From Pocillopora damicornis (Eukaryota): a stretch of DNA of 64,000 bases. The translations under genes and the position numbers were made by a program. Location: the NCBI RefSeq assembly GCF_003704095.1, contig NW_020844283.1, forward strand, positions 62,001 through 126,000. Direction: 5' to 3'. Below the pieces are notes generated by a model. It did not search any database. It saw only the letters and a list, made by a program, of their open reading frames with translations, and had not been told where the DNA came from. Of this stretch, positions 1 to 64,000 are shown in pieces. Numbering within the stretch: the stretch's first letter is position 1; each line of letters opens with the position of its first letter.

Positions 1-3000
1 ATTAGCAAATTACAGATGTATATGGTCAGATTGAATATTGGCTTGTTACAACCACAGAACAGTTATATTCTTTAGCAGTCAAAACCGCAGGCTAAATTAC
101 TTTATTTTTCAACCATAAAGGAGAGGTCATGTAATCACTTAGTGATTAGTATAAGATTAGAATTAACGGAAAATTGAATATCGCCAGGATTAGATATGCA
201 AAATTCATCATTCAAAAAACTAGAAAACAGTGTGCGTTTAGACCAAGTCTAACAAAAATGATGAGTGTAATGGCCTGCTCATATCTTCACATCTGTGATC
301 ATTTGCAACTGTGCTTCGAAAAGTTGTATTTATAAAAGGAAAAATTTTATACGGAAAAAAAGTCAATACATTTAAACGGTGTGAATTCGTCCTTTGATTT
401 GCGAAAATCAATTCCATTTTTTAAAATAAAATGGTAAACATTCTGGGGCCAAAAACGTGACTTTAATAATCTTCAGTTTGAGTTACATTTGTTTATCATT
501 TTTCTGATTCAGTCCATTTCCTATGTTAAAATAAAGTCACTGTCGAAACGCTGGCGATCCGTAAGTTTATTATTATCGCTTCTGTCGGATCAATTCCCCC
601 TAATGCGACTTACTCGTTAGACTTGCGCTATCTTTTACGCTAATCATCAAAGAGATCTTCAGTAAAGATGGTATAAATGCCATATGCTAGTTTCTAGCCA
701 ACATAAACTACCAACCGTGAAACCATCTGAAGAAAGCAACGAACTCTAAATCTGTCGTCTATATCCCATCCGTTCCAATCTGGAGGTGTATGTAAAGACC
801 TCATAAGGAAGCAGTGATAGGTTCCAGCCCCAATTAGCAGTCACTCTTTTTTTCGATATAAGCTAAACAGTAGTTCAATTGAAACTGGAAAGAATTAAGG
901 TGATCTAAGTGCATACACGACCATCACGAAGCACAGCGTCATCGAATGACCAATTTGATTTAATTCTATGCCCGGAAAATATTTAAATAAATTAGTGCGA
1001 CCATCTTTAAATTTGTCCCGCTAGGCTGTATGCCGCCGGCTATCTTTACCTACCGTTATTTTCTGTTTCTCGCTCTGCTCTATCAACCACCCTACTGACT
1101 CCATGGTCGATTACTCACAGTATTTGCTCTTTGAAAAAGAACTGATATCTGAATAAAACCGCTAAGTAACTAAGAAACGGCAAGGGAAAAAAAATCAGCG
1201 CTCGCCAAAGGTGAAATCGTATTCATAAATTTATATCCTATATTCAACAAAATGGTGTTCTTGGATTCTCTAGAAATTTTTAGCTACGGAGCTAATAAGA
1301 CAGTATTCCGAGTACTTCTTTAATCAAAATGAAATGACTTATTTGCATAGCTAGAGTCAAAATGAAATAAATAGCTTTTCTTCGTAAATATCGACTCCTA
1401 TCAATGAGCCAATATCTATTTCAACAGATAATACATGTAACGGAAACGTGATAGCGAGGAAAAAAACTATGTAGAGTTTGAATCAACCGCCATTTATGGT
1501 TTACCTCCTAACTTTTCAAGTTCTCTTCTAGGGGTTGCATCTTTTTCAACACATGTCTAACATTCGTCTTCTGCGAAAAAAAAGAGATAACATATATCAG
1601 CCTAAGAAGGTGTCATTTTCACGCACATGAAAGGTAATTTTCTACATTCCGGAACGACTCTCCACGTTAACTTGGAAACTGAAACTTAAGGTAAAGGCAT
1701 TGTTATCTAAAGGCTGTTTGTATTTCTGTAAAATGATGGCAGGTGAGGGATGGCTAGCAGCTCTACAGATTGGTGTTGTGTTCTAACACGGTTTTGAGCC
1801 AATAATAGGGCTACTCCTCAGTAACCAGAGGGGGTATCAGGCTATCGAATGTCACGCCTCATCTGCGTTTTAGACAGTAACTTGATTGGAATTTTAAAAC
1901 AGTAGAAAATTCTGGTATTCGAAAATGGATATGCTCGCTCATGAAATGCACATTGAATGGTCTGTTGTAGAAGTTTCATACCTCTCTTGCAAATTAAAAT
2001 TTTTTCCTTTTAGCCTCGTTCGAAAATTTTCATAACTGAAATGCAGCTAACGCAACATGCTTTCCAAAGAGTTCCGTTGCCCTTAACGAGATTAAAGGAT
2101 TAAGGAGGAAAGCCCTGGCGGTCTCTCAACCCTTAGGGGTCTAAAAATCTCAGCAGATCAATGTCCATCTTGGCGAGAAGCGGCGGTCCACAAGCAGATG
2201 TGTCCTGTACATGCAAAATGTTTGGTTGTCTACCATCAACAAGAAGATAAGATAGAAGAAAGCTTAAATGGTCCAGAACATTTTTGTTGTATGCGGCCTA
2301 TCCCGCGCTGAAGCGAGATTGCGACTGTGTTTAGCTTTGTCGCTGATCTTTGTTGCATCACATTTTCTGCGGAGTAATTCCGTGTAATGAAGCAAATGAA
2401 TGAAATATTTGCAGTTTTCGAATTCATCTTTAAGTTTCCGACTGTTTTTTGTTATTTCATTGACAAAATTTGATCATTGAGGAGTGGCAACTTACATATT
2501 CAGATATACGAGCGAAGAACCGAGAAAAAGGTTTTTGTTTTCAAGAATTCACATCTGTCAGCGGTATGAAAAACTACGAAACCAATTCCACTTTGATATT
2601 CACTTATTTCACTTCTACTGACCCGTCTACAATCCTACGGAGAATATAGCTCAAAATGTTAAAATATAAGAGATGAATTAATGGTGATTCGTATTGTTTT
2701 GCAGTTCCCCTCAAAATTTACGGCATTTTTTATCTAATAAGTAGTTCGTAAGAACTAAGTGTTTCAGTAGCCCACCGGTGCTGGACAACGGTCTGCTTAG
2801 AATCTAATAATTTTGTTGATCAACCCAGGAAAGCGTTTCTTCAGAGTCTATACCCAAGGTGATTTGATCGTGAGATAGCACTATAGAGTGACTCTTTTTT
2901 TAGCTTTTCTTTTCGCTTTTTCAGACGATTAACTAAAAGAAGCGCATATGATGATGGTACCATGCTGTTACAACCGACATGTTGATTTCCTAAGTACCTG

Positions 3001-6000
3001 TTTGTGTTTTACCTGAGGCTAGTATAGCCGTAGGACGCACGCCAGAACTCAGTGGTTATTTTTATAACAATGCAGCCCAACAGCCATCGTGTAAATTCCT
3101 GTCGCCCTTTTTGCCGATAAAAAACTTGAGACCCAATAGCTTACGTTACAGTGTTTAGGAACAAAAACTGTAACAAAATTTAGATGGAAACGGTTTATAG
3201 ATCTGAAACTTCGATCCACAATAACAATAACCTGATTACTCATATAGCACAAAATAAATGTGCATATGATCTATTGCACTTAAGACAGACTAGCATTTGG
3301 AGGCGTTTATAGTGTTTATCGAAAGGTGTTTTTAGAAATCATATAAAACGATAGCAATAAGGTGTAAATGAAAACCTTCCCCGTAGTCATTTAAGCTTTG
3401 CTGGATATTGAAATAACAAGCACGGCCCGTCAGTGGCCCGCTGTTTAGTGGCATCCTTAAGACGAAATTTTTCGGTTAATGATTAGATTTTAAAACAACT
3501 CTTTCGAAGTAACACGATTATAAAATTCATGTCTAAAATATGTTGGAGAGTAAACCATTTATCAAACTTACACACTCAATACAACGAATATGAATTTGAG
3601 ATATGCGAATCGTCCAAGAGGGAACTTGAAGCGTACCCACAGAGAATTTAACCACAGATGCCGTAAGGAGTTGTTTCAAGCCCTTCTTCGTTCTATAAGT
3701 TTTTCCTCATAAGAAGTAACGGATGATGATGGCTTCTGATGAAGTTGAATTTATAGTCGACATGATAATTCATGACCATCATGGCAGACTATGGCACGGA
3801 TCATGGCATGACTATGGCACATGTCCAAGATTTAGCCATTGACATAAATAAAGAAAGAAACCATAATACTTTCCTCTTTGCCAAGTAATGTGTCATTGTC
3901 GTAAATATTAGGAGGAAAAGTCACTTTTCATTAACTTACGTTCTTGATGGGACTATGAAATGTGCCTTTCTGACTTTTCCGTGGACAAAAGGCCACCAGA
4001 TGGCTGAAGTGTTTCCATTCCGATGAGAAGGAGGAACACTGTTATGTAAATACCTGTCAACTAAACAATCAACTCCCTGCGTGAAAAGTCAATCATGTGT
4101 CATTCAAGGTTTCTAAAAGTTGAATTACTCTGAATCGTGACTGGCTAAAACGATTTAGCATTTCATTTTCCAGGGGAAAATTTGACCTTCGAGATAAATT
4201 AGAAATCAGTTTGTTGCGTGAATTATCGAGGGACAAAATTTGGCAACCGTGAATATGATAACGAATGTACTTTCGTTCATTACTGCGACTCCAGCGTGAT
4301 CACAGAATCTTTTTCTTTCACTTTTTCAGTTGTCAACTATAAAATATGTATGTACGTCTTTGCAGGCTTTATTGTAGTTAGCAGTTGTTCAAGAGGTGTT
4401 TTCAAAGTTGTGTTTGAGACATGGTCCTCTATGTTTAGTTATTACTGATTTTCTGACAAACACTGAAAGTCTCTAGTTATAATAATAAAAATGTGGCTCA
4501 GAAGTGTTTCCTTGCACAAACAGTTGTCCTTACAGTCAATCGATTCTCAATCTTTTTTTGTTAATCAACTAAGTCTGTAGATTCACTGTTTCCTTGGCGA
4601 TTAAATTATATTGAACGATTTAGCAATAGTTGTTTTTCATCATTAATTGAACACATAGGCTAAGTATTTGAATATCAGGACTCTACACTCGTGTTTATCA
4701 TTCAAAACTAAAACCAGTAATCATCAGTCAGGAAATAGTTTTTATGGCAAGTTTTGTTCATTGTAGAACGAACTAACTGGAATTATCCAAACTTTTCTCT
4801 GCGGTGGAAAACGAAGGGCATTAAGCCGTGATGATCTACACGAGGATTGAGAAAGACTTGTGGAACGGCCCTCCTTTAGTGGCTGAGCAAATGCTGGCTC
4901 CTTATTGGTAGTAAGAAAATCTTTTGCACCATTTTACCAAACCGATAAGCAGCAAGACCAGTTGAAATTGCCAGTCCACTATGTTAATGTACGACGCCTA
5001 CACGAAAATAACATTTCCACCCTTGTCTCTGGTTTGCTCCAACTATCATGGTCCTCTTCGAGAGGGACTGTTTTGATTGCATTCAGGCTACAACTGATCT
5101 ATTGTTGACGTAATCTAACACCACTTACCACAATATTGCACGCCACTGTAACGATGTCTGCGATCAATTCCTTCACTAAATTTCTTAACTGCGTCTTCGA
5201 GAAGATTGCGATCGATCCTCCACTCTTTTAGGCTGTGAAAGTAATTGTTGTCATGCAAGGAAAACTAAAATGAAGAAGAGAAGCATGCTGTGTGCCGATT
5301 GGTGCTTTTTTCTCCAATCAGAGCCGGCGCTCACCACTTTTGACCGTACTAGGCTGAATGCTTCTTCATAGCTAAGTGTTATTGTAGTAGACTATTTAAA
5401 GGTAGCGGAATTCCTAAGTTCGTAGTTTAAATTTTTTCTCTGTGGGATTGACAGTAACGTTTTTTAAAATAATTTTTTTTAACGTTTGACTATTTAATGT
5501 GAACTTCACTAGATACTGATTCAAACCGATCATTGATTTGTAACGATTATGTTCAGAAACACGATATAACGTCACATACTAATTCCATTTCTAAGCTGTT
5601 TGAAGTTCCTATGAACTTACAGCAAAAAAAGCAATTGCGAGTTTTCCGATAAGCGGCAAAAGGCAATTAAAATTAATATGTCAAAGTGTCAGACAGGCCC
5701 ATGCCTTTGTCGCCAATAAGATTTAGCGAGACAGAAGTGCATTAAGGATATTCTAATTTCTCAAGAGTAATTTCCTAAAAGATGATAACATTTTTTCTTT
5801 ACTTAATTTGGTCACAGAAAGTAGCAGATGGAAAGTTTCGTATTAATCAGGTGATAAACTGCTAAACAGATCTTTCAGAGCTGTTAAAAAGGAGCAAATG
5901 TTATTGGCAGAACAGATCTTATTGCCGCTATTGATTTCGAAAAACTTCGAAAGGTCATTTTTTTGCTTGTAACAAGATTCTGGCGTTTTAAAAATGACTC

Positions 6001-8742
6001 GTCTCGATTGTCACTAAATTTGTACAATTTGGCTTGCGTTCAAGTGTTCGTTACCTGTATGACACATCCTAGGCTAAGCTTTACAAAATAATGATTTATC
6101 CGTATTTGAATGCCTTTCTTACCGAAAAAAAAAAAAGCGTAGTTAATTTGTCTTTTTTTAATTGCCTAAAGGTAAACCCAGGAAATTAATGAATTATTAA
6201 TGGTCTGTATTTATTTACAAGATTTCCCAAAAGTTCTGAATTCGATAAAGGACGAAAAAAAATGAATTTTTTGACCACTAACTATCGAGTATTTACCTTG
6301 TTTATCGATAGCTCTCCCTATAAAATGATGCAAACAACAAACCTCAACTATGTCTAAAAACGTTTCGGCAACAAGTAGGAAAAAGTTCAATGATAACAAA
6401 TCGCACCGCGTTTTTTCTTATTTAATTTTGTATCTTTGTTCTTGTTCTTTTGTCATTTCAAATTATTTTATTTTTGCTTTTTTTCAAAGCATATGAATTT
6501 TCGAGACCATCTTTATTTTCCATAAATCCGAAGCCGCTACGATCGGCAATTATAGCCTGTTTTCAAGCCTCTGTTTATACATTGTCGACTTAGATATCCG
6601 ATGCTGACAGCTGACGGATCCTTCATGGTGAATCCTATCAAAATATGAACTTTGTTGCTATCGAAGCCTGCCCATGTTAGCATTGGGGGAACCTGGAGAT
6701 TTAGTCCTCTAAAAGGCGTATTTTTAAGTGGCACCAGTAAAGTCATTGCTCTGATTTGAAATTTATTTGTAGATCCTCCTTCAGTACTGACATCAATTTT
6801 TCGAGTGAAACAAAGTGGCGAAAAGACGTAATAGCAGTAATAAGTTCGGTCAAAGTACAATCTGATTGTGAAACTGAGTTTAAAAAAAAAAGTCAAAGAA
6901 AGACTCACCTTAATCTTCACTTTTGAATCGTGAATGGAACTGGTCCAGCTGTATACAACAAATCAATCTGGGTTCACAAACTAATCATCACCGGTTAAAT
7001 CAAAACTACTAAACATGGAAATTCTGAATACCTCTTTCATAAGTGATTCGAGACACAGGGAGACAAAGTGGTTTGGTCCAAATGTTAAATGCCAGCTAAT
7101 CTAGGCACTGATCACATGCCTTTCCGTTAAACACCTCGGGACTCGTTTGAAATAAAAAAAAATTGGGATATATAGTTATTTAAGTGACATTTATGTGACG
7201 AATGCTTTTTATCGCTAACGTATGACTTAGTGCATCAAATGGTTATGTTCAAAATGAGCGTAAATCATCAACTCCGTCATCTTTGAAATCAGAATTTATG
7301 ATGATTTTGAATTTTCAGGATTGACAAATGACTCACAAAAAAAGTTTTTCTGACATATGTTTTTCTTTGCGATGATATGTCTTACATTTTTTGCGAGAGC
7401 TAGGAAAAGCTCTCTTGAGGATATGAAAGTTAAATAACCGATCATAGTGCATGAGATAAGCATGAGGCTTCTTCTAAAAGATAATCGACAACAGAAATTT
7501 CACTGCCTCGATCATTGTTTCATAAAATTTTCATCAGTTGAAGAGGCTATTTAAACCGAAATTACCACGAAGGCTTGGCAGTAATCTATTAGCTACTGAA
7601 GGCAATAAAATGCCAAAAACTTTATCTACTCTCATGACACAGATGACATTTGTACCTTATAAAACCAATTTTTATCATGAGAGCTCGCTAAGTCACCAAT
7701 AAATAACATCTGCGATCAAAAATGCCATAACGAGCACTTCATTCCATGCCAAAAGTTATAAAATAACTTGGTTCATCTTCGGAACAATAGTCAATTACCT
7801 TCTTACACTTACCTTTCTTGGAACGTGAGCAATCTTTTAGAAGGATCTAATACAAACAAAGAGTGCTGAGTTTCCAAATGAACACGAAAGCGATATAAAG
7901 TCAAGAACATACAGCACCTGACTCAATTCTAATTGAATTAGTCCATTAGTGCCATTTTAGGTATTACCATTACATCTTTACCTAGCCTTTTTCATTAATA
8001 GAAATGGACAACTTTTAAAAACGTTTTTTAAAAGCTTTTAGCATATGAAACACATTATATTCGCCAATTGGTTGAGGCAGTTTCTTTCATTTTTATTTCG
8101 AGAATTAGCAAATCCAGATTAATCGATATCTTAAACTTAAAATTGGAATTTATTCTTTTTAACCGATAATCATTTTTATTGGTTCCCAAGGGTTGTAAAA
8201 ATAATCTGATCAATCTTATGATCCTAATTTTCAGACAAGTAGTATCTTATTCGTACTGAGCTCCTCTGGCATCAGGTGCGTGAGATGCACCATCACAGGG
8301 GCTCAAATGCAAGACGGAAGAGATTTGAATTAAACTTGGCAAATCGATTAATACAAGTTTTCCTGCTTTTCATAGAATCAGTTCTCGATGAGAATGCATT
8401 TTAGGAAGTTTTCAAAGGTGCTTTTTTACGGGTCGTCAGCTTTGTGAATTTAGGGAAACGGTCTAAACAATCATTTTTATACACTACAAATCGTCAGTTT
8501 TTTAATAGCTTGCTCTAGAAATGTGCAATAAATATGTCAGAATGATCGCGGTCAAGTAGCAGAACAGGTGAAAGCCCTGTTCCAAAACCTGACTGGAAAT
8601 AGTAACTAAACCTTGAAATGAGGAGAACCGTTGAAGCGCTCATTCGGCTCCGACGAAAATTTGCCGAGGTCAGATGATCATGGTGAAAGTATTCCAACTT
8701 TACATTCAATCACCTGCTACCTTACTCCACTAAATTTGAGTA

Positions 8743-9058
8743 TGTAACTCTTTACCCATTTTAGGTTGAATTAAGAAAGTTTACTCAGCTGCTCCTCCGT
8801 GGGCTGATATCACGATAAGCTCTCGAAAGCTTTTGAGTAAACCATATCTCTTAAGTTCATGATTCAACCTAACTTCCTATGTCATCGGATTTACTCGACT
8901 CGAAAGCTGTGACTCTTAACCCATTTTGGGTTGAATTAAGAACGTTTACTCAGCTGCTCCTCCGTGGGCTGATATCACGATAAGTTCTCGAAAGCTTTTG
9001 AGTAAACCATATCTCTTAAGTTCATGATTCAACCTAACTTCCTATGTCATCGGATTTA
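8743..9058. repeat. Direct tandem duplication of a 151-bp unit (8743-8893 and 8908-9058), each unit an imperfect hairpin
   Basis: The two copies differ at about 5 positions and are separated by a 14-bp spacer. Each has nested inverted segments AGGTTGAAT/ATTCAACCT, TTAAGA/TCTTAA and GTTTACTCA/TGAGTAAAC. Confidence 0.93.
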
Positions 9059-9759
9059 GCAAGAACCTTCTTTTTTGCAAAATGTAAATAGAAACCATGT
9101 AGAATTTCCATTCTGGTCCAAAAAACAGTTGGTATTTAGAAAGATAACTATCCTTTACGTGTCAACATGTTCAGATGTGTTTCATATCCACGCAAACTTA
9201 CAAAATGGTCTGAGGAAAATTGTTTGAAAATATAAAAATTTCGAGAACCATCAGTTTTTAGATATGTTTTATGCGTGACTAAATGCCAAAGAAAAGAAAA
9301 CAGAAGGAAAAGTAACTCAAACTGTAAATGTTAGATTGACGTGGTTGACTTTTTGATTGAAGAGAGTATTTTCACAGTTGAAATGCACAGATTCTTTAAA
9401 ATTACACTGAAGTTTTTCTGGAGCTAGAATCTTTAATTTCGAAGCAATGTGCAGAGCAGGACCTAAGGAAAGCTTCTCAATTTTAAATATGTGAAAGGAC
9501 CTCTCACTGCGATGTCTACGATGGTTATAAATATTATTTCCGTTGATGTAGCAAACCGTTACAGTATGCACAAGTACAATTTTTGTAATAAACTGAACAA
9601 CACAGTGCTGAGTTTCAAAATGTTTCTTACCAGCGCCTTGGAATTAAATTAATTGGAATTATCCAAATCAGTTTTACAAAATTCGCCTCAGCGGTTGTCG
9701 CGTAACTTGATCAAATATCGTTAAAAAGTTGTGGTCAATTTACCACCGTAAAACCTCAG

Positions 9760-10255
9760 GGCATAAACCTCACAGCAAGACTCATTGAACACAAGCAAAC
9801 GATAAAAAAATGGTGATGTTATTAATCAAATTGCTTAACTGGAGCTCTGTGCAGTACCTTACCTACTACACAAACAATTTAATGACTCTGGAAAGGTAAT
9901 TCACTTTCTTAAAACAGACTACGCTCAATACATATGCACCATACAAACGACTTACTTAGGACATTTAAACCAAAAACGAACCGGATAGGACAACCCAACA
10001 TTACCGACGGGTCGAACCCGACCAATCACGACTGACTTATGCCACTTGAGACTTAAAACTAACCTATCAGTTTACACGAACCGGACCTAAAATATTCGAC
10101 TGACACCGAGTCTTCACTGAACTCCGATGATGATTTCCGCTCAAGTTATCGAAACGCCATTCATTACCACCGACAACAGTCCTTCTCAGGACTACTCACA
10201 CCTGGACGAGACTACTCGATGAAATGTTACCCCGCGTTCAAAACATGTACCATGT
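9760..10255 (+). mobile_element. Degenerate 3' fragment of a Penelope-like retroelement (GIY-YIG endonuclease C-terminus plus terminal repeat with a decayed hammerhead)
   Basis: Frameshifted translation NLTARLIEHKQTIK-NGDVINQIA..NWSSVQYLTYYTN..MTLE..APYKRL resembles the recalled PLE endonuclease tail (R-L-x-EH..NHIA..W..TLES..PYKRL). It is followed by a hammerhead-like CCGATGA..ATCGAAACGCC at about 10124-10160. Recognition is from memory, not a search. Confidence 0.7.
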
Positions 10256-11426
10256 TGCAAAGTTAATTACGAGTAGTAGTCTAATAGGCTGCATGGTGTT
10301 TATTGTCGTTTTCTGTTGTGAAGTCATGGCAGAAACGGAATTCTTCCCTTCGTCTTGGAGTTAAAATTGTGTTGTACGCACGAAATTTAACGAAGTTGAA
10401 TCTTTTCTGTTTGTTTTCAAAGATTCATCAGTCTAATGGATCATACAAAAAACAAAACAAACCACAAGAATATAAAAACATAAATTTAAGGATTTTCCGG
10501 TTTAGACAAGTTGATATGGCTGCCATAGTCAATTTAATCGGGTGATTACATAATGTTATTATATATATGGTTTTGCATGGCTGGGTAATGCAGCTCGGCT
10601 GGCTTGTTAGACCAAAGCATAGTTATTTAATCTCCTTGACTCCGCTAGTCTGATAAGAAACAACTTTTTGCGAAGGAGAAATTGACACGCTGAGAGCAGA
10701 CAACATGGGCATCTGGCCGAACTCAACCCTTGAAATTTCTATTTATTTCGCTATCGCGCCTTTACCCTCCTCTGCCAGCCGCGAATATAAGCTACCGTTA
10801 TTAAACTTCTACAAGGATAGAAAAATGAAAAGAGGAAAGAAATGTGGAATTATGTGAATTACCCCACAGGAGAAGAAATTGAAGAGCTAGACAGTAATTT
10901 ATGCCTGGCACATGTATAAAGCAGTGAATATCGTGTTTAACCTCAAATTCTACTTTGAGTTTTTTTGGCAATTTTAAATACATAGCCTTAAATTAGAATA
11001 CCACTCTTAATACAAGCGAGTTGAATCTTTGATAGAAGAGCAGCAAGGCAAAGCAATCTAAGCTTAAAAAGTGGTTCAAAAAACTGCTGACCTACTTAAC
11101 TGAGCTGCATGCTTATTCAAGAGTATTGATTCATCGACATAAGTGAAATGAATAAACAACATGTGTCAGGACAGCTGGGCTTTTTCACAAGGCACGTGCG
11201 TTCTATTATTAAAGCAATTCAACCAAATCTGTTTGGTGTGCATCTCTGAGTACATATTGTGGCTATGTGACCATACAGGGGAAAATTGCTGCAACCGTAA
11301 GCCGAGCTTACACGGCCTCCTCTTGGCTACACTCCGAAATGAATCATTAGGAAGCAACAAAAGTTTGGTCTAAAAAGTTTAACAGCATGCACCTTTTATC
11401 TTGCCTGTAATATATTCCGATGTGAA

Positions 11427-14400
11427 ATGTTTGTTTTAAGAACTAAATTCTCTCCACAATGGTAAGTAAACAGAAACTCGCGATCAAATCGATATTCACA
11501 TGTTATGCATAATCGTTATGGACTTTTACGCTTCTTGACCAATAGCAACTTGTTTTTTTCCTCTCTTTTGTCTTCTCTTTTCTTTATTTTCATGTTTCCT
11601 GCGACAAGGCGTGCTAATGGTAAGAATCGGGCAGACAAACAGTACCCCGGCAGAAGTGTAAAACTTGTCAGCGTGTCCAATTTGTTGTTCTTTGAACAAT
11701 GAAAAGCTTTGAAACTCTTAAACAAAGCACACGATAAAGAACAATTAACATAAATCATCATTACCGAGCACTAGTTAATTATAATTCGAAAAATTCCTTC
11801 ATTTTCAATCAATTTAACTTCCTAAGGAGTAGGATTCAGTTGGCAATACTAATTTGCATAACTTAAGTTTAGGTTCTTGTGAGATCTTGTTGTGAAACAA
11901 ACCCAGGCAGTCTCTTCCTTTCACTACAATTGCTAGAATTTTTCTGAGAGTGCTTCCCGCTTAATACCACGAAACAATGCTTTCCAACTGGATAAACGTG
12001 AGTCTTCCACTGACCATCTTACTGATTTTTTGTGGAACTTCTGAAACCACGCGGCAAGGTTAGTTCCCATCCGTGAACAGTCTCAATACTAAACACCACT
12101 GACTTTCTGTGATATTTAACTTCTTAGAACTGGCCCTAAAGTTGCCAGTTTATTTTGGTTTCCGTAGTTTAGAGAAATTGGCGAACCGTACAACAAGCGA
12201 TTACTGCAAAAGTAGGACTAACAGACGCTCTGAGCGGATCATATGAAACTGACCTCTTAAGGGCACTGATGTTAACTTAATGAAACTCGCGTCTATGACT
12301 CCGTTCTGAGGATATATAGAGCATTTCAGAACTGAGCTAAACGAAACGTTAATTTAAAAAATGTAAACGTTTATCTATTTTAGGCCGTATGAAAGACCAT
12401 GTTTTACAGTGTTCTGTAGCACGCTTTTATTGGCAGACCAGTATCGTTTACTTGGAAAAAAAACGGTCTGTATTGTCTTTCCCTCTTTCTTACGGTGTAA
12501 GAAGATCATGTTTTCTTCATCTCCACAATATACACAAAACATAAGGCGTCTATGAGAATTTGACTGAATTACTGCGCAATGTGTAGTTGGACAAACGCAC
12601 AACGTGTGACTACCAATCTAATTGAAATTTCGACATTAAAACTGTAAAGCGGGACTAACGGAAGTGTCTATAAATTTCTTAAAATTCCATTACGTCCTTA
12701 AAAGGAACAGTCGGTAAATAGCTCTTGTGTATGTCACAGATGGATTAATGGAAAAAAACGGCAAGAAAAAAATACACATCCTAAAAACTAGTCAAACAGA
12801 AAGAAGGAAATAAACTGACGAACTGCAATAGGCTGCAACGACTCTAAGAAGGAAATTTGTACTGCTTTCGAGCAAGTCCTCATTATTAACGCTGCAAGGT
12901 GCGTGTTTCCTCGCTGATCTACCATGATTCTCGTCTCTATTATCACCAATATCATTGAAATGCTTCACTCTTGATCTGTCCAATTGAATTGACTGAAAAG
13001 ACAAACAAAAAGGAAAATAAGTTTCAAAGTTTTAAAGTGATAATGATAACAATTTACTCGCCGATATCAAGTGATTTTTCTTTGAAATGCTCAATCTGGA
13101 TGCACATGTTCATGATCAGGTCATCTAAACCACGATCGATGCACAGCTAAGCTTTGTTGATAATGTTGTTTTTAGTTAAATAAACCATATCAAACAGCTT
13201 TTTGATTTGAAATTCAGGATGTAGTGAACTAGAAGTCCTCTTTGAAAATAAACGGAAACATATGAGCACAATGCATCATGGGATTACAGCATCAACGGCA
13301 CAGAGCATCATAGAAATGCAGCATCAACGACGTAGGGCATCATGGTATTAGGGAGCAAACAGATTCACACAGTGCCCCCAAAAACTGACGTACCCCATTA
13401 AAAAAGCTCTTTCCAGAGCTGAACACGGTTTTAATTTGGTTTCTTCACGAAGCTGCTTAAGCCATAATCAAAGCTTTGTAAGAAACGGGGCCCATTTACC
13501 CAAAACGAACGAGAAGTTACAAGGAATTTAATACTTGGCTTATAATTTCCCTCACGCTTGTTCGCTAATACATTTATTTCCTGTGATTAATTTTTTTAGG
13601 CTGTAAATTTACCTTAACACAGAACAGGGGCACATTCCAAACTCCGAACTTCCCTGAAAAATACCCAAATGGTGTCCAATGCATTTGGAACATTAAAGTA
13701 CAAGTGGGTCGATTCGTTCTACTCTCTTTCGACACATTTGTGTTAGAAAGCTTTAATGGAAAATGTATTGATATGGTAGAGGTCAAGGATGGAAGCAAGT
13801 CCACGGATCAACTGCTTGGTGAGAGCCAATAATCCAACCCCTTCTTCAATTTTACTCTTTATTACCGCCGGTTTATAAACTCACCTATGCGCACAGTTGT
13901 TGCAGTTTACAACCTCTTAATCAGGATATTTTTGGTTGAGGAAACAGTGGCCGGGATTGAGTTCGTTGCATTGTAAAAAAAACCGTGGTCGTTTTATTTT
14001 ATTACTTTCTTCGAATATTGCCATTTATTGAGACAGGACCCTAAACTATAGTCTGAATTCCTCATAAAGACTTAAATAACTCAGTTTATCAACTTTCAAT
14101 CTGTTTTTATTCATTCGCACAAAATGCAAATAGACTTCACTGGCTGCTTCTAAGATCCCAAAATGGATACCTTACATGAAACATTTTGTTTTTGCACTTC
14201 AGTTCAAATCATCAGCCTTCGACGAAAAATTTAATTTCTCTGGTGATGGCAAGAAATTACTAACAGGAAAATTACAGATGAGGAAAACGCTGTAAAATAA
14301 TTTATCTGGATGTCATGGTATTTTTCACAAACCACAGACAAGCTTAACTAAGATATGTTGTTCTTTCTTAAGGTACTTTTTGTAACGCCAGCCTCCCACC

Positions 14401-17400
14401 AAAGGTCATTACATCGAGTTCAAACAACTTGAGGATTTGGTTTTTTTCTGACATGACAGACGCTTATAGAGGTTTTAATGCCTCCTACATCAGCCAATGG
14501 GAAAAAGGTAAATTTATATGGTTGTAATGTTTACTGAAGTACGTTCAACATTGCAAAATTGGTTGGCTTTCACAAATCCCTATAAAGTTCGATAAAAGTG
14601 CGTCTTTCAACGAAGAAAGTCTTATGAATAAAAGGGGTAAGTTTCTGAAGAAACTGTGGTGCTGAGTCGGTGGGAGAGTATAGCAGGTAATTTAGTGTTA
14701 ACAACTGAGTTGAAAACGTAAATTGGCCACCGTAAAGGGTGAAAAAGCTGACGTTTCGAGCTAATTTATTCCTGTTTTCTCGTCACCATATTCCCACCAA
14801 TAGCGTAGCTCCACTTCTGCATATAAACCCACACACAACCCACAATTCCTCCAATCGCTCTGACGAAGGGCTAACGCTCGAAACGTCAGCTTTTTTACCC
14901 TTTACGGTGGCCAATTTATGTTTTCAACTCAGTTGTCAACACTAAATTACCTGAATGAGGATGTGTTCACTCTGTGAATAATCATTTGCTATGGATGAAC
15001 AAAGAACAAGCCGTTCAGGGATTTTATTCTTACAAAATATTTTGATCCTTGTATGAAAGCTTAATGACATAACTCGATAAATCGTGATATGATCCAACGT
15101 GGTATGAGAAACCTGCACCTTTGTCAAATAAATAAATAAATAAATAAAACAACTTTATGGCTTAGGAACTGCCATATCAAGGTCTTAGATTTAAAATTTG
15201 GAAAGACTCGATCCTATTGTCACACCAATTTGTAACAGGCGCTAAGTGTAATAGCCGCCAAGTTTTTCCCTGATCAGCGTAAACTAAGCTCTGGGAGGAT
15301 ACCTCATGATTGCGATCGCATTCAGAACTTTGAACAGCGGCAGTTTTCTCCTCCGCACTAAACACTTAAAGAAATCTCATAAAATTTTCTTGAGAGGATT
15401 TTATCATTATTGCAGAGGATGCCTGAAAATTATATCATACTTTAAAATGATCGTTTAGCGAGGGTGGAAGAAGATCAGAATGTATTAAAAAGGAATGAGG
15501 ATGGGTAGGGATGCTCTTTCGTGAGCTACGAGGAACGCTGTGGTGAGCAAGGCCATATACTAAGTTCCTATGTGAAACACGGCCAGCATGCTGCTAAGAT
15601 CAAGAATGTCGAAAGCATAGAGTGAGTAAACAAAAACATTCTTCGATGTCACGTGCTCATGAAAAGAAAAAAAATAATCTCTCTACATTTCATTACGGAG
15701 TTCTAAATTCACCATCCTCTTAAGTTATTTCTCGAATGACGTTCTCAACATTGTTGATCCAAGTGGTATGCAGAACCTGTGTCACATATGAACTTAAAAA
15801 TGGCCCAGTCTATCATAGAACTATTTTCAACCAAGTGAGAGAGCATTGGAGCGCAGACTCCCATTTAAAAAAAAAAAAACCGAAAACATATTTCTTGAAG
15901 CTACTTGAATGATAAGCTATACTGATATAATTCTAACTTTTAATTCAAAATACAACACTTAATCTAAAATCTATATCTTTATTAGGCTGTGGTGGTTCCG
16001 TCACAGACTTCCCTGGGCGAATTTCATCGCCTCGATACCCAGATTATCCTTATCCCAACTCCATGCTATGTGATTGGACTATCTCTGCACCACGGAACAA
16101 GTTCATTCGCCTTGAAGTTTATGATTTTAAAGTAGAGTTCAGATGCGGAGGAAAGTGCGCTTGTCCTGATCGTCTACAATTATGGGACGGACCAGAATTC
16201 AATGAGACAGAGCTTGGAAGGTGGAAACTAACTCCCGTGTTCGTAGTAAATACCTTGCTATTGAACTTTCTACAAACTGAAACACAACTCCCCACATCAA
16301 ACATATCAGTAGTTTCGTATTGATTGCCGACTCCACTTTTCAGGAAAACACTCTTTATTATTCCTCGCTAGTGCATATTATTGTGTTGACTGTTTAATTG
16401 TAAAGTTTTTTATTGTGTTATATGATATCATGGTACTTTATATTGTTTAGTTGATAATTCTCCTTATGTTATTGTTTCCATTCTCGAATAACGCAGTGAT
16501 AATTTGTTTCCTTTTTCTCGAGATTTTTCTTTTGTGTTACACTCATGTTAGTTTATTAATTCAGTTTCAAGTATTCAGTGAATCTGTTTATAAAATGGAA
16601 ATATATTATTTCTCATGGTACAGTTTCTGCGTCACCATCCTTAAAGTGATTGTTTCGAAAACCAATCGGATGCGGTTGCGCTTCGCAACAAATGAAGAAG
16701 GACGCTTCGAAGGCTTCCGATTGTCGTACACAACCTCTGTCACACCAAGTGAGTGCCCAAGAAGTGTTTTCGTCAACGGAGTGACTACCTACTTGTATAT
16801 GGCTTAAGATTTTTGAACAAAATCCTCCTATTTAGTTCGCTTCTAATTTACTTTCATGAAGATAACTGCGTAAGCGATCTGCAAAGAGTCTTATTGCTAT
16901 CTTTATCTTCATAGTTTCCCAATCCTTATGATCAGTGTCCTAATCCTAATGGTGCGCATATGGTGTTCCAATCGCTAGAGTGTCTATGATATCCCAATCC
17001 TTACGGTTTCCTTATCGCGTTCCTATCCTTATGACGACTCAATCCTTATGGTGCCCGTTGTTGTTCCAGTCCAAGTGTCTATATGTTTTCCAAATGCTCA
17101 TGATGTTACAATCCGTGAGTTGTTCATACAGCGTTCCGATCCTCGTGATCTCCCAATCTGTTGAGTGTCCCTATGATTTTCCAACTTTATATGACGACCA
17201 AATCCTTAAGGTGCCAATTAATGTCCTAATTTGAAGGATTTCTCAATCCTGATGGTGTCCTTATGATGTCTCAATCCTTATGGTGTCCCCATGGTGTTCC
17301 TTGCCCTCTGATGTCTTCATCCTTCTGGTTTCCATACAGCGTTTCATCGCTCCTGCTGCCCTTGTATTTTTCAGGTTGTGGTGGAGATTTTACCGGAAAG

Positions 17401-20400
17401 AGTGGCTCGATCATATCTCCAAATTACCCGAGGTCTTTTCCTTCGTTTTCTGACTGTGTTTGGCGGGTAAAAGCGCCCATTGGCCGTTACATATCACTAC
17501 GGTTTCAAGAATTTACTGGAATCAACGGCACAAATTCGAAATGTTTAGTTGACTCAATTGAAATAAGGGAAGGACATTCAAATGAAGCTCCGCTCATAGG
17601 TATGTAGAGTGACAGCAGACTTCTATTACAAATCCAGATACTGCCTTTATGATGCCGTTCTCATTTCCCAAATTATGATTTGGTTACTCCCTTGTCGTTG
17701 TGCATATTAATGAGTTAAGAGGGTTAATTTAATTCCATATGACTATCATTGTTTTTTTTCCTCAGGTCGCTACTGTATTCAGAACATTCCGCCAGTCATT
17801 GTATCCAAAGGTCATAAAATGTACATTTATTTCAAGTCAAGAAGTCATGAGTTTAAAGTGACAGCTCAAAAACTCAGAAGGTTCAAAGCATTATTTCTGA
17901 CTCACACAACAGGTAACGTAATAATCAAAGTCGATTATGTACCCCAACAAAGACCTCACTCAAGCTCAGGCTACTAAATAAAACTGCGCTTTTTATTCTT
18001 TCAGAATGTAATGAAACAATCGGCCTCGAGGACGGCAGAGTCAAAAATTCTCAACTGTCTGCGTCCTCCTACTACACTCTTCAGCTTGGTCGAGGTCAGC
18101 TTCACCTTTCTCCTTGGCACGGGAGGGTGGGGAATGCTTACTCATGGTGTAGCCAGGTGAAACATTGATCACTAAGTGGTTGTCGATTCATCATAATATT
18201 CTAACAAGGTTTCTAGAATACAGATAAAATTATTTTTCATATAAACACAATGTTTACTTCCTTAATACAGGCACAAACACCTAACAGGATGATTGACGAA
18301 TATCTTCAAGTTGATCTGTTGAAATTGACCGACATCACTGCCATAGCAACACAGGTAAACTAAGATTTCTTACTTTGTTGATGAAGTTAGAGGAGAGCCT
18401 GCTCTGCCCCTGTCCTACAACATATGGTGTGATTTGGCATGCGTGTGAAGCGAAATTAAATTTCTTTTACCTACAAATTCTACGTACGAGAGTCAATATT
18501 CCTAGGCGGGAAAATATTGGAAATTGCCATAATCTCCTTCCAAATTGATTTTGAACCGCCATGAACTAACACCCAGCTTATAAGCCAGGCCCATTTTATA
18601 AAATCGTCGGTCTGACGACTACACTTCAATCTCAGCGTGACTCTTTTAAACCTTTTGGAAGGAAAACGAAGAAAAAAAAAGTTAGCTGACATCGAAATAT
18701 GTCAAGTTAAAATGTAACAGTTAAAAGCTCAACGCTCAGGCATCAGCTTGTCTCTATTGAAAAGGGTTATCGACTGCTTGGTACCGCATACATGGGATAT
18801 GTGTCAAACTATAGACTGCAATATACATATGACGGAAGCCACTGGATTCCTTATATGAACAACATTAAAAACAGCACCAGACGGGGATACACAGTAAGTT
18901 TAAGATTGCTATGTTGTTCGGTTTTTGTTAGGTTTGATTTCAGTGCTTTTGTTTATTTGTTTGTATCTTTTTTCTTTTCTTTATAGTATCAAAATTGCAT
19001 GCGATACTTTATTTACGTTGCTGTTTTATTTCATTCTACCCGCACTGTCCCTGCTTTCCCTTCATCAGGAGTTCAGAGGGAATTCAAACTTAACAGATAT
19101 CAAGAAGAATCTGTTAAAACCGTCCATTGTAACGCGAAGGATTCGAATATTTCCAACTGGTTACCAGAGTTTTCGTGTTCATCACGTGTGTCTTCGGGCG
19201 GAACTGTACGGCTGTCGTTATAACCTAGGTAAAACCAAAATTCCTTCATTTTATCTCTACTCGTCATTTTCTTTGTTTGATTACAATTACCTTATCACAT
19301 TTGCCAAGAAACCCATTGAATAATCTCACCGTTATTACTAGTTGCTTACAAAGTGCGGGAGCTGAATAACCATTGATTAGTTTCGTGTCTCATTTGCTGT
19401 CTTTCCTTTTCCCGTCTGTCTATTGTTTTTCTCCCCTCTTTTCGTTTCTCATTTATTCATTTATCTGTTGGGCAACCATTACAACTTTTACTCGGGAAGT
19501 GCGGGGTTTGTCACTTGCGCAGTATATAAGAAAAACGGTGTCAATCATCAATAATCACCATGTAGTTCTCAATTTGTATTTTTTTTGATGGCCTCTGAAA
19601 TCAATTACCGTCAGCATGTGGAAGTATTATTACTCCAGCGAAGCAGAGCAAAATATCAGTCCGTGGATCTGATCGACAAACCAAAGAGTGTACTTGGTTA
19701 TCAATTCCCAGTCAGCCAAGCCCACAGAATGAAGTCATAACCTTTCACTTCACTTACTTTGATGTACCATGCAAGCATGGCCACGTGATACTACTCGCCA
19801 GAGATGATACCCAAATACAGAAGTTTTGTGGCGCAGACCCTCCTCAAGTGTCCAGTCTTCCTGCAACTAGCCAAATAATGGTGAAACTAAAGCTTACGAA
19901 AGGAGCGGCTGTATGGGGATTCGACCTAAAGTACAGAACTGAGTACTTAGGTAAAATCGTACTATAGCAACCCGTCAAATCTCAGCTATTGCTTCCATTC
20001 CCGCGACTATGGGCCCGTCTATAAAAGCCCCAATAAAAATTGTCTTTATATCTTAATCAAGATAGGACGGAAAACTTTTTTGCCCCTCCTTCCGACATTA
20101 ATTGTTCTCTCCGTTTATATACTCTGGATTATACACAACGTATAATTGTATTTTTTACTTTCTAGGATGTGGAGAAATAATTAGAGTGATTGAAAGCGGT
20201 ACTGTGACGTCACCAAACTATCCTTTGTCGTATGACAACGATCAGACCTGCACGTGGCTTTTCTCCGCGGAACCTGGGTCAAAGATTACACTGAGATTCC
20301 TAAAATTTGATCTGCAACCAGCCAATGGATCAGAGTGCCTTGATTTTGTTCAGATTCAAGAGGGTCGACTAAGTAAATATTGTTTGTGATGTTGCCTTAA

Positions 20401-21605
20401 GACAAGATGAGAGGTTTTGCTGGTACTCAAAGAGTAATTTGTACATTTATTGCTGTTATTAGCTTAGTAAAAGCTATACAGAGAGATATTTCTGTGATTA
20501 ATAATTTTTCCATGAAAGAGGAATTTAATTAGGAAAAACAGCAAGAAGCATATACATGCCTTTATCACGCTCCCTGACGGAGATACAAAGATGAATCAAT
20601 AAAAATCGTTACAAAAGAAACTGAAATAGAAATTACGATAGAAATCCTGCCTACTCAACTCAAGAATTAAGATGGCAAAATACTATTTGTAAAAAAATAA
20701 AAGACTCTTTGTAGAAAGGGACGCTTGATATAAGGAATCTCTGGAAGTCTCACATTCACTACTTAGAAATTGTGAGTCTTAAAATTGATAGTTTCATGAT
20801 GCCATGTAACAGAGTTATTTCGTATGTTCTGATTTTACTCCTGTTTCAGATCCTACGACGGTTTTGAAGAAATTCTGCGGAAACTCTGTCCCCATTCAAG
20901 TGGTATCCACCAGCAATCACTTACGCTTCACTTTCCACAGTGACAATACAACTAACGGGAAAGGCTTCTTTCTAGAATATGGTCTTTATTTACCCACTGG
21001 AAACGGCTCTTTATCCTCCCAAGACCAATCAGGTGGGTCACTGGTTCCTTTCATTGCAGTAATTTTCTATTCTTCACCTAAAGTGCTCTAGTTCATAATC
21101 TGAAAAGCTTCAGTGTGGGTAAATACAAAACTCGCCCGACCAAAAACGAGAACGTTATTACGTTTTCCTTCCATCCATCCAAAACGAGAATGCTATTACG
21201 TTTTCCTTCCATCCAGTATAGGGGAAGAAAAAATTGAGCGAATGAAATTTTGAGGTTAGATATGTGAACTAAATGTTGGAGTGGTTGTTTTGAGGATCAG
21301 GTGAAAAGGGGGAAAAGGGTGATTTGAACAGAGGCAAACGTTCCTGCATCTTCTTCCCGTTCTCGTAACAAATTTTAACTCTCTTTTTAATTAAAAAAAA
21401 AAATTGAAGTTAATGATTTTTCCTGTTTCCTATTTAAGATGGATGGGCTAACAAGGTTCCCTCTTTCTTTAAAGGACAAATAGATATCGCACTGGCTGAA
21501 ACACCAACCGAAGGAAGTCAACACAGCTGCGTGGGACACACGAGCGGCGTACAAGCTTTTCTAATCTCTTTAAGCTTTCTTTATTTATCAATTGAAATAC
21601 TGTAA
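11427..21605 (+). CDS. Cell-surface CUB / F5/8 type C (discoidin) domain protein, cubilin/neuropilin-like, about 870 aa, 16 exons
   Basis: Exons 11427-11461, 11546-11619, 13600-13818, 14373-14507, 15986-16220, 16624-16748, 17375-17599, 17766-17912, 18005-18156, 18271-18354, 18765-18893, 19069-19228, 19615-19950, 20166-20372, 20850-21032, 21439-21605. All introns are GT-AG with consistent phases, total 2613 nt. Motifs: CUB (GCGG..SPNYP..C.W..FCG..F.SD..GF), F5/8C (IGLEDGRVKNSQLSASS, YLQVDL..ITAIATQG, CLRAELYGC), N-terminal hydrophobic leader, C-terminal hydrophobic tail. Exons 1-2 are less certain than the domain exons. Confidence 0.9.
14650..14953. mobile_element. Penelope-type terminal-repeat remnant arranged as a 78-bp inverted repeat (14684-14761 / 14876-14953) in CUB-gene intron 4
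   Basis: CAGGTAATTTAGTGTT..GCTGACGTTTCGAGC is the near-perfect reverse complement of GCTCGAAACGTCAGC..ACACTAAATTACCTG. Related sequence occurs at about 23205-23430 and 55750-55775. Confidence 0.75.
14857..14890 (+). ncRNA. Minimal type I hammerhead ribozyme motif (Penelope-associated)
   Basis: GCT-CTGACGA-A-GGGC-TAAC-GCTC-GAAA-CGTC-AGC: CUGANGA and GAAA cores, helix II, palindromic ACGU helix III, GUC cleavage triplet and helix I GCU/AGC. Confidence 0.65.
15126..15148 (+). repeat. (AAAT)5 microsatellite
   Basis: aaataaataaataaataaataaa is visible directly. Confidence 0.85.
15535..15865. mobile_element. Degenerate SINE-like interspersed repeat present as an inverted pair of fragments
   Basis: About 15551-15612 is an imperfect reverse complement of about 15744-15805, followed by a tRNA-like AGAGCATTGGAGCGCAGA. 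It resembles a repeat I recall as abundant in coral genomes. Confidence 0.5.
16915..17345. repeat. Degenerate minisatellite (about 44-45-bp unit built from CAATCCTTATGRTG sub-repeats) in CUB-gene intron 6
   Basis: Recurrent TCC.ATCCTTATGA..T.CCAATCCTTATGGTGTCC.TATG pattern, roughly 9-10 units. Confidence 0.8.
21140..21215. repeat. Two tandem copies of an approximately 38-bp unit
   Basis: AAAACGAGAAYGYTATTACGTTTTCCTTCCATCCA occurs twice. Confidence 0.85.
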
Positions 21606-23204
21606 ATTACGACTGATGTAAGTCGACATGTATGTACTAAACAAAATTAGCCTAGACTATAAAGATGACAAGTCACGAAACAAGCTGAAAGGAGTGGCGA
21701 AAAGTTTAATGCAAAAAGTTTTCGTAACGTTTCAATCATAAAGGTATTAAATTTATTAAAAAAAAAAAAAAAGGTTTAAGCCAAGGCTGTTGGTGAGGTG
21801 AAATCGAAATAATGATAATCATCTCTGTTCGAAATAACGCAACTCTCTTCGTATAAGATTACTGTTGCTTCTTTTCCGATTAAAAGTCTTGTTACAATAT
21901 GTGTCTTATAAGGAGGCTTATAACTTCAAACTAAATTTTCCGATATCGTTTTGGAATCTGTGCGGATTTACCCTATCATTAGTCTTTCCATTTTGGCGTT
22001 TGTCTTCTCTGGAACTGATGAAATACCATTCGATTGGTACAAATCAAACTCAGTAAGTACGAGTTACAAACGAGTGACGAATCGGAAAATGTTTTGAGTC
22101 AACATAAAAACTGGACACATGAATTTCCATGACGCCATTTTCATACTAACAGTTACAGTAATCACCGCATTTACACTTAACTTCAGCCCGGTGGGCCCCT
22201 ATAGTTGGGCTAGCATAACTTTTGGCATAATTTGGAAAAACGAGAATAATTCTTCTCTTTTTATAAAAGTAGCACTGTTTTGTTTTGTTTTGTTTTTTCC
22301 TTTTTTGGAAGGGAACATCACCAGAGTCACGACATGACTTGATTAATTTCAAGTTCGGTCCATGATCCAATCTCTCCTGATTTTGACACATAGTCACCGC
22401 CTCTAGTCTGGAATTAAACGCAGTAGTTAATCCTGTGTTGTATATTAGAGCAAGTATATAACTCAAAGTGAAGAAAGTATCATGCTTTATTAACAATAAA
22501 TTCATGTGTTTTGTGCTTCTTTGAAAAGCATACCTAAAGAAAAATAGCATAATTTTCAAAAATGAGCAAAACTTCTAGCTCACTCTGGAAATAAATCAAG
22601 CAATGCTAGTCAGCATAATATGCTGCTTTTACGAGCACAACCTATAAGGGCCTGGCTTGGGTCGTTACATATACAAGTTTTTGCGCAATTCGGTTGAAAG
22701 AAAAGGGACAATTGGGCAAGAGGAGTGGTCTCGTGGTCGAGAAGAACAGCATCTTAGATCCAGATCCTTCCCGTTTTAGGATCAATTTCGCGTTTGCCTT
22801 CCTTCCACCCTTGTAAGAGAAAAAAAAAGAAACAAAGTAGTCAAGGCGGACTGAGTGAGGGTTAAAATTTTTTCTCATCCATCTGTCCTTTACCTCCTCT
22901 CATCTTACCTTCCTATTCTAGATTTCAATATCTGCTACTGCCACGGCAAAGTTCATGGGTACTAATATGACAGACATAAAGTTACATGAAGTTGGAGACA
23001 TTTGATGAATAGTTTACTAACCTAACGCTACCACTGTTTTACGTCCCTGAACTGGATTTTTTCGCTGAGCGATCCTCTCGAGAAAAAAAAGGTGATTTTT
23101 ATCTCTCAGAACTCAATTTACATTGAACAAAATTGACGACTTAATTTGGTTTATGAGGCAATTCCTAAACAAATTGTGGGGTTGACTAAAGGAGATAAGT
23201 TTAG

Positions 23205-23430
23205 GTTTTGGTGTTATTAACCGAGTTGATAATGTAAATTGACCACTGTAAAAAGTCTTTAAAGGTGCTGTGGTACTGCGTCGGTGGGAGAGTATAACAG
23301 GGTAATTTAATATTATCAACTGAATTGGTAACGTAAATTGGTCACCTCTCTGAGAGGGGCAAACGCTCCAAACGTTGGCTTTCAATTTACCTTTCTGATC
23401 AACTCTGTTGATAAAACCAAATTACCTTGT
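23205..23430. mobile_element. Decayed copy of the same Penelope-type terminal-repeat family as 14650-14953
   Basis: Shares CTGTGGT.CTG.GTCGGTGGGAGAGTATA..AGG.TAATTTA..AACGTAAATTGG.CACC with 14654-14730. It carries a degenerate hammerhead (CTCTGAGAGGGGCAAACGCTCCAAACGTT). Confidence 0.65.
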
Positions 23431-25538
23431 TTTCATCACAAGGGTTGATTACCGAGTCCCGTGACGGTCCATAATGACCGACAGCCAAGTATTTTCCCGT
23501 TCATCCCGACCAAACTCACTCAAAGCGCAGTTTGAATTATGACCACTAAATGTTGGAAATTTTAAAGATTTTGTTTTAACCCAAATAGGATCTAGTAGTA
23601 TGCAAAATAAGGGTGCGCACTGGACATCCACTACAGGAAACACTTTTCCTCTATTGCTACGAGTCAGACCATGAAACTCAAATTCACCGAGAAGCACGAC
23701 TCATTTCCTCATTTGTTTTACTTTCAGCTGCAGTATTCAATTTAAATTCACGCTCTCGGAAAATGCGAAAAAGCCATGTGAGTACTGGACCGGCTTACGG
23801 CAACCCATCCGGCCCTACACAGGTCAGCTTTCACTCTGGTTTCCTTTGACATTGTGCGCACGAGGCTATACCGGTCATTAGATAAAAGTTTGATTTGATC
23901 GGTTTTCGTTAATTGAGAGGCTTTTGACTTTTTAGAGGATAAGAGATGACGGAACTTTTTTGTAATGTGCAGTTCTTCCCACTTTCTTCCCCGTCTTAAA
24001 AAAATCACTCGTCACAACGTTTGAAGGAATTTATTAAATGAAAGACGAAACTCTAAACCATCCTCAGCAGGACTTCGAAATCGTAGAAAATGGAAAAACA
24101 GTTAGGTGAAAGTAACTTCGTCTTCGAGTGAGATTACTTCCGAAGACGTGGTTGGTAACCTCGATCTCAATTGAGATCTTCACTGACAACATAACACACT
24201 CTTCCTACTTCAGTCCCAACGATACGTTCGGTGCAAGATTTACCTATATTATCTGAATTAGTAACCACGAAAACTACGACTACACCACAGTGCTTGTCTC
24301 TCTTGTCTATTTTGCTCAACTTGGGCCATACAACAAATTAAATCTTTCACAACTGGCCGAAAAAAAATATATATTTATATACCACCGCCCGGCCTTTGTG
24401 TGTCACAGGTCTTTCTTTTCCAAGACAAGTAATTCGGAATTCGTTCGATGAGCACCAGTTTCATTAATAACATTCTAACACTTTCATGATATGCTGAAAA
24501 CCACTTCAGTGAACCAAAATTTGCCAAAGCCAACTCAGAATTTGGTTGGTCTCGAGAACAAATGGGGCAGATTTAGACACTATTTTGCCGCAATCAACTT
24601 TTACAGCTCACTCTCTTTGCGTCGTGCGCAAGTCGTGTGAAGTTAAAAGTCGCTCTTAAATTTTAAATGTGGCTTGTACCTTCGAAACAAACATTTAAAA
24701 GATAAATAAACCAAAATTACTACGAATATCGTCATCAGTCAGTAAGCACCCGCTTCAAAATAAAATCAAATAACCAGAAGAAAACGAGTTCTGTGAGTTT
24801 TACACTCTATCCTGCTTTAAATGTTGTTTCGTTCCATTTTTTTTCTATGTGAAGTAAAAATAATTGGTAATACCTGGTTAAAGCTAGGTAAAACCTTTCT
24901 CCAATACCTTTGCCACTAACAAAAATAGACCAAACTTAGTAAACAAGTTTCTTGTAACATATAAATTACAATTCATTTTTATATTCCTGGTAAGCGCCAA
25001 CGACCTTACGAAGGGTAGCCTTGATTACTCTTAGTTCGCTTACCAGTGTACAGGCTATCAACTGTTTCAAGCTCTCCCTAAATAAATGGAATATTTGCTT
25101 TCTTTGAAGACACTTAACAGCTGAAGCATACAAAACCAAGACAACATTTTTTCGATACAAAATTAAAGTAGCTTCTGTTACTTGTAATGAATTGAAGAGG
25201 TACATTTAAATTTAAGACGAACAAGAAAATAGCCAATTATCATATGCATAGCCAAGGAATGGTGAATTTCTGCCATCTCGGTGCCTCCCAAAGTAGGGTG
25301 GACTCGTCTTTTACTCAGTTATTTATATCTTCTGCAAGACTCTGCTAACGATGGAAAAGCATGATCTCAGTGCCTTTACGGTTTGTTTAGAGACTGAACT
25401 GAAATTCAACATTAGCCAATGGGTATGTATACTAAAAAGCAATATCATTATTCTAATTGCATATGCTAGGCCAAAGTTTGATTGTCGTCAACTTGTACCA
25501 CTTTACACTTATGACTCATTAGATCTCTGTTTGCTACA

Positions 25539-28500
25539 CTACCGATGGGGCACTTGTTGATGTGGCGCAGATTGCACTGTATATGGTTGACCCACCACAT
25601 TAGCAGCCGGTGCAAATGGCTGTGGCATTCTTACAACGTACTGTCCACTAGCGTTCGAGCTAGCGTTTACAGGAACTGGCCACGGGGGCTGAGGCTCTCC
25701 AACAGGATGCCACTGGTGTTCGTCCATATTGGCAGCCCATTGAACATTATCCGGCCCATTGGGCCAAGGTCCATTCATAACAGGGCCACTATAATTTGTA
25801 ACTGGAACTTGAGAGCCCTGAGGGGGGGCCTGCAAGTTCGAAAATGTGCTAGGGAAAGCTCCGATAGGTTGTTGAGAGACCGCTGTCTGGGGAACCACCT
25901 GCGATGCAGTTCTTGAAGGTCCTGGGGTTGGAGCTGTTTGTATTGGTACCTCTCGCTGAAGCTGGTTCACTTTGATCTGATTCAAACTCAATTTTGGTTC
26001 CACTTTTCCTCCCGTTGCCTGGCCCGCAACAGCAGAAGACGTAGGTTTTTTCTTTGTCTTGCTCTCGAACTGCGCTAATTGTTCGATTTCCTTATCGATA
26101 CCAGAGAAAGTCTTTTTTGGAACGTTTGCATAGGCCGCGGATGCCGACATTTCAGCGCTGCACCCATTACTCTTAGAATGATCATTGTACTCTGGTCCTT
26201 CCTCTGTACTACTCTTGTGGCGAAGTGGAGGTTGCTGATGTGTTGCGCCCTGTTGTTGCTGTTGCTGCTGCCTCTCTTTTTTCATCTGAGCTTGAAAAGC
26301 GTCTTTCAATTGTTGCTGTTGCTGCTGTGTGCGTTGCTGGTGTTGCCGTTGTTTCTTCATTTCAGTTTTCTTTTTAAATTGCATTAACTCTTTCTCGTGT
26401 TTTTTTTCCAGCTCTTCTTTGTCTTTGCGTTGCCTGGCGAAAAAAGTTACACGTGAGTCCCGCGAAAATTTGTCTGCATAAATAGATGGCCAAACTGTTT
26501 ACAGTACATCATAAATGAAGACTTGACCGATTTCGCCATGTGCATCTTCTTAACTGCACGACCTTCACTCTTTACACCCTAACATAACTATGCATATTCT
26601 CCATACTGTTCTCCATACATTTTCTATGGTACTGACAACAGAATTTGTTGAACAATCTAGAGCTTCTTAAGTTGGTTATCATTTCCTTCAATCTCGCGAC
26701 TTCAATTTGTGATCCAGGGGTGTTATCTTAAGAGAAGATAAATGCTAGTCATTCTAGAAGGGCTAAAGAGGTAACATTACCTTCGAAACTCAGTATTCAC
26801 TTTAGTATCCTACATAACTGGCTGACCCGATACCCATACAAGGAAAAACAATGGCGAAGAACTTCGGGTAGGAGTAAAAAGAAAAATGTAAAATTATCTT
26901 CCTCGCAATCCTTAACGTACTGGTAAAGTTCGCTGATATAGTTTGCGATAGAGAAACAGATCATCAAATTCACACTCTGAACCTTAAAGTTCGAAAATTT
27001 CCTCTTCAAAAACCTATCTCAAATTAATCTTGACTGTAATCTCTTCTCGGTTTTCTGGTGGATTACACGCGATTATGAAATAGCACTATTAAGGCTGAAA
27101 TTGAACAAACGCTAGGCCCTTTACAGGATATCGAAGTAGGAAGACAAACACTGCACCTTGCAAGGAGTTTGTTTAACTCTTCATCTTCCTCAATGGTCAA
27201 GTCTAACGAGATATGTAGTCGATGTAGTCGCTGTTCAAAGTCGCTTTGGGAATGCAGCGACTTCGTTTTCAGTACTGGTTTCCTCTGCTGAGAAATAATA
27301 AGAAACTGCTTATAGAAGTTGTGAGAACTCTCCATGCGATTAACGTGACTAAACGTAGTGCATCTATTCTATTTCCTCCTCCTTTTTTTCTGTTTGGTTT
27401 TTTTTTCTCACAAGGCGTAGCTACTTCGTGTTAGCATATGTAACATTTACTATTTCAGAGAAGCCGTGTGCGCTCTCTACCTGCCCACATCTTACCTGGA
27501 ATTAATCAATCTTTTTTCCGTATTTCTGAGTATATGTAAAGCAGATAAAAATTGCTGTCTTTATTGTTGTTTCGTTTAGTTATTATCGACAAACTCTGAG
27601 TCTGAACGAAGGCAGATGATCATTTTCTCCAGTTCCTGTAAAAACACTCTTTGATCTTAAGAGGTTACCCGGAAATGCAGCTTTTCATCAATTTTTCCTC
27701 GTGAATTCATGAGGTAACCAGTTCGCTGACGTCTTAAGTTGTTTCACCAACGTCATAAGGCATATGCCAGCGAACTGACCTGAGACGCTGGTAAAACGAC
27801 CTAAGAGATTAACGAACTGGTCATAAGCCACAGAGCTGAAAGGACAAGATCAGTTAGTATACCAACAACACCTCAGGTCACAGGTCCGGGCTACACAATT
27901 ACAACGTTACAATTGATACCTGATCTCCCTCTTGCTTTGCCAGTAAATGTCTAGCGCCATCAAAGAGCAAATCGCTTTGGCCACTATTCTTTCTAACTGG
28001 GTCTTTACTAGAAACTGCAGATGGACTATTTGAGCTCTGTCCCTCCAGCGGAGTTGTCTGAGGTGAACTGGAGGACGTGTGGGAAGTCATTGCACCTGGC
28101 TGAGAGCCCACTGAGTTAAGGCTTTCCATAGATGAGCTGGGAGTTAGAGATGGAACTGATCCCATAACTGCAGCAGTGGTCACATCTGAAAGGGTTACAT
28201 CTACAGGTGCTAGCGAAAGCCTTGCATTGTCTAAAGTCTCCAAGAGTGGCGTGTCAGGCCTATCGGATGACGCGGAAATGGTGAATCTTCCCTGAACATA
28301 TTCACTCACTGACGACGTGGCTCTTACCTTTTCGTTTGTAGCACTAATCGACAGCTCATCGTCCGACGAAGCAACAGACTCTATTTTGTGCTTGTCAGGA
28401 TTAAGGTCCTCTCCAGATATCTGAGATTCAAATTTTACCTGGTGTAATGGTAAAGATCGCCCCTCGGAATTAGAATTATCAACCGGGTGAAAAGCATATG

Positions 28501-31500
28501 TTGGGGTCTGTGGCCTTGAAGAATTTGCAGATGGTATAATTTGAAGTTGTTCTTCCCCCTTTGAAACTTGAATATCAAAACTAATTTGCATTTGATTATC
28601 GTTATGTAAAGATGGCGAAGGCAGTTCAGTGTCTGACTTTTTATCAAGTCTTTGATCTATCAACGGAGCTGTACTAGCTACTTCTAGCTGTAGACGGGAT
28701 GCACTGTCTTTTTTTGATAGTTTCTCTTGAGCTTCTGTCTGATCACAAGGCTCCTGACTCAGTCCTGATTCTGAAGTTCTAGACATTTCTTTGTTAGATG
28801 CATCTGACGATACCCCACTCTCGTCACTGTTAGGTTTAAGGACTGGCGGTGATTTATGTTCATTTTTTGTCATCACCTCAGGTGATGACATATTTTTTAA
28901 CACGGGATCTTGAACTTTTTTCACAGTAAAGCGTCGCGTGGGAACTCCAGATGAAGGCACTGTCGTCTGCATAACTTCCACAGGAAATTGACTGTTTAAA
29001 GTTTCACCATTTTGTGCGGGTGCGTTATCACTTCTCTGTGGTTCTTCGTTCGCTGGTTCAGCCACCACTAAATGTGGTTCTTTTCCTTTCTCCAAATCTT
29101 GATCAATCTGATGACCTGATGGAAAACTTTCTTCCCTAGAAGGGGAAGAGCTGATTTCTGAAGTTTGTGGTACTTGCTTATGAGGGACAGGATTCAATAC
29201 CACAGGCTGTTTTACTTTTTCTTCTATCTTTGTAATCAGCGTTGCAGGTTGTTTCTGAGGACCTTCCGAAAGTTGTTCAAGAGAATTAGGTTTCTGCTCA
29301 TAGACTGCCGACTGTTTTTCATCTGGCTGTGATGCCTGTGATGGCTGTGAAATTTCAGCCACAGAAGGTTCATTTTCAGGCTGAATTGAACCTGAATCGG
29401 GATTTTTAACAGCTACAGAAGCGTCCACAAAGAAGGGAACTTCCTTTGGAAAAGGACTTTCCAATGACTAAAAAATAAGATGATAGCGAAAAATTACATC
29501 TCCAGATTACTTTGACAAAAAATTCTACACGATTCAAAAATACTCTGCTCAGTAATTTGGGTATAGACAGAAGGTCATCACTGATGACAATCTATGGTAA
29601 AGTGTTCTCATCACTGCAGATTTGTGGAAATCTTTCTTACTTATTAATGCTGCCACAAATATCTAAGGTATGCCTAAGAAACCTTAAGACGGGAAATCAA
29701 ACGTTCATTGATTAATGGGCTACAAAGGCTGCTAATTGACCTTCAGAACAATACTCGACTAGACTTTTGCAATAGTAAGCCAAGAAACAATTTCATGCAA
29801 AGTGAGAAAACTACCGTAAAAGCCGACGTGAAAACTTAAAGAAATACTACAGTTAGGGAAGACTTGAATTTAAAGGAGTTCACAAACTGTGCTGTTCTGT
29901 CATAACACTTAGCCAGTTCTGACTGACGCAACGACATATTTCTACCTGGCCAACAAATGCACCTCAGACTACTATGTAATACACCCTACCTGCTGTGAAG
30001 GAACTCCAACAGAGATGCTTTCCGATGATATTTGAGTTTCCAGCACTGTCCTTTCACTCGCAGTTTCCGTTCCCGGTTGGCTCTTAGCTTTCTGTACCCT
30101 TTCTTTAGCCTCGATTATCACACGCCGAAGCTGGTCTTCAAACAGCTGTTTGTTGCACTCTTGTAAATGACCTGCTTCCATCTGACAATAAGACAACATA
30201 TCGTTATCAAGCAGGAACAAAACTATGATCTAACAACATTTTACTAAAAGAAGCTCCATAAATAATGAACAGTAATCCTACACCAAGTTGGTAACTATCC
30301 ACCCTTCTTCCCTGGAAAGAATTTAAGTGGATATGACTGTTGTTTCATATAGTATTTACATTGTACCAAACCAACTTCATAAAACGTTCCTCGAAGACTG
30401 ATGCAGGTTGGGGTTGATCCTTACTGCAACTAAGAATGAGTAACCTCAAGTGATAGCGGTGAATTTGAATAACCAAGCCAACAGTTTGCAAAATCTTAAA
30501 TAGCACACAGCTAAGAATTAAGTATAATAAGTGGAAAATAAAAAGGGGCAAACACATCACACACAGCAGACAAACAGTTTAGCTGTTTTACAGGATGACA
30601 AATAAAAGTCACACTGTCATTTAATCAAATCATCATCATTATAATAAGGACACTCATTAATTGAATAGTTTTCATTGTCATTGTAGACCAAAAGTATATA
30701 ACTTTAAAAAACATATTTCATTATCTACAACGTATGTAAGTTTGTCTCACCATATTAGCAGAAACTTCATCTGGCTCATCATCATCAATACCAAACTTGA
30801 AAGTTATCCTACTGTTTTTATATGTGTCAAAGCTGCACTCAACCACAGGACCCTCTGGAGACCCTTCAATCCTTTTCAGTTGAATCCTTGGTAATCTTTC
30901 TTTCTTTGCTTGCTTTACAGCTGTTTTGTTATCTTTTTTCTCCAAGCCTGATGCTAAAGGTGCTGCTGACAAAGAAAGATTAATAATAGCAGCACTCTGG
31001 CTTCCATTAGTGGTAAAGCCCACAGATCCAGAGGATGAAACCTCGCCTACAGAAGTTGGGGCAGAAGGAACTGATGATATTGATGATGTATTTGACCCAT
31101 AACCAGATGAACTGTATGCCACTTCAGTAATCACACCGCTACTGAACGTAGTTTCAGTTGGAGTGGGCAGAGCTGGTGAAGGCAAAGGCTCTACCTCCTA
31201 AAAATAAATGCATTAAAAAATTCAAGTCAACCATTACTGATAGCATTATTCTCCACAGTTTACAATCAAACTAAGTCTAAAATTAACTAAAGTTTAGGAA
31301 TTTAAAAAAAGAGGAAAAGAGGGAAACCCTCAATGGATAGAAGGTAATAAGAAATTGAGTTATATTTAATAATTGTATGTTCTAAATATTTGGAGAAGTT
31401 TGTGAACATTGATTGATGATAGAAAAACTTCATAGTATTTTTATGGGGCTAACACATCAATTCACAAGAGATGAAATGCAATATTCCTTCACAGGGTTTT

Positions 31501-34500
31501 CCAAATAAGTGATGAGTTCTATGGGCAACAGTCAAAGAGCATTTAACCAACAAAAGGAAAGCTAAGATTGGCTGTAAAACTCCACCAGAGAATCAGATTT
31601 TTTTTTGTCCCTTTCCCCACTCAAACAAACAATTCTGTGTAAAAGTCCATTCAGGTTCAAGTTAGGTTGAAAAATATTTAGCTCTTGTTCATGACATACA
31701 CACCTTGCAACCTACAAATAAATTACCCATTTGACCCTTCCATTCAGAAAATAGGTCCAAAGTATTTAAATTGTCTTAATACTGTAGTATCATAAAGCAT
31801 CCCCAAGCACATACCATGGGTGGTGTTGCAACAGTTGAAACAGGCTCCACCTCAGAAGCCACACCTGGACTTAATTCTTCTACATTACCAGCTACCTTCT
31901 ATTGAAGTGAAAAAAGGAGATACAAATGGCTTCATTACAGTTATGGACCACAGCTCAACAACTGCCCCAACTATTAAGAAACTTGTATATATATAAATTG
32001 TTCCATTTTCCCATGAATGCAATTACATACTGACGGCTAATTTAAGGGTAATCCAAGCATAAGTAGCAAGCCAGGAAATATAAAAGCCAACAAACAAACA
32101 AAATTGATACAACAAACATGTTTTGAATACTTCTATCACAGGAAACTTATCACAATGTCTATGCTTCTACTATGTGAGATCCTCGCAGCTAAGAACACTA
32201 CTGAAACAAGTAGTTGTAAATAGGACCTGTTTGAACACTTGTGTCAGAAGAAAGATCCAATTTGAAGCATTTAAGATTAAACAACAGAAAATACCTTTTC
32301 TGAAATATCCTGGCCAGTGGTGATTGTGTGCTCGTCAATTGTTCCATGAGGACTACTTCCACATTCTGCAATTCCCTCCAACCTTTCAACTAAAGGATCA
32401 ATGACACGTCTTCCCAAACTACTTTTTCTTACTGAAACTTCGGCAGATGATTCTGGTTCTTCTTTGTAGTCCTTCTCTTCATGGTCCTCCTGGTCCTTTT
32501 CTTTCTCCTTTTCCATTTCTGTTTCAGGTGACTGCTGTTCTTTGTCACTATCATCTCCTTCTGTCTTCATGGGGTGTTCATCGTCCTGCCTTTCTTTCTC
32601 TCTCTTGTCTTCACCTAAACTTTCGCGTTTGACATTGCGACGATTCAGCATAACTTGAGCTATGCGGTCCCTGATGGACTTTGTGACTGCCTTTTGGTCC
32701 TCATCATAAATAAAGCCCTGTCGGACCTGTAAAAAAATATACATTGTTAAAAAATAACAAGAATACAACTTCCTTGTTTTGAGCAAATAATATCTTTATT
32801 TTATTAAAGTAAATGCACCAAAAACTAGTGAAGAGGGTGCAATTACAAACTGAACTTCACTGACAACAACTTAAAAAACCTTGTTAATTAAAACCAACCA
32901 CAACTCAAAAAATTTTTAAGGTTGACTATAGTACAAATGGCAAGCCTGCAATACAAGAAACCAACTGAATTGGATACATGATTAGTTTTAAGAAAGTAAC
33001 AACCTTGGCACTAAATAATATTATATTTGTTGTGATGCTACATACCTACACTCAAAGGAATGAACATGCATAAAACAAGTAACTACTGGCAGCAATAGCT
33101 AAGCAGCAAAACTTAATTTAGCAAAGGCCATATTCATATGTGACTGTCTACCAGAAAACAGGGAACAAGGTGATGGCACAAATTCGCTAATGATGATATT
33201 GCACGCCAAGAGTGTCACCAATCTCATGGATATGCACACATTTAAAAGGCAAAAGAAAGACTGGCATGGCAGCTTTTGTGTAACACACTCAAGTCTTGCA
33301 TCATATTGCTCCTGCTATGTCACTGGTTAGTGTGCTATTTCACTTAGTGCCAAGTTTGACATACTTCTTTGTTCCATGTAAGACATGCGTTTGTTTGAAA
33401 CATGCAATGCATACCATTGAAAAATTTTCATTTGCCTATTGTTTACCGTGTCCTTTTAGCCTGTCCATGCATTCACCTTTTTCCCGTGGATTCAAACTTT
33501 TACATCAGAGGGTATGTTAAAAAACTTGCCAGAGAAAATTGAATATTGTTATTCAGTTATTTGGGGACTAAATACCCATTCAGAATCATCAATCATGTGT
33601 CATTTCTGAAAAAGGTGAAGAAGCTTTCAGAAAAACTGAAAGGTCATCTTCCTGTTCAGGTAACACTGTCCAAATGAAACACAAAAGATCATGTTAGGTA
33701 AAAGTATCAAACTATTCAAATTTACAAGTGACTTAAAATGCTTAGTAATGAAAATAAATTGTACACAAGAACTTAAACCTAACTGTTTTCATCCCAGTGA
33801 ATGATAAGTTATTCACAGATTTAATTCATGCTTTATCCATAAGTCCCACTCTTGATTAATCATCACATAAAGTCAGTGTCATTTTTAATCAGTAAATATC
33901 AATACAATTATATGCTATACTATGACTGCTTCAAAACAGAAATTCTGAAATATCATACCTTGTTAAATCTGAGTTCCATCAAAGTTCACTATATGCTTAC
34001 TCAGAGCAATTAACCTCCACTTTCATGTTGTTTGAAACCAGAAACAACAACTAACTTCTTCCTTCCTTTTGAAGCCTGCCTTTCAACTTGTTTTAATTCT
34101 GTTTCACTGTTAAGTTTTGTTAAAAATTAAATTCTAGTTTAGAGAGATGTCTGTTCAGTTCTGCAAGTTATACACACTGAAAAAAATAAGCCTTTTGCTC
34201 TCTGATACCTCTAGAGTCAGCTCACTTGGCAATCTTCAAGTGGCAAAAACAACCTTTGAATTAAATTCACTCACATGTTAATAATCATTAACAATTCTTG
34301 GACACAAACATACCATAGGCAAAATTGAAAATCTGTTCTGAAATCTTAAACAGCCATACAAACTTCCACTTTTGCCCAGTGCATTTTACAACCAAAATTC
34401 CTACCTTCTCATGCTGTGAAACAAAGATGTAGATTAGAATTATCTACTGGGCATTAATAGATGTACTCACCAATTCTTGTGTGACCTTCTCTGGTTGATC

Positions 34501-37500
34501 AGTGCCCAGATTAAAATCAAACTGAATTCCTTCATTCTGTTTGTGTTTGTCTTTGCGTTTCTTTGGATCCTCCAGCTGAAGTAACAGCTTAACTATGTCA
34601 GCTGCTTTGGAGGTATCACTGTCAGTGCCAGGTTCTGCCTCCACTAAATTCACCTTTACTCCAGAGTCTTCTTGAAAAAATGGGTGGTTTAACATATCTT
34701 TTATTGTATATCTGAAAAAAATTATAGTAATAAAACATGTTACTTCATTCAATTGTTAATAATGTATAACAACTTCAAAATTGGTTTTAAATTTTGTTTG
34801 TTAAAAAAGCAAATAGCATAGGGGGCAAAACTAGGAGGCCTTGGAGTTTTTGATGTGTGGTGACATAGGTTGTAGCTTCAATAAACCGATTCCACTTGTA
34901 AACGATACAAGTGCATGCAATAACTTTTTTACCTTTCCTCAATCTTGGCTTTGGTGCAGCCCTCAATGATCTGTCTGATTTCCTTTGAACCAACTTTATC
35001 CAAACACTCTGGCTTGATACCCTGTTGATCAAGGTAATTCATACATCATAGACTATTGAGCATTTAATATTTAAAAAGAAAACTTCAAAACTTCAGTAGC
35101 CAGTGACAATGCTACAACAGTGAAAAATTAAAGCTTTCAAGGAGTCTTTATCACAATTTATATCTAAAGTGCTGAAAACATTTTGTCTTGGCAAAAACTA
35201 TCAAATGAAAGCTGAGATCCCTGAAATGGAATAGTCCCATAAATCTTGAGTGCACATTCACTTTGTAAGAGGTTTTCATTCTCTTGTTAGAAAAGTTTTA
35301 CAATAAATTTCTGCAAGAAAATCCTGTTAGTTTGCTGCTACAATTTTCTTACAGCAAAAACATGGCAACTTTTCCTTCTTAGCCAGCAGTTTGGGGAATT
35401 CTAGTCAAAAATTTCTGAAGTTCCTAGGCCTTCACCATGCAGCAAAAAATAGAGGCCCAAAATGGTGCAACCAGTTAATTAAACCCCATTGTAAATAGCA
35501 AATTTGATATATGATAAAAGAACAAATATTTTCCCATTGTTTTCAGCATTCAAAGCATCCTCTTTGTTTCCACAAAACCAAAGGCCTTCAATAAATTAAA
35601 ATCAGGGATTTCTTGTGTTGTACCATTACCTGAATAATAATCAATAGAGTTTTGACCAAGCATAGTGCATGTTGCACCTAAGTTATGTTATAATCAATGC
35701 TTTTAAAATGAAATTGGTAACCACAAACTGTCAATTTCTCTTTCAGTCCAGTTCTCATAATATAACTTGACTGACACATAACCTGTCAATGGTGAATAAT
35801 TCAAATGAGAATTCATGGTTTTGAAATCTAGGAACAGTAATTGACATGGTGTTTTTTGGTCAAATTCAGAATTAAGAAAGAATGAGAAGATTTTTTTAAT
35901 TTAGGAGGCACTAAAACACACCTACTAGCAAAAATAAAATAGGCATTTTCAACAATTTCATGTAAGCTCCAAGTCAAGCCAGTTATATTTCATTTGACAA
36001 CTTCCAGCATTCAATACAAATGACAGATAACTTACACTGACAACTCTTCGATAGATTTGAGCTGGGTTTTGGCATTCCATATACGGATATTCTAGTGTTG
36101 TCATCTCCAGCATGCACATCCCAAAAGCATAAACATCCACAGATTCATCATAATGTTCTTCATACATTTCTGGTGCCATAAACTCTGGAGTTCCTGGTAA
36201 AATATGGGGATCAGTTAATATAAAGTGGTTGAAATATTTTCTCAGAAAATTTAAAAGAAATTTGAATTCTTATTCTTGTTAAATGCCCTGTACATGTTGA
36301 ACCAACAATTATTTGTTTTATTACAGAGGTCAGAATCACTTAATGCTTACTGACTAAGGCAGAAAGCATTCTTTATAAATCATAAAGGAGCTTTTGGTTG
36401 CATGATGGGCATGATAATCCTTATTGGATCCTCACAGGGGTTTGTGTAAATATTCCTATCCCCCATGTGATTAGACACAACACAAAAAGCACCCAAATTG
36501 CCTTTCTGGTTCCATGGTTTTCTGGCATTATTTTTTTTCACACCATTTCACTTTGTTTCAGAAAGTGAATGCTACACAAAGGGAAATCATGATGGTATAA
36601 AAAATTCTGATGTAAAGAAAACATTTGAAGCATAACAGATACTCTCATCAAGTGCTCTCCAAATAAGGAACAGAGCATGAAAAGTAAGTAATCAGCATAT
36701 CTCTAACTAATTTCAACACTGTGAAAGACCAAATAGATATTTTGACCTATTCACCTAACATGCCATAGTACACTGGTTTGAAGTTTGAACAGATAATAAA
36801 CACTCTCTGGTTGTGATCTTGAAATCATGTGAACACCCTCCTATGCCATTTGTACTTTGTAACTTCTGTTTTGAATCAAATCTATACGAGTTTGGTGGCA
36901 CAGTACACAGTAGAATATTGTAATCATGAATAATAATTACTAACTGCAATTATTATGTAGCTGACAAGGCCTGTGGGCAATATGAAAATTGCCTGCTTTA
37001 ATACTGTGCAAGAACAAAAAAATTGCACAGTTTTTGGACAATGTCAGTAGTGGAGCTGTAAAAAACAGTAGAAGAAAGTAAAACCAAAGAAAACATAGAC
37101 AACTCTTGTGGGTTTATCATGGTGCAAAAATAGTTGACTTTCTTTCCTAACTTTTAAAATAGACAATTCATTCTCGATTCTTGTAAAAGCAAATTCTTTA
37201 TGCTACATAACAAATCATTTACTGACCAAGAAGGTTGGATATTAGCCTCATTCTTTCAATATGTTTTTATGGACCTTGACTTCATCTAAGTTCATAAACA
37301 TGCAAAAAAGGTACTTGGCCAATATCCAGTCATCTGAAAGTGCTTCCTTATCCTTGTCTTATCCTATCCTATAATTATTTTCACAAATGGGCTTAATCTC
37401 TCATATGCTGTGTTTTAAATTTAATATCAATTCCTTGTTACATCAACTTAAAGAAGGTAACACAGAATTTTAAGTCTAAAGGGAAAATTGATGTCTCACC

Positions 37501-40500
37501 TATTACACTCTTTGCAAAGGAAGATTTCTTCAGAGTAGCGAGCCCTAGATCTCCAATTTTCACCAAACCAGTGGTGCCATTGATGAAAATGTTGTCACAT
37601 TTAAGATCACGATGAATGATTGGTGGTGTCCTTGTGTGTAAAAAGAGTAAACCTTTGAGAATCTGCCGACACCAGCTCTTTAAAATCTTCTCCTTTACTC
37701 CCTTAAAGCGTTTCAGATACCTGTTGACACAAACAAATGAACCCACATCAACAGTAAACATAGATGTATGATCAGACTAGCAGCCAGACTGACAAATTCC
37801 TTGCACAACTAATACCTTTCCCACAAAATTATGAAATATCATTGCACTTATAAACACAACTAAGTAGCTGTGAAATTAAAGCCTGATAAAAATTGAGATT
37901 TGAACAGGATTTGAACCATTCTGCAACACCACTGGGAAACCCAAACTACAGAGCCAGCTGGGAGCCTGTCATCATGTGAGTGAGTGATCCACCCAAGAAA
38001 AAAGTTCAAGGAGTAAAGAATGGCAAGAAAACTACATATTTGACCTGCCAAGTCCAATTTCATTAAAGTTAGAAACTCAACTCTGTTAGCTGTGAAAATG
38101 AAGCTTGTCAAGAACTCATATACAGGATTAGAAGCCATGACACAAAGTGCCAAGCCAACAAGGGGCTCTTGGACGAGTGGAATCTGGCAAACTGGGCTGA
38201 GAATAAAAACCAAGCTACCAAGCAAGACAGTCATGGTTTTAAATCCAATTCAAACCTGAGTTCTTTGGTGGGATAATTTTCACACTACGTGATTAGTGAA
38301 TGTAACTGAAATTATATTCCATCTAGTTACATCTCCATTCTACAATTCAGTTGTTATAATATGACTCAAAAACAATCCCTCTTACACAACATCATCAAAA
38401 CATGTTTGTTCAAGAAACTTAACTAAGATTATATATATATCTAACCCTTATAGATATAAATATTTTCTTTCCTCAAAACAACACCAACTCTGCCCCAAAT
38501 AAATTCAAAATTTAATAATGATCAAGTCACTGAGACAGAACCACAATTTCAAAGGTACCATTCAGCACCTCTTAATGTAGGCCATGACAAATAGGCTCGC
38601 AAGAGGTTAATGATTATTGTTTCTATACCTTTAAAATCCTTTAAGTTTTAGTTGGGAGGATTACTTTCCATGGAAAAAACATTTGCATGCACTAGAATAC
38701 TCTGTTACTTGAATGAATTGAGAATGAAATTATGCAGAACAAGATCTGGATTAACTACACAACAAGAAAAAGTTAAATTCTTCACCATACAAAGGTTATG
38801 AGGTTAAATCTGTATGGGTTTGAGTTTGGGAAAGCAATTGCCACAATAAACAAATAGAAATATGATTCATAACTAGAGCTATCAGAATGTGCTCCTGGAT
38901 TAACTTGTTGTTACCATGAATTGTCTACATCTCATTCACATCCTTGATTAATAAGCATGTGGGAAAGAGAGTTCAATCATGAAGATATCACTGCATTTAC
39001 CAGACATGTTTGTCAATCAATCAAACTGCACACACTTGAGGCAGCAATATTCTGTAGTCCAGAGCTAAGACCTATCCTTAATAAATTATCTATTTTTATT
39101 GTGTCCAGAAAATACTGCAAGATTAATTTACTATCTTCCAACAAAATAGGCAAAGGATGCAAAATAAAATAAGTGTCAATCTACACCATCCACTAAAAAA
39201 GAAAAATTTCACTTACATATATACTTCAAAAATAATAAGTGCAAATTCTAAAATGCAACGGCGCTCAGCTTTAAAAGAGACCGTGACCTTTTTTAAACAA
39301 TTTAAAATAAAAATTTTTTACTATCCCTGTCACATGGTAGGCGAGTGTAACCATCGCTGTAAGCTATAGCGATTCTACAAAGCACGCTTAACAAATGTGC
39401 GGTAAACTACATCTCAGAGACACGAACACTTATGGCAACTCTAAACCGCAAATGCTTTGCCCTGCTGTGTTTTTCTAAGGCTCTACGAAATCGAAAGACA
39501 AGGGGCATGTATTTGGGGGAGGGGAATGGTAATGTCGAAAGAAGCAAAGTCGGCTCAGAGAAACGACTCAAATTACGAGCGAAACTGATATAAAGAAAAA
39601 TATCCTTTTTAATCCGTATTTTGGTATTTTAGACACAAAGCCAAGGAAACATGTTGAGAATCTTATTAGGTAAAACACACAATAATTCCTCGCCGTTGGA
39701 AACGCAAGTTTTACAATAGTTCCACAAAGTCAACCACTAAATTTGTTTTCCTACCCAAAGGGCAAATACAAAAATCGCATTTTTAGAATAAAACATTGAT
39801 ATGAAATCATTTTATTAAAAATTCAATACACCAAAAAGGAGTTCTGAACAAAAAACTGTGGAACGTCTCGAGAAGTGTGTGTCAAAGTAAGACGACCACG
39901 TACCCCGGAAACTGATCACGATTAACCTTGACGAACGTATAGTCCGTTAGCTTGTACAAAGAACTGCCCGACTTTTAAAATATAAGAACAATCGAATTTT
40001 AGGCAAATTTTAAGTTAACACAAGTAAAACAACGTGTCTTTGTTTGCCAATTCATTCAAAATTTACAGACATCGCGAGACAGTTTCGTCACATCCTAATT
40101 TCCTGCCTCCTTCCCATGCAAATATCACAACACATGAATTCGTGGCAAAAAGATGGCGGCCGCACAGTTGGCTTTAACATATTATCTTATACTTACGTTT
40201 TCAGAGTTCCTGAAGTCATTAGCTCCGTCACTAAAATAACCCTTTTCTTATCTTTGTTCCCGATTCTGGTCTCCCAAGAGTCGTGGAATTTTACAATATT
40301 TGGGTGTTGTAATTGCTTTAGCATCTCGGCTTCTTCTTTGAACCTCGCTCGCTCGGCTTTTGAATATTTATCCTTGAAAGGAAGATAAAGGTAAAAAAAA
40401 AATGATTACTTCTGATCACTCCATAACTAACCTTTAAAACACAGTACACAAGCGATAAAAAACAATCCGCACGTTGTAAGTACACGAACAAGTTACCTGA

Positions 40501-40826
40501 AGTTCACACCACGCCACAGCGACCCCGGTTTCTGTGTCCAAGCCTTTGTAGACCGTTTTGAAGGAGCCTCTGCCAACTTCAATGTCAAATTTGAGGAACC
40601 GGCCATCTGGACTTACTTCGACTGCTTTCTCCTCGGCCTCAAGTCCCACTGTTTTCTCTCGGTTTTCCCCCTTGGTTGTTAATTTTTGAGAGCCATCGAC
40701 CAAAGAAGCTATAGGTTCAATGAATTTTGATTCATCCTCAGTGACAACATTACTTAGCTTAAATTGTACATGTTTCGGAGGCTTTATAGGTTCTTCCTTA
40801 GAAGATTCATCAAACTGACTCTCCAT
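25539..40826 (-). CDS. WNK1: Serine/threonine kinase WNK (With No lysine K), about 1647 aa, 13 exons
   Basis: Exons 40826-40497, 40372-40197, 37720-37500, 36193-36036, 35021-34933, 34711-34471, 32726-32295, 31898-31815, 31197-30751, 30181-29990, 29467-27920, 27287-27157, 26433-25539, all phases consistent. Motifs: [11 protein letters not shown] (catalytic Lys in subdomain I), VAWCELQ (Cys replacing the usual Lys), [37 protein letters not shown], autoinhibitory PF2-like domain (IQFDFNL), second CCT-like domain ([13 protein letters not shown]), RFTV/RFTI motifs, C-terminal coiled coil. The symbol denotes the WNK family; it is probably co-orthologous to vertebrate WNK1-4. Confidence 0.95.
26565..26775. 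mobile_element. MITE-like non-autonomous element (about 210 bp) in the last WNK intron
   Basis: Imperfect terminal inverted repeats CTCTTTACACCCT..AGGGCTAAAGAG. It resembles TTAACCCTTT..AAAGGGTTAA (piggyBac-like) short elements recalled from coral genomes. Confidence 0.6.
37853..38290. mobile_element. Cluster of degenerate tRNA-derived SINE-like fragments in WNK intron 2
   Basis: Two direct copies begin TAGCTGTGAAA.T.AAGC.TG..CAGGATT.GAA(C/G)C (about 37865 and 38087), plus one inverted fragment (about 38230-38285). The GGATTTGAACC segment is a reverse B-box-like motif. Confidence 0.55.
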
Positions 40827-43746
40827 AACGTTAAACTAACGTTAGAAGAAGTCAAGAAAGAAACTTTCAGAAAAGAGAAATAGTCCAATACATTGGTGCC
40901 ACACAAAGATGAACGCAGTACTTCAAGAATTCCATTGCTCCGTCCAAATGAAGGTCACATCCTAAAGTTTTTAACCGTTTCCTGATTCTACCACGCAAAA
41001 TTTCTGTCTAGCTGTTCTCTCTTAAGACTGACCTCGCAAGAACGCTAAGTCAAGCCAACAAAGAGAGTGAAAAGGCCGTCCATTGCTGTAAACAACACGG
41101 CCAAATCACAACATCTCTTCCCTTCTCCACAATCTTGCAAACGAATTCCTTATCAGTAAGGAGTGAAAGAGCAAAACCAAAACTTCGATCCGACCGTTCA
41201 AAGCCTAAGCTCACGAGAGCTACCCTCAACACTGCGAAAAAGTCACCAAGGACGACTAAAATGGCGGTTATTAATACGAGGAGTGCGAGTAAATACTGTA
41301 GAAAGGAACTCAACTTAACGGCTAATTCAATGGCGCATGAACAAGTCCACTCTGGGGGAGACCGTGAGGAGGTATTTTTACAGGGACTCGAGCTGGCCGG
41401 CCACCATTTGTTTGTTGCTACGCTACTGAAAATCTGCGCATGCTCTGTTGGATTTGCTAGTGCTACTCACTACTACTGGCAAAACCGGTTATGATCCCAT
41501 GACCATCCATTATTCGTCACAATATGCGACGTCAAAACGTTTTGTTTTCCTAGCTCTTTGTTACGAAATTTAAGTTCACCCCACCAAGCGTAAGATATCA
41601 AGATGTAGGCTTTTTCGCGAAAAGCAATCGTTCCAGAGATTAAAAAAATCACGAAACACGTATTTGTGCAATTTCCGATGAAACTTGGAAAAGGATTAGG
41701 CTCAATATTTTGAATGAAACAAAATAATAATAAATTTCAAGAACTTGCCATATGTCTAACATGTGACTTGTCAGTAGCCGACCGCAAGGTCACATTGAAA
41801 AAGAAATGCGGCAAATGTGGCGAATATAGATGTGACCAGATATTATAATTCTCTCTCAGCCTGCACACGCGTTTGAAATATTTCCTTATTTGCAATCAAT
41901 AAATGCAGGAATTATTACGTATTACTTTTCAACATCTCAACCGTATGGCAGGTTTTTTGGTTTTTTTGTTTTTTTCATTTTCCCTCTCTGCTGTTGTTTT
42001 ATTCCTCTCTTTGCCAGCTGTCGTTTCTAGGGCTACTCAATCATCCTTGTAAAATTTTGTGTTTTGGACGTCAAATCACAAAACGGTCTCGTGTCCCGCG
42101 GCTGCTTTCGAGTTAGACCTGACAGTTATCGTTCCTTCGCATTGTTAGTGTTTTCCGTGTGTGTCATGATTTAGTCTTAATCAAATTAGTAAGTAACTTA
42201 GTTTTGCGCCGAAAACTTGATCTGTCTCCAGCAATGATCATTGCGGGCACCCTGGTCTAAAAATGGCACTGACGTTTGATCTGACAGGAAGTTGAACTAT
42301 CACGTGATGTACTCAAACTTATTCAGTATGCCATTGAAAAATTGCGTGACTACAATTATCTTCTTTGTTCCATTTTCATAACAGGGCTGGTGGCAAACTC
42401 TCCCTATGGATTTAGCGGGTATGCAAATGACATATAGACTCTGAGTTAACTTTGTAACTTTGGTTTTAACTTTGTAAATGGAAAGAGACAATCCCAATAA
42501 AGTGACTAGACTTGATACAGCGTGTCGCAACACAGCCGTCACGAATCAATAATCCTACGTACGTTAATTAGCTGATTTCAATATCTCAGAACACATTTAG
42601 ACATCGAATCATAGTCTGCACGCAACGGGCAGCCATCCCTTGAGGGTAGGTAACTGAAGCAGCACTCGCCAAATATTTGCTATTTTCCTTGGCTTTTCCT
42701 TGAATCATCCGATTTGTTTGTATTCATTGACGTTATTCCAACATGTAAAAATCCTTGAAGCGAAAGGAGGTAAACCGGTGACTTGCGTCAACGTAGGTCA
42801 ACAGAGACTGAACATCAACAAGGACGAAATGCGAGTTGAAATGAAATGCCCCATAGAGGGGCACCGTCTCAAAAAGCTTAGGGGCCAGCTCTCAATCAAA
42901 TATTGACGAGTGATCTTGTGACCTGATGAGGCAGTCAATTAACTGTCTTAGAATATTGAGCTACGAATCATATCTAACCATTTTGAAAGAATGGCTATTG
43001 GGTAGCGAGTTAAGCTTTCTAATTTTTTTAATTTTCTAATTTTTCAAACATGATGACATTTGGCTTTAAAGTTTCCTATGTCAGAACGCAGGTGTCAAAA
43101 GTGTCAAGAAACAGCGCCAAAAATTACTGATTTGTCTAGCTGTATGGGGATACACATAACGGTTGTTGACAGTAAGTTTTCCAAAATTGTACACTCTAAG
43201 AGAAACATATCTGTGCATCGATGTCAACCACACTTTGATGTATCACCCGCTCCACTATGCCTCGATCCTACCTAAACGTCTCTATGTTGAATAAACAGTG
43301 GGCGCGTTACCAGTCGCTGGTGCTTCGCGCTCATTCGTTCTAACGAGTACTAGAAAGGAGGAAGCTGTGTGTAGATTTTACAGAGTCAGCTGACCGTGTG
43401 TAAAATTTAGTGAAGGGTAGGTGAAAAAAACACTTAAAGGGCCAAAGTGAGTTTTTAGTTCACATACCGCGTTCATCATCAAGGCTCTCAGGGAAATTTA
43501 TGAAGTGACACGAAAGTGGTCTTTGAAACGTCCAAAAAAACTGTGGTGAAATGTGAATAAGAAGGGAGCAATTATGAGTCGCATCGATCAATAGCAAAAA
43601 ATAGATTTGTCAGTTACTTATAGGGAGGAACTATACCTTTTGGCTTGTTTCTTTTTTTATTTTTGTTGTTGTTACTGTTGTAGCTGATTTTTCCTCGTTG
43701 TTGCTGTTTCTCCTCCTTTTGATCCCCTCTGTGATTCATGTTTGTC

Positions 43747-46700
43747 TTAGGCTTTGGTTTCTGGTAAAACTTGGAAACAAACATTATCTGGGGAGACAAA
43801 GAAACACTACTAACTGGGCATGACGATTGGAAAAAAGGGAAGGAAATTAATTCCCTCAATAGAATAAAAGTTTTAATGTCTTGATTCCCTGAAATACAAA
43901 ATAAAATTGACTCAGAAGTTACAAATTTCTTAGGCTAAGCCAGACTATAAATATAAATAACAATGTTACTCAGTCAGTGACGGACTTACTGAGATACATT
44001 GTAGAATTACATTGATGAAGGAATATACGGTGAATCTCATATGCTGCGAAAATCTGAGATAAATCTAAATGATGAATCAACTCTAGAGATAAAAAGGGAA
44101 CATTTTGAAAATTAAAAATAACATCAAAATCTTTCCGAACTCATGGGTCGGACTCTGATTTTGCACAAGCTCTGATACCTTCACCAAGCTCCAACACACT
44201 AGGAACCAAGAAACCTAAACGCCTATAATCGCTTGCAATTTGGCAATTATAAAATCAATTTGGTATCCATATGCTGTATCTATTAAGTCATTTATTTTAT
44301 CGCGTCAATTCTAAAAATTCTCGTCTACTTTAATGTGAAAGCCTTTTAAGGCGAGCACTTGGTTTTCAGACCGTCTTTTCTCTGCATTGTACATGAGTCG
44401 AAACAGCATAATGGGACACGAGTGGTTCAATTTATTGAAGAAAATTAACGCATTAGAGAAAGTTTACCTTCAGAATTTTCAGCATTGAAAAACTACTGAA
44501 GTTGTCACTGCTGTTAAATCTTTCAAAATTCCCTACCCTAGAACAGAATCACTGCAGCAACTGAAAACCGGAAGAGGCTTGGGATAGCTACGAAAACTCA
44601 AGATTTCATGAAAGCAGAGGATGGCAAAACTGTCATGCTATAACATAACGAAACATGCTAAAACATTATTGAGGTTTTAAAATGACATTTAAAAAACTCA
44701 AAACCTACGTCCAAAGGTCGACGAGAACAATCCATAAAATGTCTTAGGATATCTCAAAGAAACCACTCATTTAGGCATTCTGACTTGATAACACGCTATT
44801 TGTTTGGACATGTTGCCGCTAAATTTTGGCAATAGTGTGATAATTTTCTTTAAAAGATTATTCTTTGTGGATTGTTTTGAAATAAGCAATATAAAAAAAG
44901 TAGCGTGTTTAAGATTTGCAGTTGAGTCACTTTGCGTGCATCAGCTATTGTTGATCAAATATTTAGTTCAAAGTTTTTAAGGAAACTCTTGCAGTGACCG
45001 ATAATCAATAAGAACAATGGAGTTGTACTATAGGTCAGCCGGCTCTACAAATCATGTGCCGAGTGTTTACTTAGTGACGATCTTTACAGTTGGCTGACCA
45101 GTATAAACTACACGAAAACACTAACAACAATCATTATCATGAATTTAACAATCAATAAAGTTAAAAGTATATTGCATGTACTGTGTCATTATAAACTTAA
45201 ACGCAGCTTCATCATGAAATGCAGTGTTCACGTGCGTGTAACATATAAGAATATCAAATGTAATAAGCTCACCGCATTTTCAACTCTATTCATGATAAGC
45301 TGTTGCTGTTCTCTGTGGAAAAAAAAATGAAAAAAGATCACAATAGAGTAATTTCTTTATCCAGACAAAGCTGAGGTTTTTTATCTATCTAAAAAAACAA
45401 ACTTTTAACAGAAAACATTTCATTTCGTGTTACTACAGTGACACAATAATAGAAAATAGTATGAACGATACCAGCGCACATGCTACAAATTCAATTTGAA
45501 GACTCTAATGGTGCAATTTCATTTATTCTGAACTTACCTATAAAGCTATCCAAGTAATTCTCCAAATCAGGATCAAACGCTGTGATAAGCGTAATGTCTC
45601 ACTACATCCCATTCTTTGGTGATGAGCATTTGACTTGTTCAGCTTTCTTTGACTTGTTCACCATATATTCTGACTGTATATAAAGTTTCTGTCTGCTGTC
45701 CATCAATTACTCATATGAGTATGATATTGACCGACAAACCTGTTGTTCCCGTTTGAAAGTCAACATAGAGAACATCGGCTTTACTGTGATTATCGTAGCT
45801 ATACTACGTTCTTCGATAACCTTCTCTGCTGAAACAGCGTTTAAATGAAAGATATTTTCCCCTTTTACCGTATTACTAACGCTCTTCGCGTTGAAATTTT
45901 TGCCAAACTAGTTTTGGTTCATTCAATCAATGAATTGCCTTTGCTGAAGCTGAAATTTCCACAACATAACCAACGGGACGCTGGTTGCATGTGTAAATAC
46001 AAATAAAAACACTGTGCTTTTGTGGGGTGCTTAAAAAGTAATACCAAGTTTATGGTGGTTTTATTGTCTCGTCCGAGACTACTCCAGGAAATACCTTTTT
46101 TAATTTTCTACCGTCTTCCTAAAGGTCAAAGTAATATGTATAAAGGACCCTGTGAAGACATTTCTGAACTCACCCACCCTTTGAACACATCTATCTTACG
46201 AATACATTTGGTATTGCAAGTGAGGTCAGCAAGCGTTCCCACAGAAATAAGTTACTTTGAAGAAAATCCTGTTTTTAACAGAATAAGGCTTTATATTGAT
46301 GAAATGCTGTTTTTACATCTCTGCTCTCTTGAGATAAACGATCAATCAGTGTCATTAGATTATGATGTTTTTCTTTTCCTCAAGGAATACCTCATCTACA
46401 TTCCTTTGAATCTTTTGAACGACATATAATAACATCAGTTCAGATAGTACAAAGAAGAGTCTGGGAAACATATTTGGGATGATTACCCCTTCTTTCCAAA
46501 CCAACATCTGTTTTACGATATTTTATTTTTCACCTCAATACTTCAACGTTTGGCTAATTTATAACTTTTGCGCTTGCTCGCTTTGCTTCCGTTTCCTTTT
46601 AGAGAACAAGCGGGTTCCTTCGTTGGTAGCCTATGTAAAACCCTTTTACTCTACTCTTTGTAGTTCAACGTCGTAATAATTTGCCACTGGAAATTCACAC

Positions 46701-46980
46701 GTCATGGTTTAGCCTAGTAGTCGCACCTCTGTTGTATGTTCAAAGAAAATCTGATTCTTTTCAGTAATATTGACGGCCACGAAATGTCTTATTCTCTGCT
46801 AGATACTGTTCGGACGTTAACTGGCCATTTGTCATCGCCACCTTTTTCTTAAAAGGATTTTTCTGGTCATCGGCGTTGCATGTCACAGCGGTTTTCTTTC
46901 TTTTTAATCCTCGTCTCCAACAGCTTTCAGGCACAGCGCATTCCTGGAAACCATTTGTCTCCATCAACTGGTCCACAAAA
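43747..46980 (-). pseudogene. Candidate decayed multi-exon gene (or spliced lncRNA) of unknown family
   Basis: Exon-like AG..GT segments at about 45739-45538, 45312-45273, 44779-44709, 44537-44468, 44214-44179, 44053-43990 and 43787-43747 join with matching phases but contain in-frame stops. Further broken coding-like sequence lies at 46.1-47.0 kb. Confidence 0.35.
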
Positions 46981-48239
46981 CGAGTGGTTAAACCGAAGCA
47001 CTTATTTTTCCATGCTACTTATGATGTTCCGTCGTTAAAAGTAAGAACACAGGCAATATAAGGAAAATTAATACATTTGAACATGATGGGAGTCTTCGCA
47101 AGGATCTTCAGAGGTTGGCAAAGGTTTACTACGAGACGCGTGATTATGCCCAAAATGATTGTGACGCGTGAATTTAATAGAAAGGCAAAATAGGGTGAGA
47201 TTTGAAGTTTTTCCTTTTAATATTAATTAAAGTGCATGTGACGCGTAAATTCTCCTAAGAAATTCGAGCGTAGAACGGGATCAGGACCCCCTGGCCTCAC
47301 CTTTGATATCCTCTCCTTGTGCTCAACAAAAAGCCGATAGTCGAGAAATCAATGGATCCTGTAACGATAAGTTTGGGTTAAAAAGCCTTTTTATTACTTC
47401 AACATAAACCGAGCAATTACATGTTCAAAACCCGAAGAAATAACCGACTACATCCCGAATGCGCGTATCGTTATATAATCATTAGTGGCGCGCTCATTGT
47501 GACAAGTTCAATTGGTAATTTATGCCAGCATACTTCTAACAGTATTTCGTCACAGATCCCAAGTAAATGCACTGGAATCGATTCCAAAAGTAAATTATCC
47601 TATGGAATATGTTCAACTTTTATGCGTGAGCGTCACCAAACATGTTCCCCGATGGACCGGGCTTATGTTAGGGAAGAAACTTTGCACGAGCCTTAACTGA
47701 TAAAGGGACACAAACAAGTCTCGCACGAATTGCGCATCATTCCCCTTGGTTGATGAGAAATAAGAGAAAATATCTATCGAAACGAATTTCGTTAGAAGTC
47801 TGGGCCACCACACTTTCATGTCTGCGATTATTTTACTGACAAGTAACGATTACAACAATTCACGTCATCGATATGACCCGATTCGCCGATTCAGATCACA
47901 ATTGAAAACACATGCAATTTTCTTTCCTTCCAAATCTAACTACCAAGAAGGACGTGCCATGAGTTGTAGGGAGATTCTGATTACGTTAATCTAAACTTCG
48001 GCTACAAATCGTGAGTGATTAACATACGTTATGACTAGTCATCAGTTAATCGCGTTACCATTGATTTGTATCGCACAAAGACCAAAAAATTACATTTTTC
48101 TGTTCCTTACTTCACTCAACCTACTGTAACTTTGAGCCTAACAAATGAATGTACAACTCTCTAGCATTTGGATATTTTTGATATTTTTGATACTTTGCTA
48201 CTTGACTGAGCTAACAGATGCACTTTTCCCTCAGCAATG

Positions 48240-51200
48240 CTAATTATTGCGGTTGACAAAAATAAAGTAAACTGGTACACCAGATAGAACAAATGCCAGA
48301 GCAAACAATGATGACTGAGGTTTGGCAAACAGAGGGGCAATAATAAGGTAGCACGAAATCATCACCATGACAATAGGAATGCCAATCCACACTTTGTAGG
48401 GACGATACTCATGTGGCCTCTTCCAGCGCAGAACCAGAAGTGACAGGAATGTGCAACCCAGGAAAATCCATGCAACAAAGCTGAAACAGCTCAGCAAGGA
48501 ATCCAGATCACCAAGTATTAACATGCAAATGGAAATAAATGATGGGAACATTATAGCACGTAATGGAGTGTGGAAACGCTTGCTGATAACCGCTAAATAT
48601 CGAGGCATGTGTCCTTGTTTGGCTGCTGAGCAAACAACTCTTCCATTAGTAAAAATGGAGCCATTAGCAGCACCATAACAGGAACATGCTACAAACAGTG
48701 GCATAACAACTACAAGGGTGGGTGTAACTTTCTCTGCAACAGATACAGCTACTGCTGTGGATGACAACATTTCTGCTGGTGTCAGAATACTTAGATAAGC
48801 TATATTGATCAGTGTATAGCAAATAGTGACAAGAGGAAGAGCAATCATTACTGCACGAGGGAGATTCTTGTGAGGATTCTGTAATTCCTCTGTCACATAA
48901 TTGAGTTGGTTCCAGCCATCATAAGCCCACAATCCACTAAAGAATGCATGTGCAATTTCTCCAATGTTTGTATTAGTTCCTTTAAAGGGAGACTCAAAGT
49001 TTCCATTGTGTCCACTAGCAATTCTTGAAGCTCCTATCACCACTATTATCCCAATTGCCAGGAGTTTCATTATCATGAAAACTATTTGCATCTGACCTGC
49101 CCAACGGGAACTCACACAGTTCACAGTCGTGATTATTATGATGGAGATTGCAGCTACAAGTTTGATGAGGTCTTCAGGTTCGGTGTTGTTGTTCCCAAGA
49201 AATGGCTGGACAGCATAAGAAGCAAAACTCAATGTGATAATGGCAACAGAGGCTGGTTTCAAAATAAGTACCATTGTCCAGCTCACAAGAAAGCCAGGAA
49301 GAGGCCCTAGAGCTTCCTGGATGTATGTTAGCTCACCACCAGAACGTTGAATCATTGTTCCTAATTCACAATAGCAGAGAGCTCCCAAAGTTGCCATCAC
49401 TCCAGATATAATCCAAATCAAAAGAGTCATTCCCACCGAACCAGAATGCAGAAGGACAAAACGTGGAGTAACAAATATGCCTGAACCTATCATTACACCA
49501 ACAATAAGTGACACGCCTTGCAGGAGTGTTACATTTCGGGTCAATTTTCCTTCTTCCCCTTTTGAATCCTTCTGTGACTTAATCAATTTTTCTTCGGCAC
49601 TTGCATGGTGATCATGGAATGAAATACTAGCATTCAAATCATCCCCCAGCATGGAACACTTCGCCATGTCCTTGTTTGCTTCTGATTGTTTCTCTGTTAA
49701 GTCCTTTGCATCTAAAAGAAAATAAAACAGAAAGGTCTTTTTGTTACAAAACCAAATACACCAAATTAAGAACAAAAATTTGCATGCACTGAAATAAATT
49801 AAAATACTCTAAGACAATTTCAAAATTTTTTTACCATAATAAAGCCAAGATTAGAGTGAAAGCTGGTTACTAACTGTCTCCTGCCATATATAAGGCATTA
49901 TAAGGCCTGTTACAACCATCTATAGAAGAATATAACATTTGTATAGCCCTTTTCAAAACTTTATTGTACTTTAAGATTGGTATGCAATACAAAGTGATGT
50001 ACTAGTACAATTATCACTGTGTGAATTGGAGTAGCAACATCTCTACCAACATTAGAAGAGACAGAAAGCCAGTTTTCAAGATTGGCCAGCTGCTTGCTGA
50101 TACAATTAAATGATTAAAAAAAAAGCATTTAAAAGAAAGTTTGTCAACCTGTGTCACACCACCATCAAATCTGTTACACAAAAGAGACAAGTTATCTTTA
50201 AACTGGAAAGATATAGTGCATATCATACTCAACATCAGTAGTTAAAGATTAACTCAAAGTTTTGGTTAAAACTGGGAACTAATGAAATGATAGTAAATAA
50301 ACAAACTGGCAAATCCAGAGGGTATCCGGTCAATTTGCCACCACAACAAACTGACCCCACCACAAAACTTGCTACCACTGAGAGTCAAATCATATCAGTG
50401 GTGGCAAGTTTAATGTGGTGGTGAATTGACTGTAAACATATCCAAAGTCCATCCTGTATGATTACAAAAGTAGTACATCTGAGTGATGTGGCCAAATAAC
50501 AAAATTTTGTTAAAACTAATAAGACAGTTGGCTGTTGATTGCATGTTATGGTGCTCTATCATATAACCATTTTAACCTCAATAATATTCAGACTGGTTAT
50601 TCATGGATAACTGTATCAAGTGATAATAGTGGTAAGAATTCAAGAACAAACCATGACTGAAACTCATGCATATGAAATCTAGAGTCCACATGAGTCTAAG
50701 CAAGCACTAAAATTGACAGCATTTGAGCAATCAACAACCACGCTCCAAGTCAATGAAGCTACACCTGACACAGAGGAATATTTCCACGAAATATTTCCTA
50801 CAGGACTAATAAAGAACACAGATCAGAGGATTCCAGTCATCCAATTCACTCCCCTCCACTTAAAACTATTAAATTTACAAGGTGTCAAGAAAGGACATTG
50901 TCAGGCCAGGCACATGATATGTATCAGTGGATGTTTGAGGATGTGTGCACACTTATTTTTAGGCAGAAGCCTCTTACTTTAATCAAGCCTGAGGAAATAT
51001 CTGCTAACAGTAGCGCAAGTTCCATAAAGGAAATTTTCAAAACAAACACTGGTCACATCAAATGTTTTCTCCCGGCCCTGATCTCTAATTTGAAAAAAGT
51101 CTTTAAAACACTTAACAGTTCTAAACAGAATATATTAAAATACACATGGCAACCAGGTGGACAACCAGACATGGTTTGATGCTACTCTGATTTAAAGATT

Positions 51201-51512
51201 TGATAAATGTAACCGTAGAAGTTACAATTCATAGACCCAACGTTTCGACACTCCCGTCTAGTGCCTTCATCAACAGTGATCTAAACTAATTAGAGATCGT
51301 ATAAAAGGACCTCTTGTTGCAGCGTTTAGATCAGGAGTGTAACTTCTTCGGTTACATTCATTAAATCTTTTAAACCAGAATAGCATCAAACCATGTCTAA
51401 TTCTAAACAGGATTAGCGTTAGTCAGCTTCTCATCATGAACGATTCCATATCTTTGTTACCATTCCTGCTAATATGCATACAAAAAGTACCTTTCATCCT
51501 TGAACGCTTCAT
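48240..51512 (-). CDS. SLC7A9: SLC7 L-type amino-acid transporter light chain, b(0,+)AT-like, about 497 aa, 2 exons
   Basis: Main exon 49711-48240 encodes a 12-TM APC fold with IGSGIF, GALCYCELGT..SGGE and GLWAYDGWNQLNYVTEEL (the YDGWNQ form typical of SLC7A9). Short first exon 51512-51491 (MKRSRMK, phase 1); an alternative first exon 51592-51556 is also in frame. The symbol means most similar family member. Confidence 0.9.
50329..50431. repeat. Short foldback / palindromic element in the SLC7 intron
   Basis: CCACCACAAAACTTGCTACCACTGA pairs with TCAGTGGTGGCAAGTTTAATGTGGTGG, with outer GTCAATT/AATTGAC. Confidence 0.75.
51167..51398. mobile_element. 60-bp inverted repeat (51167-51226 / 51338-51398) enclosing a hammerhead-like motif; Penelope-type remnant
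   Basis: AGACATGGTTTGATGCTA..AGAAGTTACA versus TGTAACTTCT..TAGCATCAAACCATGTCT, with an inner GATCTAAAC/GTTTAGATC pair. Confidence 0.7.
51235..51277 (-). ncRNA. Variant minimal hammerhead ribozyme motif
   Basis: Minus strand TTGATGA-A-GGCACT-AGACGGG-AGTGTC-GAAA-CGTT: C3U core variant, 6-bp helix II, palindromic AACGUU helix III, weak helix I. Confidence 0.5.
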
Positions 51513-51528
51513 CTTGTCCTGTTAAAGA

Positions 51529-51612
51529 TCACCTCATTCCTGCTTCATTCGTGACCTTCGGTCACTGCCGAACGCTGGAACGTAGCCGCCATCTTGAGTT
51601 ACACGTCATCCG
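51529..51612 (-). promoter_or_regulatory. SLC7 5' leader: CRE/ATF-like TGACGT, YY1-type AAGATGGCGG and three overlapping uORFs
   Basis: uORFs 51592-51545 (MAATFQRSAVTEGHE*), 51548-51534 (MKQE*) and 51537-51529 (MR*) are linked by ATGA overlaps. Confidence 0.5.
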
Positions 51613-52653
51613 CATAATACCCAACCCGCCCCTCCCCACCCAACGACCTCTCGTTGTTGCCGGGGAGGGGGGGGGAAAACACACTACGAGGCAATTTATT
51701 GAAAATAAGGAGAAACGGACAGGAAAAAATGGGGAGTGGGGGGATGGGGGAGGAGGCAGGAGGAGCATTCTTGCGAAGAAATGATGTCATTTGCCAATCT
51801 TGCTCTCAGCGAACATTGCAGTCGTGCTAGGATGGACGTAAGAATCTGGGAACGAGATTGAATCATCAGAAGCGACAGCAAACAATCACTTTTACCGGAA
51901 AACTAAGAGACCGACAAACAAAAATTATTTTAGACCGCCACTTCTTATCTTAAATTTCCATTCTTCCTTTTCTTCATTCGAAAAAGATAAAAATAAACCG
52001 CACTCCTCTGATCAGTCTGTTTGATAACACAAGGCGCCCGGATTTGTGTTCATCACCACCATCGTAGCCCACAGCTTTCATTTACATAGTTTCTGTTACA
52101 GTGAGATGCCAAAAATGCCAGGCAAGTTTTCCCGTTATGTACGATAGAAGCAACTTACAATTACGATTTTTTTTGTTTTTGTTTTTCTTTATGGGGGAGG
52201 TGGGGGAGGTGGGGGGCTGGAGAGCAGCGTTGAACTCTGCGAGCAACAAAACGTCCAGAGCCAAACTTTTCCTTTAAGCAAACAATTCAAACCTCCGACC
52301 CCTTCATGTTAATGAAACAGCGCCAACGAATTTTAATGATAATTTTTACACCTGATCGAAGCATCAATCGATCTTCTTGAAATATTCGTATGAATTACAT
52401 GTAAAAGTAGCCATGTATTGTATTGTAACTACCAATGGTCATTAAATTTTTTGTTATAAAACTGTTTCTCACGCTCGACGACAGGCAACTCCGTTCTGCA
52501 GTTTGTGTTTTTTCAAACAAGTGTGCTCATCGGATCTTCCGTTGTCTTTCTTCTTCTCATCCGGCACGGAAGTGGTGTATTATTAATTTGAAGTTTTGCA
52601 GGAATATCTACAGTACAGTGTACAAAACCATTGCAAATCAACGAACCATACAA

Positions 52654-53817
52654 TTAAATTTGTCCTTGTTGTGAAGACTGAATCCAAGGCCTCCAGAGCG
52701 GGAGTTTACATGGCTCTTCCATGCTTCTTTTGATGTCAGCCGTTGAATAACAGTTTTCTGGTGAATTGCCACTCGCGTCAGTCAATGTAGTAGTTTCACG
52801 GCGGTCATACGGGCGGAATGCACTTGACAGGGGCGGAGATGGCGGGGGTGTAAAGGCACAGGTACACGGCGACTCCGCAGTGGTTTGTAAGCCACTAACG
52901 TACACTGCTTGGCCAGGAGGGAAGGACACGGAGGTGCTCTTGTTGACTAGTGTCTGATTAGTGTGGAAATTGAAGCTGTAAGACGCCGCCAGACTTCCAA
53001 GTATTTGTTCCTGCAGTTTAGGATTCACTCCAGGTTGGTTTTCCACGAAGCTGCGCACTCTACCTGCGCACTCGTTTAATCCTGCTCTATTGTTGCTATG
53101 CTGAGATTCCGGCTCACTTTGCGGATTGTTCCAATAACCTATGTGACAAAACAAAGGGCTGAGCGAGTTGCAGCCATAACGATGTCGGGCGTTTGGGTTC
53201 ATCGCACAGTACAGGCTTTATAGTAAGCTAACAAAAGAAACTTACTCACCGGTCAATTGTTGCCCTCGGATCATTTTTAAGAAATTCACGGTGAGCTCCA
53301 GTATTTCGGCCTTCTCCATCTTTTGGGAGTTGTGATCATTCTACCGAGATAAAAACAAATTGTTTACAAACTGTTAATGAAATAAACATCGATTAGGTTG
53401 TCGGCTTATATTAGGTGTAATATTGACCCTTATTTGAGACTTCACGTAGAATAAAGAAAAATACAGCAAAGTAGAAGTGTTTGAATAAGGAATGCATAAC
53501 GAAATGTGGCTGGCTTAACGTTCAAATAAGACTTATTGCCTTTGATAAGAATGAGATTGGGGACTTTAAGTCATAAAAGTTTACCAGGTAAACTTACATC
53601 ATGATACAAGGCAGACAAAACCAAGCTTTTGAGCTCCTCAAGACTTCGGTTTATCCGCGCTCTTCTTTGTCTTTCCAGCAATGGTTTAGTCGTCTGCTGA
53701 AAGGAAACAGTAGGAATAAATATGTGAAACGAGGAAACACTCGTAAAGCAAACTAAAAGAGGGAAAGGGAGTCTAATGTACCTGTCGTCTTCTTGTAAGC
53801 TTGATTCTTTCTGCCAT
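52654..53817 (-). CDS. HES: Hairy/Enhancer-of-split (Hes) family bHLH-Orange transcription repressor, about 236 aa, 4 exons
   Basis: Exons 53817-53782, 53696-53598, 53340-53250 and 53138-52654. Basic region KPLLERQRRARIN with the diagnostic Pro, KMEKAEILELTVNFLK, Orange domain RAGLNECAGRVRSF..ILGSLA, Pro-rich region and WRPW near the end. Confidence 0.93.
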
Positions 53818-53884
53818 GTCTAGTGTCTGTCACTTTGCACTGGTAACAGCTCTTATCTGTAAAACTGAGGTCCTTTCTGAGTGA

Positions 53885-54030
53885 CGCTGAGTCAGGAAAT
53901 GAAGTTTGCGCATAAACTCTTCAGCTAAATTATATTGGCGCGGGCATGCAATTTTACACTTATTTACTAGAGAGCCAATGAGAAGCGGCGTTTGATCTGA
54001 TGCAATCAGACGCTCAATTCTCGCACGCGA
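53885..54030 (-). promoter_or_regulatory. Hes proximal promoter motif cluster
   Basis: TGAGTCA (AP-1, 53888-53894), CCAAT with an adjacent TATA-like TATAAT on the minus strand (about 53928-53938), a second CCAAT (about 53975), TGATGCAAT (C/EBP-ATF, 53998-54006) and CACGCG (class C Hairy site, 54024-54029). Confidence 0.5.
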
Positions 54031-55747
54031 ATGTGAACAAATTATTGCCTTTGTAGCATGTATCACGCCCTCTATCATTCAAATTCTTTTAACCTTTTCA
54101 CTTCAGAATTTCAGTGATTAAATCCCTGCGGACTAGAACCCGTGCGTTATTTAGACATTTTTGTTTAAAAAAGAAAAGTAGTAATTTTTCGTAGATTTTT
54201 TTTTGCGTCAAGAGGCCGCTTTTCAGCGGGTAATCGTTATTTGGTTGTAATATTCTCTCTGGCATTTTTGCAGTGATCTTGGTGTAACTTGACAGTCCAT
54301 TCAAACTCAACTTTTTCCCCGCATTCAAACTTCAATTTTATTTTTCTAAGTTACATTTGAATTACTTTTCAATATATTCCCTGCATTTAGGATTTCTTTT
54401 TTCCCAAAGTAATCTTCGAGCATTGGACGAAACATAGATTTGAAACAGTTTTCAGATTTCGTTGATCTAAAAAAGGGGAAGCTTGAGAGAAAGAGAGATC
54501 TTTCTCTTCCTTGCAATGCAGATCAGAGGATAACTCAGATTAGGTTACTTTATATGAACCTTCAACGCGTGTCTCTAATTACAGAGTGAAACATATTGCG
54601 CACCTTACAAAAAGATTCCACAGAGTGTTGAAAGAGTACCGCAAAAAATTATCTGATCGAGGTCGAAATATGGAGGTGAATCAGCGATTTTAAGACAAAG
54701 AATAATACCTCTGGAATGATAATGAAGACCAAAAGTAGTGAACAATTTAAAATTAGTTACAATTCAACCAACAGTTTCATTACAAGCAACCGTTTCTTTT
54801 TCAAATTATTTTATAAGGTTGGGCTAAGGAAAGTAACAATGAATTAGTATCATAATATGTGAATGTAAGCGTCATACGCATAAGATGTTATAAGACAGGT
54901 TAAGTTTTGTTTAGCTTGGCAATCGAAATAGTACTCAAGCTCTGAAAGAGGGAGGTAAAAAAAAAAAAACTTCAAAACCTCAAACAAAATACAGCATTAA
55001 AAGTAAGTCTTTGTACTGGAAAGCCCAGTAGCCTTTTCCTCTTTGCTTAAAAAAAAACCCTTTGTTTTGATTTGCCGCAAGGTTAATTGTCCACGGATAA
55101 TTAAAATTTATTAATAGCTTTATTCAATAGCTGTATCAAAAGAGCGCCGCGTAAGCATTTAACCATCCAACTCTTGTTTTGAGCCGTTCAGTGGACATAA
55201 TTATTCACTTAGACCTCGTTAAAATTCTGTTGTATTGTTGTTTTATTTATTAGCGCCTATGATCACTGATAATGCTTTATTAAAACCTCGAGATCGCGTC
55301 GCAGTCTTCCTGGAACCCTCATGGGACTGTTCGGCGAGGAGCGTTGTGCATTAAATCATCCTTTTGTCATTTCCCGTCTCAGATAATGTAATTAGAGCGG
55401 TTCAGTTAGACTCGCTTTCCTGTAGATGGAAAAAAATACCCGAGAGAGTATTCTTTAAAATGTGAAATATGTTTTTGTATCTAAAGCTTCTCATTAGTGT
55501 TCCAGGGCAGACGTAGTTGTGTCATTAGTGACCTCAGTAGACTCAGGAAATTGCGCGAAATCCTCGTGATCATCAGTTGTGATCGAGTGGACGTGATTGG
55601 ATCAGGTCTGTTTTTCTCTCTCCTCTTTGAGATCAGTGTACAACAAACCTATTATCGACTTGCGAACTCAGTACTACTCAAGTTTCAGAATTTTTTGAAA
55701 CTCGTCAAAACAGCTTCAAAATATATCCAAAACAGAACAGGTAGAGA

Positions 55748-55776
55748 AGACCAAGGGCTAACGCTCGAAACAGCGT
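55748..55776 (+). repeat. Short truncated copy of the Penelope-type hammerhead repeat
   Basis: AAGGGCTAACGCTCGAAAC is identical to 14866-14884, but the CUGANGA core is broken. Confidence 0.55.
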
Positions 55777-56355
55777 GAAAGTCGTTTTTTTTTTCATTGC
55801 TATACCCGGTGTCACAAAAACTACAACGGCTCTCAAGGAGCTTGAAGCGTATTTGCATCTCTGAGCTAAATCACCCATTACGAGGAAAACACGGTCACAT
55901 ATTTACAACTCTGCTCCCTGTGTGTTGTTGAATGAACGGGTAAGTTCAGGGGCGTTGCAGTTATTAATCTTAAATTAAGAAATCTCCGCCAACTAGAGCG
56001 CCCAGTTTCCGTTTTTCAAGCACCCACCACAACTCCTTTTTTCTGAATTTTGCCTCATGGTCACGCATCTGGCGCGACGATATCTATTCGGATCGTTTTT
56101 CATTTTTCCGCGCGAATCGAGTAAAGTGTGTCTAAATCTAGGGAACTATCAGGGACCATGGCACTATAGGCTCTGAGCCCAATAAATTGTTGGTCAGTGG
56201 ATAAGAATATTGCGAAAAGTATCATGGGAAGGTGGGTGAGTGCGAACAAAAAAATGGCGGTAATATTGGGCTTATGTCGGATGTCAATTACTTCTCGAAG
56301 CACAACATGTAAAAATAGAACGGACTGAGCGAAGGAGGGGGTCAAAAAGGCTAGG

Positions 56356-59300
56356 ATGACTACAAAGTTACGACTTGCGTCATCTGGAGGCGATGTAAAG
56401 ATTTGGGACATGCCAGAATTGAACATAGCGAAAGCCTTCAGCCCTCACTCTCAACCTGTGGGTTCGTTGTGTTGGAGCCCCAACAGTATCTTTTGCTTTA
56501 TATCATAGTGTGTTTTATTCGTCTAGACAATCCTATCTCGTTAAATGATATATTTTACATTTTTCAGTATTCTCTTCATGTATTTATTCAAGCTTGCGGT
56601 ATGAAATGGCCTCGATTAATGATTGTTTTCGTTTAAAGAATCTTTAGGGCAGTGGATACTTTTAATTATTTGAATTGCTAATATTGTAGTTGGAGTCCGT
56701 GCGATATTTACACTTAAAGATGATGCCACAGAAGGGTTCGCCAAGGCTATGGAAAACTAAGAAGGAACCAGATTATGGGTGTGGGCATAAAGAGCCATGG
56801 AAAATGTTCTGAAAACTATTCTTCTGTGAGTGAAAAAAGAAAGAAGTACATTTCTGCTAATGATTATTTTTACCTAATCTTGAGACCAAACTTTCAATCC
56901 AAAGTAATCATGAATATCAAAAAAGTATTGGAAAAGGTCATAGAATCTTGTGATATCTTATAAATTAAAGTGTAGTAAATCTCTTTGAAGAGTAGGATCT
57001 TCTCTGTGAAGGAAAAAAAAAATCTCTGTTGTTACAAATGAGCCATTGTTGAACCAGATAACAGTCTCATTCCAACATCCTAAATTTTTGTTACTAAAGA
57101 GAGGTTTTAAATTGCTTAGAACAAAATGACTTGTTGGCTATTGTGCAGTGAGGGTAGAGTTGCATGTCGTATGGAAGGTGCTTGGACACAAAAACAAAAC
57201 TAAACAAGATACAGTGGAGTCTAAACCTTCCAAAGCCTCAGGAGGAGAGTTTTAAACTCATTCATTAGTAGATGTTATTTATTAAATATTTAAAATTTTT
57301 TTCTGATGAATTAAGTGTAGCTTTGGGAGGGAAGGATTGCTCAAAGACTTTCTTGTTGGATGAAAAATTTCCTCCTCTCTGAGAATAAACATAGAAGGAA
57401 GTTATATAGAGATGACAATGCTTACAAACTTATAACATAATGATAAGGTTCTGAATCAGTCCTGGAACAGTTTGCCAACACTCCTCCTACCCAAGAGTTT
57501 TTCTTAGCAGACTGTAATTGTCCCTAAGTGTGGTGGATGTTAGAAAATCTTACATAATATATGAATCTTGGCATTGGTTATGAGAATACCACTGTAGTTC
57601 TTTCTTTATTTGATGTGGGAATTTTGTCGAACAGTGAATCCTTAACATTGTCAGATCAGTGTTTGGCTAGTGCTGCTAATGACAAAGTTGTTGTCACATA
57701 TGTTAAGGGGGATGAGTATGATACTGCTGAAATTACTGCTGGGGTGAGTGCAATTACTTTAAGTTCATGTTGCTTAACAATTCCTTGTTAAGGAAACCAC
57801 TAACTCTCTTTTTGATAGATATTATCAAAGCTTTCTGTAACTATTTATATTTTTCATTTAGTTCTTACAAGAATTATGTCATGCTCATTTGCTTTATTAT
57901 ATTCTTTGAAAATTTCAGGAAGGAAACACTTGTGTGGCCTTTAATTCATCTTCTCGTTATTTGCTTACTGGTGGAAATAGTAAAACTCTTAATATTTGGG
58001 ACATGAAAACAAAAAGTGTAAAGAAAACATATAAGGTAAGTCACAATATGAAGAGAAACCTCAATTACTTTGTGAGAAATTATTCATTTTTTAATAGATT
58101 ACTTTGAATTCACATAAGGAAGTAAAATCGACTTAAATTTCAATATCTTCATGATGAAATTTCAAATTTAGAAAGCATCCCAACCTAAATTGTCTCTTCT
58201 GGGCTGAGATCATCAATATTTATAAAGAATACAAAAAAAGTGTGTCCACATGCTATTTACGCATAGGTTGGAAAGAATCAGAAATTTCATGAGTGAGCAC
58301 AGCTGACAAGTGAGATACAAGGGTATTGTGTCTTGTGCCCTCCCTCATCTGATACTTTTGTCTATTTTCATCACCAGTTTGCTGGATAGTGAAGTGAAAT
58401 TGTGACTAGTTTCTTATACTTTTAATTTGTTTGTCACTTTTGTAGCAGGTATACAATACCTTGTTAGTAATTACAGTATACTGTTATCATGGTATTGTGT
58501 AAACAATTGTAGTATGTGTATTTTTGGCTGGATTTGCCAATGAAATGGACACTAAAGTAAACTGGTACATAATTTATTTAACAGGATCACAAGGACATTG
58601 TGTCTTGTGTCGCTTTTAACTGGAATGACACATCTATTGCGTCAGGGTCAGTGAATGGAGACATACTTCTTCACAATGTTATGACAGGACAAGCCTCAGA
58701 TCCTCTGAGATTAGCCAAAACACAGGTATGTAGTAGATGTACCCTAGGATGTTTTTCTGTCATTTTTCATTGTACATGTATGGACTATTAGATTTAGGCT
58801 AAGAACTACTGTAGTTCTGTATTATTCCAATTTTTTGCCTTTCTGATACAACATTGGCTACTTCAGGGAATGTAAATAAAATAAAATATACCACTCTGCT
58901 TGATTTCAAAGCAATGTAGGTGATGTTATCATGCAATAGAACACTTGAGCCATGACAAGTTGTCTGTAAAAAAAACATCCCAACATTAGCATTGATGTCA
59001 AAACTATTGTACAGGAAAACCACCCTGTCAACTTATGATCAATTTAGGCATTTGAAAGTGTACACCCAAACTTAATCCTGGGGTAGAATGCATTGAACTT
59101 AGAGACCTTTTATTTTAAACTAGACTGTTCAGATCTTTTGTTTTCACTATTAGTCATAAGGATTTTCTTTGTTATTGTGTGTGAGCATCGCCACATTTGG
59201 AACTCATTGTCCCTATTTTTTTTCTAATAATTTGTATCACCTACATTGCTTTTATATTATGCATAATGATCAGAATTGCTAAATAAAAAGAAATTCTGTA

Positions 59301-62300
59301 GCACAAGGGCCTCAGTCAAATCATCCATGTAATCAACATGCTACTGAAGGACAACTTTAAACAAATATTGAATTTTTTACTTTTTTAAATTTCATATTTG
59401 ATTTGAAATGTCTTTTGGCCAAGAATCATAGTTACTGGTTGTCTAGAAAATTAAAATGAAACTATTATCACAGAAAAAAGTACATGAAGTTTGGAAAGGA
59501 ATGCACCTGCATATCAACATGTGTTGCACTTATTCAAGTTTCTGTGTTCAATTTGTCTCTTAGGTTGACCCACCCCCTCTCAATATAGAAGTATCACAAG
59601 ATAATTAAAGTGGCACTTCAATAAATTTTTTGATGAAAGAAATTTCCTTGTTTTTCTTATCATAACAATAAAAGAATAGTTGCAATCGAATAAACCCTCA
59701 CAATTCTACAAGCAGTCAAAGCTAAATTTTTTATGTTCACAATGGCACATCTTGCATCTTGGGTCAGGCAAGGTTGTTATGTCATCCCAGGAACCATGCC
59801 ACAAGGCTGTAATGCCAAGACAGGAAATACTTTTGGGAATTTCACTTTCTTTAAACATCAAAGACTTTCCATAAAACCAAGTCATATAAAGACTCAAACT
59901 CGTATAATGACAATATGACTCTGAAGTATTCAAACCTTCTAATATATTGGAATTTGACACAGATAGAGAAAATCAATTGTGTGCCCAAATCAAAGGCTTG
60001 ATATAATCATTGGAACGTGGACACAACTGAGAAAAAACTCTATTGGACTCTTACAAGCTCATCTCAAGAAGGGCACATGCCCAAAAAGTCTAAGATACAA
60101 TGCAAGTGTGAACATTGCATTTGAGAAAGATTTTAAATCAGATATCTAGGCATGATGAAGAAGTAGAGCATGACCTTGCAGGAGTACTGGTGAAATTTCA
60201 CCACAGATGCAGTGAGAGACAATTACAACAAAGCTCAGAAACCTAGCAAAAGCAAAAACTAGAAAGATAGATGTAGTAGAACTTTCAAAGAACACAGAAT
60301 TAGTGGCCATAGATTCAAGCTATTTAGAAGCAAGTGAGGTAAATAAATTAGCCTTGGAAGCAAAAGCTAAAATGAACAAAGGTAACAAGCTTCTTGTAAA
60401 TTTGGGAACATCAGCAGGCAATAGAGAAACTGAATTTCATACTTGTACATTCACTGCCTCCTTAGAAATGAACAGCAAGAGTGAAAAATAACCCAAATAA
60501 AATAAAAGCAGCTGAAGACTGCACAAAGAAAAAAAACCCAAACAAACAAACAAAAAAAACAAAAAGCAAGAGACAAAGGTCAAAGGATTAAAGCATGAGT
60601 CACACAAACAGCACACCGAGAACCTGTCATATAAAACAACAGATGAACAAATTCACAGCTGGTAAATCTGCCTCAGAAAAAGTGAGCATAGTTGAGAGAT
60701 TCACAGGGAATTGATCCTTGACACACAGACACATTACAGAGAGATGGTGATCCACCAATACATACTTTTTTTTTTTTTTTGCATTATCCTTCAGGCAAAA
60801 TGATTTGTTATAGGAGAAGTGTTAGGCTTCCTAAGAACAAATTTTTCATGCTCTACATTTGCAAAGACATTTAGATTGTAAAAATACACTTTGAGAATAG
60901 AGGACACCTAGATGAAATTTTAGAGAAATGTATTTCTGAAGTTTATTCTACTGGGAGAGAAAAGTCACTCAAAAACAAAGAAAATGTAGGTTGTAGTGTG
61001 TGTTGGGTTGTAGTGTGACTGCTTTCTAACTAAATGATGTGAATAATGTTGAATTGGTTCTTGTGATGATGTCATAAGCCAACCCACCCCATTTCCCCTA
61101 TTTCTTGGTCATAAACATGATTAAGGCCAATTTTTTGGGTCTTTGAATGCTTATTTAAAAAAAAAAGCTAATTAAAATAGATGCAACATTAATTGTTTTG
61201 GACTTTGTTATCAGTAAGACAAGGAATAAATTTTGGTGGGAAAAAAATTTGGGGGGTTAGTTGCAGTTTCAGTCCTAATTTAAAACATTTCTGTGTTGTG
61301 CAATATTATATCAGGGCATGGGAGGGGGAAAAGAAGCAAAACAAGTGTTTCCAGCAGTACATTTATCCTACCAAAACCTTAGACATTGGCCATATATTTA
61401 GATTATTGTGATTTATGTGGTAGTGGTCTTTTGTGATTTTAAAGTGATAGTTGTTTTGATCCATAGTGTACCATTATAGCTGAAACTCTCAAACATGGTT
61501 ATTTTATCCTTTTAGTTCTTGTAATGTTAGCTCAGGAGTATCCATCTAAAGGAGCTTGAAATGTCTAATAAAGATAACAGAATTGTAACACTCAGAGCAG
61601 AGCAATGGTTAAACTGCAGTTTCTTATGAGCTGACAAAAGGAAGTACATGATGGAAATGAATTTTTTTCTTTACAGGCAGTGCGAGACATTCAGTTTTCA
61701 CACTTCAAAAAGAGTTTATTGGGTGCTGTTAGTGACGATGGAGCTCTTAATCTTTGGGATTCTAACACAAAAAAACTATCAACATCATTTGCCTCTGATC
61801 ACAAAGGACCTGCAACAGGATTAAGTTTCTCACCCATGAATGATATGCTTCTGTGTAGTGTGGGACTCGACAAAAGAATTGTGTTCTATGATGTTCAGCA
61901 GAAAAAGTAATGTAGTACTATTACACCATTATCATGTTGTAATAAATAATAGATAAACCCTTTGGATCATAAGCAACCCAAAATTAATCGTTCCATTTTA
62001 TCTGATGCAGTACATGTATATATGCATCACTACATACACTAGTATCTTCTCTTTTTGTTTTGTTTTTTTTGTTTGCTTGCTTTTTCTAACATTAATACTA
62101 TGTTTTTTCCCTGTAATTTTATTTGGTGGCCTTTTCAACACCTTAGAAATAGTGTTTGTTATTTTTGATAAACCTCCTTTGGTGATTATATATTCTTTAA
62201 TAACTAAAATTCAGTTGTTACAGTTTTTTGATGTTAATCCTCAATGAAGCTCTTCCTTCTAGAACTTCAAGCTTCTAGTGAGCCACTTCCCCTAACAAAC

Positions 62301-63893
62301 TTCCGAAACAAAATGTCACATGAGATAATGATGCTATGCAAAGGGCTCTGTTGTAGTTTAAAATTAATCTCAGGTCAGAATGATTAAAACTAGTTTCAAT
62401 TGATATAATTTTTTTCTTTTGCTAGTTACATTTCAGTCTTTTTAAGAAGTAAAAATGGAAATCAGACTAGTTTGAGATCACTTTGAGCTGATATCTTGTT
62501 AAACTACAGTGTATATAACAGTTGGATTGTATTGCAATACATTTAGGCCAAGCAACCAACAGTTTAGTTCAAATTGTCCTTTTATCTTACTGTTGCTATT
62601 TATTTTCTCTTTGTTTTAAATAGTGTAAGTCAACACCTCATACCCTTTGTAAAAACCCATCCATTAAACAGATGTCCACTTAATTCTAACCCTAGCTTGA
62701 ATAACTATCGTGAACTACCACATGTACATGTAGGTGGTTCATACATGCCTTCTTTTATTTCATTACACCTGAAAAGGAAGACAAGGTTTGTTTCCACTGT
62801 CATTCATTTTTTTGCTGTTTCTTCAAAGGTCAGTTAAAGTTATGATGGCAGAATCTCCCCTGACATCTGTTGATTTTATGTCTGATGGAGGAACATTGGC
62901 AGTTGGTTCAACTAGAGGTATAGTTGTGTTTGTCCGTTGTTTTGTTTTTGTTTTTGTTTTTGTGAGTCACATGTATTTACTTTCCTTTTTTTGGCTCACA
63001 TTAACACTTTAACTCCCAAAGGTAATGAAGTGGTATCTTTTCCCTTTAAAATCTGTCCATTATCCAGCAAACAGGTGATCAGAATACTCAAATTTGTCTG
63101 GTAGAAAATGTTATCTCAATCTAACACCAAATTCTTGTAACTGATGTACAAGGAAATGTTAGCAGCTAGATGGGAGAATTAACAATCAGATTCTGGGAGT
63201 GAAAGGGTTATTAACGCATTGAAAACTTCAGAATGATCTTAATTCTTTGGTCTTTTCTCTAAAAGTACTGCAATGAAACTTTGTTAAATTAATACAAGCT
63301 ATTATCTAATGATTAGAGGAGACAAAATCAGGATAACTATGGAAGAAAATGACAATCTATCCAAAGCTGTTTGGCATTGATGTAAATTTCTTTAGCCTTT
63401 GTTTAACAGTGGCAGTAAGAAAACCTTAGTTCATGTAACATATCTCAGTTTACTACATAACATCCACTTTGTGTAGTTATAGTAAAGTGGGCTTAAGATA
63501 CTTTCCATAGCAAGAATGAAAAATTTTTAATTTTTTTGTTTTGTTTTGTCTTGTCTTTGTTTTTTTTTTGGTTATACTTGCAAGGGCTTTTGTTTTTGGT
63601 TATGCTTGCAAGGGCTAGGACTATTTGGAGCCAAATAACCATTATGTACACTCCATTTAGTCAAAGCTTAAGGTAATCATAGTAACTTGCCTGTAGTTTT
63701 GTCAATACTAGCGTGGTTACACAGTAAGTTGTAAAAAAAGATAAAGGTCAACCTTAAGATTTGATCCTAACTTGTTTTGGAATCTGTAGGTAAAATCTAC
63801 ATCTATGACTTGCGTAGCGGATCCAGTCCAGTCAACACAAGAGTGGCACACAAAACATCTGTTCAATCACTTTCATTCCAGTCATCGACAAAG
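56356..63893 (+). CDS. NEDD1: NEDD1 / GCP-WD, gamma-tubulin ring complex targeting factor; N-terminal WD40 region, 3'-partial (continues beyond the window)
   Basis: Exons 56356-56485, 57655-57743, 57919-58035, 58585-58725, 61677-61906, 62829-62917 and 63790-63893, phases consistent. Peptides LRLASSGGDVKIWD, DHKDIVSCVAFNWNDTSIASGS, FKKSLLGAVSDDG, GLDKRIVFYD, PLTSVDFMSDGGTLAVGSTRGKIYIYDLR and AHKTSVQ closely match the recalled human NEDD1 sequence. Confidence 0.95.
56486..57654 (+). other. Putative U12-type (minor spliceosome) GT-AG intron, NEDD1 intron 1
   Basis: 5' site GTATCTTTT (consensus GTATCCTTT). Exact U12 branch motif TCCTTAAC at 57639-57646, about 10 nt before the AG, with no polypyrimidine tract. 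Confidence 0.85.
59950..60700 (+). mobile_element. Degenerate retroelement ORF fragment (probably the N-terminal region of a Penelope-like ORF) in NEDD1 intron 4
   Basis: Broken reading frame NSIGLLQAHLKKGTCPKSLRYNASVNIAFEKDFKSDI..EHDLAGVLVKFHHR followed by purine/Lys-rich sequence. The GTCPKSLRY..F..DI..L.KFH pattern is recalled from coral retroelement ORFs. Boundaries are approximate. Confidence 0.45.
63001..63211. mobile_element. MITE-like element with TTAA ends (piggyBac-like) in NEDD1 intron 6
   Basis: TTAACACTTTAACTCCCA..TGGGAGTGAAAGGGTTA terminal inverted repeats, about 210 bp. Confidence 0.65.
63564..63617. repeat. Two-copy tandem repeat of about 28 bp
   Basis: TTTTTGGTTATRCTTGCAAGGGCT occurs twice. 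Confidence 0.75.
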
Positions 63894-64000
63894 GTTAGGA
63901 AAGTTAAGCCTGTCTTTACCCAGCCCTGGTTTTGTATTTTTAAACTCTAAGGACAAATCAGCATTTCACTTAAACTATAATTAACTGTTTGAGTGACTTT

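What the first reader, a model, noticed from the sequence alone, without database searches (positions are those of the whole stretch)
49160..49220. SLC7 light chain lacks the heavy-chain disulfide Cys and has an N-glycosylation sequon in its place
Seen: the TM3-TM4 extracellular loop reads YAVQPFLGNNNTEPEDLIKLVA, with no Cys but an N-N-T sequon. Established: LAT-type light chains have a conserved Cys here (PF..C.PP) that bonds to the SLC3 heavy chain (rBAT/4F2hc), and they are typically unglycosylated. Inference: a heavy-chain-independent, self-glycosylated b(0,+)AT-like transporter, possibly a distinct cnidarian subfamily relevant to amino-acid uptake or host-symbiont exchange.
Basis: partly seen in the sequence, partly recalled or inferred. 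Interest (0 to 1): 0.75.

Follow-up and report, generated by a model that had tools for sequence, protein, structure and literature searches.

The report
Coral amino-acid transporter lacking partner-binding parts
This is an expressed coral gene for an amino-acid exchanger from a sea-anemone-and-coral lineage that has lost both the cysteine and the tail its relatives use to hold a helper protein, while the sugar-attachment motif seen in its place is a recent chance feature.

Summary
Window 49152-49217 (minus strand) encodes YAVQPFLGNNNTEPEDLIKLVA, and N160 aligns with human b(0,+)AT Cys144.

The gene is real and in use:
- A 22-nt coding exon 1 and a 1779-nt intron precede one exon holding 490 of 497 codons.
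- The spliced form is present in 4 of 4 RNA runs.
- dN/dS is 0.09-0.19.

It belongs to a monophyletic clade (SH-aLRT 99) with named members from Pocillopora, Stylophora, Oculina, Exaiptasia and Nematostella. All 24 clade rows lack the loop Cys. All also lack the about 30-40-residue cytoplasmic C-terminal tail, which in b(0,+)AT binds rBAT's N-terminal helix (PMC9110406). Of the other 97 hits, 92 keep the Cys. All 6 paralogous loci in this genome keep it, and the genome encodes an rBAT-like heavy chain with its Cys.

The sequon reading fails:
- It occurs in 4 of 23 clade loops, against 2.4 expected by chance.
- It is absent in P. meandrina (NNNA).
- It lies in an 8-residue loop, too close to the membrane for glycosylation.

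Working without a heavy chain is plausible but untested. Nematode AAT-4 to AAT-9 are a precedent.

The parts
51491..51604 (-). Exon 1: 5' leader plus the first 22 coding bases. The ATG is at 51512-51510 and encodes MKRSRMK plus one base. The exon reaches at least 51588-51604.
   Evidence: RNA contigs of 4 of 4 runs end their upstream piece at 51588-51604 and join 51491 to 49711. The sequence was read. The peptide MKRSRMK was located and matches the N-terminus of database protein P0001.
49712..51490 (-). The only intron inside the coding region, 1779 nt, GT..AG on the minus strand.
   Evidence: The joint 49711/51491, 'skips 1779, ends CT..AC' on the + strand, is in 4 of 4 RNA runs. The acceptor ...ttttag|A was read and the donor AAAG|gtac.
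47409..49711 (-). Exon 2: 490 of the 497 codons (49711-48243), the stop at 48242-48240, and a 3' UTR of at least about 0.83 kb. One contig runs past 47300.
   Evidence: Single RNA contigs cover 47300/47409/47422/47437 to 49711 in the four runs. Pfam AA_permease_2 matches at 8.2e-65.
49176..49199 (-). Extracellular loop 2 (EL2), residues L157-P164 (LGNNNTEP), between the TM3 helix (122-156) and the TM4 helix (165-185).
   Evidence: DSSP on the AlphaFold2 model, mean pLDDT 83.1. Alignment to b(0,+)AT is.
49182..49190 (-). N160-N161-T162. N160 takes the place of the heavy-chain disulfide Cys (human b(0,+)AT C144). The N-x-T sequon depends on T162.
   Evidence: P. meandrina (P0121) reads NNNA and Stylophora (P0135) reads EGNA at the same place.
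48240..48257 (-). End of the protein: ...FIFVNRNN then the stop, five residues after the F-x-F-V end of TM12. The cytoplasmic C-terminal helix and tail of other b(0,+)AT-like proteins are missing.
   Evidence: Tails after position 470 are 2-19 residues in 24 of 24 clade rows. They are 33-40 residues in the five Cys-less rows outside the clade. The 34 non-clade rows printed, counted there from position 462, have 40-57 residues.
48459..48491 (-). TM10 stretch S393-L403, which lines the second ('pocket 2') substrate cavity. Clade-specific changes are N376S, Y377C and A381V (human numbering), plus Y386L in the stony-coral members.
   Evidence: The role of pocket 2 and the loss of transport in Y386A are from PMC7159911 (passages).
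51141..51474 (.). Dispersed repeat inside the intron. It is not part of the transporter mRNA.
   Evidence: Summed word depth reaches about 10,000, with many short contigs running on into unlike sequence (tables 2, 7, 8).

Best explanation
SHOWN. Window 47.4-51.6 kb (minus strand) holds an expressed, spliced gene under purifying selection. It encodes a 497-residue, 12-helix amino-acid/polyamine/organocation (APC)-fold transporter of the LAT branch of SLC7, closest to b(0,+)AT (SLC7A9).

It belongs to a clade found in stony corals and sea anemones. Four features set the clade apart from the other b(0,+)AT-like genes of the same animals:
1. The EL2 cysteine that makes the disulfide to the SLC3 heavy chain is gone in every member. 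A variable, acidic, Ser/Asn-rich 8-residue loop replaces it.
2. The protein stops a few residues after TM12. It therefore lacks the C-terminal helix that in b(0,+)AT packs on rBAT's N-terminal helix, and the Val-Pro-Pro trafficking motif.
3. Nearly the whole coding region is one exon, while the paralogues are multi-exon.
4. The TM10 wall of substrate pocket 2 is remodelled.

The main substrate-site residues are kept: the G-S-G of TM1, and W247, D250, W252 and Q254 of TM6.

INFERRED. The protein most likely still works as an obligatory amino-acid exchanger with a b(0,+)-like core site. The Asp that human b(0,+)AT uses for cationic substrates is retained. It most likely folds and travels without a disulfide-linked SLC3 partner, as a stand-alone light chain like the nematode AAT-4 to AAT-9 proteins and the prokaryotic LATs.

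The N-N-T sequon is a by-product of free drift in a loop that is no longer constrained. It arose within Pocillopora by an Ala/Thr difference and is probably not glycosylated.
For: Identity:
- Pfam AA_permease_2 matches at 8.2e-65.
- b(0,+)AT1 is the best solved relative, 435 bits against 382 for native xCT and 360 for LAT1.
- The AF2 model has 12 TM helices.

Expression and structure:
- The joint 49711/51491 is in 4 of 4 polyA/cDNA RNA runs from 4 studies.
- P0001 (497 aa, from transcript assemblies) is near-identical, differing at one residue.

Selection: dN/dS was 0.09-0.19 in the 14 of 15 pairs that could be computed.

Clade:
- 23 rows form one side of a branch with SH-aLRT 99.
- Named members are P. 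meandrina, Stylophora pistillata, Oculina patagonica, Exaiptasia diaphana and Nematostella vectensis.

Cys and tail:
- 0 of 24 clade rows have a loop Cys, against 92 of 97 others.
- Tails are 2-19 residues in 24 of 24 clade rows. The five Cys-less outsiders all keep 33-40 residues.
- All 6 paralogous loci in this genome keep the Cys.

The heavy-chain system exists here: contig C601 encodes a type-II membrane protein of glycoside hydrolase family 13 (GH13) with 'APKC' just after its TM.

Role of the lost parts: the CH-NH contact and the VPP motif are described in PMC9110406 (passages). The EL2 disulfide is described in PMC7159911, PMC5983779 and bioRxiv 10.1101/577551 (passages).

Single-exon ORF shared with other corals: 8 metagenome loci at 81-83% identity carry the ORF uninterrupted over residues 1-475 or 9-475. 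They sit on contigs of 3.5-11.3 kb with the same ...LL|DAK acceptor context.

Sequon incidental: plus PMC6683751 and PMC3226467 (passages).

Precedent: AAT-4 to AAT-9 lack the Cys (PMC6284198, discussion passage citing Veljkovic 2004).
Against: - No experiment bears on this protein.
- Loss of the Cys alone does not free a light chain. Mutating the disulfide cysteines did not break the y+L-4F2hc interaction (PMC5983779, passage). [quoted passage not shown]
- The intramembrane contact face TM4 shows 0 of 21 positions with a fixed clade-specific change. EL4a/b is also largely conserved. A non-covalent partner is therefore not excluded.
- The genome also holds a second TM-anchored GH13 gene without a Cys after its TM (contig C2282), which could be such a partner.
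- Retention of D250 does not prove cationic substrates. Y386, needed for Arg and cystine transport in the human protein, is Leu in all 15 stony-coral rows.
- The tree used the quick method, has no outgroup and is midpoint-rooted. The link of the clade to the other cnidarian b(0,+)AT-like genes has weak support (74).
- Only five clade rows carry a species name.
Confidence: 0.5

Rival explanations
1. The protein still works as a heteromer. It binds an SLC3-type heavy chain non-covalently through TM4-TM1' packing and ectodomain contacts with EL2-EL4. The partner would be either the rBAT-like gene on contig C601 or the Cys-less membrane-anchored GH13 protein on contig C2282. That partner supplies the glycans and the trafficking signal.
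For: - Disulfide-less mammalian pairs still associate (PMC5983779, passage).
- TM4 has no fixed clade-specific change: 0 of 21 positions.
- EL2 of the clade is strongly acidic, E+D = 32% of loop residues. The heavy-chain surface facing LAT1 is positively charged (bioRxiv 10.1101/577551, passage).
- The genome has a TM-anchored GH13 protein without a Cys after its TM.
Against: - The cytoplasmic C-terminal helix that binds the heavy chain's N-terminal helix is absent in 24 of 24 clade rows.
- The C2282 protein is more similar to true bacterial alpha-glucosidases (2.3e-88) than to rBAT (8.5e-71). It therefore looks like an enzyme rather than a heavy chain.
- Nematode Cys-less AATs are reported not to interact with the heavy chains (PMC6284198, passage).
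Confidence: 0.3
2. One reading: N160 carries an N-glycan that replaces the heavy chain's glycans, giving a self-glycosylated, self-trafficking light chain.
For: - N160 lies exactly at the Cys position, on the extracellular side, in an N-x-T sequon, the better type of acceptor.
Against: - The sequon is in 4 of 23 clade loops against 2.4 expected by chance.
- It is absent in P. meandrina and Stylophora and in 6 of the 8 full-length metagenome orthologues.
- The loop has 8 residues, with N160 4 residues from TM3 and 5 from TM4.
- Sites under 10-12 residues from a TM span are treated as not glycosylated (PMC6683751 methods passage; PMC3226467 introduction passage).
- No other extracellular sequon is conserved.
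Confidence: 0.05
3. It is an artefact or a decaying copy: a sequencing error at the Cys codon, or a processed pseudogene.
For: The coding region lies almost wholly in one exon, which is what a retrocopy looks like.
Against: - The open frame has 497 codons and the gene is spliced and expressed in 4 of 4 RNA runs.
- dN/dS is 0.09-0.19.
- The same features occur in 24 of 24 clade rows across corals and anemones.
- There are no read differences in the loop.
Confidence: 0.01

Closest known systems
b(0,+)AT (SLC7A9), the light chain of system b(0,+), with heavy chain rBAT (SLC3A1)
   Same: - It is the best-scoring solved relative: 3e-129 over residues 25-472.
- It has the 12-TM LeuT-type fold.
- The TM1 G-S-G and the TM6 residues W, D, W, Q (human W230, D233, W235, Q237) are kept, as are F378, S379 and W383 of TM10 (roles from PMC7159911, passages).
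   Different: - No EL2 Cys: N160 stands in place of C144.
- No C-terminal helix and no Val-Pro-Pro motif.
- N227S, and N376S, Y377C and A381V in the whole clade; Y386L in stony corals.
- Almost single-exon coding region.
- Partnership with rBAT was not tested.
C. elegans AAT-4 to AAT-9 (for example AAT-6 and AAT-9), LAT-type light-chain homologues without the Cys
   Same: They are animal LAT-type SLC7 proteins that lack the conserved Cys and are reported not to pair with the SLC3-type heavy chains (PMC6284198, discussion passage citing Veljkovic et al. 2004). AAT-6 is held at the membrane by a scaffold protein instead (PMC3419730, title and abstract). That AAT-9 transports on its own in oocytes is my recollection, not from a call.
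   Different: - No nematode sequence was among the rows I aligned, so common descent was not tested.
- The coral clade groups with the other cnidarian b(0,+)AT-like genes in the midpoint-rooted tree, at weak support (74). That points to an independent loss.
- AAT-6 relies on a C-terminal PDZ-type interaction, by my recollection, whereas the coral proteins have almost no C-terminal tail.
Prokaryotic LATs (BasC; SteT), which work with no heavy chain
   Same: They have the minimal 12-TM core with only a few residues after TM12. BasC (6f2g_A, 444 aa; 9h76_A, 435 aa) aligns to query residues 47-469 up to its residue 426. They have no partner protein.
   Different: They are much more distant (6e-52, against 3e-129 for b(0,+)AT). 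The coral clade descends from heavy-chain-type animal light chains and lost these features secondarily.
CAT subfamily of SLC7 (SLC7A1-4), heavy-chain-independent N-glycoproteins
   Same: They are SLC7 members that work without SLC3.
   Different: They are only distantly related (CAT1 2e-16). By my recollection the CATs have 14 TM helices and are glycosylated in a long loop. The coral protein has 12 TM helices and no long extracellular loop.

Membership tests
APC superfamily / SLC7 LAT subfamily (light chains of heteromeric amino acid transporters) | Amino-acid permease domain with 12 TM helices in the 5+5 inverted-repeat fold | tested here: met
   PF13520 at 8.2e-65 over residues 48-453. The AF2 model has pTM 0.81 and a helix pattern matching TM1a/b to TM12.
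APC superfamily / SLC7 LAT subfamily (light chains of heteromeric amino acid transporters) | Unwound TM1 G-S-G motif and the TM6 substrate-site residues | tested here: met
   G61, S62 and G63 are invariant in 55 of 55 aligned rows. W247, D250, W252 and Q254 are present.
APC superfamily / SLC7 LAT subfamily (light chains of heteromeric amino acid transporters) | Conserved Cys in EL2 (TM3-TM4 loop) that forms the disulfide with the SLC3 heavy chain | tested here: not met
   N160 is at that column. No Cys lies between residues 101 and 183. 0 of 24 clade rows have it, against 92 of 97 others.
APC superfamily / SLC7 LAT subfamily (light chains of heteromeric amino acid transporters) | Physical association with an SLC3 heavy chain that is needed for surface delivery | not testable with these tools
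   No complex prediction or experiment was available. A candidate heavy chain with its Cys exists in the genome (contig C601).
b(0,+)AT (SLC7A9) orthologues | Closest to SLC7A9 among SLC7 members | tested here: met
   Bit scores against solved structures were b(0,+)AT 435; xCT 423 (consensus-mutated) and 382 (native); y+LAT2 368; LAT2 367; LAT1 360; Asc-1 338. All named hits in the top 120 are annotated b(0,+)AT-like, apart from a few arthropod rows.
b(0,+)AT (SLC7A9) orthologues | Pocket-2 residues Asp233 and Tyr386, which set b(0,+)AT apart from LAT1 (Gly255 and Val408 there) | tested here: inconclusive
   Asp is kept (D250). Tyr386 is Leu (L403) in the query and 14 other stony-coral rows, and Tyr in P0017-P0022. 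The roles are from PMC7159911 (passages).
b(0,+)AT (SLC7A9) orthologues | Cytoplasmic C-terminal helix with the Val-Pro-Pro motif | tested here: not met
   The protein ends ...FIFVNRNN, five residues after position 470. Human, ovine and other b(0,+)AT-like rows have about 40 more residues (PMC9110406, passages).
b(0,+)AT (SLC7A9) orthologues | One-to-one orthology with bilaterian SLC7A9 in a tree | tested here: not met
   The clade is one of several cnidarian b(0,+)AT-like lineages. In the midpoint-rooted tree it groups with other cnidarian paralogues (support 74), not inside the bilaterian group. There was no outgroup, so the root is open.
Heavy-chain-independent animal LATs (nematode AAT-4 to AAT-9 type) | LAT-type sequence without the EL2 Cys | tested here: met
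   The nematode case is from PMC6284198 (passage).
Heavy-chain-independent animal LATs (nematode AAT-4 to AAT-9 type) | Transport and surface expression without a heavy chain | not testable with these tools
   This needs expression with and without the coral SLC3-like proteins.
Heavy-chain-independent animal LATs (nematode AAT-4 to AAT-9 type) | Shared descent with the nematode proteins | not tested
   No nematode AAT sequence was among the 120 listed hits or in the tree.
N-glycosylated membrane transporter (glycan at N160) | Acceptor Asn at least about 10-12 residues from the nearest TM span, and conserved among orthologues | tested here: not met
   N160 is 4 and 5 residues from the flanking helices. 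The sequon is in 4 of 23 clade loops against 2.4 expected. The rule is from PMC6683751 and PMC3226467 (passages).

The most novel reading that the evidence does not exclude
Anthozoans carry a second, independent animal invention of a heavy-chain-free LAT transporter. An ancient, probably retrocopied b(0,+)AT-like gene shed both heavy-chain anchors: the EL2 Cys and the C-terminal helix with its trafficking motif. It returned to a prokaryote-like minimal 12-TM exchanger. In reef corals its second substrate pocket was also rebuilt (Y386L, Y377C, N376S, A381V). With neither the heavy chain's glycans nor the VPP signal, it would reach a membrane by a different route and carry a different substrate set from the six Cys-bearing paralogues. 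That could make it a dedicated carrier for an internal or host-symbiont interface.
Probability: 0.3. Interest if true: 0.55.

Novelty: new variant of a known kind. Interest (0 to 1): 0.36.

Why it matters
Heteromeric amino-acid transporters are defined by the disulfide between an SLC7 light chain and an SLC3 heavy chain. How far light chains can do without the heavy chain is still debated.

This clade is a natural experiment. For the whole history of stony corals and sea anemones it has lacked two of the heavy-chain contact elements, while six normal paralogues and an rBAT-like heavy chain sit in the same genome. It can be tested directly by expressing the protein with and without the coral heavy chain.

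For coral biology it marks one amino-acid exchanger that probably differs from its paralogues in trafficking and in substrate pocket. A b(0,+)AT-like gene has been proposed as a cysteine importer induced by native symbionts in Acropora (PMC7850063, passage; which gene is meant is in a supplementary figure I could not see).

The practical lesson is narrower. The glycosylation sequon that drew attention is noise. The correlated loss of the C-terminal tail is the informative feature.

Tried and rejected
I used the one metagenome scan instead. It gave stony-coral orthologues only, so whether the sea-anemone genes are also single-exon is unknown. L039 (60% identity, uninterrupted) lies on a 2.4-kb contig that could be cDNA.

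2. Decay of the heavy-chain interface in TM4. A scan for positions fixed in the clade and different from a conserved residue in 89 other rows gave 21 sites, none in TM4 or EL4a and one in EL4b. This gives no support for interface decay. I report it as evidence against, or neutral.

3. Heavy-chain candidates. PF00128 found three loci. C601 is rBAT-like, with a TM followed by 'APKC', and lacks a 9-residue GH13 motif in the alignment. C2282 is TM-anchored, lacks that Cys and is closer to true alpha-glucosidases. C4119 has no such N-terminus in the ORFs listed. I could not decide whether C2282 is a heavy chain.

The model's coordinates are not exposed, so distances between the four clade-specific cysteines (C100, C330, C346, C394) could not be measured.

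5. Pseudogene or sequencing error: rejected.

6. CAT-type identity: rejected.

7. Literature. Searches found no paper describing a Cys-less or tail-less cnidarian SLC7 clade. No paper in one search held 'Nematostella' together with the SLC7/SLC3 terms. This covers only the held library.

They may bear on two points:
- which Acropora SLC7A9-like gene is symbiosis-induced (PMC7850063, figs S13 and S16);
- the residue-level b(0,+)AT-rBAT interface (PMC7159911, fig. S6).

9. The spliced 497-residue product was never joined by me for a search. All searches used the exon-2 ORF by reference, and P0001 was used only by its id.

10. Rows left out:
- The tree used 63 of the 120 listed hits plus the query. 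The 57 left out were P0001 (near-identical to the query), P0014, rows with large insertions (P0026, P0081, P0114) and mostly near-duplicate vertebrate and other bilaterian or cnidarian b(0,+)AT rows.
- One search dropped P0001, P0026, P0027, P0032, P0048, P0060, P0081, P0108 and P0114.
- Searches used 23 clade rows (without P0001).
Full report
**What is at the coordinates**

The minus strand of window 48240-49775 is one long open frame. From its first ATG (49667) it gives 475 residues ending in a stop at 48240-48242. The protein matches Pfam AA_permease_2 at 8.2e-65.

Among solved structures it is closest to b(0,+)AT1/SLC7A9 (6li9_B 3e-129, 435 bits). Next come xCT, y+LAT2, LAT2, LAT1 and Asc-1. 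The CATs are far behind at about 1e-16. In the residue-by-residue alignment to native-numbered human b(0,+)AT, 'pflgnnntep' faces 'pfyvgc-kpp'. N160 therefore lies at the place of Cys144, the residue that is disulfide-bonded to rBAT Cys114 (PMC7159911, passage). The protein has no Cys between residues 101 and 183.

**The gene is real, spliced and expressed**

A database protein from transcript assemblies (P0001, 497 aa) is identical apart from one residue. It starts MKRSRMK-DAKDL..., 22 residues upstream of MAKCS. Those seven codons lie at window 51512-51492, followed by GT. The large exon is preceded by ...ttttag.

I laid contigs of four polyA/cDNA RNA runs from four studies on 47300-52300. 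Every run had one contig of 2.3-2.6 kb covering about 47300-47437 to 49711. Each contig then skipped 1779 bases (GT..AG on the minus strand) to 51491-51588/51604. A spliced form cannot come from contaminating DNA, so the gene is transcribed. No run showed a difference in 49160-49220.

The coding region is thus 22 bases in exon 1 and 1469 in exon 2, giving 497 codons. Searches used the exon-2 frame by reference.

**Which organism**

The 90%-identity cluster of P0001 contains a Pocillopora meandrina protein. The next cluster (91% identity) is Stylophora pistillata 'b(0,+)-type amino acid transporter 1-like'. The genome has 234 Mb in 4393 contigs. From memory this fits the published P. damicornis assembly, but that is recollection, not a call.

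**A clade-wide loss, not a local oddity**

The protein search returned 2905 relatives at E <= 1e-30, of which 120 were listed. The top 22 plus P0041 are 56-100% identical. They include Oculina patagonica (85%), Exaiptasia diaphana (56%) and Nematostella vectensis (56%). Everything after that is 50% identical or less.

In a 64-row tree these 23 rows form one side of a branch with SH-aLRT 99. The tree used the quick method, LG+C20 and a midpoint root, with 57 of the 120 hits left out as listed under Tried and rejected.
- Their sister is a pair of unnamed ENA proteins (P0027, P0032).
- The next neighbours are other cnidarian b(0,+)AT-like proteins (support 74).
- Bilaterian SLC7A9 lies on the other side.

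In the alignment of the query with all 120 hits:
- 0 of 24 clade rows have a Cys between P155 and L167, against 92 of the 97 others.
- The five outsiders without it are P0027, P0046, P0059, P0068 and P0091.

Within this genome, all six other LAT-type loci (contigs C3895 and C2502, multi-exon) keep the Cys as PGC, PDC or PAC. In the sea-anemone members a Cys lies seven residues earlier, at the end of TM3, as it also does in human b(0,+)AT. The stony-coral members, including this one, have none there.

Every clade member stops 2-19 residues after position 470; here it ends FIFVNRNN-stop. The five Cys-less outsiders keep 33-40 residues after position 470. The 34 non-clade rows printed, counted there from position 462, have 40-57 residues and share a ...T.K.Q.L.DVA.PE... 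pattern. Only two outsiders have short ends, and both keep the Cys: P0026, a 787-residue model, and P0108, marked partial.

In the ovine b(0,+)AT-rBAT structure this tail is the cytoplasmic C-terminal helix. It interacts with the N-terminal helix of rBAT and is followed by the Val-Pro-Pro motif implicated in ER-Golgi trafficking (PMC9110406, passages). The clade has therefore lost the covalent extracellular link and the cytoplasmic contact together. No other row of the 121 shows that combination.

**Other properties of the clade**

Gene structure:
- The single-exon body is shared. Eight coral-metagenome loci at 81-83% identity carry the frame uninterrupted over residues 1-475 or 9-475. A ninth is cut by its contig end.
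- They lie on contigs of 3.5-11.3 kb, with the same ...LL|DAK context upstream.
- The paralogues in this genome are split into at least seven coding pieces.
- This fits an old retrocopy that gained a 5' exon. Intron loss is not excluded, and the sea-anemone genes could not be checked.

Selection is purifying: dN/dS was 0.09-0.19 in 14 of 15 pairs, with one dS saturated.

Substrate-site residues named in PMC7159911 are mostly kept: G61, S62, G63, S147, L246, W247, D250, W252, Q254, F395, S396 and W400. The differences are:
- N227 is Ser.
- The TM10 wall of 'pocket 2' differs throughout the clade: N376S, Y377C and A381V.
- Tyr386 is Leu in all 15 stony-coral rows but Tyr in P0017-P0022. Its alanine mutant nearly abolishes Arg transport in the human protein, with cystine uptake reported as similar.

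Four of the 21 clade-fixed differences are changes to Cys: C100, C330, C346 and C394.

**The sequon**

Among 23 clade loops (P0001 dropped as the same species), 4 hold N-x-S/T: this gene, P0006, P0008 and P0012. Shuffling each loop predicts 2.42, and drawing from the pooled loop composition predicts 2.44.

Close relatives lack it. P. meandrina reads RNNNAEPED and Stylophora reads KEGNAEPED. The Pocillopora sequon therefore depends on Thr162, where both close relatives have Ala. Two of the eight full-length metagenome orthologues have NNSS and six have none.

The AlphaFold2 model (55-row alignment, mean pLDDT 83.1, pTM 0.81) puts TM3 at 122-156 and TM4 at 165-185. The loop is eight residues, and N160 is 4 and 5 residues from the helices.
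- Another gives 'a minimum of 12 residues' (PMC3226467, introduction passage).
- Both cite Nilsson and von Heijne 1993, which I did not read.
- The same first paper notes that STT3B does serve some small loops, so glycosylation is unlikely rather than impossible.

Across the clade the only well-conserved sequons are at position 45 (16 of 23, on the cytoplasmic side before TM1) and at 335 (22 of 23, inside TM8, where N335 is invariant in all 55 rows of the family alignment). 'Self-glycosylated' is not supported.

**The heavy chain**

The genome has three GH13 (PF00128) loci.
- C601 encodes a type-II protein with about 40 cytoplasmic residues, a TM helix, then APKC and the GH13 domain. It lacks a nine-residue conserved motif. 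This is an rBAT-like heavy chain with its Cys.
- C2282 encodes a TM-anchored GH13 protein with no Cys after the TM. It has higher similarity to bacterial alpha-glucosidases than to rBAT.

So the classical system is present for the six Cys-bearing paralogues, and a Cys-less candidate partner cannot be ruled out.

**Weighing independence**

For:
- The joint loss of both heavy-chain-specific elements in every member, over the full depth of the clade.
- The nematode precedent: AAT-4 to AAT-9 lack the Cys and are said not to interact with ATGP-1/2 (PMC6284198, discussion passage).
- The fact that light chains are the transport-competent unit (bioRxiv 10.1101/2022.11.15.516651, introduction passage).

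Against:
- Disulfide-less mammalian pairs still associate (PMC5983779, passage).
- TM4 shows no clade-specific change.
- No experiment exists.

I put stand-alone function at about one half, non-covalent pairing at about 0.3, and a functional glycan at N160 at about 0.05.

**Novelty**

The proteins are already in public databases under automatic b(0,+)AT-like names. Cys-less LATs are known from nematodes. My three literature searches found no description of this anthozoan clade or of its tail loss. I class it as a new variant of a known kind, of moderate interest.

**Limits**

- The tree has no outgroup.
- Only five clade members carry a species name.
- Papers were read as passages found by term search, not in full.

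Noticed in passing
window 51513-51593 (minus strand), 5' leader in exon 1: Three tiny upstream ORFs are chained by overlapping ATGA. The first is ATG at 51593 with 15 codons and a stop; then come MKQE-stop and MR-stop. All lie inside the transcribed leader, just before the MKRSRMK start. This could mean translational control, or use of the downstream Met (MAKCS); Stylophora is annotated with both a 497-aa and a 475-aa isoform.
   Followed up: partly
window 51141-51474 (in the intron): This stretch collects summed RNA contig depth of up to about 10,000, from dozens of short contigs that run on into unlike sequence. It is a dispersed repeat transcribed from many places, not part of this mRNA.
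   Followed up: no
window residues C100, C330, C346, C394 (codons 49368-49370, 48678-48680, 48630-48632, 48486-48488): Four of the 21 substitutions fixed in the Cys-less clade are changes to cysteine, inside TM2, TM8 and TM10. C394 is next to pocket-2 residues F395 and S396. Distances could not be measured because model coordinates are not exposed.
   Followed up: partly
G000 contig C601 (L024 1420-2391, minus) and contig C2282 (L023 1285-2361, minus): There are two membrane-anchored GH13 genes. The C601 gene is rBAT-like, with 'APKC' after its TM and a nine-residue deletion of a conserved GH13 motif. The C2282 gene has no Cys after its TM and is closer to true alpha-glucosidases. The stretch after its first coding exon holds masked letters, and the opposite strand there carries a retrotransposon pol-like frame.
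   Followed up: partly
P0091 (Pocillopora meandrina) against L004 (this genome, contig C3895): A different, tail-bearing paralogue has Tyr at the disulfide position in P. meandrina (PFYPDYEAPAY), while the matching locus in this genome has Cys (PFYPDCEA-PAY). P0068 has Ser there. This is either a second, recent Cys loss or an allele.
   Followed up: no
P0027 and P0032 (unnamed ENA proteins); L040: The sister pair of the clade lacks the canonical Cys but keeps a 42-residue C-terminal tail counted from position 462 (33 after position 470 for P0027). P0027 has none in the loop, and P0032 has one displaced by a few residues. It may be an intermediate state. The organism is unknown.
   Followed up: no
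window 27899-29464 (minus strand): A 521-codon open frame rich in Ser, Pro, Glu and Gln has no Pfam match. It is probably a large disordered exon of a neighbouring gene.
   Followed up: partly
window 49647 region, run X14: One RNA run (organism C) carries a 3-base deletion near the MAKCS start, matching database variants that read MGDD instead of MLGDD (P0122, P0125). It also has 17 other differences. This is a sister species or lineage of the same genus, and its loop is unchanged.
   Followed up: no
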